Shown: positions 1 to 64,000 of the stretch, piece by piece
How positions within the stretch are numbered: position 1 is the stretch's first letter
Layout of the letters: every line of letters starts with the position of its first letter
Source of the DNA: Octopus sinensis
Lineage: Eukaryota
Length of the DNA: 64,000 bases
Assembly: GCF_006345805.1 (NCBI RefSeq)
Contig: NC_043019.1
Location: 21,513,360 to 21,577,359 of the forward strand
Reading direction: 5' to 3'
Notes under the pieces: generated by a model
Database searches by the model: none
What the model saw: the letters and a program-made list of their open reading frames with translations, nothing else
Told to the model about the DNA's origin: nothing
Translations under genes and position numbers: made by a program

Positions 1-92
1 CTCAGCTTTTTTTATATGCTAGACCACTGGTGTTCAAATTGATGTTATCAAATTAATATCTAATTTTTTCATCCTCATTTTGATATATATAT

Positions 93-126
<34 letters not shown>

Positions 127-127
127 G

Positions 128-462
128 TGAAGGCACATGGCTCAGTGGTTAGAGTGCCAAGCATACAATTGTGAGGTTATGAGCTCGAATCTCAGACCGG
201 GCTGCGTGTTGTGTTCTTGAGCAAGACCCTTTATTTTGCATTGCCCAAGTTCACTCAGCTGTAGAAATGAGTTGCAATGTCACAGGTGCCAGGCTGTATC
301 GGCCTTTGCCTTTCCCTTGGATAACACTGGTGGCATGGAGAGGGGAGGCTGGTATGCATGGACGACTGCTGGTCTTCCATAAACAACCTTGCCCGGACTT
401 GTGTCTGGGAGGGTAACTTTCTAGGTGCAATCCCATGGTCAGTCATGACTGAAGGGGGTCTC
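128..462 (+). mobile_element. tRNA-derived SINE, family D (CORE-like central domain)
   Basis: A-box-like TGGCTCAGTGG, B-box-like GCTCGAATC, then GTGTTCTTGAGCAAGAC...CACTCAGCTG; flanked by (TA)n. Related pieces near 11030-11325(-), 20992-21090, 46955-47180 and 47950-48190(-). Confidence 0.7.
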
Positions 463-464
463 AG

Positions 465-495
<31 letters not shown>

Positions 496-1146
496 CAAAC
501 AAGGCATGAATAATGGTCATTACATATTTCTTTATTGTAGTAAATTTGACTTACAACTGTTTCCAATAGTCAATATAGGTTCATTATTGATTATTTGAGA
601 AAAATTGAAAGATCTGAAGAATTAATGTTACTCTTGTCAGAGTTATATATATATATTTTTCTTTGCTAAACTCATACATTGGATTTACTTGTGTATCTCA
701 ATTTTCAACATCAACATAATTTTGCTATTACTTGAGACTCCAATTCAAGAGTGTAAACAGTCACAAGCTCAGGTTGAGTACTGCTTAAGAAATACTCTAA
801 TTTCCTACACTATCAGGCCCTTGTGTGTCTTTTTTTATCAATGTTCATATTTCATTTATCACCCTGTAAGCGAAGTGGGGCAGAGGGTTGACATTCCTTC
901 TTAACATTAGACCAGTTGTTCTATGCTTTCAAAGACTAGTGGAATGTAAAAATCCCTTTGCCAAAAACAAGAAGAGTATCCAGCTGTAATACTCTGCCTC
1001 AAATAACTCCCACTTCCTATCAAACCCATGATGAATAAATGGCCATCAAACAACACATATATATATTATTATATATATATATATATACATATGAATATAA
1101 CATACATAAAACACATAATAAACAGGTGTGTATACAATATATATAT

Positions 1147-1178
<32 letters not shown>

Positions 1179-1448
1179 CACAAACACATACATACATTTG
1201 TCTACACCATTATGACAATACATAAGTACGTATAAATGACTTTGGAACATGGATTTACAAAAATGAATATTCAAAAGTTGTGACATTCACAATTCTACAG
1301 AAACATGCACAGATGTGTGTATACATACACATATATACAAACACAGATGGAGAAACATTTGGTGATGCACAGTGATGAGAAATACTTTGATACCAATTTA
1401 TTGGTATTAGACTCTCAGTGATTTAAGACATACACATATCATGATTGA

Positions 1449-1518
<70 letters not shown>

Positions 1519-1774
1519 TACAGACTCACATATAAACATACACGTATCTATACATAAACATACATATATACATCTAAAAATAAGCATACATGTACACACA
1601 TATATACATATACAATAAACATACATGTATCTATACATAAACATACATAAATACATCTATAAATAAGCATACATATACACACATATATATACAATAAACA
1701 TACATGTATCTATACATAAACATACATATATACATATGCATACATATACACACATATATACATATACAACAAAC

Positions 1775-1821
<47 letters not shown>

Positions 1822-2104
1822 AAACTATACATAAACAGTTCTACATACATGTATATCTCTACATATAACTACACATATATCTTTACATACATATATCTAC
1901 GCATACATCTTTACATACATATATCTAAACATACACCTATAGGTATATATAAATATTTTGTTCTACGGTTTACTTTGCTTCATTCACAGTCTATGGTCAT
2001 TTTGGGGCAATGCCTTGAGAAAGCTAACACTTCACAGACAAATTTCTACAGGAGCTTTGCTAATCTTCTCTGTATCATTCAGTTTAGTATATGTGCTGGT
2101 AAAG

Positions 2105-2134
<30 letters not shown>

Positions 2135-2137
<3 letters not shown>

Positions 2138-2520
2138 TACTTGTTTCAGTCATTTGACTGTGGTCATGCTGGGGAACCATCTTGAAGGGTTTAGTTGCAC
2201 ATATCAACCCCAGGACTTTTTAAAAGAAAAAAGCTTAGTACTTATTCCATTGAATTCTTCCACTGAAGTTATGGGGATGTAAACATACTGGCTGTCAAAT
2301 GTTGATGGGGGTCACAATTACACACACACAGCACACACACTCAATATATATATATATATATAATGTTGGGCTTCTTTCAGTTTCTGTCAACCAAATCCAT
2401 TTACAAGGCTTTAGCCGGCCCAAGGCTATAGTAGAAGACACTTGCTCAAGGTTCCACACAGAGGAACTGAACCCAGAACCATGTGGTTGGAAAGCAAGCT
2501 TCTTACCACACAGCCACATA
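2135..2520 (-). mobile_element. SINE family A copy
   Basis: Reverse complement of the family A consensus (GGCTGTGTGGTAAG...GGCAAGTGTCTTCTACTATAGCC...GACTGAAACAAGTAAAA) with an internal microsatellite. Confidence 0.8.
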
Positions 2521-2865
2521 TTCAAACCCTTGGTTTCATGTGATACATTGCAATTATCAAGCACTTCATTTAAGAATGTTTGTAATCCATCACCATTTTG
2601 GATCTGGAACGCTTGATAAAAGCAATGTCTTGCATAAAACCAATGTCAGCACTATAAATCCACAAATAAACCAAATGCAGTGCTGAGTACTCATTCTCAC
2701 TGTTTGCTTACTATCTACCTATCTACCTATCTATCCATCTATGTATCTATCAATCTATGTATCTATCTATCTATCTATCTATCTATTCTACATATCTATA
2801 TCTATATGTGCATGCATATCAAGCCTAGTCATTTTGCAGATAGTTGAAGTACCTATTTTCTTTAC

Positions 2866-3051
2866 TTATTAAAATAAACTTTTGGCATTGCTAGTTTTAC
2901 TTCGATGCCTCCACTTCTGAGTTTTTGTTCTACATTTGGAATGTTTTTATCTGATACTTTAACAGATTCAGCTAAGACAAGCAGCTCCTCATTAGTGTAG
3001 AAAAGTTCCAGATCCTTGATAGCAGCTAACTTGTGCAGGTATTGTGGCTTA
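2866..3051 (-). CDS. Candidate cassette exon of the MPDZ-like gene (KPQYLHKLAAIKDLELFYTNEELLVLAESVKVSDKNIPNVEQKLRSGGIEVKLAMPKVYFN)
   Basis: taatag|T acceptor and AA|gtaaag donor give a 186-bp phase 2-2 unit in frame with exon 13044-13151. Non-repetitive, protein-like ORF, but the acceptor is weak and no homology is recognised. Confidence 0.35.
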
Positions 3052-3244
3052 CTATTAGTTAAAAATTTCTGTAGTTGATATATTATAAAGTGGGTATAAA
3101 TCTGAACTGTACAACCTTGAACTTGAGTGTGTGTGTGAGAGTGTATGTGTGTGCATGGGCACACACAAATATGCATAAAAATGTAATTTTCTGGATGGTG
3201 TAATTTAATTGTTCATTTTGAATTGATAAATGGTGGTTTTTTTC

Positions 3245-3289
<45 letters not shown>

Positions 3290-3995
3290 TATATACATAT
3301 ATATAAGATTGTGTGTGCATGTTTGTATAAAGTACCAGTGTTTTCTATATGTTTATAAAGTTAAGGTTTAAACATATATATATATATTATTCTTTAACAA
3401 AACTAGTATTAATAATGACTTCACGGTTTCAACCAGTTGGACTGTTCAGTGATATCATTGTCAATACTATCTAGTTAAAAAATAATAAATTTTGTACTCT
3501 ACAAAATGTATTGAGTAATCCTTTAGTTTAATGCAAAATTGTTTTTATTACAACTTAACATAAAAATAAGCATTAATATATATATACAAATATGTAAAAC
3601 AAAAGAGAAAAGAATTAAAGAGGAAAAATTCAATTTTTGATGGACAAAGACACATTTTCTTTCTTGGAAGTAAAAAAACGTTGAATTTGCATCTGAAGAT
3701 AATTCTTTAACATGGCAACAACAATAAAATACATCAGACTTCCTATCATCTAGTTCTAAGGTGAGGCTCTGTCTTGCACAGTCCTACAGGTGCAAGTGCA
3801 TGTGTGTGTATGTATATATATATACATGGACCATGGATGTTAAATGATGACGATGGTGATGATATTGATATTATGCCAAATTGTACAATTGTAAAAATGT
3901 AAGAAAAAGTACTCAATACATGTAAAATTCTAAGTTTATCTATTCAAAGCTGGGGATTCACTTTGTTGTTACTCCATATTTCCTGCTATTGAGTT

Positions 3996-4028
<33 letters not shown>

Positions 4029-6633
4029 TGAGTGAGTGAGTGTGTGTGTTTGTATATAAATATACACATAATACTTTTGTTACTTTAACGAACTTACAAA
4101 AACAAGAAACACAGAGTAAAAACTGAATGAATCTTCAGCCTCTGACTATATATATATATAATGTGAGTGATATCTATCTGTATGTGTGCAATATGAAACA
4201 GAATAGTGTTTAACTAATAAACAACAACTGACTCTACAGAGTCAAATAAACTCTATAGTGTAGTAAATGGCCATGATGATCACAGCGAAACAAAATAAGT
4301 AAAAAAACTATTGGAAGCTATGTAACTGACTATGTATACTATAGTGCTACACTAAGACGGTAAACAATGCTAGTGTATATGTGTGTGTGTGTGTATGTGT
4401 GTGGGTGTTACATAATATGTGAGGTTTTACAGGACAAATCACCAAACATTAGTTCTTCCTCAAACAGTGAGTAAAACATCTAAAAATGAAAAGAATAACT
4501 AAGAGTGGTGGTGTGATGGTTGGGGAAAATATACATGGGCATCCTCTGCATGAAAAATAAACAGTTAAGTTGATGCTAAAATATTTAATGTACTGAGTCA
4601 AGAAATTCCAGTTAATTGATTAAAATTGCACTGATTAATTCTGGTCAAGATAGACAGGGGAGGCAATTCCCAATACTCTAAATTAATTGAAACTGATGAT
4701 AAATATCAAATGTTGGTTTATAAATTGATTTAATAATTTCTACCAGGATATCTTATATGATGATAAACTGTGAAAATTAAAACTGTGAAATCAACATTTG
4801 TGCTTAAACAGCTAATAAGCCGAGAAGTTGACCACAAGCAAAATTACTGGATGATACTGACAATATCCATGACCTGGTTGGTAGAAACACTAACTGGTGA
4901 TTGCTTCTGATCAGACTCTTCTGCCTCTGGAGAACATGTCTGAGGGCTCAGCTATCACAACCCTCAAAGGGATCTGAAGCTAAATGGATGGATCATTGGG
5001 GAAAATGCTACTACTTGACATACGAGACAAGTTTGATGTTTGACTGTTATACATTCAGGTTGCTGATGTGATAAGTTTAGTTAGTGTTATTATATTTAAT
5101 GAAATTAATGTTAATGTTAACATATTTAATAGAGTGATCAGTCAACAGTCTAATTAGAAACAGTTTTGTAGTAATGAAAAGATAACATGAGCTCAATGAC
5201 AATGGGGGACAACTCCTGACATGTTTGTGCTTTATTACACCTTCTCAGCAAAAACATAAACTTTGTTATATTTCACTACCAACAGAAAGGATGAGAGAAT
5301 CATTAGTCAGGTGTATAATATTGTTGTATAGAGGCGGGGTGGAAAATTAGCATATTGAAATAATAATTATTCTGATGAAAAATTAACAGATGAAATCAAA
5401 GTAAATTAAACTGGTATGTTGCTTGCAACATAAACATAAGCATCGTTATTATTGTTATAGCTGTATTAATAACACTGGGAAGGATGTGACTGTCAGACAG
5501 AGAGAGTGAGATAGTTACAAGATTCATTACTTTTGATATGAAGAAGTATTGATATTTCAGAGAGACTGTTATAACTATATTTATTAGAGGGAGAGGATAA
5601 GGAAGGGAGAAAAAAGGGGGAAGGCATAGAGAAAGAAAGGGAAAGAAAGTGTATGTGTATGTGACAGGGAGAGTAGATATGGAAAGACAGGGGAAGTGTA
5701 GGAAAGAAACAGAGAGAGAGGAGATAGAAGAGGAGAGATAGTGGAAGAGAGAGAGAGGGGCAAAAGAGTGAAAGAGAGAGAAGGAGAGAATAAAGATGAA
5801 AAACAAATGAGAGAGAGAAAAAGAGAGACTGGGTAAAAGGAAAGCAAGAGGAAGGGTGTTGATGTGTTGAATTTATTATTAGTTTTACAGGCTATCATCA
5901 ATAACCTAGAGAGAGAGGGAAGGGGGGAGAGGTGAAGAGAAAGAGGGAGAGAAAGAAAAAAGGGAAGGATGAAAGAGTGGAGTAAAGGAGTCTATTAGTT
6001 TTACAAGCTGTCATCTATAACTTAAGAAAGGAAGAAGGAGACAGAGACAGAGAGAGGGAAAGAAGAAGAAGAAGTAAAAGAATGAAGGAGAGGGTGTTGA
6101 CCTGTTAAGTGTGTTATTAGTTTTAGAAAGTGTTATTTTACATAATTTAATAAGTTGGCAGTAACATGTTTAAAGCATTACATGTTGAAGAAAACCGGAG
6201 GACACAAAGAGCTGAGTTAGAAATTTTTTTAGCCCGGCTAATTGAATTCTTCAAGCTTTTAACTTGTCAACTAACACTCAAGCGGTAGTCAAACATTAAT
6301 AATAATAATTAACCTATTGCAGTACAGTAATGTGTGTTTGTGTGTTTGCACTTGGTTAGGTGATAGCTGCCAGCCAGCAACACAGCTCTTTGCTTTTTTC
6401 CATTTGCGGTTCACTGGGTCATCAGTATTTGCATTTGTTCATGGTGGATGAAGACTGTAAAACAGTGCAAATTGGCTTGCAAATAGTCTCTGCAAGGTTC
6501 TCCAGGAAGGCCATTCAAATTGTAACAGTGTGACACGTCAGGATGAATGAATAAGGGTCTTTGTACTTTATCTCAAAAGTAGTGTCCCATCATGGTGATA
6601 GTCAAATAGTTAGAATCAGTAACAGGCTAAATT

Positions 6634-6996
6634 TCTATATATATATAAAGCTGAAGTTGTCTGTGTATGGCAGGTTTGGCAGCCTTCAACTAACACTATC
6701 TCCTCTGAGACCCTGAGGCACAAGTTGACCAAAATTGAGAGTATGATAGAAGAAGGCTTGCTTTTCCTTCCGTAGAAGAAAAAATTCAAATCGGACCATG
6801 TTAATACCAAAAATTATTTACATCAAAAAGGTGCTTTTTTTCAATGAAAATCCCTATTTTTTATGATTTTTTGACTGCTGTGTTGCCATTTTTTGGTGTA
6901 TTTCAACCAGAAAAATAATGCAAAATTTTAACTTTTCAAAAATTCCAATTCTAAAGGGTCGAAACAAACCCAAGCAACGCCAGGCGATACTGCTAG
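6634..6996 (+). mobile_element. Non-autonomous Helitron-like element
   Basis: 5' TCTATATATATAAAG start, 3' GC-rich subterminal hairpin remnant (CCCAAGCAACGCCAGGCG) and terminal CTAG followed by T; no TIR or TSD. Confidence 0.6.
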
Positions 6997-9554
6997 TAAG
7001 TGTATAAAACCTATTGCAATGAATGCAATGTATCAAATGTTATAACTACTCTCTGATAGCAGCATTCTCAATGTGGAGCCACATTGCAAATGGAATACAA
7101 ATTGTTCTATAAAATTTGCCTGAAGTAGAGTTATTTTAGTCAAGTTCCCTTCTTAGAGATCTCAGAACTGCTGTCAATTCAAGTTGATGTCATTCTGCCA
7201 CTTCAACTCAAATCCCAGCATTGAACTATTATGGATTGAAGTAAACACAACAACATTTTTATTTCATCCTAAAGATGGAATTTCCTCTTCAGAACCAGGA
7301 CAAAAAAACCAAAAAAAAAAAAACCTTCAGTGCTGATTCATGGATGGAAACATTACACATGGAACAAATATGTCATCTACAAGAACAAATTTAAAATTGG
7401 AGGAAAATAGTGAGAATCTACATTAGCAGTAAACAAATGTAGTTAATATGAACACAAGAAAAGGTCTCGTATTTTGAGCTCAGGCTCTCTATCAACTACA
7501 ATAGACAGAATTCTCTATCTCTTCCTTGATATAGACCCTGAGCCCTAAACAACAGACCTTTTATTTTCTTCTTAGTAATTGCAGCTATTTTAACCACCAC
7601 ACTTGTTTTAAAGTAATACTCATACAGTATCAGGACTAGTATCCAATGATGTGCAGAGATTGAAGACGAAATTCCTCAATTAACAAGCTTTCACTGAATA
7701 TTCCACACCTTCTTTCCTATTCTTGAGCTGTCCTCACCTTCTAACTTTCATAGTTACTATTACTACTACAACAGCCTTTGCTTTTCTGGCCACTGATATG
7801 TGACAACATCATTACTTCATACAAATAGACAAATGTTCTCAAGTCATGTTTAGTATTTATCTTTTTAAAAATAGATTTAACACTTTACATGAGGTTTCTT
7901 TCCCAGAAGTTACCTTTCCCCCAGGATAACTCTACAACCATATCCACAAAAATTCAAACTCAATAATAACCCTATTAACGAACAGAATCCAGTTTTTCTC
8001 TCTCCATGCTCTAAGAAAGTTTACAAATCATGTGAGGTGAGATTTCTTGTTTAGGCAAACAATTTTTTGAAAAAATCCAATCCCAGACAGGCATTTAGCT
8101 TTTTCTGTATCTCATCAGGCTGCAAGTCTTTATCTTTAATAGAGGGACTAAGGTTAGAAACCTCAACTGTTTTACTGACTGCAGCCAATATCAGTGTCAG
8201 ACAGGTCATCTCAGTTGTTGGTCTTTTAATCAGTGTATCCCAAGTTGCTGGTAACCACTTTGAATTTTGCAAGTGACTGAGTTGCATAAACATATTTCTG
8301 ATAGAGCTCTTTGTACTTCATAACCTCTTTGCTGTGACTATAACCAAGACTAACTTTGAGGCTAAGTCCAACCAAATACTTTACTTTCTCAGATGAAGCC
8401 ACACCATCCCTACTAATATGCCACTGTCACAACCCATTAATAGTGTATGAGAAGTGAATTTACACCAAACTATTCTACAATGCTTAAGACAAGCTCATTA
8501 TTAGTGTTTTAAATAAGACTAATACTTAAAAAAATAAAAATAAAAAGATGAAGAAATTATAACAATGTTATTACTAGTTCTGAAGTCAAAAAGGTAATTA
8601 ATTAGTAGATAATTATTAAGGTTTAAGACATTTGGTAAACCATGCTTCACAGTTATATCAGATAAGAGGAAAAGAAAAAGAAATATATATATATAAATAA
8701 ATATATATAAATAAATATATAAAGGTACTCGACTCTGCAACACTGGAATAATATAGCGACTATTTGTCAAAACAACTCACAAAGCTTGAGGATTAAGGAA
8801 CAGTAAAGGCCAGATGTGATATGCATAAACAAATATAGATATATATATGTATATATATGATATTTATATAATATAATATATACATATATAGACATACATA
8901 ATATATGTATTATATGTAACACACACATATATATATATACACAATATAAAGTAATAGTCAAGGAGCAAATATATATAGTGGAGACATCGAGTGGTGGAGA
9001 AACCAGTTTATAAGCTGTACAAATATATAGAGATATATATACACACACACATATATATATATATATATACATATTTATTGGGAGAAATATCAAAATATGT
9101 GCAAAAACATTGGCAATGGAAACACACGTTTCCAGGTGAAGTGTGGACTTACCGGAAATGTTTTGGAAAGATCCTACAGCAAGCGTTAAGAAAACAAAGA
9201 CATTGAGCACACCATGGAAGAGAACAAAACAAAAACGCAAAAAACAGGGATACCCAAGACATGGGAGAGTGTTCACTCTTTGAGGGGTCTTTGTTTATTA
9301 ATTCTACAATTCTAAAATTCTAGTGTCTCACTCACTTCTCAAAGATTATTGATCTCTGCTGATTTCTAATAGTTATTGATTCTTAATTCAGACATACAAG
9401 CTATGAAATGGTTGGATAATATCCATACTCTCGGATGGTCATACTTGGCAATCCAGGAGGAAAGTGTAATGATGCTTGCTTCTACCAGGGCTATATGGAG
9501 CAGATGCCACAGGATCCCACACACATAAATCTCCCAGGAATAGTTGGCCGCAAA

Positions 9555-9933
9555 AGTAGATTGAGAGGCGGTTGGATGGAACTTACACTTGCCTCCTTAT
9601 GAGAGCTCCAAATCTCTCATGGAAGCGTCATCCAACCAAAGTACAAATATATGGGAAACTACCACCTGTATCATCTCTTGTGAAAGGTAGAAGAGTCCAG
9701 TTTGCTGGACATTGTTGTAGAGCTGAAAACGAGGTAATTTCTACTCTTCTCCTCTGGAAGCCATCTGCTCGCGATACCAGAAGGTGCACACTCTCCTACC
9801 CTGATGTAATCTCCAGGGATACAGGCATCCAGCAACAGGACCTCCATAATGCTATGATGGACCGTGAAGTCTGGCGTCACATAGTAAATTCCATTGTCTC
9901 GACTACGGTCGAACAATGATGATGATGATGATG
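9555..9933 (+). mobile_element. 5'-truncated RTE-clade LINE 3' end
   Basis: ORF LDGTYT.LL...NLSWKRHPT...RRVQFAGHC.R...LLLWKP...AMMDREVWR is the post-RT C-terminus of RTE-type LINEs; ends in a (GAT)n tail. Confidence 0.8.
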
Positions 9934-10387
9934 AGATTGAATGTTATGCAAATATTGTGAGAGGCTAAAACTTGGTTTAGTCAACCCCTTGTATTTTACT
10001 GGTATTTATGGTATTGGCTTCCAGAAGGATGAAAGATGAAAGAGTTTAAGAGTTAACTCTGGCATGATTTGAACTCAGAATAGAATAGACCGTAACATAT
10101 TTTCTCTGCTGCTTTAACAATCCTGTCACTTACAGGATCAAATTCAGTTTCTGGTCAAATGCAAATGAATGACAATATGTAAAAATGTAGAGTGAAATGA
10201 GTAGACACTTGTTACAATCAACAATTCACTGAATACATAAATTACTTTGGCACATTGCTTTAAGTTCTCTACATATCTACATAGAAGTCCATTACACACA
10301 CACACACACTCATTCCTCCTCTTACAAACCGGGACCCCTATATATATATATATATATATAATCTATCTGTCTGTCTGTCTATCTATC

Positions 10388-10440
<53 letters not shown>

Positions 10441-11508
10441 GAATACTGGTCATGCATATATATACGTGCATACATACATAAACACTACTCTGAGGAAATA
10501 TTATCTCTTCATTAATATTTTCACATTTTCACTTGAAACATTCATACCTCTTTTTCCCAAAATCAATATCCTATTAGCATGTTTGTATGTGTGTGTGTGT
10601 GCATGAATGGCAACAATACTACCCAGTTGCCAACCGTTACAAATATATTTTCTTTCTCCATTTACACAAGACAAGAATAAGCACTTAGAAGGAGCAGGAG
10701 TTATCTCCCGTGTCTTACAAGCTCTATTTTAGTTGATACTATTGGTGCAGGGGTCATTAGAGTAGAGTTTTCCTGTGCCCCTTTGAAAATGGCATTAACA
10801 AAAGGAGACTGAGAATCAGTTTTTCTTTCCCTTTCAGAGAAATCCCTGAATGAAGATTTCTAATAATGAGGATTTGCTATAACTGAAAGGAAGAAATTAA
10901 AATATTAAATTAATTGCTACCTATCCTATCATTATCTAGTTAACCCTCAATGAATAAATATTTTAGGGGTGTCAGAAAAAAACCCACTGAGTTAGGGAAG
11001 CCCTCAGTTGCTATGACAGGCACTCTGTCAGATACAACAATGAGTGTCCCAGCTGATCTGATTAACGGAACAGTCTGCTCCTGAAATTAACATGCAAGTG
11101 GCTGAGCATTCCACAGACACACATACCCTTAACATAGTTCTCAGGGAGATTCAGTGTGACACAGAACGTGATAAGGCTGGCCCCTTGAAACAAAGGAACT
11201 ACCCCTTTTTTGAAAACTGAGTAGACTGGAGCAACGTTGCTCAAGGACACAACACACTGCCAGGGATCAAACTCATGACCTTGTGATCATGAGTTGAATA
11301 CCCTAACCACTAAGCCATGTACATTCACTCTGTTGCTGCTATTACATCAGGACATAAGAGATGGCAGGAAACACACACACACACAACTTTAAAGTAACCG
11401 AATAAAAGAAAATATATAAGAACTGAACAACTAAAGACAGTCTTTTTAATTTTAATACAGCTACTAGTAATTACATGAGAGACATGTATGCGCATATATA
11501 TATATATA

Positions 11509-11539
<31 letters not shown>

Positions 11540-12837
11540 TATACATATATACACACACATATACATATATACACACACACACAAGATTTGATGCCATATA
11601 AGAAACATTTTTTTTTTTTTAAATGTTTCAAAAAATCCACCCAAGTCTATATGTGAAGTTAGGCCTGTATAACATACTTTAATGCACTGAAAACATTTTG
11701 TCCTGAATATGCGCTGCTGAAGTTAGGATGCATCTAATATGCTTATGTGTCTTTTATGTCATCAACTATGCTATACACACACAACATACATAAAAACACG
11801 AGAGACTGAGAAAAAAAAGAGGGAATGGAGGGAAGAGAGCAAGAGAGAGAAGAGAGAAAGGAGAGAGAGAGAGAGAGAAAGAAGAGAGAGAGAGAGAAAA
11901 AGATAGTGTGTGTCTCTGAACAGAATTTTAACCAGAACATGATACAAAATAATTAATAATAATGTTACAATTAAACTGCAAAAATACTAATGAACAAAGA
12001 ATAGTAATAATAACAACAACAATAAGAATACTGAAATAAATAAAAACTGATTATATTTTTTATAGCCTTGTTATAGCTATGCTTTTTTCATATCAAGTGT
12101 TAAGTGTATTATCCAAACAGTGACTACCACCATCTAAAATGACCATTGCTTTAATATGTAATGTGTAAAAATAAATTACACAAATCAACAGTTTTTACAA
12201 ATAAAAATCTAATAAAATTTTTGTTATCACTATACCCAACTCCATTTACTTTTTTCGTATTATTAATGAGATACCTTGATTTTTAATCAATTTCGAAAAT
12301 AATAAGGAATTTATTTGGAATAATGATAATTCTTTTGAAGTTTGGCTCAAGGTCAACACCTGACATACAGCCATGCATCTCCACCTTCTCCTCTCACGTA
12401 CTCCTGCTTAATAAAGTGGGAGCTTTTTCCTTGCCTTTTGGTCCTGTTCTTTTTCTGTCTGGCAAGTTACACAGCAATTTCACTAATGCTGGTGGCACAA
12501 AAAAAAGCACCTAGTATACACTGTAACGTGGTGGGCACTAGGAAGGGTATCCAGTTGTAGAAGTGATGCCAATGTTGATACTGGACTCAATGCAGCCTTC
12601 CAGCAGGTGAGATCCTTCCAACTCATGCCAGCATGAGAAGTAGATGTTAAGTGTTGATGATAATGATACATACATCCATACACACTCATACACATGAAAG
12701 AGAGAGGAGATTACTTATAACCCAATACTATGTCTGTGTTTTATTTATCACATCACTGAATTGAAATCATATTTTATCTGTAGAACAAATTTATGCAAAA
12801 AGCGGAAATACATTCACACACAAATGCATTATATATA

Positions 12838-12876
<39 letters not shown>

Positions 12877-13043
12877 TACACACAGATTCACACAATCACA
12901 TACTAATATACACACAGATTTATGTCTACAAACAGACATATATAAACACACAGACATGTACACACACACACACATGGTTAGTAAAAATATAATATAACAG
13001 TTAGAATATGACGAAGTGGTTTTAAAAAAAAATCTATACATAC

Positions 13044-13151
13044 TTAGGTGAAGGCATTGCAGAATGATGTGTGGGGCTGGGTTCCTGTTTTGACCGACTT
13101 TCAGCAGTCATTTTGTAGTTACTTGCATCAGAAGCATTGATGTAGTTTATA
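13044..13151 (-). CDS. MPDZ: MPDZ-family exon: last strand of PDZ6 and linker ((S)INYINASDASNYKMTAESRSKQEPSPTHHSAMPSP)
   Basis: (TTC)n tract plus cag|T acceptor and AA|gtatgt donor; 108 bp, phase 2-2, in frame with the previous exon (MDIS-INY, cf. MPDZ PDIKITY). Confidence 0.85.
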
Positions 13152-13170
13152 CTGAAGAAGAAGAAGAAGA

Positions 13171-13201
<31 letters not shown>

Positions 13202-13229
13202 TGAAGAAGAAGAACAACAACAACAAAAA

Positions 13230-13620
13230 TAGGAAGTACATGGTACAAATTGGTTAGAAAGGGTACTTGAGTTGGAAACGAGTAATATTTTGTGGGATTT
13301 TCCCATTCAAATGGATAACATAACCAACCAGATATAACAGTAACAGAATAGGAAAATTGAATTAGTTTACAGATTGATCTGTCGTGTCTATTTGATAGGA
13401 TTATCAAGAAAGCAGATGAATAGTTGAAAAAGAAAAAAAAATCCCTTAAAGACTGTACCTGTGATAATTGATGCATTAGGAAGTGTGATTGATGAATTAG
13501 AGAAAATAGATAAAGGAGATTGTAATGGAATGTCCTGTAGACATTCGACAGAAGGTTTGCTTCATAGGAACTGGAGAGGTCATCAGAAGGGTTTTGAGCA
13601 CTTGATGGCATACTGAAGTC
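13230..13620 (+). mobile_element. Decayed R4/Dong-like non-LTR retrotransposon C-terminus (restriction-like endonuclease)
   Basis: Frameshifted motifs ILWDFPIQ, HNQPDITV, IDLSCLFD, KTVPVIIDALG and KVCFIGTGEVIRRVL correspond to the ILWD/RPD-D/VPVVIGALG/LGTA motifs of REL-type elements; adjacent to (TAA)n. Confidence 0.7.
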
Positions 13621-16097
13621 ATTTTGAATGTCTCAGTTTATAGGGAGCAACCCACTAACAGGGCTGGTACAAGGAAGTGTGGGGCCCTCAAATCTACAAA
13701 AGCTGAAGATTGATGTTTTATGCTTCATGTCCCAGCCAAAAGGTGTTGAGGGCTTGAGGCTCCAACATTAGCCATAATGATATACTAATAAATTCATCAT
13801 AGCATCCTCTGCTCAAGTGCGCAGGGCCCTCTCTTGGTGTGGGGGCCAATCTGAACAAATCTATGTAATAGACTTAAAGCTTGCCCTGCCTGCTATTCAC
13901 ATAAATTCTACCTGGAATAAGACTAACCTCAGTCAAGATGATGATAATAATTTCTTTGTAATTTTGGCACAAGGTCAGCAATTTTGAGGGGAAGGAACTA
14001 GTCAATTACATTGATCCCAGTACATCACTGGTACTTTAATGACCTCAGAGTGAACAAAAACAAAGTCAACACTGACAGGATTTGAACTCAGAATGTAAAG
14101 AGCTAGAACAAATATTGTAAAGCAATTTTTCCGAATCTAATGATTCTGCCAGCTCTCCAATAACAATAATGATTTCTGATATAAACCCACAAAATTGGTA
14201 CTGACCTCAGTACTTTACCAGTACTTCACTGAGCCCAGAATGATCAAAAATGAAGCTGACCTGGACCAATCCCATCTTTTTTTTTTTTTTTTCAGACATA
14301 AGTGAAGGTGTGATTATAAACACAGGCATGGGCTGTGTGGTAAGAAGCTTGCTTCTGAACTACATCATACCAGGTTCAGTCCCACAGTGTGGCACCTTGG
14401 GCAAGTATCTTCTACAGTACACTCAGGCCAACCAAACCCTTATGAGTGGATTTGGTAGATGATAACTAAGAAGCTCATCTGTGTGTGTGTGTGTTTTTTG
14501 TTTGTTCCCTACCACCACTTGACAACTAGTGTTGGTTTGTTTATGTCCCCATACCTGAGCAGTTCAGCATAAGACTGATGGAATAAGTCCCTGACTTCAA
14601 AAAATGGTGTATCACAGACTACATTATTTAATGAGCCATCCCAGCAGTAAAATATCAGCGGTACCTGGTTCTCTTTAATTAGTTTTTAATTAGTTGAACT
14701 AGGCCAAAAAGAGTTACGCACCTTGTTTCACACCACTCTCCCATTTTTTATAACAATTTTGGTGCAATTTGTGACATGACAAAATGAGATCTATTAACAG
14801 TAGAGAGGAGATTATTGAATCAAACACAATGGTGAGGTGAAGGAGTACACAGGTAGGGGTAGTTGATGACTATATAAAATTTTGCACCTAAGGGAAACAA
14901 CTGAAATTTTTATAATGATACTGAAAATGTACATACACTTGTATTACAAACACGCACCTACACCAAGTGTGTGTATTACCTCAAGTATCAGATTTAAAAA
15001 AAACCTTTGAATTGAAAAAGGTGAAGGCTATGTTCTCTCAAAATTGTTCAATTCTTATGATGTAAACGATATATCTATATCTATTGCACATACTCAATGT
15101 ATGTGTTTTGTTTACTGGTTTGCTGCGGTATAGCGCCTTATGGGACAACTCCCTCATTATGTTGGGTAATAAAAAAACACTTGAAATCTTAGACAAGTGT
15201 TTTAACTGGCATGTAAATAAACTAAACACATGCATTCAGTATGTGCAGAAGATAATGTTTACAACATTAGCACTGCTTTTAATTTGTTATTAAATATCTA
15301 CTTATCTATCTATCTATACATACATACATATATCTATATTATACGCACACAAAAAAAAGCGTGTGTGTGTACATGTATATGTAACCATTCCAGTTGTTGT
15401 TGAGCAATGAACCATAATCAAACAAAACTTCTGATCAAACAATTACCAGCCATGACCAGCCTGTCTTTCTACTGATATATAGTTCCTGCATTACAATAAA
15501 CATTGTGACCAATCCAAAATTGTGTGTATATAAACACAATGACAAGGGTAGGATAATGGAGTTGGGAAAAACACAGGGTAATATAGTTCTAGTTCTAGAT
15601 GTACATAAGATGATGAAATGGTCCAGGATGGAAGGTTTTTTTTTTTATTACAGGTCTACTTGATCAGAATTAATCTGGGCTAGACAACACAACAGAGTCA
15701 CAAACACAAACTGTGTAGTTAAGTAGTCTATTTTGCAACTGCATGTCTTAGTGTCCAATTCTACTGCATATCTTGGGACAGCATCATCTTCTGCAGCTTC
15801 AGAGTGACCAGAGCCTTCTGAGGGAAGTTTGGTAAATGGAAACAGCTTGGAAGCTCATCAGAAGCACCATTCCTGCTATTGAGTAGTAGACTTAATACAA
15901 CACCTAGCTTAATACCACAACATGATATCTGAGAGCCTTTAGCAGAGTTTAATCTGTTGCAAATATCCAGGCCATATCTCTGATGTAAAGATAACATTCC
16001 CTTTCTTAATCTCACCACTCTCAGTGGCTTTTAAAAGCATCACAGATGCTGCTTTTGTCACTTTGACTAAATGACAAAAAAAATAATATAAGGTATA

Positions 16098-16332
16098 TAT
16101 TTCTTTACTACCCACAAGGGGCTAAACACAGAGGGGACAAACAAGGACAGACAAAGGGATTAAGTCAATTACATCAACCCCAGTGCGTAACTGGTACTTA
16201 TTTAATCGACCCCGAAAGGATGAAAGGCAAAGTTGACCTCGGCGGAATTTGAACTCAGAACGTAGCGGCAGACGAAATACGGCTACGCATTTCGCCCGGC
16301 GTGCTAACGTTTCTGCCAGCTCGCTGTCTTCT
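16098..16332 (-). mobile_element. SINE family B, young copy
   Basis: Head GCGAGCTGGCAG, GAGTTCAAATTC B-box, central GCCTTTCATCCTTTCGGGGTCGAT domain, tail GTAGTAAAGAAATA; TSD-like TAATATAAG on both sides. Confidence 0.85.
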
Positions 16333-16982
16333 CTAATATAAGATATAAAGACCAAATAAAACCGACTGAAGGACAAGCAAGTGCTGAGTTTCAGGTTATG
16401 CCATTGTAGTTATATTTATTTTATTGGAAGTTTCCTTCCAACACATTGAAAAAAAAACCCCCAAAAAACCCCTCATTAAATGAAGAAAATGGGAATGGAT
16501 CATATAAATAGAAAATTTGAAATCTTTTGCTTGTTGAGCTGTAAATCCTTAAGAAGTTAATCTTTCTCAGGAATCCAGATTGATTTAACTTTATCAAATA
16601 AGTTGACAGGACTTGGTTGTATTAACACTTCGCCTACCATGAGAGTCACAAAGTGATTCCCCATGCTATATTCTTAATAAGGTGCAAAATAGGTTTGGCT
16701 GTCAAAGTTTAAAAAACAAAATATAACAATCTGAAAATGGTCTTTTACATTGAAATCAAAAAGAGCAAAACGTCCAGAGTTGTCTCCCATACTTGCCAAA
16801 TTAAAATATTATCAGGTAATGGTTAATATAATTTTTGTTTCTTCACTGTATAATTCTTACTAATTAACTTTTTTATGTCTCCCACTACCAACACCACCAT
16901 TAAATGTTAACACAAACTTCAAAACAATGACTATGAAATTCACAGAAGCTAGTGACAGTCTGCATTGACTGACAGCATTCCG

Positions 16983-18272
<1,290 letters not shown>

Positions 18273-18341
18273 ACACACACATATATATATCTATATACAT
18301 GAGAGAGAGAGAGAGTATATTGTGCTAAGATGATCAGTTAC

Positions 18342-18543
18342 CTTATATCCATCCCAAGTAGTGACGCACGCCGAAGAATTGCTCGTGACTGAGCATTGGT
18401 GACCCTCCGCATGTTTTCATTGTTGATGGACACAATATAGTCACCAACGGCAATACGTCCGTCTTTACTGACAGCGCCATCTGGTGATATTGATTTCACC
18501 ACACAACCATTTAGTCCTTTATCTACAGCATCTACAGTAATAC
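18342..18543 (-). CDS. MPDZ: MPDZ-family exon: body of PDZ6 (missed by ORF track)
   Basis: ttatag|GT acceptor and AG|gtaact donor; 202 bp, phase 1-2. Manual translation gives (G)ITVDAVDKGLNGCVVKSISPDGAVSKDGRIAVGDYIVSINNENMRRVTNAQSRAILRRASLLGMDI(S), matching the MPDZ PDZ6 motif DGRIAIGD...TNAQARAMLRR. Confidence 0.93.
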
Positions 18544-18820
18544 CTATAAAACAAGAAAAAACATTTATGTAAGAACTAAAAAACCTTTTTGTAAATAGGA
18601 GTCTATTTGGCTATTTTAAAGGACCAAAATAGAGAATGTGATGACATCATTAAAGACAGTATTTCGAAAACAGAATATGGCAACGCTTCTTCCCTGTTCT
18701 CACCACTGGTCCAGGTCAGTTCTTTATTCAAAATGACTACCTTATTAGATAGGGAACTAGACAACATCTTGTTTGTACATTTTGTTTTAGAATTGGAGTC
18801 TATGACTAAACCAATAATTT

Positions 18821-19223
18821 AGGTGCAGGAGTGGCTGTGTGGTAAGTAGCTTGCTAACCAACCACATGGTTCCGGGTTCAGTCCCACTGCGTGGCACTTT
18901 GGGCAAGTGTCTTCTACTATAGCCTCGGGCCGACCAAAGCCTTGTGAGTGGATTTGGTTGACGGAAACTGAAAGAAGCCTGTCGTGTATATGTATATATA
19001 TGTGTGCGTGTTTGTGTGTCTGTGTTTGTCCTCCCAACATCGCTTGACAACCGATGCTGGTGTGTTCATGTCCCCGTAACTTAGCGGTTCGGCAAAAGAG
19101 ACTGATAGAATAAGTACTAGGCTTACAAAGAATAAGTCCTGGGGTCGATTTGCTCAACTAAAGGCGGTGCTCCAGCATGGCCGCAGTCAAATGACTGAAA
19201 CAAGTAAAAAAAAAAAAAAAAAA
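18821..19223 (+). mobile_element. SINE family A, full-length young copy with A-tail
   Basis: tRNA-like head (GGTTCAGTCCC B-box); near-identical to the copies at 25077-25495 and 56523-56961; poly(A) end. Confidence 0.9.
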
Positions 19224-20009
19224 ATTCTACAGAGTGCACTGAGAGTATTTTGCCAATGGTGCCTGCACCAGAAAGGTTGTTATGTCTTTACAAAGACTAA
19301 AGCATCCTCTCTATTCTCTATTCTTGATACTTATTTCCCAACCACTTTACAGAATATGATGGGAGCATTTTATTCCTTTTATGACAGAACCAGCACTAGA
19401 AAAGTTCTCATGACCTTGACGGACTAAAGATCTTCTTGACCCTATGCTGTCTCTACTCATTTTAGCACAACTACTTTACTAGCATTAGAAATGTTATCAT
19501 GTCTTCAACAACACGAATGAGTACTCTCTTGTCTATGTTACCTCTGCTCATCCATGAGCCAGTGCACAGGGTATGTTTCATCATAGCACCAACACTAGAG
19601 ATGTAGTCATGACTTCAGCCAGACTAAAGAGTCGTCTTGACCTTACAGTGTCTCTGCCAAAGGGTACTTTTTTGTTCTACATTTACCAACTACTTTACAA
19701 GGTCTGCTGTTTATATTTTATTACAATGCCGACACCAGAAACATCATCTGCCCTTGACAGAAGAAAGGATCTTCTATACTCTATATTGTCCCCACTCATT
19801 TGGCTACAACTTCATAGAGTGGACTGAGTATGTTTTACCATGGCACCATGATGATTGAATGACAGAAATATGTTTTTGTTGTACACAAATTCTTAAGTAA
19901 ATTCTCCAGTAGAGTTACTGTCATATGTCGAGCAAAGATCTTTATTTTGATACATTTCCACATAGTCAATAGTTGGGTTTATATTTCAGTTGATATAAAT
20001 ATCAGTTGG

Positions 20010-20560
20010 GAGACAATTCACAGCTAAGAGCCAGAAGAAATGCCTCTATGCATTTCGTCTGACATGCTAATGATTCTGCCATTGCCTTAATAATGGTTTC
20101 ACATTTTGGCACAAGTCAAGCAGTTTCGGCGGGACGGGGTAAGTCTACATTGAGCCCAGTGCTCAGCTGGTACTTATTTTATCGACCCCGAAAGGATGAA
20201 GGGTAAAGCCAGCCTTGGAGGAATTTGAACTCAGAATGTAAAGATGGATGAAAAGTCACTAAGTATTTTTTTGCCCTGGTGTGCTAATGATTATTCCAGC
20301 TTGCCCCCTTAATCACTGCCTTAATAAATATAATAACAATGCTTTCAAATTTTAGCATAGGGCCAGCAATTTTTTAGGACAGGGGAAGCTGATTACATTA
20401 ACCCTAGTCCATGACTGGTACTTATTTTATCAACACTGAAGGGATGAAAAGTCAAAGTGGACCTTAGTGGAATTTGAACTCTGAACACAGAGATGGATGA
20501 AATGTCTGTAAGCATTTTGTTCGGTGTGCTAATGATTCTGCCAGCTTGCTACATTATTAT
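20010..20560 (-). mobile_element. Head-to-tail array of older family B SINEs
   Basis: Repeated units ...TTTTGGCACAAG...GGTACTTATTTTATCGACCCCGAAAGGATGAA...GAATTTGAACTC...TGCTAATGATTCTGCC separated by TAA repeats. Confidence 0.75.
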
Positions 20561-21839
20561 TATTATTAGTAGTAGTAGTAGTAGTAGCAGTAGTAGTAGT
20601 AGTAGCAGCAGCAGTAGCAGTAGTAGTAGTAGTAGTAGTAATAATAATATATTCTCAGACAGAGAAAAATTACTTGGTCAAAGGTCATGAAGTATGTACC
20701 ATTGCCCTGGACATAAAGATGCTTCGTAACAGAGGCTGACACAATATAATACTCAAAGGGCTTGTGGCTAATTGCTTCAGTGGTTGTGAAACTAATTAGA
20801 CAGAATATCCATCAATGGCATTCTTTCAGATCAATATTTTCATCCGTCACCAGTCAATGGACCATTCACAGAATGTTCAATGTCAGACCAGTTTTTAGTT
20901 TTCAAAAATGACCTGATTTATCAATGCCTGCAAATGCGTGTTGTATCCATAAGGTGATGACATTACAATATTTTCCCAAGTAAGAACTTTAGTGAAGGCA
21001 TATGGCTTAGTGATTAGAGTATCTGGTTCATGAATGTAAGATTGTGAGTTTGATTCTTTGTGGAGCATTGTGTCCTTAAGCAAAACACTTTAGCCATGTC
21101 CCTTTGCATTAAATATGCTAACACAAACTTAACTATTGTTTTTCATGCAGATGGTGTCTCTGAGTCTGGATCAAGGGTCTAAAAGGCTTAGAATTTTATA
21201 ACTCTTTTTTAAAAAAAAGTTACTCTGCAGGTTGTTGTGTGGTTAAGAAGTTCATTTTGCAATCACATAGTATCAGGTTCAATCCCACTAAGCAGTACTT
21301 TGGGCAAATGTCTTCTACTATAACCTTGGGCTAATCAATGCCTTGTGAATGAATTTAGTAGATGGGAACTGTGTGGAACCTAGTTGTATAACTGTGTGTG
21401 TAGCATCCAGCATGCTCTGATAAGTGGCTGGTCTTAGGAAGGGCATGTAACCATAGAAACCATGCCACAACAGACAGTTGGAGTCCAGACAGCACCCTGC
21501 TAGCCAACTCAATGTCAAACCAACCATCCAATCAATGCTAGCATGGAGACTGGACATTAAACGATGATGATGGTAATGATACGTATGTGTGTGTGTTATT
21601 GCGTCTGTACCCCTGCCAACTGCTTGACAACTAGTGTTGGTTTATTTATATTTCTGTAACTTAGTGGTTCAGCAAAATAGACTGATAGAATGAGACCTTG
21701 ACTTAAAAAAATAAGTACTGGGATTGATTTGTGAGACAAAATCTTTCAAAGCAGTGCCCCAGAATAGCTGCAATCCAATTACTGAAACAAATAAAAGATA
21801 ATGACTACAAAAGATTTGTGTTGAAACAGAAATATTTAT

Positions 21840-22167
21840 GCATAATTAAATCTCAGAATGAGATTGAAACAGTAATCGCTCGATAATGTAAAGTATAGAA
21901 GCCATCTTATCATGGCTAACCACATAGGGGAGGGGGTGTTACTGTAGCTTTATAGCCCCAAGAGATCGTCATCTCTAGCTGGCTTTAGACACCATATCAG
22001 TGCCCTTGAAGTATTTGCAACCCTTTGCAACTCTTTGCAAATACTTCAAGGGCATTGATATGGTGTCTAAAGCCAGCTAGAGACGAAGATCTCTTGGGGC
22101 TATAAAGCTACAGTAACACCCCCTCCCCTATGTGGTTAGCCATGATAAGATGGCTTCTATACTTTAT
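21840..22167. mobile_element. Penelope-like palindromic insertion 1: 49-bp unpaired end plus 132-bp inverted arms
   Basis: Arms 21889-22020 and 22035-22166 with 3 mismatches; 12-bp direct repeat AGAAATATTTAT at 21828-21839 and 22168-22179. Confidence 0.75.
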
Positions 22168-22231
22168 AGAAATATTTATCTTCATTGAAAAAGAAAAAAA
22201 AAAATGATTAAAAAAAAGTTCGTTAACGAAC

Positions 22232-22475
22232 CTAAATGCTGCTGTCCTTTCTGAACTTTGATGTTTTTCTCCAGTGAAGCAGGTAAGGAGTCGACAGAGC
22301 CACTTAATGATCGTAAAGAAATTGGTGATGGAAGCGGTGACATTCTTGGAGACATTGTGCGTGGTGTGGATGATGGTGATGAAAATGCTTTAAGGTCACT
22401 TGTGGTGAAATGATCGGATGATGAACTATCCACACTTTCAGACTTTTTGTGGCCAATATGAGCTTTTAGATTTAC
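22232..22475 (-). CDS. MPDZ: MPDZ-family exon: Ser/Pro-rich linker and start of PDZ6 (…LEKNIKVQKGQQHLG)
   Basis: ctgtag|GTA acceptor and TTAG|gttcgt donor; 244 bp, phase 0-1. The split Gly codon joins the next exon in frame. Confidence 0.88.
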
Positions 22476-22522
22476 CTACAGTTGCAAAGAAAGAAAAGAA
22501 AATGGTAAACCGTAATTAAGCT

Positions 22523-22750
22523 TTAACCCTTTAGTGTTTAAACCGGCCATATCCGGCTAAAATATTTTACCTATTTTATGTTCAAACTAGTCAGATATAG
22601 TCATTCATAGCTATTTTATTGTGTCATTTTAAAAATAAAGAATCACATCATTGAAATCTCAAAGCCATGAAATGATACAAGATTAATTTTACATGGTGTG
22701 AATACACAAGCGCTACATTTTACAGAATAATCTGAATGCTAAAGGATTAA
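22523..22750. mobile_element. piggyBac-like MITE
   Basis: TTAA-CCCTTTAG ... CTAAAGGA-TTAA termini; related fragments near 33427 and 58160-58345. Confidence 0.65.
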
Positions 22751-22961
22751 ATGGAATAATAAAGTGATGTTTATAAAGGGTTATCAAAGATTTGCAGCTA
22801 ACAGTTCCAGCTGAATGTCAAACCAAATTAATCTCCCCAGTTCTTAGAGAGTGAGCTTATAATTAGCTCAAAATAGTAAAAACTTTACAGCTTGGCAAGT
22901 TGGCTCATTGTTAAACTTTGAAGTCCCAGACATCCATTTTCTTGTAAAAATAAAATTAACA

Positions 22962-23218
22962 ATAATAAATCTCTGAGCGAGGTATAAACAATAGCTGCAA
23001 CACATCGTGAAGTATTTTTGCCACTTAAATGTGGCTAACCCCTAAGGGTGGATGCTACTGTAGCTTGTAGCCCCAGGAGGACACCTCCTCCAGCTGGCTA
23101 TTGACACACTTTTTGACACAACTCCTCCAGGTGGAGGAGGTGTCCTCCTGGGGCTACAAGTTACAGTAGCATCCACCCTTAGGGGTTAGCCACATTCAAG
23201 TGGCAAAAATACTTCATG
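22962..23218. mobile_element. Penelope-like palindromic insertion 2 (same family as 21840-22167)
   Basis: Arms 23004-23097 and 23127-23220 with 4 mismatches; TSD ATAAAATT(A/G)ACA at 22950-22961 and 23219-23230; homologous unpaired end TAAATCTC.GA..GAG.T..AAACA. Confidence 0.75.
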
Positions 23219-24078
23219 ATAAAATTGACACTTAAATGTATTCATGTGTTTCTCAAAAAAGTAATATTTCCTTATTGGGAGAACTGTTAGAGAGTCTGAC
23301 ACAATTACTTGCCATGTCTTGTACCAGTTTTTATCAATCTGATGAGAAAACCTCCAGTGATACTGATGTGAAGCTGTACTGGTCTTTAAAAATAGTCCCT
23401 CTCATTTGGACAAAATTGGTGACATGTAGAGGAGAACCATCAATTTTATGTTTATAATTGTAGATACATGGCCAAACTTGACCAATAGGCATCTGAGACT
23501 AACAGTCTGGTCACAGACCAATGACTGCAACCAGATGAAGGTAGTGCCTTAATATAACTATTATCTGATAAGCGAAGATGATAAAGGAATCAAAGAATAA
23601 AAGAATCAAAGAATACAGTAATCTAAAAGCTACATTCAGCGCAAATATGAATACAGAGTTCAAACAGAAACTGAATATATTCAATAAATAGCTTAACTTT
23701 GGAAAATAAATGTATATATATATATATATATATTGGAAAATAAATATATATAAAAAAAAAGTCTATATTCAGATCAAAATTTCTAAAACATCAACAATAA
23801 CAACAAAAACAATGACAGTGCTGCCACTACCACTGCAGAAGACAAGTTAAACATTAATAGTAAAAGACAATAGCAGGAAACAGCCAATAAAATTCAATGT
23901 ATCAATAACACACACATACATACATACATTAGGGAAAAAAATTCAGTTAAATTAAACCAGGAAACCTGTCAGTTGGAATTCTATAGAAATCATGTTTTTC
24001 AGTTTTTATTGTTGTTGTTGTTTATATTTTTTATTATTAATTTTATTATCAAGAGGTTATTACACACACACACAACTG

Positions 24079-24138
<60 letters not shown>

Positions 24139-24201
24139 TACACACATATATAAATACACACACACACACATATGCATATATATATACACACACATATATA
24201 T

Positions 24202-24252
<51 letters not shown>

Positions 24253-24313
24253 TATAATATACACACACAACACACACACACACATATATATAGACATGTC
24301 TGGATGTGCGTAC

Positions 24314-24376
<63 letters not shown>

Positions 24377-24580
24377 CCCACACATATACATGTATCATCC
24401 TCAGAATTACTCCTACTTGAAATATGTTTTTAATATTGAAATTTCTCTCAATTCAAGAATCAATAAACATTTTTTTTGATTGTTGTTGAAATTTCCATTT
24501 ATATTTATGTATATACCATTCGTTGATTTTTTTCTTTCTTTTTTCAATCTTTGATTTCAAGAGGATGTTGTGAGAGTGAA

Positions 24581-24611
<31 letters not shown>

Positions 24612-24826
24612 TTAATTTTGTAATTATTTTGTAGTGGTTGTCACCATTAATGAAGTAGTAGTATTTGTTGATGGTGCTATCTCTCTAAACCTCACCACTT
24701 GCCTTATATAAGATTTCACTCTTCAAACACTGAAACATTTATAGTTTCTATGTAATGTTAATGCTGGTTTTCGCAGCAGCCGAATATATTGAAATAAGGG
24801 AGTAAAAAATAAGAACGATGAATATA

Positions 24827-25059
24827 CATTTCTTTATTACCCACAAGGGGCTAAACATAGAGGGGACAGAGAAGGACAGGCAAACGGATTAAGTCGATTA
24901 CATCAACCCCAGTGCGAATCTGGTTCTTTATTCATCAACCCCGAAAGGATGAAAGGCAAAGTTGACCTCGGCGGAATTTGAACTCAGAACATAACGACAG
25001 ACGAAATACCGCTAAACATTTCACCCGGAGTGTTAACGTTTCTGCCAGCTCGCCGCCCT
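24827..25059 (-). mobile_element. SINE family B, young copy with 17-bp TSD
   Basis: TAAGAACGATGAATATA at 24810-24826 and 25060-25076. Confidence 0.9.
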
Positions 25060-25076
25060 TAAGAACGATGAATATA

Positions 25077-25495
25077 GGCACAGGAGTGGCTGTGTGGTAA
25101 GTAGCTTGCTAACCAACCACATGGGTCCGGGTTCAGTCCCACTGCGTGGCATCTTGGGCAAGTGTCTTCTGCTATAGCCTCGGGCCGACCAAAGCCTTGT
25201 GAGTGGATTTGGTAGACGGAAACTGAAAGAAGCCTGTCATATATATGTATATATATATATATATATATGTATGTGTATGTATATGTTTGTGTGTCTGTGT
25301 TTGTCCCTCTAGCATTGCTTGACAACTGATGCTGGTGTGTTTACGTCCCCATCACTTAGCGGTTCGGCAAAAAGACCGATAGAATAAGTACTGGGTTTAC
25401 AAAGAATAAGTCCCGGGGTCGATTTGCTCGACTAAAGGCGGTGCTCCAGCATGGCCGCAGTCAAATGACTGAAACAAGTAAAAGAGAGTAAAGAG
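25077..25495 (+). mobile_element. SINE family A, full-length
   Basis: Near-identical to 18821-19223; (AAGAGT)-like tail. Confidence 0.9.
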
Positions 25496-26019
25496 TATGT
25501 TAATAATAATAATAATCCTTTCTACTACAGGCACAAAACCTGAAATTTTGCTGTGGTGGGATTAGTTAATTACTTTGACCCCCAGTGTTCAATGGTACTT
25601 ATTTCATCAATCCCAAAAAGATGAATTGCAAAACTGACCTCGGTAGGATTTGAACTCTGTACATAAAAAGCTGGAAGAAATGCTTGCTAAGCATTTCGCC
25701 TGATGTGCTAATGATTCTGCCAGCTCACTGCCTTAATAATAATGATAATGGTTTCAGATTTCAGTACAAGATCAAGCAATTTAGGAGAGGGGCTCAGTCA
25801 ATTGCACTGACTCTGGTGCTCAACTGGTACTTTTTATCGACCCTGAAAGGATGAAAGGCAAAGTCAACCTTGGTGGAATTTGAACTCAGAACATAGCGGC
25901 AGACGAAATACCGCTAAGCGTTTTTAGAGAATGTAAGATAACTTTATTTGGAATTGGATCTTGAGGCACATATAAAGCAATAAATAAATATGTAAATAAA
26001 TAATGTAAATATGGCACTT

Positions 26020-26383
26020 ATTCTTTTATTCTCTTACTCGTTTCAGTCACTTGACTGGGGCCATGCTGGAGCACCGCGTTTCGTTGGACAAATAAACCCC
26101 AGGACTTATTCTTTGTAAACCCAGTACTTATTCTATTGGTCTATTTTGCCAAACCACTACGTTATGGGGATGCAAACACACCAACATCGGTTGTCAAGTG
26201 ACGGTGGGAGGGACAACACAGACATACAAATACATACATGTGTATATATACAGATATACAATTGTACGCGGTTGAAGAAGGCTATTGACATACATGTTAC
26301 ATCAATTATGCATTGATATAAATTGTCCAATAAAGCCAGAAACATATGTACCGCTAAATCTTTTGCATCCTGTTTTTCTTTTG

Positions 26384-26427
<44 letters not shown>

Positions 26428-26568
26428 AGCTTCTTCCAGTTTTCCATCTACCAAATCCACTCACAAGGTTATAGTAAAAGACACTTGCCCAAGGTGCCAT
26501 GTAGTGAGACTGAACCCAGAACCATGTGGTCAAGAAGCAATCGTCTTACCACACAGCCACTCCTGCCT
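26020..26568 (-). mobile_element. SINE family A copy interrupted in its microsatellite by a hammerhead-bearing insert
   Basis: Family A tail at 26020-26250 and head at 26425-26568, with foreign sequence between them. Confidence 0.8.
26268..26354 (+). ncRNA. Minimal type-I hammerhead ribozyme motif (Penelope-like element type)
   Basis: Stem I GCGG/CCGC; core TTGAAGA; extended stem II GGCT-ATTG...CAAT-AGCC; GAAAC-ATAT-GTA with palindromic ACATATGT stem III and a GUA cleavage triplet. Confidence 0.65.
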
Positions 26569-26733
26569 AGTTGGTTATGATGACAAGGGTTGATCCAATC
26601 AACAGAATAGGCTGCTTGAGAAAAAATTATATGCAAATGGCTAAGCACTTTGCAGACACTTAACGTAGTTCTCAGTACTCTTGATGTAGTTCTCAGGGAG
26701 ATTCAGCATGACAAAACTGGAGCAATGTGCCTT

Positions 26734-27112
26734 CTTCTTCTTCTAACCGCTCAGTCGAAGTCGACTCTCGATCACTTGTTGGATCAGTGTCCTCCAGTCA
26801 GTTCTATCCTGAGCCGCTTCTTTCAGACTGGCTATGTCCATTCTGGTATCACTCTTAATGGTGTCAAGCCAGTGGGTTCTTGATCGGCCTCTTCTTCTCT
26901 TGCCACTGACCATTCCGAGCATGATGTCCTTCTCCAGGGATTTTCTCCACATAATATGACCAAAATATGCCAATCTATGCTTGGTGATCCTAGCTTCTGG
27001 CGACATTTTCGGCCTTATCTGCTTAAGAACTTCTCCATTGGTGAGCCTCGCTGTCCATGGAATCCGTAAAAGTCTTCTCCAACACCAAAGCTCGAATGCA
27101 TTAATTCTCTTC
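26734..27112 (-). mobile_element. 5'-truncated RTE/BovB-like LINE 3' end
   Basis: RINAFELWCWRRLLRIPWTAR...LAYFGHIM...LEKDIMLG.V.GKRRRGR...W.D...AAQDR.DWR; (GAA)n tail; TSD TGTGCCTT at 26726-26733 and 27113-27120. Confidence 0.9.
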
Positions 27113-28070
27113 TGTGCCTTACCAAGCAAAAAATGTGCAGCTGCAAACTGAACTCATAATCTTGTGATCATGAACTGAATATCCATAACAACTAAGCTAT
27201 GCACCTTCAGTATGTAAATATTAGGTTGAAAAACACTTGCTGATACAAAAAGTCAAAGGTCGCCCATGGGATTTGAAACCACGCCTCCTGCTGACATGAC
27301 ATCAATTCAATATTTACATGCATGTTTATAGCTTTATATGCATTTTGAGATCCAGTTCTAAAAATGAAATTATATGTGTGTGCGTGATTAAATTATAACA
27401 GCAGTAGATCAGACGCCATTCTATAGCCACACAGCTAGTACATCTATCTCATCTTTGAATTATTGGCCAATGGCATTAATATAGGAAAATATGCAGCTTG
27501 TGTATCTGTTGAGAATTCTCAATAATTTCCCACGAGGAATTATATTTAATGGAATACCAATACTTGGAGTAAGGATGGAGTGAAGATTTATCTTCAAGTA
27601 AATCATTGCTACCATCCTCCTCTTCCTCCTACTACTACTACTACTAATAATAATAATAATAACGGTTTCAAATTTTGGCACAAGGCCAGCAAGTTCGGGG
27701 GAGAAAGTAAGTCGATTACATCGACCCCAGTGCGTAACTGGTACTTATTTAATCGCTCCTAAAAGAATGAAAGGCAAAGTCGACCTCAGCGGAATTTGAA
27801 CTCAGAACATAAAGATAGACAAAATGCCACTGAGCATTTTGCCCAGCATGCCAACGATTCAGCCGGTTCCACATACCTTCTTGCTATCTCCTAGACCTCG
27901 GACTCCTCCACACACACTGTCACTAAGTCTCTCTTTCTTAATTTTCCCATTCACTTTGTCACACAGGTCCAAGCACACAAGCATCCATATCCATACACAC
28001 ATGTCCCCTTCTCCAAGCTGGGGAAGGATGGGGTGTCAAGGGTGGAGGAGTCGATGGTAAGGCTGGACAG

Positions 28071-28291
28071 AAGGCGGTGAGCTGGCAGAAACGTTAGCAC
28101 GCCAGGCGAAATGCTCAGTGGTATTTCGTCTGCCGCTACGTTCTGAGTTCAAATTCCGCCGAGGTCGACTTTGCCTTTCATCCTTTTGGGGTCGATTAAA
28201 TAAGTACCAGTTATGCACTGGGGTCGATATAATCGACTTAATCCATTTGTCTGTCCTCTGTGTTTAGCTCCTTGTGGGTAGTAACGAAATA
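28071..28291 (+). mobile_element. SINE family B, young copy with 15-bp TSD
   Basis: GGTAAGGCTGGACAG at 28056-28070 and 28292-28306. Confidence 0.9.
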
Positions 28292-28508
28292 GGTAAGGCT
28301 GGACAGTTTTTATCGGAGGCAATGTTAAAAAATTTATAACCAGATGCTGCGTTCCCTTTTTCTAAGCTTTTTAGGTAAATTTTATAACATACAGGGCTAA
28401 GTAGCACATATTTGAATAAAAATAATAATAATAATAATAATGAAATTATTGTATACAGTGCTCAGGTGCACCACAACTTGTCAAGAAGAATATTCCATAC
28501 ATACATAC

Positions 28509-28622
28509 CTTCATATCTTCGAGTGTGATCTGGTCTTCAGTGTTCTCAAGAGTACTCAAGGGAGGGGAAGGAGGGGGTGTCAAGGGTGGAGGAGTCGATG
28601 GTAAGGCTGGTGGAATCTCACT
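28509..28622 (-). CDS. MPDZ: MPDZ-family exon: proline-rich linker (SEIPPALPSTPPPLTPPPSPPLSTLENTEDQITLEDMK)
   Basis: Pyrimidine tract plus aaacag|AGT acceptor and AAG|gtatgt donor; 114 bp, phase 0-0. Confidence 0.8.
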
Positions 28623-28912
28623 CTGTTTGGAAAGAAAGGAATAAAAAAATAAATCAATAAGTAAATAAATAAACAAACACCTGAGTGCATAGTAAACAAA
28701 CAAACAGAAGTTGATAAACAAATCATATGAAACATTGTTAGAAATGCATTTTAAGCAGTACAGGAAATGGGTTGGGGGTAGGGAAAGAACATGATTATAA
28801 TTTGGACTAACAGCTAAGTGCTGACCCAACAGGTCATGTGTAGAATTTGACACCAAAAGACAAACTGTGTACAGGTGTGCAGCAGCTAATGAAGAACAAC
28901 TATACAGAATCT

Positions 28913-29143
28913 TTAACCCTTTTGATACCAACCCGGCCAAAACCAGCTCTGGCTCTGTAGTACAAATGTCTTGTTTTCATAAGTATTGAATTAAAATCTT
29001 CCACCCAAACCTTAGTCACAATTTATGTTCCCAACACTAGCTTAATGTTAAATAAGTTCTTTTACTAAATTCTTTGTTATATCTAAAATTAATTGAAAGA
29101 AACACAGAGCATCTCAAAATAAATACGGTAACAAAAGGGTTAA
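28913..29143. mobile_element. piggyBac-like MITE (second family)
   Basis: TTAA-CCCTTTTG ... CAAAAGGG-TTAA; an inverted sister copy lies at 57486-57713. Confidence 0.75.
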
Positions 29144-29209
29144 CAAAATAAGTATTTCACCTGTGCTTGGTTTGCAAGATTTTTGATGTGAACCTTTACA
29201 TTAAAACAG

Positions 29210-29633
29210 ATTTTGTTGAACTTTGGGAAGATCATTATACCAACAATGGTTCTTTTTCACTTTTTTTTTTTAGTCAATTCTTTAACACTTAACCAATTAA
29301 TTAACTGATTGTTCAATTAATCATTCTGTCAATCAATCAATCAACCAGCTGGGTTTGTCAAAGTCCTTTCATTGCCATCTGCAACTTCAGCAAGGACATA
29401 CCCTCTCAATTCCAGGTTTGTTTCAGATCTGCCAGAAAGGGCATGCCATTGATGAGGTTGCAAATGGTGATGAAAGGACTTCGACAGAACTAGCCGATTG
29501 ACTGACTGAACGACCAATCAAACAATTGATTAGTTAATTAGTTAAATGTTAAAAAAAATTGAATATTAAAGTAAAGAAGTAAAGTGTGTGTGATAATTAT
29601 TGGCATAATGACTTTCCTAAGACACATCAAAAA
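29210..29633. repeat. Old long fold-back element (imperfect ~200-bp inverted arms)
   Basis: For example GTCAAAGTCCTTTCATTGCCATCTGCAAC vs GTTGCAAATGGTGATGAAAGGACTTCGAC, and TTTAACACTTAACCAATTAA vs TTAATTAGTTAAATGTTAAA. Confidence 0.7.
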
Positions 29634-30547
29634 TATTTCATCTGCTTGTGCAGTGTTATTGTTTCAATGGCATGTCAAAATTTAACTGATAATGTGAAAT
29701 AAAGTGTCAGTGTCATGCATAAGGTCACAAGGCGCCGCCAGGAATCGAACTCATGACCATACAATTGTGAGCCAAAGACCCTAACCTCTAAGCCATGTGC
29801 CTTCTTAACTACCTTTAGATTGTGAGTTCAAAATCTGCTCTTCGTCGTTTTCCTTCCAGGCAAGACAAAAGTAGCAGTTAACTACTGGGGGAGTTGATAT
29901 AATAATTTCTTATCATAGTTTCATGAATTATGCTTTAATTATAATATAATAATTCTTTTCCTACCAAAAAATATATTGCTTTGTGTATAAGTTAGATATC
30001 AATATTTTTTTTAAAATGTCTTACCTATTCTCCTCAGTCAAACCTACTCGTTAACTAATCGAGAAAAAAATGTATATGCAGATGTTTTACAGGTGTCAGT
30101 TTTAATAACAAGAACTTAATCAATAGATGTAAAAAAACAAATAAAAATTAAAGCACAAAAAAATTATCTCTCGTTTATACACTCAAGAAAACAGATGAAT
30201 ATCTTTAATCAATATTGCTAAGTATTCTTTTCCTTTTGCATCTCTCTCTCTTTCTCTCTCTCTCTGTTTTAACTAAAAAAAATATTCAGACATATTGGTC
30301 AAACCTCATAAGTGTGTTGATTATGATAAAATGCCAGATAGCAATTTATGATGGGTTTTAGAAATTCTCACACTGTTTGTTTATCTTGGACTGGCATCAA
30401 GCAAGCAGATCATACAGATGTTGTTTACTCAACATTAACACTGATAAAAAAACATTACCCAATGTGTCCTTCCTTTTTGTAAGACAATGGTGTGCAATTT
30501 GTAGGAATTTGGCTCCTGTTTCTAGCTGCTCAAGTGATCAGGTACAA

Positions 30548-30803
30548 CAGTATTTCTCAACCATTTTTTTAATCTATGGACCCTTTTAATTCCTATTTTA
30601 CTCAGACTGGCCCACCTAGCAATTCAATGTTTAAAAAATCCTATCATATTTTTATAATTAAATGTTATTTGGAATTGTATAAAGATATCGTTAAAAGATT
30701 TTGTCTTATATAGAAGCATAAGCAATTTATTGCACATAAATCTTAACAACAAAATCTTATATGCACCCCCAAGGGCCATATGAATCCCTGTTGAGAACCA
30801 CTG
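30548..30803. mobile_element. hAT (Charlie/MER5-like) MITE
   Basis: TIRs CAGTATTTCTCAAC / GTTGAGAACCACTG; degenerate 8-bp TSD AGGTACAA/ATGTACAG. Confidence 0.6.
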
Positions 30804-32142
30804 ATGTACAGGCTAAGGTAGTAGTAGTAGTAGTAGTGATAGTAGTAGTAGTTGTTCAGTTCCAGGTTAGCTGTAATAAAAAGATCAGCAATTTTGTAGG
30901 GAGGTGGTTTGGTGATTACCACGCCCGCCCCAGGCCAGTATTTTATTTTGTTAACCCTATAGGAATGAAGGGTAAAGTTGACTTCAGTGGGGTGTGAACT
31001 TAGAAGGTAAAAAGTTGAAAGAAATACCCCAAAGTAATTTTTTTTCAACAGTCTAATGATACTGCAAACTCACAGGTACGTCTGATATTTGGAGGAGAGG
31101 AGTGAATTGGTTTTATACCACTGGACCCAGGACTTGACTAGCACTTTATTTTACTGACCCTAGGGAGATGAAAGGTAAAATTGTTTCTAACATAGGTGTA
31201 AGGCCTGGAGGTGGATAGAATAGTTAATTAAATTGACTTCAGTACTTGATTGGTACTTTATTTTTTCCAACCCTGAAAGAATTCAACACCATTTTCCAAT
31301 TTCCACCAAAAATACCAGAAAGACATTAATAGGCAAAATTCTGATTGTCCCAAAAGGTAAGAAAACACACACACACAGAAAGAGAGACAGAGTAACACCA
31401 GGAAAAAAATAACAACATAAAGGGAAATTAATATATCCTTTTATCTACTGGGAACAACGCCAACTTTAACTATGTAGAATGTATTAGTATAGATGCAATC
31501 ATGTAAGAATTTTAGCAACGGAAGTCATAACTACAGCCATTTATGTTTGGGACAGCAGTTACACATCAAACGATTTCCAAAATCACTCTGTATTAAATAG
31601 GTAGCATGAAAGTGTGTTTGTGTGTATGTTTACGCTATGCTGCATGTATTTACAATAGGACTTTCAGTTCCCTCAACATCAACTTGCCTGTGTACATTGA
31701 TTGACCTACAGATGTTAAGGCATGGTATTATCAGCCACATTAATCTTACCTGTCTGGGAAAACTTGCAAAGTATTGGCTTTTGGTCACCTTATGATGATT
31801 AACAAATGAAACATAAGGAAACTTCTGTGCATGTGTATGCGTGTATACAAAATTAAGAGGACTGACCACTAAAGTGGACACCTAATATGCTAAACATAGA
31901 CGTCAAATTGCCATTGACATCTATGTTTAGCATATTAGGTCAAATTGCCATTGACGTCTGTTCAAAAACTATGTCACTGTATGAAAAAATTTTATAACAT
32001 TCTTCTGACATAATGACTCAAATATATTTTTTAACCTTTTAAAACAAGCCTTCTGTAGTTTTTTTCACTTTTTACTATTTTCTATATATTCAACCACGTG
32101 CTTTCACACACCAACTTTCTCACCTATATATATATATATATA

Positions 32143-32423
32143 CATTATGTGTGTATATATAGCTATATATATATCATCATCATCATCATCGTTTAACGTC
32201 CGCTTTCCATGCTAGCATGGGTTGGACGGTTCAACTGGGGTCTGGGGAGCCCGAAGGCTGCACCAGGCCAGTTAGAAACACTGCCAGATCTGACTAGCCT
32301 GGTGCAGCCTTCGGGCTCCCCAGACCCCAGTTGAACCGTCCAACCCATGCTAGCATGGAAAGCGGACGTTAAACGATGATGATGATGATGATGATATATA
32401 TAGCTATATATACACACATAATG
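32143..32423. repeat. Fold-back inverted duplication of a family C SINE 3' half plus flank
   Basis: Arms of about 125 bp, identical apart from microsatellite length, around a spacer of about 28 bp. Confidence 0.9.
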
Positions 32424-34546
32424 AACTACCTATAATACTACATATATATTAACACATACATGTGCATATAATAAATACACAAACACACAAGACCAAGCTT
32501 GGCTGTGTACTTAAGGAGTATACTACACAACCACATTGATTCAGGTTCAGTCTCACAGTGCAGCACTTTGGATAAGTGTCTTTTACTATACCTTAGGCTA
32601 AGTAAAGGCTTGTGAGTGGATTTGGTAGATGGAAACTGAAAGAAGTTAGTCATGTGTGTGTGTGTACCTCTGTACTGTATCTCCTGACCTGAACACTGTA
32701 AATGCCACCATTATATAACTGACTGTTTGTGATTTCCTGTGAAAGTAAGCTTGGCCAGTGTTTTGTTCCCATTTAAAGGATGTAGGTGAAGGTTGGTCAG
32801 AGAAAATCTGCTTTAATGAATTTTGTCTGACTCATACAAGCATGCAAAAGTGGGAACTAAAATGATGACGGTGATAATGAACACATATATTTAAACACAC
32901 ACACACACATCTATAGTCATCTTTCTCTCTGTCTCTCCTTCTATATATATATATAGAGAGAGAGGTGGGGCAGGGAGGGAGAGAGACACACAAACACACC
33001 TAGTTTAACTGGGTCTCTGTCCATTTGTCCTGCATCTGGATGCTGACAGTGGGTATCACCTATCTTATCTCAACAATTTAAACAGATGCTTCTATATTTA
33101 GTACGAGATTTACTGCTTAAACGTCACAAAATAGGACAGGAGAATGTATAAATTGAGCTCTATATACAGAAAAGGAGAGTGTAAGAGAGAGAGAGAGAGA
33201 GACTGACAGAAACACAGAGAGACTGAGACGGAGTTAATTGAATCATTTAAAGTCGTTGATAAAATGGTTTTTGTTTAATTCAGGCAAAATTTGTTCTTGG
33301 AAATGTAGTTCACATTTCATCAAATTTGATGATTTCTACAACCTTACACTAAATGGTTTTCAGTTCTGATAGTTTGCTGTCAGTTAAACAGAAATGGTAA
33401 AAATGTAGATGCATTCTCAATGTCATTTAATCCTTTAGCCTTCAAATTATTCTGTCAAATGTAATGCATTGTCATTCACATTATTTTTAATTAATCATGC
33501 TATATCTTATAATAACAATAATAATAATCCTTTTTGCTATAGGGACAAGGCCCGAATTTTTGAAGGTAGGGTGAGTTGATGACATTAATCCCAGTTTTTA
33601 ACTGGTACTTATGGACCTTGAAAGGATGAAAGGCAAAGTCAACTTTGAAATAATTTGAACTCAGTACATAAAACCCTGAAACAAATGCTGCAAAGCACTT
33701 TGTCTTATGCTCTGATAATTCTAGCAGTAGTAGTAGTAACACTAATAATAATAATTATTAATATTATTATTTCCAACTTTGGCATAAAATCAGAGACGGG
33801 GAAGAGAACAGAGTGTATATTGGTCACCCATATCTCAAGGACATTAATGGTGGAAAGGAAGTGAAGTGAGACCAGCTTATGTATGAGTCATTTAAGAACT
33901 GACCTCTCTCCTCCTCCACTGCGGTAGTGCTTGCCAAAAACAATACCAGTAAATAGTAATAATGATTATTTCAGTTTATACTTCAATTTGTACAACCAAT
34001 TAATTAGGTTCTCTTAAGCTCAATTTATATATTTATTTATTTTATATCTCAGCTGGCAAAGAATGGTATTTTAAGTTTATGTGGCTGATATTTGGTTCAC
34101 TGGGCCAATGATTAGTTTCTGCGGCTAACCATTTCTGATGGTGAGAATGACAAAGGAATGTCTGTGTAATGCAAAGCAAAACAATTATCACAAGGGACTT
34201 CATCTGATAAACACTGGTTTTGCAGTTTACATCCAGTACTAATATAGAATGGCATATAAACATCGGTAAATAAATATGTTGAAATAATTGCATACTGATA
34301 AAATAAGCTGTCAAGCGAAATTTAAAAACCCAGTCAACACAAATTTTATAATAAAGCTAATTCTACAATTAGCATTAAGTTTTCTTATCAGTAAATGTCT
34401 TCTTGTAATTCCTAAAATTACTTTCAAAGGATAACTTTAAATAAACTATATATATATATATATACATACACACACACACACACACACATACATGTGTACA
34501 TATATATCATGAACTAACTGTTACTTTCTCAGATGCAGCATGGAGT

Positions 34547-34597
34547 TTTGTCAGTGAACAGGTCGTGGTCCCAAAGCGGCGAAAATATTTTGACAAA
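34547..34597 (+). ncRNA. Variant minimal type-I hammerhead ribozyme motif (G3:C8 swap) within a (TA)n-flanked insert 34507-34740
   Basis: Stem I TTTGTCA/TGACAAA; core GTGAACA; stem II GTCGT/GCGGC; GAAA-ATAT-T-T with palindromic AAAATATTTT. Confidence 0.55.
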
Positions 34598-34978
34598 TTA
34601 AATTTAAATGTTGAAGTGAATCTAACGGTTTTTGTGTGATTCTTAAATGGCTTATAAACATCTTCCACGCTGCAATTGTTTTCGTTCCAGCACACAATCT
34701 CAGATCAGGTCACTTGCTATGCAAGTACATCTCCATAATATATATATATATATATACATACATATATAAAGGGTCTATGAAGCAATAAATGGGTAGTCTT
34801 TAACTTTTACTATCCAAAGGAGTTATCAACCTAATATTTACATGCTATTAATTATAGTTAAATGGGCTTTGAGGTCCAATCTCCTAAAAAGGAATTATTT
34901 CTTATTCTCTTGAAAGTTTATGTCTTGTGACGTCAACGTATTTGTCTATATATATATATATAAATTTTTTTTTTTTCT

Positions 34979-35066
34979 GAATGAGATAAAAAACCAAGGC
35001 TGTGAAGATTTTAGAACATTTATAAATGTTCTAAAATCTTCACAGCCTTGGTTTTTTATCTCATTC
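34979..35066. repeat. Perfect 88-bp spacer-less palindrome (extends imperfectly to about 34955-35090)
   Basis: GAATGAGATAAAAAACCAAGGCTGTGAAGATTTTAGAACATTTA|TAAATGTTCTAAAATCTTCACAGCCTTGGTTTTTTATCTCATTC; centre at 35022/35023. Confidence 0.95.
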
Positions 35067-36707
35067 TGAAAGAAAATTTTTTTATATATACACATGCTGA
35101 TATATGACTTACATTGGACTCCTTATTTGCATAATCACCGAACCTGGAGCTTAACTATAGTCTATCCATAGCACTTACTCAGTATTACCTGACACCTTTG
35201 GGTGTCATTGACACCAATGCTTCTCATAACCTCTCTCTCTATATATAAATATATATATATACATAGAGAGAGAGAGAAGGATATGCTTTGTGGTACAAAC
35301 AGGAGTAATAGAACTCAGTTCACAAAAGCAGACCATATGTATTTCTTTGTTAGTAAGCTGTAAAATCACCTAGGGTGACGCAAGAATCACGAGTTTCATG
35401 TATGGCACTTATACCATATAGAAAACTCTTGCAGCTTTACAGTTAACTGTCAACCAAATTCCACTCACAAAACTTTAATCAACCCAAGGTTATAATAAAA
35501 GAGACCTGTTTAGAATGCACCATGCGATGAAACTGGAAACCATGTGGCTGTGAGACTGAATTGTTAACCTCACAGCCAATGTCTGCACCCACAGCTTGCA
35601 GTCTGTTAATTTTCAAACACATCAGCCAACAACTGAAACAGGATCTTACTGTATAATTTGATCCTAACAGGAAATAATATGGACTTTGATTTCTTTTTCT
35701 TAGTAATGAAGAAAAAGAAATAACTACAATCCTCTCCCAATCGGAAACCAGAATTTACGAGACAGCATTTGTGAAAATATAGTGATAAATTGCAGTGAGG
35801 ACTGTAGATATGTAAATGTATGCAATGTAAAAATTATTTGTCACAGTCTTGTCGATAGGACGATGTTGCATGAGAACATTCTATTTATAATGTTAGCAAT
35901 GATGCACATGCAGAATCTCTATGGTTGCTTGAAGTACTTATATATAAGATAAGGGCCATATCTGTTTTAAATTATACCTTTCTGTCTGTGAGAGAGCTTC
36001 TACATGGTCACTTAATTTGCTAGGAAATAGCAACCAAATATCTCTCAAACCATACCATATCATCTTTAAAAAAGAAGGCCACATTAATCAACGTCCTAAT
36101 AAAAAGAAACAAAAGGCCTGGATAGTCATGGCTGGAGTGACCTTCACCATATATCTGCTCAATTGGGAATGACTGAGGACTAAACAACAATAAGGGACAA
36201 ATATAGATATACAAAAAGAGACAGGTTGATTAAATCTGAAACATTTTTGGTCATAGGTCTGCTTAATAATGGCTGATTTGGGGACTAAACAACAATACAA
36301 AAAGACAGGGTGGTCATGGCTGGAATGTTTTTGGTCATAAGCCTGCTTGGTCAAAAGTAATTTATGGACTAAACAACTATAATAACAACATAAATATGAC
36401 AGAAGTGTCATATATGTGAATAATAACTTATGATTGTAATCTGAACACCCTACACACTAGGCCACACCCCCACACAGGTGACTATCACATATAATTTGTC
36501 CTCATAATAATAAAGGAATGTTTGCTGTTTTTTCTATATAAATAACATGCTCTAAAACCTGTAAAGTTTCTACTTCATCAAATTCACTTCTGTAACATGG
36601 ATAAACTAATTGTTTGAGAACAGAAATGTCTCATCGTTTATTACACTATAATTAATTACAATATCACAAGATTTTGTTATGCATACTCTTTTGAAGATCA
36701 ATAATTA

Positions 36708-37610
36708 ATGGCTTCAAATTTTGGCACAAGGCCAGCAATTTCAGGGCAGGGGATAAGTCAATTACATCAACCCCAGTGCTTGACTGGTATTTATTTTACC
36801 GACCCTGAAAGAATGAAAAGCAAAGTTGACCTCAGCAGAATTTGAACTCAGATTGTAAAGACGGACAAAACAATTTTAAATGTTTATAGGGATTGCATTT
36901 TTTTTTCTTAAGGTTTAGTCAGGAAATAGAAGACAACACTTATGATCCTTCTTAGGTTATAGGGTGCTGTCCATGACTAGTGAAAGGGGAGGAAGTTATC
37001 CTTAGATTATCGACCTGGCTCAAATGTTTGCAAAGGAGTGGCATGCTAACAATTCTACTAACTCACTGCCCTAAGATCTACAATAATAATAATAATAATG
37101 GTTTCAAATTTTTCCACAAGGGTAGCAGTTTTGTAGGAGGGAATGAACCGATTAATAATCCTTTCTACTAAAGGCACACAGCCTGAAATTTGGTGGGAGA
37201 GGGCTAGTTGGTTACATCGATCCCAGTTTCACTGGTACTTAATTTACTGACCCCAAAAGGATGAAAGACAAAGTTGACTTCGGCAGAATTTGAACTCAGA
37301 ACGTAAAGACAGACAAAATGCTGCTAAGCATTTTGCCTGGCATACTAACGATTCTGCTAGCACACCATCTTAATAGTAATAATAATCTCTACTACAGGCA
37401 GGCACAAGACCTGAATATTTTGGGGAGAGGGAGCTAGTTGATTACATCAGCCCCCAGTGCTCAAGTGAGACTTATTTTGTTGATCCCAAAAGGATTAAAT
37501 GCTGTCAACCTCAGCACATTTGAACTCGGAATGTATAGCAGGAGAGAAATGTTGCTAAGCATTTTGTCTGGCATGTTAATAACTCTGCTAGCTTGCCGCC
37601 TTCACAATAA
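36708..37610 (-). mobile_element. Head-to-tail array of 3-4 older family B SINEs
   Basis: Repeated family B units separated by (TAA)n; the first unit is interrupted by a templated insert. Confidence 0.75.
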
Positions 37611-39248
37611 CAATAATAACAACAATAATAAACGTTCAAAGTCTCTTAAAAGTATACAGTTTCAAATATAATAACAATCCATTTGAACTTTTACAGTTTA
37701 ATGCGTTAAAACAGTATTGTATGTACATTAAAATATTGGATGTCAAAGTTTATAAAGAATTCGAAGTCAGATGATTTAGATTTTATCCAATCATCTTACA
37801 GTTTGCTTTCAAATGCATTGAAGAGTCAGACAAGAAACAAGGTTAACATGGTTTTAATGTTAGAGGTTTCCATACAAACTTGTATTATGGTACTAAATAG
37901 AAGTGACATAACAGCTAACACTAAACACAACAGGCCTGTGTACATAACAACATTTCAATTTGAGTATGCTAGCATTGATTATATGTGATGGTTATTAAGA
38001 TTAATTAAAACTGACTTAATTGCCATTTTGTAAAATTATAATACACCGTAATTTAAAGCATGGCTGTGTGATTAAGAAGTTTGCTTCCCAACCATGTGGT
38101 TATGGGTTCAGCCCCATGGTACAGCCCCTTGAGCAAGTATTGGCTACATCTGGTACATGGAAACTGAAGGAAGCCTGTGGTATATATGTATATATATCTA
38201 TATGTACGTTGTTGTGTTCTATTGTGTTTGTCTCTCACCACCACTTGACAACTCGTGTTGGTTAGATTGTGTGTTGGTTAGATTGTGTGCAGTTTGGCAA
38301 AAGACACTGATAGAATAAGTATCAGACTTAGAAATAAGTATTGGGACTGATTTGTTCAACAAAACCCTTTAAGGTAGTGTGCCCTAGCATGGCTGTAGTC
38401 CAATGACTGAAGCTAATAACAGATAAATGATAGCCAAGAATCTGAAGTTTCTAACACCTTTTCCATGTTGTGATTAATATTACTTAAAGTGGCTTAATTA
38501 TCATTTTATAGTGTATTTTATAAGCTTAAAAAATTATACGTTAAAATTTGAGGAATCTAGCATTGCTAAGGTGCTTCCATTCTTGGCTGCTATGTCACAT
38601 CCATTTTGTACAGGAGGTCAAAATTCATAAGGACAAAAAAAAAAATAAATAAAAATTAACAAAAAGAAAAGAAACCCTCCATTGTCAGCCACATTTATCA
38701 AAATAAGTTATGAAGTTTAAAGAATTGAGAATATCCAGTACAAAAGCTAAACAATTTTAAATGTTTATAGGGATTGCTTTTTTTTTCTTAAGGTTTAGTC
38801 AGGAAATAGAAGACAACGATTATGATCCTTCTTGGGTTATAGGGTGCTGTCCGTGACTAGTGAAAGGGGAGGAAGTTATCCTTAGATTATCGACCTGGCT
38901 CAAATGTTTGCAAAGGAGTGGCCTCTGCGGAAGACACCCAAGGGCCAAGTGAAATCTATCAACTGCACATGAAGAGTAAATCTGGGCAAGAATTTTTGAG
39001 GAAGGCCAGCAGTTGTCTGTGCATGCAAGTATTCCCCGTCCTTACAACTGTTGCCTATCCAAAAGCCATCAACATGGGCCAATACAGCTTGACACCAGTG
39101 TTATTGCAGGCATTGCTGTCAGGAAGCAAAGAGCCTGAATAGTTGCTACAAGGCATCTTTCTCGACTCTCTGACAGTTCAGTTGATTTTTCCCCACCCTG
39201 GATTTGTGCCTTTATATAATCAATACATTTCATTAGAACAACTCAAAT

Positions 39249-39482
39249 ATATTTCTTTACTATCCACAAGGGGCTAAACATAGAGGGGACAAACAAGGAC
39301 AAACAAATGGATTAAGTCGATTACATCGACCCCAGTGCGTAACAGGTGCTTAATTTATTGACCTTCAAAGGATGAAAGACAAAGTCGACCTCGGCGGAAT
39401 TTGAACCCAGAACGTAACGGCAGACGAAATACGGCTACGCATTTCGCCCGGCGCGCTAACGTTTCTGCCAGTTCGCCGCCTT
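39249..39482 (-). mobile_element. SINE family B, young copy
   Basis: Near-identical to 16098-16332. Confidence 0.88.
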
Positions 39483-39644
39483 AATAGCATATATAAATAT
39501 ATTTTGATTAAACAAACAAAGAAGAAAACATTTAAAAAAAAAGAAAGAAAATTAAAGATTTACCGATTGTCATTTTTCTTCTTTTTACCATTTACAAGTA
39601 AAAAAACAAAACAACAGACTATGAGATTGAAGAAAATTTACTAC

Positions 39645-40505
39645 CTTTGTTTTGCATAATTCCTGTGCAACATCAATGCTGTGAATAGACTCAGAAACAA
39701 CACCACCGAATTGGGACAAAGGAAAGCTGTCTGTTTCTATGGAAGCTTTCTCCTCATTATCAATGAGATTTAATGCTAAAGAAGCCTCTTGAGCCTCAGA
39801 AATGCCATCGGGAGACTCATCTTCAGAGTGTTTAGACGATAAGCTTAAATCAGTTTCATGTGATTCCACCTCAGATTCAATGAGTGGTGATTTCAAGTTT
39901 GATTTTACCACCGTAGCTGTTATTAAGTCTTCGTCCTCATAGAAGCTGTCCTCGCGGATCAAGTTCTGTGTTTTGGCAGTTCCCAACTTAATATCAGTAG
40001 GCTTTGGAGGGAGAGCTGGTTTCAAAGGTTGAGTTAGCAGATCAGGACTCAGTTCTGGATATGAGTACAGAGGCTCTTGTAATGAGACTGATTTAGTTTT
40101 GTCTGGAAACTCTGCAATTACATTACTTTCTTCTCTAAATTCCAAAGTGTTGACCACCTGATAATTCTCTTCTAAGCTAGCAGTTGGTTCAAAAGTAGGA
40201 GCAGCAGCAGCAGCAGCTAGCAGAACTGGCTGCTCAGAAGTAACAGAAGCATCAACATCAACATCAGCATCAATATCAACATCAACATCAACAGTAGCCT
40301 CAGTAATGGTAGTAGTAGAAGTAGTAGTAGTAGTAGCAGCAGCAGTACTAGCAGCAGCAGTATATAGTGATGGTGGTGGTAGTGTAGGTGATGCACGTGG
40401 TGATGCTAATGGTGATGATAAGGATGATGATAATGAAGGGACTGCAGAGTTGGAAATAGCATGTGCAGAACTCAGTGGAACAAGTGGTGCATTTAAATAC
40501 AGGAT
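39645..40505 (-). CDS. MPDZ: MPDZ-family exon: large acidic/Ser-Thr-Pro low-complexity linker between PDZ5 and PDZ6
   Basis: ctgcag|ATC acceptor and AAG|gtagta donor; 861 bp open, phase 0-0, compatible with neighbours. Protein-like composition (PALPPKP, REDSFYEDED). No domain homology, so the 5' boundary is less certain. Confidence 0.72.
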
Positions 40506-42195
40506 CTGCAGGCAAGAAACATAGAAGACAACATCGAGAATAGAAACATGCACAATAATTTTATAAAGTTAACAGCATCATGCACAAGAATTTTCAAAAG
40601 TATTTATAAAAAAAAAAAAAAAAAAGCCGAAATCCAAGAAAAAGAAAGAAGTTATATCAGAAAAAGATAAAGAAGAAAAAAAAAATAAGAGAGAGCTTTA
40701 AGCACTCGCATCAAAAAACAAATTTATTTTTCTTAAAAAAATGCTTTCAGTTTTTCAGCACACACACATACACACACACAAACACACACACGTGTATGTT
40801 TGTGTGTGTGTGCGTGTGCGTGCATGCATGCCTATATGCATACGTGTATGTAATTTATTTTTTAAAAATATTTTCTCTGTTTATATTTTACAGTTATTTA
40901 AACAAATTTTTAATGTAAATTCATCTTTTTATTGAGTGATATTATTTTCAGCTAAAACTATAAACTATTTTCATTTCTAGTTTTCATAACCTTAGATAAA
41001 CCATAAAGTTTCTATAAGCTTTGTACAAAATACAAGCTACAATAATCACATAGAGCAATAATATGAACATTGTGAATAAATGCCAAGATAAGGATTTTCA
41101 ATGAGGAAGAAGTATAAAATAATCTCACAGACTCACAATTTATATATATATATATATGTATGATTAGGTGGCTGAGGGCTACATGCAAGGAACTTCAAGA
41201 AATGTGAAGTTGAGTCAAATACATGTAACTCCAACAGATGTATTGAGTGCTACTTTCTTTCAAAGGTTCACCCGTGTATGAGTGTGAGTATTTATGTAGA
41301 TCTTATTTTTCATCAAAAACAATCATTATCTTTTTAAAAAAACACCTTGGCAACTACATTGAGGATACTTTTTCTGAGCAATTTTACTGAGAAAATATTG
41401 CTGAGAAAACAAGTCCTGTATGGTTAGAAATGAATAAACATAAGACATAATTATAGGAAATAGTTTAAGGTAAAGGAAAAATAATTTATTTAGGGTCCAA
41501 AAATATATATATATGTATGTATTTGTATTATCTTAAAATATATCCTGCCTTATATACATACTGAATTTCTGGTGAAAAAGTTTTTTAAATATTTATGGAA
41601 AAAAAAAGCGAAACAAATATGAAATATTTTACACAATGAATAAGCATTTAATATTTACATGGAAAGCAGATATATTTGTAATTTTCAACATGCATTAAAA
41701 ACTTTAACAACAATGATAATAACATTAAGAAGATGAAGAAGAAAGAGAGGCAGAAAGAAGGAAGGAGAGAAAGAAAAGAAAGATAAACAATAATAGAATT
41801 AGATTCTTCAGATGGATAAGGGAATAAGGAAATTATCAGATAAGCCAGTGTCAAAAATTTAAGTTGAAGAAAAAAAATTTGCTATGTATAGAGATAGCTA
41901 ATGTGAAAGTTTTTAGGAGAACATTGTCTAAATTTAATAAACTGAGACATTTATATGGATGAGCAGAGCATGAATATGTATAATGCATGTATGTATATCT
42001 TATCTACCTACTTATAATTTATTTATGTATGAATGTATATATGTATCTGTGTGTTAAAAAAAATGAAAACACTTGAGAAGTTTTTCTATTACACTAAATT
42101 ACATGTATAACACTTCTCAAAACAAGCAGGAACTGCCGGTCTCTAGAATGAAATTTCTCAAGTGCTCGCAGCTACAAAAGTCATGTAAATATAAG

Positions 42196-42470
42196 GTGTG
42201 TGTGTGTGTGTGTGTGAGGAGAGAGAGAGAGAGAGAAAGAGTGTGTGTGTGTGTGTGTGAGAGAGAGGAGAGAGAGAGAGTGAGTGTGTGTGTGTGTGTG
42301 AGGAGAGAGAGAGAGAGAGAGAGTGTGTGGTGTGTGTGTGAGAGAGGAGAGAGAGTGTGTGTGTGTGAGAGGAGAGAGAGAGTGTGTGTGTGTGAGAGAG
42401 GAGAGAGAGAGAGTGTGTGAGTGTGTGTGTGTGTGAGAGAGGAGAGTGTGTGAGTGTGTGTGTGTGTGTG
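42196..42470. repeat. Compound (GT)n/(GA)n microsatellite array
   Basis: Alternating GT and GA blocks seen directly. Confidence 0.95.
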
Positions 42471-42737
42471 TATAGACTATTGGTAATACTTGGGTTTGCC
42501 TGGGTTTATAGAACAAGTTCCCAAGAAAGTCACACAGTTTACGGACCCTTTTGAGATTTACACTGATGTAGTTACCTTGGTATGAAACTGTGGCCCATGA
42601 ACTTGTTACAAACGGACGACTTTTATATACAAAGTGTGTGTGTGTGTGTGTATACACACACACACACACTGCAGTAATATATTCAGGTTTTTACTTCCCG
42701 CCAGTTTCTAAATCCAAACCTACTCATATCTCTACAG

Positions 42738-42801
<64 letters not shown>

Positions 42802-43011
42802 GTCACTATTATTAAGATCTGGTTTTGTTGCCGTTGCTTTTTTCCTTCCTCCCAGATTGAGTTACCTTCTTCACAGTCCTCCTTGTGACAAAATTGAGAG
42901 CAACTAGGAAAGTAAGAACTAAGGATGAGGAGGTCACCACAACAGTTCTACTAGAAATAGTCGCCTGCTATTTGGCAGTACACAATCAATTGATTCCAGC
43001 ATCACCAGGAC

Positions 43012-43054
<43 letters not shown>

Positions 43055-43190
43055 ATGTTGATGGTGGTGGTAGTGCTAGTGGTGGTCATTGCTGCCAGCG
43101 CACACTTATATAAAATGTCAGATCAATGGCAAGTTGTAAAAAAAGAGAGTAAAAGATATACCTATGTATGGAGAGAGAAACAGAGAGAAC

Positions 43191-43236
<46 letters not shown>

Positions 43237-43791
43237 TAAAGAGAGAGAAAGAAGCTAAGCATGTTCTGTATGTGATAGGTAGAAGTTATCTGTGTACTGA
43301 TGTTTGTGACTAACAGCTTTCTGGCCTGACTGCACTACACTGCACTTAAAAGTACACTATTGTACCGTATACTATAATGTAGCATAATACTTTAGTATAT
43401 TGTACTCAGACTGTACTTTACATTCTGAGTTCAAATCCCTCTCAAGTCAACTTTACCTTTCATCCTTTCTTGGCTGGATAAGATAAAGTAAATAAAGTAC
43501 CAGTCGAATTCAGACCTAATACCTATACTACAAACTACATGCTAATCACTAGTAATATCACACACCTACACACACAGAGACACGTGCATACACCCATATA
43601 CACACACACACAAACACACATGCAAGGGCAGGTGTGGCAATGCTGTTGAGAAGTTTGCATCCTAATCAAATGGTTCTAGGTTCAGTCCCACTTCATGGCA
43701 CTTTGGGCAAGTGTCTGCCACTATAACCTCAAACCAAACCACAGAGCCTTCAGTAGATTTGGTAAAGGGAAAACTGAAAGAAGCTCATTTC

Positions 43792-43869
<78 letters not shown>

Positions 43870-44601
43870 TTGTTTTGAAATCATGTGATAGTTGTAGATG
43901 AGTCTCACCGTCGTACAAGCAGTGTCGTTCCTTTCTAATCTTTTGTGAAAACCTGTCCAGTCTGGGAGAATTATTGTCTTATTCAGAAACAGGTGAGGAT
44001 TGGCAACAAGAAGGGCATCCAACTGTAGAAATCATCATCATCATCATCTGGTTGTACTTATTTCATGGATTGCCATGACCCATTCTACCCAGTCTGTTTG
44101 GTCCACCATTGCACATGGAGGTCATCTTGGGTCTTCTTGGGTGCACTCAGAGACCTTACACAAATGCTTTATATTAGTTTGATGTGGTCTACCAACATTT
44201 GCATACCCATGCTTTGCTTCCAAAGAGGACTGCTACAGTGATAGATTTTCTACACCTATTACTAGCAACGTAGTAAATCTACCGCGACAATTTCCATCCA
44301 ATCCATACAGACAAGGAAAAGTGGACATCAACATGACGACGACGACGATGATGATGATGATGACACACACATACATAAATACAAGTCAGCTGTTACTTAC
44401 GCATGAGTATAACCTGATAGTTCATACCATGCTTTTGCTAATTGTTTTAGGCACCTATGTAGTTATGAGCAGATAGACTCCCTCTTGACTCTCCCCAGTG
44501 GCACATTGAGGAAGAGACAACTGATGGGGAGGAGAGAGAGGGGAAAAGGAGAGAGAGAAGGGGAAGAGAGAGAAGGGGAAGAGAGAGAAAGAGAGGGTGG
44601 T

Positions 44602-44832
44602 ATGGCGAGCTGGCAGAGTCGTTAGCACGCCGGGCGAAATGCTTAGTGCAATTTCGTCTGCCGTTACATTCCGAGTTCAAATTCCACCGAGGTCGACTTT
44701 GCCTTTCATCCTTTCGGGGTCGATAAATTAAGTACCAGTTACACACTGAGGTCAATATAATCAACTTAATCCGTTTGTCTGTCCTTGTTTGTTCCCTCTG
44801 TGTTTAGCCCCTTGTGGGTAGTAAAGAAATAG
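44602..44832 (+). mobile_element. SINE family B, young copy
   Basis: GGCGAGCTGGCAG head through GTAGTAAAGAAATA tail. Confidence 0.88.
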
Positions 44833-46325
44833 GTACCAGTATTCAGCTGGTACTCAATTTCAGTTGAATAGACTGAACCAACATGAAATGGAGATCAAGG
44901 CTCCATTGTCAGCAAATATTCTTGTTTGTTTGTTGTTGTTATTGTTGGACTGATAACTAGGACTGAGTGAGCTTTAGCCCTTTTGCCTGACGTATGGTTT
45001 CCGTCCACACTGGGCTTACATTGGGATATTGGAGTTACCGTTTGTAGAACACTATGTTGGCCCTGACAGGATAGACCTTTGATGCCAGACAATCTAGTTG
45101 TGACCATCTCACCATACTTTTTCAGATGTAGTGTACTTAGAACACCATATATGTAAAATATTATTCTTATATTGAAATGTTAGAGCATGATATGAGGTAG
45201 AAATGGCTGCTTTATCTAGTAAGTTGAGCAAATGTGTAAGAGGTTCCTTTGTTTCCTAGTACCATGTGGTTAAAAGTTCACATCCTATCACCAGCACTAT
45301 GTAACACTATGTCCATCCACGACCAATGAGCCTAATTTCAATAAGTCAGTGAGGGAGCCACCTAAGTGAAATAACAGCCTAATCTTCCTGAAACTGCACA
45401 CTACTGCCTTAAAAACCACCCCCAAAAAATATAGAAAAAAAAAGAGACACAATGCAGGTCTTAACATACAAATAAATGATTGGAATAGCCTTCATTATAT
45501 GTCTGATGAGGTTTACTAAGACCGAAAGATGTTCAAAGTTGTCTCCTGTATTTGCCAAAATAATTAAAATAATATTAGTTAGTGACTGATATTGTCTTTT
45601 CCTCACTGCATAATTATTTTTAATTAGCTTTGTTAATGATCATTGCATTAAATATGTTCATATATACTGTTATATTGAATATATGGGAAGGTATTATTCA
45701 CGAGTATTTTGTCAGTTTGCAGTGTGAAGTTCAAGTTCTTCAACAGACCAAAAATAGGTCTCAAGAAGCACCACAAGGAATTCTCTCCAAAGAAATACTT
45801 AAACTGATTAGACTACAACACAGGAGGGGAGGGAGAGAAGGAAGGAAAGAAGGAAGGAAAGAAGGAAGTGATAAGGAGAAATGGGGAGTAGAAGGAGGAG
45901 AATAAAAGCAAGAAGGGGGAGAGGACAAGGAGATAAGAGAATGAAGTTAGAGGAGGAGAAAGAGGAGAGGAGAGGAGAGAAGAAGAGATAATGAAAGAAA
46001 AGTGAAACAAGGGAAGAGATAGAGAGAAAGAGGAGAAGAGAGAGAGAGAGAGAGTCAAGGGGAGAGAAGGGAAAGAGCAATAGATAAACAGGAGAAAGAG
46101 GTAGAGGAGTAGTAGGAGGAGAAGACAAATAAAACCAGTCATTCCTGACACAATATGGATCCTACAGGAGTTGGTAATTGGTCGTTATTGTGAGCAACTA
46201 ATCTATTATTTAAATAGTCTTTTATTAATTATTTAAACCTAATCGGCCAGTATTATTACAATAAATAGCAACATCTTTAAAGGGGCAAAAAAATAATATA
46301 TACACAATACATACAATATATATAT

Positions 46326-46367
<42 letters not shown>

Positions 46368-47212
46368 CATATATAAGATGCAGGCTTGTCAACCACATGC
46401 TTTCAGGTTCAGTCCCATTGCATAGTACATCGGGCTAGTGTCTTCTATTATAGCACCAGGCTTTGTAAGTGGATTTGGTAGATATAAACTAAAACAAGCT
46501 TGTCATGTGATCGTGTGTGTTTGTGCATGTATGTATGCCTTTGTGTCTCCAAATCCCCCCCCCACCACCACCACCAACCATAGCTTGATAATTAGTTTTG
46601 ATTTGTTTATGACCCTGTGATTTAGTAGTTTGGCAAAAGTGATCAATAAAGTACAGGTTTTTAAAAATAAAAGGCACTGGAGTTGATTTGTTCAATTAAA
46701 CCCTTCAAGGCAGTGCCTCAGAATGGCTGCAGTCCAAAGGCTGAAGCAAGATAAAAGCTGGTGCCACTTAGAAAGCACCCAGTAAACTCTGTAAAGAAGT
46801 TGGCATTAGGAAAGTCATCTAGTCATAGAAACCATGCCAAAACAAATGGAGTTTGGTGTAGGCTCTCTGGCTTGCCAGCTCCTCCTGAATTGTCCAACCT
46901 ATGCTAGCATGGAGAAAGGACATTAATGATGATAAATGATGATATATATATATGTGGAGGTGCGTAGCTTAGTGGTTAGGATGTTGCACTTATGATCATA
47001 AGACTGTGGTGTCAATTCCTGGAACCGGCCAATGCAGTGTTTCATATTACTCAAGTCCATTCAACTGGCCAAAAATGGGCAATAATCCAGCAATGAACTA
47101 GCATCCTATCCAGATGGGAAATATATATACTACAGAAGCTGGTAAACCGACCTCATAGTTCAAGAGGAATGACTTTTGACCATTGTTTTTTACTATATAT
47201 TTATATACACAT

Positions 47213-47259
<47 letters not shown>

Positions 47260-48844
47260 GTGCATATTTAGGGCTAAATATGGATAACCATATGCAAGAA
47301 GATCACATACGATCTAACTACAAAGAAAGAATGTTCTGCAGAGAAATTAATATTCAATTTATCTCCCTCATTATTGAAAAAAAAAAAAAAAAAAAAATAT
47401 ATATATATAATATATATATATATATTGACTGCAAGCTATGTAGGGAATTTGATACTGTTTGTTAGTGGAGTATTGAATATGTTTTGATAGAATGCTGACT
47501 ACAACAGGTGAAAACTGGTTTCATTTCCTTTTGAAAAATCTTTCAAAGAAATAGCTAATGTACACTGGTCACAATCAGTATTTTACCATTTTCTAATAAG
47601 GAATCAATTTCTATTAAGCCTGCAGGCTAACTATGACATCAGTGATTTTTCAATTGCAATTTTTCTGTATCAGTAGATGCTAAATCTATTTTAGTTTCTG
47701 ACTGCAAGAGGATATTTTTTACTGATGGTTCTCAACAAAGCAGAAATACATATTTTGAAAAGCCATCAATATTGCCGGCTGTTTTTGTCTGCTACTGGTG
47801 ATATATTACTGTTTATTTTTAACACATATGCTTTTAAAAGATGCTATCTTGAGAGGAATACTGCATTTTTAGGCTTTAAGTATTATATACAGATTATTAT
47901 TTTGAACTAATACGGCTTTCATCACATATACATATATATATGATGGACTCTCTTGTCGAAGATGACGTATGAGCATTCCGCTTTTGCAAAACGACCAGCA
48001 AAATTATTTGCTTATAGTGATGTTACCTGAACAGGTGCACAGTGTATCATGCATCTGGTGTCAAAGTGATCGCAGAACAACAGGAGATGAAATATTTTAC
48101 TCAAGAATACAACAAACCACCTGATCTAAGAATTGAAACCACGATTGTTAGATATTGAGTGCAACACCTTAACCACTAAGCCATACACCTTCAAAAAAAT
48201 ACATATATATATATATAACATATATATATATAAACACGCACACAGACATGTATGCACATACACACACATACACATGAGTATACACATACAGGTATGTGTA
48301 ATGCAAATATGCACAATCACTACTCACATTAAAAAAACGTTGTCTTTAAACATGGCTACCATGCAGCTAGGGCACCCGCAGCCCCTCCAAATGTTAGACC
48401 CCCACTATCACCAAAGATCTCACCAGGTATGAGCAGATCCTTAACACAGCTCGTGCTGCATTCTAGCAACTGGCTCTTCCCCTTAGAGCTAAAAAATACT
48501 TCAGTCTCAAACAATTACTGACATTTTACAAAACTCAATTTAGGCCCTAATGGAGTATTGCTCTCACATTTCAAATGCTGCTTCCATTACACTCATCTTA
48601 GACTGCATCTAGAGAAAGGCAGCTTGATTGAATGGTATAAAATCATTCACAGAAACACTCCACCCTCTGATCCACAGACATGCTGTGCCTCTTCTCTCCG
48701 TCTTTTCTACTGGTACTATAACGGCCTCTGTTTCTCAGAATGCTTGGTCTTGTCCTACCCTTACTCAGCCACTTTTAACTCACTCCTCTTTTCTCATCTC
48801 ATCACAAATGTCATGCACAACTCCCTCAGGCACCCTACTAACCT

Positions 48845-49075
48845 ATTTCTTTATTACCCACAAGGGGCTAAACACAGAGCGGACAAACAAGGACAGACAT
48901 AGGTATTAAGTCGATTACATTGACTCCAGTGTGTGACTGGTACTTAATTTATCGACCCCGAAAGGATGAAAAGCAAAGTCGACCTTGGCGGAATTTGAAC
49001 TCACAACGTAACACAGACGAAATACCGCTAAGCATTTCGCCCGGCGTGCTAACGTTTCTGCCAGCTCGCCGCCCG
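48845..49075 (-). mobile_element. SINE family B, young copy
   Basis: Matches the family consensus; ACTAACC repeated at both ends. Confidence 0.88.
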
Positions 49076-49500
49076 ACTAACCATTAACCCCAGTCCCTTC
49101 CCCCCAAAACATCATCTCTCTGGAACTCTCCCAAAGCTCATGTTCTTTAAAAAGAACCCAAACAATATCAATTTACCAATTTTAGATGGAATCCAAACGA
49201 TCTGAGTCACTACACATTCCTCAACATCCAACAAGTAAAACAAACACATGTATACACATTAAGTGTGTGTACATAGTATTTATATATGTGCCTGTAGTAT
49301 ACACGCACACATTGCGTCAGTGTTTATACACACACACATTTTGATCTGTCTGTATGTAAGTGTCTCTGCATGTGTGTCTAAAAATGTCTGTACGGGTATA
49401 CATATGCACAAAAGTACAATGCACATATGCTGCCCATGAACATGCATGCATGCATGCACATATGCACACACACACACACAGAGAAACATGCACTCATACA

Positions 49501-49546
<46 letters not shown>

Positions 49547-49911
49547 CATGCACTCACACAGACACACATACTGACAAATCAAAGTAAAATTGAGATGCTA
49601 ATTCAGCTACATTCTGAATGAGATACAAAACTGTTTAATTAAGTAATTAAGAAATTCATTAATTAATTAACACTGCTTCATTAAATCTATACATTCTTAC
49701 AACCTGTGATGTAAGTACCAATACAGACAACTAATAAGGAGACTCTTGTTACCAATCAAGTGTGACACCAACTACATGCAATGCCATATTATTCAGCACA
49801 TCTCTTCTACTATACTGTGTTGTAATAGTTGCTCTACATGCTAAAAACAGCAGCCAAATATCCTTTAAATTATATTCTATTGCCTTAAGTAAAGAAAAGT
49901 ATATAGGGTAA

Positions 49912-50300
49912 TCATCATCATCATCATGATCGTTTAACGTCCGCTTTCCATGCTAGCATGGGTTGGACGATTTGACTGAGGACTGGCGAACCAGATGGTT
50001 GCACCAAGCTCCAATCTGATCTTGCAGAGTTTCTACAGCTTGATGCCCTTCCTAACGCCAACCACTCCAAGAGTGTAGTGGGTGCTTTTTATGTGCCACC
50101 GGCACAAGGGCCAGTATTGGTGATACTGGCAACAGCCAGGCTCAAATGGTACTTTTTTGCACCACCTGCACAGGAGTCAGTCCAGTGACACTGGCAACGA
50201 ACTCGCTCAAATGTTTTTGTTGTTTTGGCAACGATCTCACTTGTATGGTACTCTTAGCGCACCACTAGCACGGATGCCAGTCGTTAAATTTGATTTCGAT
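49912..50300 (-). mobile_element. SINE family C (GAT-repeat tail)
   Basis: (CAT)n-CGTTTAACGTCCGCTTTCCATGCTAGCATGGGTTGGACG... as at 32174 and 63755; plus-strand copies at 12485-12665, 21400-21580 and 46757-46945. Confidence 0.8.
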
Positions 50301-50339
50301 TTCCATATACAAAATGATGTGATGGATAGTAACTGTCCT

Positions 50340-53050
50340 TCATATTATTGTGGGTTTCTGATGATGAGAGTTAGAGAGGAGTATCTGTGACTACATGTGA
50401 AGGAAGTCCTTGCTTGAAGAGTCTGTTCAGTCTTGGCTGGGGATTTAGGGGCTTAAATGACAAAAAACAACAACAAACTTATGAAAGAGAAGACGAAGGA
50501 AAAGAACAGTAGAGTGTAAAACCAAATTAGAAATTATTGACTTAGTGCTTTACAGAACAGAGACTGAATAATCGAAGTTGAGAATAAATCAATGAACCAA
50601 TCAAATGACCATCACCACACCACCACCACTATTTAATCTCACTCAATATTCCTCTCTCTTTCTCTCTCATTTTTGCTTCTTTTTTGGTTTTTTGTGACAT
50701 TCATCTTACAGTTTGGCAACTGTTGGATTGAAATGCAAGCTTAAAACATCAATTATTGTTATAATTATTGTTATTATATAGGAAGGAAGTGCACTGTTAG
50801 AGTTGGTATGCACACAAATTGGATGAGATTCAAATAAATGAAGCACTCATAGTGGTCATCTGCATGATAGAAATCATTTGCGATAATCATAAAGGATTCA
50901 AATTTTAGCATGAAGTTAGCAAGTTTAGGAGAGGGGAGTAAGTTGATTACATTGACCCCAGTGATCAACTGGTACTTATTCTATCAATCCTGAATGGCTA
51001 AAAAGCAAAGTGGACCTTAGCAGCATTTGAACTTGAATGTAAAGAGCCAGAAGAAATGCTGCTAAGCATTAACAGAACTGTTTATTCATTGCCTTATGAA
51101 TAATAAAAATAATAACAGTTTCAAATTTAAGTACAAGACTAGCAATTTTGCAGGGATGGTAAGTCAATTACATTGACCCCAGTGCTCAACTGGTACTTAT
51201 TTTATTGACTCTGAAACAATCTAATGGTTCTGCCAGAGCTGGCAGAATCAACGGCTTTGAAAAACTGACTGAATATTTTCAAACTGTTCCAAACAAGGTA
51301 TAAAGAAATGACAAGGAATCATGAAAAGTCCTTAATAAATTAAGGATAAAACTTAACGTAGTTATGTTTAATGAGAGTATGTTTGGCCGAAAAGTTGTCC
51401 CCTAGTTACACACACATCTAGGGAACGGTATTCAGGTACACATTTCAGTTGAGTAGACTGCAGCAATGTAAAATGAAGTGCTTTGCTGAAGGACACAATA
51501 AACTGTTGGTTTGGGAACTGAAACCCTAGCCTTATAGTGGTGAGCTCAAAACTCTAATCCACAAGGCCATGCATCTATCAAATGGTTAGGATTTTAGATT
51601 CTGTACAAGGCAGACAAACAATTCTTTCATTGATTTTTTACATATACCAACTTCTTTTACAATGGAATTAAACTAAATACCACAATTTGATCATATTATT
51701 GTGGGTTTCTGATGATGAGAGTTAGAGAGGAGTATCTGTGACTACATGTGAAGGAAGTCCTTGCTTGAAGAGTCTGTTCAGTCTTGGCTGGGGATTTAGG
51801 GGCTTAAATGACAAAAAACAACAACAAACTTATGAAAGAGAAGACGAAGGAAAAGAACAGTAGAGTGAAAACCAAATTAGAAATTATTGACTTAGTGCTT
51901 TACAGAACAGAGACTGAATAATCGAAGTTGAGAATAAATCAATGAACCAATCAAATGACCATCACCACACCACACCACTATTTAATCTCACTCAATATTC
52001 CTCTCTCTTTCTCTCTCATTTTTGCTTCTTTTTTGGTTTTTTGTGACATTCATCTTACAGTTTGGCAACTGTTGGATTGAAATGCAAGCTTAAAACATCA
52101 ATTATTGTTATAATTATTGTTATTATATAGGAAGGAAGTGCACTGTTAGAGTTGGTATGCACACAAATTGGATGAGATTCAAATAAATGAAGCACTCATA
52201 GTGGTCATCTGCATGATAGAAATCATTTGCGATAATCATAAAGGATTCAAATTTTAGCATGAAGTTAGCAAGTTTAGGGAGAGGGAGTAAGTTGATTACA
52301 TTGACCCCAGTGATCAACTGGTACTTATTCTATCAATCCTGAATGGCTAAAAAGCAAAGTGGACCTTAGCAGCATTTGAACTTGAATGTAAAGAGCCAGA
52401 AGAAATGCTGCTAAGCATTAACAGAACTGTTTATTCATTGCCTTATGAATAATAAAAATAATAACAGTTTCAAATTTAAGTACAAGACTAGCAATTTTGC
52501 AGGGATGGTAAGTCAATTACATTGACCCCAGTGCTCAACTGGTACTTATTTTATTGACTCTGAAACAATCTAATGGTTCTGCCAGAGCTGGCAGAATCAA
52601 CGGCTTTGAAAACATGACTGAATATTTTCAAACTGTTCCAAACAAGGTATAAAGAAATGACAAGGAATCATGAAAAGTCCTTAATAAATTAAGGATAAAA
52701 CTTTAACGTAGTTATGTTTTTAATGGAGAGTATGTTTGGCCGAAAAGTTGTCCCCTAGTTACACACACATCTAGGGAACGGTATTCAGGTACACATTTCA
52801 GTTGAGTAGACTGCAGCAATGTAAAATGAAGTGCTTTGCTGAAGGACACAATAAACTGTTTGGTTTGGGAACTGAAACCCTAGCCTTATAGTGGTGAGCT
52901 CAAAACTCTAATCCACAAGGCCATGCATCTATCAAATGGTTAGGATTTTAGATTCTGTACAAGGCAGACAAACAATTCTTTCATTGATTTTTTACATATA
53001 CCAACTTCTTTTACAATGGAATTAAACTAAGTACCACAATTTGATCATAT
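50340..53050. repeat. Tandem duplication of about 1.35 kb (50340-51690 and 51691-53044)
   Basis: Near-identical copies differing mostly by 1-2 bp indels; TCATAT at all three junctions. Confidence 0.95.
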
Positions 53051-53068
53051 GAGTCTCTTTCAGTTTCT

Positions 53069-53302
53069 TATTTCTTTATTGGCCACAAGGGGCTAAACAT
53101 AGAGGGGACAAACAAGGATAGACAAAGGGATTAAGTCGATTATATCAACCCCAGTGCATAACTGGTACTTAATTTATCAACACCAAAAGGATGAAAGGCA
53201 AAGTTGACCTCGGTGGAATTTGAACTCAGAACGTAACAGCAGACGAAATACCGCTAAGCATTTCGCCCGGTGTGCTAACGTTTCTGCCAGCTTGCCACCT
53301 TA
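53069..53302 (-). mobile_element. SINE family B nested in a family A SINE
   Basis: TSD TCTTTCAGTTTCT on both sides, which is family A sequence. Confidence 0.85.
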
Positions 53303-55970
53303 TCTTTCAGTTTCTGCCTACCAAACCCACTCAAAGCTTTCGTCAGCCCAGGGCTATTACAGAAGACACTTACCTAATGTGCCACACAGTAGGACTAAAC
53401 CCAAAACCACTACAAAAAATTTTAAATATTGTAGAATTTCCTTCTGGATTTGGATTATGAAGAAATATTAAAGTTACAGAAAAAAAAAAGCATAAAAACT
53501 ATTGAATACTCAATAATTATATTTAATTTAACTAGTCATGTATCTCGTCTTGTGAATGTCATGGCAACCTTATTGGTGCTGGTCTTGGTGTCAGCAAAAG
53601 AAACCAATAGACTATGCACTGAACTTAAAGTAAAAGTAAGTGTTGGGGGTTGATTTGTTTGACTAAAATTCTTCAAGGGGATGCCCCAGCAGCCAAATGA
53701 CTGAAACAAGTAAAAAATAAAAAAATAAACTAATAATAGGATTTCCTTACAAAAACAAAATTATCTGCTCACCAAATGTTAAAACAACTTGTTGCTTTCA
53801 TTATAATTAAATACCTGAAGACCAGTATTATTTAAACTTATAATTACACTCAGCTTACACAAATGAGCATATTTCATTTAGATAACAAATGTAAGCACAG
53901 CAAGAGTAAGAGCAATACAAATGTTAAACAATGTTGATTGAAGCCAGAAATTTAAACTTTTACAGCCATGAACATTGGAAGCTGGAAGTGTATAAAAATA
54001 AAGAAAGGCAAAAAGCCACACGTGCACAAATACAAACTATTTCATAGGCAGTACATCTAGCACAGCTTGAACCATAAAGATTCTTTGATGACTTAAAGCT
54101 ATAGAGAAATCAACACAGCTACTTAGAGGAAATAATTTCTTTTTTTTAAATCTAATGCACCAAATATCTTCCTTTTTTTTAAATTTATTTATTTACTAAT
54201 AAGTGACCATATTCTCATACAGTTTGTAGTTTCCTGACTTTAAAGAAGCATGGCAGTGCCAGCAGAAAAAGAGCAAAACATTTTGCCAAGCACACTGAGC
54301 AAAACATAAGCTAGCTGAAGAGATTAGATAAAACCACTTGTGAACCTCATGAGCTTGTCATCATGAGCTGATAATGTGTTTTTTTACCCAACGTACGAAG
54401 TCTTCCTTTGAAACAGGAGCACAGGTTTTGCATTACTTCAGAGTTTCATACGTAATTCATAGAACACTAACTGCAAAACAGTTTTTTTTTCATTCTTTGT
54501 GTTTTCTTTTTTTTCTTTTTCTTTCTGAAGAATTTGTAAAATATCCAACAGGACGAAACAGCTAGTGGTGTTTTCACCAATTTTCACTGTTAAGTCTAAA
54601 AATTCTTTAATTCAATGGTGATGCCATAACGAGATTATTTTGTTTTCATATTTTATCCATATAACTTGTTGTAGTGTAATCTTAAGTTGAATTCATAAAA
54701 CTCAACATGTACTTCAAAATCCCTTGGATGAGAAATGCATTTAAATTATCACTTCAACTGCTAGAAATAGCAACAGAAGTTCCATCAAATTCTATCCTGC
54801 TGTCTTAGAAAAGGACATATCAGACACTGTAGTGCTAGATATAAAAAAATACTGGATGGTCATAGCTGGAAAGTTCTTGATTATAGATTCAACAGGGCTG
54901 ACACGGGTCTAGACAATAACAACAAACAACTAAGAATACTTTTGTTGCTCCTCAGAGTGAAAGTGAAAGTTCCATGTAACGGGAAATCCTAACCAGAGCC
55001 TCCACTGGTCAAAGTTAACCAAGTATTTGTACTTATATGTGCAAGTTGGTGGTGGGTGAGGTGAAGACTAGCAGTGGCTTAATGTGTAAATCTCCCTTCA
55101 TTATGTCACCAGTGTTGTCCAAGGAAAAGGCTAGCCTTAAAGACTAAAACACCTGTAATTGACTAACAGGTGGGTCAATGTTTATTGACTAAATCCCTCC
55201 CACTAAAATTAGCGGCCTTGTACTAAAATTTGAAACTATTATCATAGTTGTGAAGAAATGTTAGAATGTTCTTAAGTTTAGTTTAGCCATCATGGTTAAG
55301 ACCATGATACAGCACCTGAATTAAATATTTTCTATGTTAGTGTGTGTGTCTCTTGCTGGGTATGCACCTGAATTCTAAATTTTACCTAAGGATTATGCTG
55401 TCTTCTCATGCTTCCTTTTACTATTGTATTTACACTATGATTATCTATATTTATAAAATATATATGATATATATATATATGAATACATGTAGGTATGTGT
55501 ATAAATGTATCATTTATAATATAACATATACAAGCATATATTCATAGTATATATATTCTCCTGTCTAATGTATGTAATGTATATACATTATATATGACAA
55601 ATGTACACTAATATCAATGGGTATGTGTATATACATTAATCTATGTGTGTATGTGTATAAATAAACACACTAACACACACACAGAGATTAATGTATATAC
55701 TGCTACCTAAATACATTATTTATATATACATATGATATATACAGCCCTATGTCTGCAACTTTGATGCCTTGCATATGACTAAAGAGAATCAATACACTGT
55801 TTTTCCCAAAAGGTTCAGAGAGAGAGGGAAAGAAAAAAGAGATAGATAGAGAGACAAAGAAGAGAGAGAGACAAAGACAAAGAGGAGAGAGAGAGAGAGA
55901 AAGAGTTCATACAGAAAGCCATAACAAGTAGAAATATATATCTATATATATATATTATATTCATACATAC

Positions 55971-56029
<59 letters not shown>

Positions 56030-56113
56030 TACACACACATATAAATGTATATATAAAATGTGTAAAGCATAAAACAAAATTTCATGGTAAAATGAGAAGA
56101 GAAGCCAACTTAC

Positions 56114-56356
56114 ATCCTGATCTGCTGGGGGTATATTGGCCGACAACGGCAATGGCTTTGCTACACCGATGACAACAGTTCCTCTTGGAGCCCCTTTCAG
56201 TGCCTGGACAGCATCATCCAAAGTAGCATGTTCCAAATTGACGTCATTAACAAAAACTAACCTGTCACCTGGTAACAACCGCCCGTCCAGTTGTGCCACA
56301 CCACCAGGGACAAGACTTTTGATCACAATTACTGTCTCAGCAGGGTTTACGGGGTC
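56114..56356 (-). CDS. MPDZ: MPDZ/PATJ-family exon: body of PDZ5
   Basis: ccag|GAC acceptor and GAT|gtaagt donor; 243 bp, phase 0-0. DPVNPAETVIVIKSLVPGGVAQLDGRLLPGDRLVFVNDVNLEHATLDDAVQALKGAPRGTVVIGVAKPLP continues directly from ...SILDYQ as in vertebrate MPDZ. Confidence 0.95.
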
Positions 56357-56522
56357 CTGGATTTGGCAAGAAAAGAAAATAGATATATATATATATGAAA
56401 ATGGCACCGAATACATCTTGATTGTGTGTATAGAGCTGTTTGCAGGCATTTGGCTTAAATCACTAGAATTGTGTGTTTGAGCATGTGTTCATACACACAC
56501 ATCTATATTATAAAAAATGACT

Positions 56523-56961
56523 AGGTGTAAGAGGGCTGTGTGGTAAGTAGCTTGCTTACCAACCACATAGTTCCAAGTTCAGTTCTACTGCATGGCACCT
56601 TGGGCAAGTGTCTTCTACTATAGCCTCAGGCCGACCAAAGCCTTGTGAGTGGATTTGGTAGACGAAAACTGAAAGAAGCCCATCGTATATATGTATATTT
56701 ATATATATACGATATATATGTATATTTATATATATGTGTGTGTGTGTGTGTATCAAGCGATGTCCCCCCAACATCGCTTGACAACCGATGGTGGTGTGTT
56801 TACGTCCCCGTAACCTAGCGGTTCGGCAAAAGCAACCGATAAAATAAGTACTAGGCTTACAAAGAATAAGTCCTGGGGTCGATTTGCTTGACTAAAGGCA
56901 GTGCTCCAGCATGGCCACAGTCAAGTGACTGAAACAAGTAAAACAGTAAAAGAGTAAAGAG
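56523..56961 (+). mobile_element. SINE family A, full-length
   Basis: Matches the family consensus; (AAGAGTA)n tail. Confidence 0.9.
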
Positions 56962-56990
56962 TATTAGTGATAGGGGCAATATTAATACCA

Positions 56991-57196
56991 AGAGATAATA
57001 TTTATCCCCACTTAAAAGTGGATGTTCTGTTAGAACAAACTATACTGCAGAAGAAACTGTGAGAGAAACTTGAGAGATACCATGAGATTAGTTTGCCCCA
57101 AAAGCCTATATGAGAGTTGCTCTCATGGTATCTACCGCAGTATAGTTTGTTCTAACAGAACATTCATGTTTAAGTGGCCATAAATATTACCTCTCT
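56991..57196. repeat. Imperfect hairpin element
   Basis: ATGTTCTGTTAGAACAAACTATACTGC / GCAGTATAGTTTGTTCTAACAGAACAT and inner AGATACCATGAGA / TCTCATGGTATCT. Confidence 0.8.
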
Positions 57197-57485
57197 ATAT
57201 ATTATAAAATTTTGGTTGGATCGGGGCTTGTAAGTTTTACTTCACAAGTTGACTAAGCTGTCAGATGAAATTTAGAAGTCCATGTGAAATGAATTTTCAA
57301 ATATATTTGACACTACCATCAGTATAAGTATCCTGGACCTCAGTTAATATTCTGTTATTCTTTTAAATTTACTCTAAAATGATAACCTGAAATTAACACA
57401 CACACACACACACACACACATGTTTGCTGTTGCTCCCACCACCATCATTTAATGTATGCTTTCCATACTGGTATGAGTTGAACAA

Positions 57486-57713
57486 TTAACCCTTTTGTTA
57501 CTGTAATTATTTTGAGATGCTCTGTGTTTCTTTCAATTACTTTAAATATAATAAAGAATTTAGTAAAATAGCTTGGTTATCATTCAGCTAGTGTTAAGAA
57601 AATAAATTGTGACTAAGGTTTGGTGGAAGATTTTAATTCAAAACTTATGAGAACAAGACATTTGTACTCAGAGCCAGAACCGGTTTCAGCTGGGTTGGTA
57701 ACGAAAGGGTTAA
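57486..57713. mobile_element. piggyBac-like MITE, inverted sister of 28913-29143
   Basis: TTAACCCTTTTG ... CGAAAGGGTTAA. Confidence 0.75.
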
Positions 57714-58527
57714 ACAGGATTTTGTTAAGCTGCAAGGCTGAAATTGTACTCCATGTCATCTCCATGTATATTTTGGCACAGGACCAGCAATTTCGGGGGA
57801 AAAGGATAAGTTGATTACATCAACCCTAGTGTTCGACTGGTACTTATTTTATTAACTCCTGAAAAAATGAAAGGCAAAGTCGAACCTGGTGGCATTTCAA
57901 CTCAGAACATAAAAGTTGGAAGAAATTCCACTAACCATTTTTCCAGCACAATAATGATTCAGCCTGGCCATTTGACATTTCTTAATTTATTTTCAACTAT
58001 GTAGGGTTGATTTAAGCATATAATGAATTTAAAGAGGCTTTTCTGTTGATTAAGCTACATTGGGACACATTTTGGCTGTTTAATTTTTTGCTTTCTTTCA
58101 TCATCATAGGGCTATTTTAAATGTTTCACCCTTCTACATTTAATCTGACTCCTATCTGGCAGAAATATTCTACCTATTTTATTTTAAAACTGACCAGATC
58201 CAACCTCTTACACCTACTCTACAATGTCATTCTAATAACATATAAACACACCAATGAAATCTTGAAGTTATAGGATAACATATAATTAATTCAAAACAAT
58301 GTGAATAAATAAGCAATACATTTGACAAAGAAATTTGAATGCGAAGGTCTTTGTGTGTATTTGAATGGCTGGTATGTGTTTTCCTTGCCGTTTTAGTTTC
58401 AATACATGGTCTCACATAAAATCGCTTGATTAGCAAGTAAACCTCCCAAACATTGAAAAAAAGAGAAGAAAAAAAAAAAGGATCACGTAAATAAGCAAAA
58501 TATTACAATGTCCAGATCAATAGTTAC

Positions 58528-58911
58528 CTGATAATCAAGAATGCTAAATCCAAGGCCTTTGTCAAGCTTCTTCAATTCTATAACAACAGGTTCACTACTC
58601 CACATAGCAAGCCCCGTTAAGGGCTCAAGGGATCGTGACCGATTTAGGAGGTTCTTCTCAGCAGTCCATTCTTGTGATGTTAATGTAACTTCTGATTTAG
58701 CTTTTACGAGCCGGTCTGTACATGGTGAGTTGGGAATCACTCCAGAATTGAGTAGTGAAGGGCTTTGAAAGACATCTTGTTCTTTGCTGGCAAAGTTTTC
58801 TAATTTACTTTTCTTTGGACGAGCGCAGACCAACCGAACATGTTGCGGCAGCTCTTTTAATATACTCACAACCTCTTTATGATTCAATCCCAGGAGGCGT
58901 TTACCATTAAC
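58528..58911 (-). CDS. MPDZ: Multi-PDZ protein (MPDZ/PATJ family) exon: C-terminal half of PDZ4, linker and start of PDZ5
   Basis: ttcag|GTT acceptor and CAG|gtaact donor; 384 bp, phase 0-0. Translates VNGKRLLGLNHKEVVSILKELPQHVRLVCARP...AMWSSEPVVIELKKLDKGLGFSILDYQ, matching the MPDZ/PATJ PDZ4 end and the PDZ5 GLGF loop. Confidence 0.93.
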
Positions 58912-59263
58912 CTGAAGGAGTAGGAAAAGGTAGAATTATAATCATTGATGAATTAATAGAAATAATAATACAACTGAAACATGCTCAATAACTATAGATA
59001 CACACACACACACAAGTATAATATATATCATTGTGTGATGTAAATGTTTTTTATTTTTTTTTTTTAAAAGCAAAGCAATGTAAATTATAACAAAAAATAC
59101 AAGTTGATGGTTTTGTATTTTTAAACTGTATTTCAACATCCCAGGGTTAGGACTCCTCCTTTGAGAAATCTTTGGAGATTTGGAGTTGTGTACTGGCTTT
59201 TCTGTTCTGCAGAGTGTGGGTGAGTAAATTAAAAACGTTTATATATATATATATACACACACA

Positions 59264-59309
<46 letters not shown>

Positions 59310-59340
59310 TACACATACATACATACATACATACATACAT

Positions 59341-59372
<32 letters not shown>

Positions 59373-59464
59373 CACACACACACCACACACACACACACAA
59401 CACACACACACACACATACATACATACATACATACATACATACATACATACATACATACATACA

Positions 59465-59495
<31 letters not shown>

Positions 59496-59498
59496 CAC

Positions 59499-59538
<40 letters not shown>

Positions 59539-59735
59539 CCGGAGTAAGCACATAAATGTGAAACATGGTGGAAAAAAGAGTACTCAAATACCAGATGTAG
59601 AGTAATATGCTTTATTAATAGCAGCAGAAACATCCCAAAAACTGTTACTCAGAGTTTCATGTTGCCATTTGGCAGGAACATGAAACTCTGAGTAACAGTT
59701 TTTATGATGTTTCTGCTGTTTTTAATAAAGTATAT
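59539..59735. mobile_element. Penelope-like palindromic insertion 3 in (TA)n
   Basis: Unpaired end of about 66 bp, then arms 59605-59663 and 59677-59735; the arm carries GAAAC-TCTGA-GTA (hammerhead 3' half) and AATAAA. Confidence 0.6.
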
Positions 59736-60169
59736 ATATATGTGCTATGCAGTATCTTAGGTAAATGTCTTCCATTACAACCTGGGTTTGGCAATTACTT
59801 TGTGAATGAATTTGGTTGGTTGATGGAAACTGTGGGAAACCTATCTCATATATATCTAGATAGCTACATATATACATACACATTCACAAAAGTACATGTA
59901 TGTGTGTGTGTGAATGTGTGACAGTCACTGTTGGAATGAAACAGTAATGATATTTATGTCTCTTATTGACACTATAGCCAGTTACTCTGCACTTTCAAAC
60001 ACCTGAGGGAAAAAAAAAAACTTGAAGAACAGTTTAGTGTTGGTAATAGAAAAAGCATCATGTTGCAAATGCTGGCTCTCCCACAGGCTGTCAAGGAAAA
60101 AAGTTAAAGACTTGTTTAACGTCTTCTATATATGTGTATATGTATCTGCATGTGTGTGTATATATATAT

Positions 60170-60570
60170 ATTCTGTTTTACTTGTTTCAGTCATTTGGAG
60201 CACTGCCTTTAGTCGAGCAAATCAACCCCAGAACTTACTCTTTGTAAGCCTAGTACTTATTCTATCAGTCTCTTTTGCCGAACCGCTAAGTTATGGGGAT
60301 GTAAACACACCAGCATTGGTTGACAAACACAGAAACACAAACATATACACACACATACAAACATATACACATACATACATACATATATATATATATACAC
60401 ACATAAACAACGGGCTTCTTTCAGTTTCCGTCAACCAAATCCACTCACAAGGCTTTGGTCGGCCTGAGGCTATAGTAGAAGACACTTGCCCAAGGTGCCA
60501 TGCAGTGGGAGTGAACCTGGAACCATGTGGTTGGTAAGCAAGCTACTTACCATACAGCCACTCCTGCACC
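60170..60570 (-). mobile_element. SINE family A copy
   Basis: Reverse-complement consensus match; a plus-strand older copy lies at 61156-61485. Confidence 0.85.
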
Positions 60571-60617
<47 letters not shown>

Positions 60618-60755
60618 ATATATATATATATGCATGTATATATAGCATGGAAAACAAACAGTAAAGGATGACTGTCATTATTGTCAAAGTTTAATGTCTG
60701 TCAAGAGCTGGCCAGGCCAAAGCCTGCACCAAACTTCTGTGACTGATGATTATAC

Positions 60756-60790
<35 letters not shown>

Positions 60791-61781
60791 GTTAAGAATG
60801 CCATCAACTATGCTTGCTAAAATTAGATTCCCATTTGGAAATGTTAGCATTACAATTTGGGGTAAGGAAGAAAAAAAATAAAAGACCTGATAAAAGTACA
60901 GCTGTTGAAAATAATCTCTAACATTCAAGCTTATAACAAGGCAAAACAAATAAATAAGTAAAGAGAGAAACTGAGACGGAAGGCATAAAGATAGTAAACC
61001 TTATCTACTTTATGGTCTCAACTAACTAATTCATATGCTAGACTGAGCAACAAATAAAGAAGAAAAATATTTGGAAGATAGAAAAGAAAATTGGTTTCTA
61101 GGCATGCCAAAAAATGTAATCTGTCTATAGAAAGGGGACATAGTTAACCCTAAGCACAGATGTAGGTGTATGGTAAGAAGTTTGCTTCTGAAATACATGG
61201 TGCTGGGTTCAGTCCTACTGTATGGCACACATTGGGCTAATGCCTTCTACTATAGTCCTGGGTTGACCATCACACACACACACACACACACGCAGAGGAG
61301 TGTGTCTTTTTTCACACTGCTGCTTAACAACCAGTGTTAGTTTGTTTACATCCCTGTAACTTAGTGGCTCAGGAGAAGAGACTGATAGAATAAGTATCAG
61401 GCTGGGATTAATTTGTTTGACTTAACCCTTCTAGGTAGTGCTCCAACATGGCCTCAGTTCAATGACTGAAACAAATAAAAGAAAACATAAATGATAAACT
61501 GAACCCCTCCCCCCTGAAAAAAAACAAAAAAACAAGGACATCATCTATTGACCCATTTCAGTTCATTTAAGAGTAAATGAATATGTGTGAGGTAAAAATA
61601 TTAATTTTCTTAAATTTTTTACTGGTTTCAGTCACTGGATTGCAGCTAGGCTGGGGCAGCACCTTCAAGAACTTTAGTTAATCATTTCGACCCCAGTACC
61701 TATTAGAGTTTGGTAATTCTAGTTTCCATCTACCAATTTCATTCACAAGGCATTGATCAGCTTGAGGTTAGAGTAACAAAT

Positions 61782-61958
61782 TACGAGGTGCATTTCAGAA
61801 GTTTTGACACTTTTTCAGAGTGACATTCACTTCAAAGAAGTACAAAACTCTGATCTCCTTCAGCATAGGAATCTTTGACTTCAATGCACTTGTTGCAGTG
61901 CTCCAGCCACTTCATGAATTCCCCCATGGAAGTGCCCCAAAGTGATGATGTCCAGAAC
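61782..61958 (-). mobile_element. Mariner transposon 3' relic
   Basis: TA-CGAGG terminus. The minus strand translates MKWLEHCNKCIEVKDSYAEGD, matching the mariner transposase C-terminal W..R..KCI...G.Y.E motif. Confidence 0.65.
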
Positions 61959-62061
61959 GAGGCTATAGTAGAAGACATTTGCCCCAGGTGCCACGCAGTG
62001 AGACTGAACCTGGAACCATGTGGTTGGTAAGCAAGCTACTTACCACACAGCCACTCCTGCA

Positions 62062-62285
62062 CTCATAATGATTCTGAAGGAATTGGTTGAAGTAGCTTGT
62101 GTACATCATATACATAATGTTTAGGCAAGCAATGAGCCTACAGTTTTCTGCCAACTTAGTTTCATTCTTGGCTACAAGATTTGCCTGTGTTATAGCAAAC
62201 CAATTTGGGATGTCAATCTGGCCTTCCATAGTTCTTTTGATAATACATTCAAATGGCTTTCTGTAAGAAGTCAGCCTCTTGTACA
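62062..62285 (-). mobile_element. Reverse transcriptase fragment of an R4/Dong-like non-LTR element
   Basis: IPNWF...ANLVAKNETKLAENCRLIACLNIMYMMYT resembles P.W...T.L.PK....P.NYRPI.CL...YK..T (RT domains 1-2). Confidence 0.65.
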
Positions 62286-63754
62286 CATGTGTCTGTGAGT
62301 GTGTTTGCCTGTGTCTTCCTGTCTTAATTTTGCATGATAGTTGTAAATGATTGTCACTGTCATACAGTGTCATTCATTTCCAATATTCCACAACAACATT
62401 TCTGGCCTTGGGGAAATATTACTTTGATTGGAAACAGGTGAAAGTTGGGGACAACAAGGGTATTTGACTGTACAAAATCAGTCTCAATAAACTTTGTCTG
62501 ACCAATGCAATCATGGAAAAGTGGATGTCGTGATGATGATGATTAAATAAAATGACACAGAGTAGTATCATTTTCAATGACTAAATACAATTAACAAGTG
62601 ATTCATTAATTACTATATAAAGTCCAGAAGCCCTTTTGTGCACAAAGGATGGTAGCTGTAAGTAAAAGAAAAAAGCAAGAGAAGAAATACTATAGGCTTC
62701 ATGCGGAAGTGAAGATTACTTAGTAGCATGTACCATGCTTTTTCTAGTTGTCTTAGGTGCCTGTAGAGTCCTTAGAAAATACAGACACTTTGGCCTACTC
62801 ATGGATGTGACAGCTGGAGGGAGATAAGGCTGCACAAGCAGTGCAATTAGCAGGTACTCATATTCAGTCAGGTAGATAGAGGCAAGATAAACAGAACTGT
62901 CTTGTTTAAAGACACAATGCACCATCTGGTCAAGGACTTGAATCCAACCCCCTAGCCACTAGACAACATGCATTCCACACTACTATAACTTCTTTATATA
63001 ACAGGCAAATGGAATAAATGCTCTTGACCATAAATATCTTCCCTGAAGTTTCTAAATTTTAACTATTATCAACAGTTATTTTTTTAACACCCAAGTCAAC
63101 CCCTCCAAGCCAAACCCATGATCAAAAGCATTCTAGCTACAACCACCCTATCCTTAATTTATTTATTTTTATCTTTCAGGAAGAGAACTAAAATGTATTC
63201 TTCCTTTTTATAAAATAGTAAGGTGTAATTTGCGAGTGATTTTGCAGCTATTTTTAGCAGGTCAAGTGACACAGTATAGATGCTCAAAAGTCTCATGAGA
63301 AATACATGCCTGTTAAGATTCTTCACCATCCTAGTGGCTCTATTTTGGGAATTAATTAAATTTTACAAGTTGTCTGCACATTTTAAAGATACAGTCAAAT
63401 CCTGACAGCCCAATTTGCCAAAATATCATTATTCAATATTCTGGTTACATTTTTGAAGCACCAAGATAAATTTGGATTCTTTCAAGGAATTCTTCTTTCA
63501 TAAGTTAGATCACTTTACAGTAGAGTGATGCCATTGTAGACACAGCATTAAGAACCACTGCTATTGCGAAGATTGCTACAGTAATCAAATAATTATTTTT
63601 TAATTAAAATTTTGGTAGGAATTCTTTAATTCTTTATTTAATTTTGGCATTTCTCATTGGTTTAGATTAAAAAATAAATATTTTGAAGGGTATGAATTGT
63701 GCAATGTGTGTGCATGCATACAGTTGTGTTTGTATAGATACATACATACATATA

Positions 63755-64000
63755 TCATCATCATCATCGTTTAACATCTGTTTTCCGTGCTAGCACGGGT
63801 TGGATGGTTCGACCGGGGTCTGGGAAGCCAGGAGGCTGCACCAGGTTCCAGTCTGATCTGGCAGTGTTTCTACAGCTGGATGCCCTTCCTAACGCCAACC
63901 ACTCCGTGAGTGTAGTGGGTGCTTTTTACATGCCACCAGCACAGGTGCCAGGGGAGTCTGGCAGTGACCACAATCGGTTGGTGCTTTTTACGTGCCACCG
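63755..64000 (-). mobile_element. SINE family C copy (runs off window end)
   Basis: (CAT)n-CGTTTAAC...GGCTGCACCAGG...GATGCCCTTCCTAACGCCAACC. Confidence 0.85.

What the first reader, a model, noticed from the sequence alone, without database searches (positions are those of the whole stretch)
21828..23230. Two diverged hairpin retro-insertions share a covarying RNA fold with hammerhead-like topology but a non-canonical core
Seen: elements 21840-22167 and 22962-23218 are clearly homologous yet well diverged, and their differences preserve internal stems. AGAGAT-cgtc-ATCTCT (21961-21976) vs GGAGGA-cacc-TCCTCC (23076-23091) gives three compensatory pairs. GCCAT-n6-ATGGC (21901-21916) vs GCCAC-n6-GTGGC (23020-23035) gives a fourth. 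On the outward-reading strand (22062-22120) the fold is GGTGT-CTAAA-[GCC..stem..GGC]-TATAAAG-C-TACA-GTA-ACACC, a closed three-way junction with GUA just 5' of stem I, where a type-I hammerhead cleaves. In copy 2 the closing stem is GTGT/GCAT, which pairs by G-U on this strand only. Established: Penelope-like elements carry minimal hammerheads in their pseudo-LTRs. Inference: CUGANGA and GAAA are replaced by CTAAA/CAATA and TATAAAG/TACAAG, so this may be an undescribed hammerhead variant, a new self-cleaving motif, or an RT-recognition structure.
Basis: partly seen in the sequence, partly recalled or inferred. Interest (0 to 1): 0.85.

Follow-up and report, generated by a model that had tools for sequence, protein, structure and literature searches.

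The report
Retrozyme stumps sharing conserved RNA domain
The two hairpins are truncated copies of a known kind of small jumping RNA that carries an ordinary hammerhead ribozyme outside this window, and the flagged stems belong to a separate folded domain, kept across six families, that likely tells a Penelope-type reverse transcriptase where to bind and start copying.

Summary
The stems are real; the hammerhead reading is not. Both elements are 5'-truncated, partly inverted copies of young, abundant ~350-nt non-coding tandem units. Longer copies elsewhere in the genome carry a normal type I hammerhead; the window copies begin 40-75 nt downstream of its cut site. They are non-LTR retrozymes. 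I found six related families (57-75% identical across the flagged domain). The copies end at two fixed points inside and just after this domain, and 37 of 46 inverted insertions have one long and one short arm: the Penelope 'tail' signature. The domain is therefore most likely the reverse-transcriptase docking and start element (inferred). No autonomous partner sharing it was found, and expression and cleavage are untested. A 2020 review says animal retrozymes show no conserved motif, so the domain is a modest, testable addition. The scan earlier noted similar palindromic Penelope-type ends in other genomes.

The parts
21828..21839 (+). Left target-site duplication of element 1 (12 nt; right copy 22168-22179)
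   Evidence: Identical 12-mers
21840..22020 (-). Element 1 long arm (family 1): begins about 42 nt after the hammerhead cut site, holds the whole domain, ends at the long 3' end
   Evidence: L001, unit positions 43-226
21988..22004 (-).
   Evidence: Predicted unprompted by RNAalifold with covariation; 5 of 5 pairs in 6 of 7 groups
21954..21984 (-). Stem B, a 4x3 internal loop constant in families 1-5, and variable hairpin C (21961-21976)
21938..21945 (-).
21901..21916 (-). Hairpin E, inside the multi-helix junction closed by D; the short 3' end falls 12-18 nt after it
21869..21876 (-). 3' strand of long-range stem D
21850..21864 (-). Hairpin F, about 10 nt before the long 3' end (seen in families 1-5, not family 6)
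22035..22167 (+).
22168..22179 (+). Right target-site duplication of element 1
22950..22961 (+). Left target-site duplication of element 2 (12 nt, one mismatch to 23219-23230)
22962..23115 (-). Element 2 long arm (family 2): stem D strands 23054-23061 and 22988-22995, hairpin C 23076-23091, hairpin E 23020-23035
23127..23218 (+). Element 2 short inverted arm, ending at the short 3' end
23219..23230 (+). Right target-site duplication of element 2
56963..57193 (.). Third palindromic, truncated copy in the window, of the more distant family 6
   Evidence: Weak covariance-model match, sequence, genome search, tandem units with hammerhead

Best explanation
The two hairpins are truncated, partly inverted copies of ~350-base hammerhead-carrying repeat units (non-LTR retrozymes), and the flagged stems belong to a conserved multi-helix RNA domain, not a hammerhead, that likely serves as the docking and start site for a Penelope-like reverse transcriptase. 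Shown: tandem non-coding units with a type I hammerhead; a fold shared by six families (hairpin A; stem B with internal loop and hairpin C; long-range stem D closing a junction of two or three hairpins; hairpin F); two fixed 3' ends, one 12-18 nt past hairpin E and one about 50-77 nt past it; 11-16-nt target-site duplications and frequent insertion into (TA)n. Inferred: tandem units are transcribed and cut to monomers or circles by the hammerhead; an RT/GIY-YIG protein of an autonomous Penelope-like element binds the domain, nicks both strands of AT-rich DNA with a 12-14-nt stagger, and starts cDNA at the two internal sites, one per target strand; early termination of both copies gives a head-to-head insertion with one long and one short arm that usually lacks the hammerhead, as in this window. 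Because both arms repeat the same stretch, the template must be copied twice (two RNAs, a multimer or a circle).
For: Families of 1484 and 2086 first-look candidates, scored copies 91-100% identical. Tandem periods 349-362 nt, GC 37-44%, longest ATG frame 30-64 aa in 5 of 5 units tested. Hammerhead core CTGATGA in 13 of 15 family-2 copies, TTGACGA in 10 of 13 family-1 copies, U3-A8 type in 23 of 29 family-3 copies; Rfam HH9 at E 1.8e-8 on family 1. A model built from families 1, 2, 4, 5 finds held-out family 3 at 63-70 bits and family 6 at up to 40 bits. A cluster of ends 12-18 nt past hairpin E and a second at the long end in all six families, thin for the short end in family 5. 37 of 46 inverted insertions in families 1-3 pair a long with a short end. 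Duplications of 8 nt or more at 21 of 26 loci outside (TA)n, against 650 of 3192 mismatched flank pairs. PMC11167929: a Penelope-like protein starts reverse transcription at two internal sites in a stem-loop downstream of the hammerhead, and the interval is the genomic tail. PMC8557442: inverted 5'-truncated copies and a one-sided tail are Penelope hallmarks. The genome holds RT plus GIY-YIG elements.
Against: No autonomous element shares the domain: the model found none in pLTR position in 39, 16 and 28 loci around GIY-YIG genes, only retrozyme copies inserted nearby. The domain is only slightly better conserved than the rest of the unit (0.45 against 0.38-0.39 pairwise identity), so structure here is not unique to it. 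Stem D exceeds probability 0.5 in only 86 of 147 single copies and in a minority of the older families (7 of 21, 5 of 20, 5 of 10). RNAalifold on the sequence-only alignment recovered A and E but not B, C or D. The partner strand of D was chosen as the best complement within a 35-nt range. Covariation rests on six lineages of one genome, without a tree-aware test. Folding energy favours the hammerhead strand clearly only in families 2 and 5. Family 1 has a U3-G8 core, recalled as slower than C3-G8, and Rfam missed the family-2 hammerhead at E 10. The long end is favoured by the search queries; the short end is not.
Confidence: 0.65

Rival explanations
1. The elements are retrozymes, but the domain serves the free RNA (compaction and stability of the circle, ligation, or binding of a host protein) and the two ends are set by local sequence, not by this fold.
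For: The whole monomer is structured (z -1.3 to -4.9) and conservation is nearly even along it; retrozyme circles are described as highly self-paired (PMC7229834); no autonomous element with the domain was found.
Against: The short end keeps its distance from hairpin E in families 57-75% identical; the minimal RNA and start sites of the one Penelope-like element tested in vitro lie in the same position relative to the hammerhead (PMC11167929).
Confidence: 0.2
2. The copies are pseudo-LTR fragments of an autonomous Penelope-like element that I did not sample, not an independent non-autonomous family.
For: Truncated, inverted pLTR ends with a hammerhead look the same (PMC4209133); only 40 candidates per family were scored.
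Against: In families 1 and 2 the copies that extend past the hammerhead continue into the preceding unit, up to three in a row, with no coding frame.
Confidence: 0.08
3. The domain is a second self-cleaving RNA, a hammerhead variant or a new class, cutting after the GUA.
Against: No CUGANGA or GAAA in the motif; a real hammerhead lies upstream; the GUA is paired in stem D and is changed in family 3; family 6 replaces the internal loop; no ribozyme family of Rfam matches the domain at E 5-10; copy ends do not cluster at the GUA.
Confidence: 0.04

Closest known systems
Animal non-LTR retrozymes (Cervera and de la Pena 2020, PMC7229834; Li et al. 2026, 10.64898/2026.07.22.740005), nearest in size the 350-390-bp mussel repeats
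   Same: Tandem non-coding units of about 350 nt, one type I hammerhead each, GC below 50%, target-site duplications longer than 4 nt, co-occurrence with Penelope-like elements.
   Different: Here a covarying domain outside the hammerhead is shared by six families, and most copies are truncated inverted stumps with two fixed ends; PMC7761336 states that such repeats show no conserved motif pointing to their partner. Circular RNA and cleavage are untested here.
pLTR and 'tail' of endonuclease-bearing Penelope-like elements (PMC8557442; PAc element of PMC11167929)
   Same: Inverted 5'-truncated copy, partial tandems, tail on one end only, AT-rich and (TA)n targets, two internal start sites downstream of a hammerhead.
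   Different: No coding frame; interval between the ends is about 35-60 nt; no sequence or model match to the pLTRs of the autonomous families sampled in this genome.
Type I hammerhead ribozyme (Rfam RF02275 HH9; minimal forms of PMC4209133)
   Same: The upstream motif in full units has the core, stems I and II and a short palindromic stem III; the U3-A8 variant occurs in families 3 and 6.
   Different: The flagged motif has none of the core residues and a different topology.

Membership tests
Hammerhead ribozyme (flagged motif) | CUGANGA and GAAA core | tested here: not met
   Absent in all six families at this place; no Rfam hammerhead match on it
Hammerhead ribozyme (flagged motif) | Three helices round the core with an unpaired cleavage nucleotide | tested here: not met
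   Closing stem above 0.5 in 1 of 147 copies, 1 of 4 pairs in family 5; GUA paired in stem D
Hammerhead ribozyme (flagged motif) | Site-specific self-cleavage | not testable with these tools
   Needs in vitro transcription
Non-LTR retrozyme | Type I hammerhead in the repeat unit | tested here: met
   Cores counted; HH9 E 1.8e-8, 38 bits, below the gathering score of 52; family 2 by direct reading only
Non-LTR retrozyme | Tandem units of about 150-450 bp with two or more hammerheads in a row | tested here: met
   Periods 349-362 nt in families 1, 2, 3, 5, 6; consecutive hammerheads in L025, L034, L117, L202; no full unit extracted for family 4
Non-LTR retrozyme | No protein coded; GC below 50% | tested here: met
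   Longest ATG frame 30-64 aa, GC 37-44% in 5 of 5 units
Non-LTR retrozyme | Target-site duplications longer than 4 bp | tested here: met
   21 of 26 loci outside (TA)n have 8 nt or more
Non-LTR retrozyme | No LTR pair, tRNA primer site or polypurine tract | tested here: inconclusive
   No LTR-flanked internal region in the copies mapped; primer site and purine tract were not searched for
Non-LTR retrozyme | Expressed as linear and circular monomer RNA that self-cleaves | not testable with these tools
   Needs RNA from the animal and an in vitro assay
Penelope-type insertion | Inverted 5'-truncated copy with tail on one end | tested here: met
   31 of 57 loci inverted; 37 of 46 long plus short
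Autonomous Penelope-like element | RT plus GIY-YIG frame upstream of the repeat | tested here: not met
   Units continue into units; model finds no domain in pLTR position behind sampled frames

The most novel reading that the evidence does not exclude
The A-F domain is the first conserved cis-element of animal retrozymes: the RNA structure that recruits a Penelope-like RT dimer in trans and places its two active sites at two fixed start points, one for each target strand, which would explain the long-arm/short-arm inverted insertions and give a 160-nt handle for directing Penelope-type integration.
Probability: 0.4. Interest if true: 0.7.

Novelty: new member of a known kind. Interest (0 to 1): 0.42.

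Why it matters
How animal retrozymes get copied is open: the partner is argued from co-occurrence and pLTR likeness, and a 2020 review notes no conserved motif. Six diverged families in one genome give a covariation-supported fold and two nucleotide-level predictions for where reverse transcription starts, so Penelope-type RNA recognition becomes directly testable with a short RNA. It does not add a ribozyme class.

Tried and rejected
Rfam at gathering scores on the window: 0 matches; at E 5-10 on full units only HH9 on the family-1 hammerhead and chance hairpin matches. Search for the autonomous partner: GIY-YIG family search, 40 stretches fetched, a second clade by protein; model searches of 39 of 40, 16 of 20 and 28 of 30 of these loci found only neighbouring retrozyme insertions; L083 and L229 looked linked but the retrozyme sits in an adjacent (TA)n tract. 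A hairpin-E-like stretch behind the L096 gene was private to that copy. The 3' end of the second clade has two ends about 57 nt apart but no similar fold. A genome-wide search with the covariance model was not available, so families were found one by one and more probably exist. Expression: no RNA holder listed; contigs of 4 runs only guessed to be RNA cover the unit and 2 of 4 join its end to its start, which fits tandem DNA and circular RNA alike, so it is no evidence. An octamer-like stretch shared by families 1 and 2 is changed in families 3 and 4 and pairs within the monomer, so I did not read it as a promoter. Literature searches gave no description of this domain or of cephalopod retrozymes; the supplement of PMC7229834 could not be read and bioRxiv supplements are closed, and either may list such repeats.

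Full report
Observation. Element 1 has arms 21889-22020 and 22035-22166, element 2 has 23004-23097 and 23127-23220; in each, one arm runs about 45 nt further than the other. The two are 74% alike over 80 nt. The window comes from a 2.7-Gb animal genome; its SINE-like repeats recall octopus, from memory and untested.

What the elements are. Each is one of a large young family: 1484 and 2086 first-look candidates, of which 40 each were scored, at 91-100% identity. Longer copies are head-to-tail units of 349-359 nt, 65% identical between the two families over the whole unit. Each unit holds a type I hammerhead: family 2 has CTGATGA, a short stem II, GAAA, a palindromic stem III and GTC in 13 of 15 copies that reach it; family 1 has TTGACGA in 10 of 13. 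Rfam HH9 matches the family-1 motif at E 1.8e-8, 38 bits, under its gathering score, with an extended stem I; it misses family 2 at E 10. Four more families turned up in neighbouring DNA and in the window, all with hammerhead-type cores, mixed in the decayed family 4, and 57-75% identical across the flagged domain. Five full units are 349-362 nt, 37-44% GC, with no ATG frame above 64 aa. This meets the sequence-level definition of non-LTR retrozymes in PMC7229834 (abstract, two of six parts and Discussion read) and in 10.64898/2026.07.22.740005 (three of five parts read).

The fold. The strand used as 5' closing strand forms hairpin A with upstream bases; RNAalifold predicts it unprompted, with two-sided changes, and it has 5 of 5 pairs in 6 of 7 groups. 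Stem B changes on both sides in families 3 and 5 and is followed by an internal loop constant in five families. D closes a junction of hairpin E and one or two variable hairpins; hairpin F follows in families 1-5. The closing stem keeps 4, 4, 3, 2, 4, 1 and 2 of 4 pairs across the groups and exceeds probability 0.5 in 1 of 147 copies. It appears in the short arm only because that arm stops before the partner strand of D. A model built without families 3 and 6 finds both. Against: D exceeds 0.5 in 86 of 147 single copies and in a minority of the older families; RNAalifold did not recover B, C or D on the sequence-only alignment; its partner was picked as best complement within 35 nt, though it matches the aligned columns in families 1, 2, 4 and 5; the domain is only a little better conserved than the rest of the unit; folding z-scores are -1.4 and -3.2.

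The ends. Copies stop at two places in every family: 12-18 nt past hairpin E, inside the junction, and about 50-77 nt past it, just after F; the short end is thinly sampled in family 5. Of 57 family-1 and -2 loci (60 fetched, 3 overlapping ones dropped), 31 have an inverted part and 31 lie in (TA)n; 21 of the 26 others have duplications of 8 nt or more, mostly 11-16, against 20% of mismatched flank pairs. In 37 of 46 inverted insertions of families 1-3 one arm has the long end and the other the short; the queries favoured a long arm, not the short partner. PMC8557442 (passages) gives inverted truncated copies and a one-sided 30-40-bp tail as Penelope hallmarks. PMC11167929 (two of four parts) shows that a Penelope-like protein needs RNA just downstream of the hammerhead, starts at two internal sites in a stem-loop, and that the tail is the interval between them. 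PMC4209133 (one of four parts) describes the dimeric minimal hammerheads and the U3-A8 variant.

Mechanism. Shown: unit, hammerhead, fold, two ends, duplications. Inferred: transcription, cleavage to monomers or circles, binding of the domain by a Penelope-like RT/endonuclease in trans, and priming from both target strands at the two sites. Both arms repeat the same stretch, so the template is copied twice. The genome has suitable enzymes, but none of 83 loci searched round such genes has the domain in pLTR position, so the partner is unnamed.

Comparison and novelty. The elements are new members of a known class; the flagged motif fails the hammerhead test and matches no Rfam ribozyme. PMC7761336 (passages) says animal retrozyme repeats show no conserved motif that points to their partner; six searches found no description of this domain, with unread supplements as a gap. 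Earlier scan notes on palindromic Penelope-type ends in other genomes agree but were read after this reading was formed and were not checked. Verdict: retrozyme identity about 0.9, RT-docking role about 0.65, new ribozyme about 0.04; interest 0.42.

Noticed in passing
window 56963-57193: Third palindromic truncated retrozyme copy, family 6 (2700 first-look candidates); full units of 352-355 nt carry a U3-A8 hammerhead.
   Followed up: yes
L013:1702-1772 and other family-1 copies: The youngest family has a U3-G8 wobble in the hammerhead core in 10 of 13 copies, yet is 95-100% identical across scored copies; this fits the report that cleavage is not needed for insertion in vitro (PMC11167929).
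   Followed up: partly
L082:2253-4592, L085:2032-4374, L083:2745-5069: Penelope-like elements with open 775-781-aa RT plus GIY-YIG frames; the 781-aa family has many near-identical copies and its own U3-A8 hammerhead about 70-80 nt before its 3' end.
   Followed up: partly
L227-L256: A second, distant Penelope-like clade (8019 first-look candidates, decayed) with a hammerhead-like motif and two 3' ends about 57 nt apart.
   Followed up: partly
L083:5954-6270, L229, L088:5260-5780, L119: Retrozyme copies often sit in (TA)n tracts at the ends of other Penelope-type insertions, giving nested clusters.
   Followed up: no
window 19009-19218, 21260-21371, 24899-25053, 25284-25492: Several dispersed SINE-like repeat families; they recall octopus SINEs (from memory, not tested).
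   Followed up: no
L003:129-396, L021:1758-1987, L104:2066-2470: Further subfamilies 80-86% identical to families 1, 3 and 2, each with a hammerhead-like core.
   Followed up: partly

Follow-up and report, generated by a model that had tools for sequence, protein, structure and literature searches.

Introduction

The closest described systems to the insertions reported here are Penelope-like elements (PLEs), whose genomic copies can carry an inverted pseudo-LTR (pLTR), an optional 31-bp tail and a target site duplication (TSD) of 8-10 bp (PMC3846280). Palindromes at the inverted junctions were interpreted in the same work as a sign of self-priming, and the same layout of tail and inversion has been given for all EN+ PLEs, with its mechanism called undefined (PMC8557442). 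The PLE protein of the anole cuts and extends both target strands and prefers AT-rich DNA, and in vitro its reverse transcription (RT) has two start sites, one at each boundary of the tail seen in genomic copies (PMC11167929). As these accounts put it, the origin of the PLE tail and of the inverted copy is unresolved (PMC8557442, PMC11167929). Naiad PLEs have been reported from Octopus spp. (PMC8557442), and non-LTR retrozymes are described as non-autonomous PLE derivatives that carry type I hammerheads and form head-to-tail tandems (bioRxiv 10.64898/2026.07.22.740005).

Octopus bimaculoides is also known for strong hyper-editing, and an exceptionally high fraction of its random 50-mers, 4.4 x 10^-3, are near-perfect dsRNA formers (PMC5625713). 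A similar value in a frog comes partly from a palindromic repeat and a lizard Penelope is named as massively edited, while the octopus is left out of the repeat analysis as that report presents it (PMC5625713). Here we describe two short insertions, A and B, in a 64-kb stretch of octopus DNA (the window), and ask what kind of integration could have produced them.

Results

The window and its host gene

The window is AT-rich animal DNA with many microsatellites and dispersed repeats. On its minus strand lies an MPDZ/Patj-like gene (18344-58914), whose best named protein hits are from bivalves and gastropods at 62-69% identity and whose supported exons are at 58914-58528, 56359-56114, 22412-22230 and 18547-18344. 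The exon that separates A from B occupies 22232-22475 on the minus strand, as placed by tblastn with its 5' boundary at 22475 read from the sequence; the tblastn match itself, at 22230-22412, is to three of six named mollusc proteins (best E 3e-15). The donor GT of this exon is at 22231, A begins 52 nt into the next intron and B lies about 470 nt upstream of the exon. Since both insertions fall inside the span of the host gene, its pre-mRNA is predicted to carry duplexes of 133 bp and 92 bp.

Several other features of the window deserve mention. The MPDZ/Patj-like gene may have an additional exon in a low-complexity frame of 327 codons (39585-40568). The frames at 26743-27153 (minus strand) and 9560-9919 (plus strand) resemble C-terminal remnants of RTE-type LINE proteins; neither has a Pfam match. 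Two apparently identical segments 1349 bp apart, 50891-51071 and 52240-52420, appear in several repeat families and reflect either tandem duplication in the recent past or a repeat created by the assembly. Finally, a U6 snRNA-like match at 2016-2107 on the minus strand (36.5 bits against a gathering threshold of 44, E 1.8e-05) is a probable retrocopy.

Anatomy of the two insertions

Insertion A is bounded by an exact 12-bp TSD, at 21828-21839 on the left and 22168-22179 on the right, whose word, AGAAATATTTAT, occurs exactly at these two places only in the 64-kb window. An exact 12-bp repeat in the same geometry was found at 2 of 5000 random non-simple window positions. Inside the left TSD is a 49-bp tail (21840-21888) that is present on one side only and is assigned to the minus strand from the PLE layout, not from folding. 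It is followed by a tail-bearing arm of 132 bp on the minus strand (21889-22020), a loop of 14 nt (22021-22034) and an inverted, tail-less arm on the plus strand (22035-22167); the paired parts of the arms, 21889-22020 and 22035-22166, are 132 bp each with three mismatches. The inner junction (22015-22041) holds three copies of TTGCAA at 10-bp spacing, beginning at 22015, at 22025 and, for the third, within an 8-bp palindrome, TTTGCAAA (22034-22041), and two of the three form the inner ends of the arms. All of this bears out a preceding description of the locus made from the letters alone (the sequence-only reading), which had claimed for A the 12-bp TSD, the 49-bp one-sided end, the 132-bp arms with three mismatches and the triplicated TTGCAA; to it we add the single unpaired base at 22167, included in the inverted arm, that separates the paired part from the right TSD.

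Insertion B, which the same reading had called a sister with the same layout, a homologous unpaired end and a duplicated word in its loop, agrees with that account at each point. Its TSD copies, 22950-22961 and 23219-23230, are identical at 11 of 12 positions, and a repeat of at least 11/12 in this geometry was met at 31 of 3000 random window positions. The tail (22962-23007, minus strand) is 44-46 bp long, according to where one places the bases at the junction. The tail-bearing arm (23008-23097, minus strand) ends inwardly in the palindrome CCAGCTGG, and the inverted tail-less arm (23127-23218, plus strand) is counted with two junction bases; measured by pairing, the arms extend over 23004-23097 and 23127-23220, that is, 94 bp with four mismatches, of which the outer 2 bp overlap the TSD. 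The 29-nt loop (23098-23126) reads in order as about 10 nt of element sequence, a duplicated TTGACACA with starts at 23101 and 23113, and a re-copy of the bases that precede the palindrome. Those first 10 nt or so are homologous to positions 21983-21992 in the arm of A and occur on the tail-bearing side only. The palindrome CCAGCTGG at 23090-23097, which recurs with one mismatch at 23127-23134, is the centre of the B junction and is a further addition to the earlier description.

The insertions measure 257-328 bp in full, with a retained unit of 150-180 nt. Beside the TSDs, their true termini carry no inverted repeats (6/20 and 4/20 matches), and neither A nor B has a poly(A) or simple-repeat end, as the tails end in AT-rich, non-repetitive sequence.

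Homology, ends and junctions of A and B

The tails of A and B are identical at 29 of 44 positions, with an alignment score of 36 that was reached by none of 5000 shuffles and by none of 19530 random window segments (best random score 35), and the units are identical at 103 of 149 positions (69%). Their flanks align poorly. Homologous tails and units in different flanks indicate that A and B are separate insertions of related mobile sequences. They are the only family members in the 64 kb, share one orientation and are separated by 0.8 kb, with one exon between them.

The 90 ungapped arm columns comprise 62 that are constant, 23 that are diagnostic of the copy, none that is diagnostic of the arm and five that are private. 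The arms are thus more alike within a copy than the two copies are to each other, as had been noticed at the outset, and the columns exclude an old, inherited palindrome decaying freely, as distinct from one kept alike by conversion or selection.

The two ends of the inverted arm behave differently. Its outer end maps to one homologous column, to within 2 nt, in both insertions (2/2 copies), and were that end placed at random over about 140 nt, the rough chance of such a match would be about 0.04. Beyond it lie one (A) or two (B) bases that depart from the template, with 1-3 nt of possible microhomology to the target; A and B share the same substitution relative to their own templates at the first column past the inverted arm. 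The inner junctions, by comparison, are about 39 nt apart. At the centre of each is a palindrome that occurs as direct copies (three of TTGCAA in A and two of CCAGCTGG in B), and these junction palindromes are the only palindromes of at least 6 bp in the arms of A and B; across the window, centres of palindromes of at least 6 bp occupy 2276 of 63800 positions (3.6%).

Folding of the hairpins and of the unpaired unit

As full hairpins, A and B fold with z-scores of -34.7 and -21.7 and predicted energies of -251 and -180 kcal/mol, respectively. Mutual pairing between the two insertions over the intervening exon, at -107 kcal/mol, is much weaker than self-pairing. The retained unit was also folded as a single strand. 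Taken singly it gives a weak signal for A (z -1.3) and a moderate one for B (z -2.8), and a predicted helix between tail and arm forms when A is folded by itself (pairing 0.57-0.75) and is absent when B is (0.0). The consensus fold of the two aligned units reaches -32.2 kcal/mol with 27 pairs, none of them broken and five changed on both sides, a count that comes from only two sequences.

On the minus strand, the consensus energy was reached by none of 500 column shuffles, also when only variable columns were shuffled, and on the plus strand by 0-2 of 500. The count of double changes was matched on the minus strand by 69 and 49 of 500 shuffles, which is not significant, and on the plus strand by 3 and 7 of 500. 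With consensus energies of -32.2 and -31.4 kcal/mol for the two strands, folding cannot tell which strand is the RNA. In the predicted folds, the short stems of the unit cannot form inside the full hairpins of A and B, where they are out-competed, and the template was therefore probably single-stranded and unpaired. This suggests that the sequence of the unit may have been selected as an unpaired single strand, with the palindrome a product of insertion and not its template.

Relatives, coding capacity and known RNAs

BLAST, nhmmer and covariance-model searches of the window returned only the four arms of A and B. The next-best profile and covariance matches had E values of 0.016, to an unrelated hairpin at 59592-59743, and 0.19, followed by a weak likeness (E 0.31) to an older hairpin at 56991-57194. 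No remnant of an RT or GIY-YIG domain was recognised among the 41 window frames of at least 110 aa, five of which were scanned against Pfam. A frame that is open across both tails has no real homolog among 1.84 billion representatives; its two protein matches are both spurious sums over repeats, at no more than 13.6 bits per stretch. Coding constraint in the unit was considered and rejected, as the differences between A and B are spread over the codon positions as 9/9/12 with no bias.

No hammerhead was detected by Rfam in the retained 150-180 nt of A or B, and none of the eight window hits of a motif scan with a hammerhead core falls in either insertion. The hammerhead form is described in PMC4209133. 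Such a ribozyme could sit 5' of the truncation of A and B. A twister-like or hammerhead-like reading of the unit by eye, against consensus sequences, was abandoned when the core proved not to be conserved between A and B. Among the 86 Rfam matches in the window the only ones over A are sub-threshold miRNA-like hairpins and there are none over B, and for the unpaired unit of A no known RNA family appeared below E 2, the CRISPR-repeat-like matches at E 4.6-8.3 being attributable to chance. A prokaryotic origin was likewise rejected, with no match of the gapped A/B pattern in GTDB genomes. We found no published account of the family in the literature, and it may be catalogued in Repbase or Dfam.

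Other fold-backs in the window

Comparison of the window with itself yielded 13 local inverted matches at 12 distinct places, nine of which were examined for TSDs. One of them, H (59539-59740), shows no sequence relationship to either insertion and has a 66-nt tail, 59-bp arms with five mismatches and a (TA)n target, again in the order tail, arm, loop, inverted arm. Its centre, judged by eye, holds a decayed hammerhead-like core; Rfam reports no hammerhead there, and no other copy of H is present in the window. The layout of H suggests PLE activity in this genome. The older hairpin mentioned above (arms 56991-57070 and 57115-57194, 85% identical; whole region 56504-57209) carries a dispersed repeat of about 440 bp nested in its putative tail. 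The left copy of a candidate 12-bp TSD is found 7 nt ahead of this repeat; among 1500 random trials, 102 (47 of them non-simple) gave a comparable TSD-like match within 800 bp.

Five further fold-backs (C, D, F, G and I) have no convincing TSD. At 32143-32423 a 5'-truncated repeat that ends in (ATG)n folds back almost perfectly, with about 30 bp of flank included in both arms and no TSD; uninverted relatives are at 63724, 49914, 46952 and 21581. A small snap-back event at 31880-31970 consists of a 61-bp hairpin and, after it, a second copy of the loop region in direct orientation, a template-switching pattern. The window also contains an 80-bp perfect palindrome with zero loop at 34983-35062 (region 34955-35090) and two old hairpins of about 70% identity at 29260-29576 and 7431-7590, and the palindrome CAGATCTG is common to the junctions at 29424-29431 and 32285-32292. 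At 45503-45535 on the plus strand is a minimal hammerhead-like motif with a plausible stem II, for which Rfam gives HH9 at only E 8.5; the sequence downstream is related to 16772-16858, and the motif is possibly a remnant of a PLE terminal repeat.

Discussion

We favor, at a probability of roughly 0.7, the reading that A and B are 5'-truncated insertions of PLE type that belong to two subfamilies and were inverted during integration. The inverted truncated copy, one-sided tail, TSD and junction palindromes match the descriptions in PMC3846280 and PMC8557442, in keeping with the Penelope-like layout that the sequence-only reading had recognized. Several points count against this interpretation: tails of 46-49 bp compare with 30-40 bp, and TSDs of 12 bp with 8-10 bp, in the published descriptions drawn on here; only two copies are present in the window, with no RT or GIY-YIG remnant and no hammerhead; and other fold-backs in the window lack a TSD or tail. 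On balance, A and B probably represent independent, recent and heavily truncated insertions of a structured RNA by Penelope-type machinery.

The idea that the inversion is made at each insertion, previously argued from the identity of arms within a copy, is likely; the argument itself is insufficient when used alone, because the arms of TIR elements also co-evolve within a subfamily. Better support comes from three observations: A and B share an outer end, their inner junctions differ, and the stems of the unpaired unit covary. With only two copies an inversion once per insertion and one per subfamily are inseparable. It had further been proposed that this is a non-autonomous family. With no further copy and no partner ORF in the window, that claim is neither supported nor refuted, since an autonomous element truncated on its 5' side would leave ends that look just the same. 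As for the fresh hairpin that such a family was said to manufacture, it would be a by-product of the known PLE layout and adds no new property; the hairpin of A and B would be a dead end.

A plausible route begins with staggered nicks 12 nt apart in AT-rich DNA, which would leave the TSDs that we observe. One nicked strand would then prime RT from the outer limit of the tail and the other from a second fixed position, 46-49 nt inward, and the two new strands would be copies of one sequence that differ in having or lacking the tail; the fixed end is seen in both copies, and two start sites may have been used to produce it here. Synthesis would halt after about 100-180 nt. The ends would slip and re-anneal once or twice, giving rise to the duplicated words found in the loops, and then be joined within a short word that is self-complementary, by a chemistry at which the junction anatomy can only hint. 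Fill-in would complete the order TSD, tail, arm, loop, inverted arm, TSD. We infer the enzymes (an RT and a GIY-YIG endonuclease), the RNA strand and the order of steps. In a variant of the middle steps, a single cDNA would slip, duplicate the palindrome, fold back onto the first palindrome copy and be cut at a fixed site. This fits the sequence equally well and would explain the duplicated palindrome in both loops; the fixed outer end would then call for an explanation of its own.

It is conceivable, if rather unlikely, that no Penelope enzyme was needed and that the target-primed insertion of a LINE- or SINE-type 3' end was finished by host snap-back repair, in which the cDNA folds back, copies itself and joins the other target end by microhomology. 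The templated short duplications at both junctions and the 1-3 nt of microhomology or filler at the outer junction are typical of end-joining and would suit this scenario, as would the fold-back of the (ATG)n-end repeat together with its flank (32143-32423) and that of unique DNA at 31880-31940; moreover, the fold-backs that have no TSD indicate that such structures also arise otherwise, which keeps host repair alive as a rival. Yet a common outer end in A and B is not expected under host repair, neither has a poly(A) or repeat tail, and two of two copies here are inverted. Fold-back inversions are known at somatic L1 insertions, where they accompany 0.3% of events and, in that description, lie upstream of the target site (PMC10191854).

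Less probable still is an inherited palindrome, that is, a non-autonomous DNA transposon (MITE) of fold-back or Mutator-like type whose arms are kept alike by selection or conversion, in which case A and B would be two subfamilies that differ in their internal deletions. The length of the arms and of the TSD would suit Mutator-type elements, whose TSD is about 9-11 bp, the 23 copy-diagnostic and zero arm-diagnostic columns are also expected under homogenization, and MITEs can be reduced to their TIRs (PMC8969392). Against this, the ends beside the TSDs are not inverted repeats (6/20 and 4/20), a conserved extension of 46-49 bp lies outside one arm, and the covarying stems belong to an unpaired unit that hairpins of -251 and -180 kcal/mol would out-compete. 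Template switching of a generic kind, acting on unique DNA already present, was discarded for these two insertions, since the same tail and arm occur at two loci whose flanks differ. Fold-back chimeric reads are a known class of artefact, and an assembly or sequencing error, or mere chance, is very improbable as an explanation, given that the arms differ by three and four substitutions, that the TSD copies of B differ by one, that a tail and an end point are common to two separate loci, and that chance is excluded by the shuffle, random-position and folding statistics.

Self-folding intronic insertions of this kind are a candidate source of octopus dsRNA and hyper-editing. By an ungapped approximation of the 50-mer measure of PMC5625713, 695 of 63950 window 50-mers have a near-perfect inverted partner, or 498 after 197 simple-repeat ones are dropped; of the 498, 262 come from A and B, 436 from four fold-backs and 62 from two pairs of dispersed repeats in inverted orientation, shares that are a lead and not an estimate, as the window was singled out for its hairpins. 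It is tempting to speculate that an active, hammerhead-less, structured non-coding RNA is copied by PLE enzymes, lands nearly always as short-loop, near-perfect hairpins and, along with further fold-back insertions, supplies much of the dsRNA and hyper-editing of Octopus bimaculoides. We regard this as improbable; if it were true, thousands of junctions would form a natural record of how PLEs join strands. More generally, in short young insertions with a fixed outer end, junction counts could test two-strand priming against fold-back.

How, then, do A and B compare with known systems? Like EN+ PLEs (Penelope/Poseidon; Pen2a_Av, PMC3846280, and PAc, PMC11167929, as described there), they have an inverted 5'-truncated copy with a one-sided tail, a TSD around the whole insert, a palindrome at the inverted junction, an AT-rich target and no poly(A). 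An inverted truncated copy and a tail boundary fixed within 2 nt are each seen in 2/2 copies, and a TSD in AT-rich DNA is seen at 12/12 positions in A and 11/12 in B. Unlike EN+ PLEs, they retain no ORF, direct pLTR or hammerhead, and the insert is only 257-328 bp; a direct partial tandem (pLTR) is absent from these two short copies, and no longer copy is found in the window. To judge from their sequence, A and B quite likely work as PLE insertions do, and PLE membership is a candidate assignment.

Naiads share with A and B the inverted layout with a tail and the lack of a canonical hammerhead. They differ in their preference for (TA)n targets and, as reported, in having long been inactive in cephalopods (PMC8557442); A and B, by contrast, are young insertions into non-repeat DNA. 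Naiad identity was rejected: the ends given for Naiad_Obim and Naiad_Ovul look by eye unlike those of A and B, and the targets are not (TA)n. Four 9-nt motifs occur at six places in the supplement of PMC8557442, the four places inspected being in unrelated context, and one 19-nt motif of the Octopus Naiad end has no match in the window. Retrozymes, as presented so far, are likewise short, non-coding and structured and have been proposed to be mobilized by PLE enzymes (bioRxiv 10.64898/2026.07.22.740005); retrozyme identity was set aside in view of no tandem array at either locus and no hammerhead.

Further afield, L1 twin priming resembles A and B in an inversion that takes place during insertion, inside the TSD, with both target strands as primers. 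It joins two segments from different parts of the RNA, whereas both arms of A and of B are the same sequence. LINE or SINE identity was rejected, as neither A nor B has a poly(A) or simple-repeat 3' end, and no Replitron-like direct terminal repeats were seen in them beyond the TSD. MITEs and fold-back transposons differ from A and B, which have no TIRs at their true ends, a one-sided tail and a centre that differs from copy to copy. The palindromic Harbinger of Xenopus, in the account available, is like them a short self-folding insert with a TSD and a potential ADAR substrate (PMC5625713). As the layout of tail and inversion has already been published for PLEs, the locus of A and B is by itself ordinary; most likely, the two insertions are a small new example of that layout, and their interest lies in what they might contribute as a source of dsRNA.
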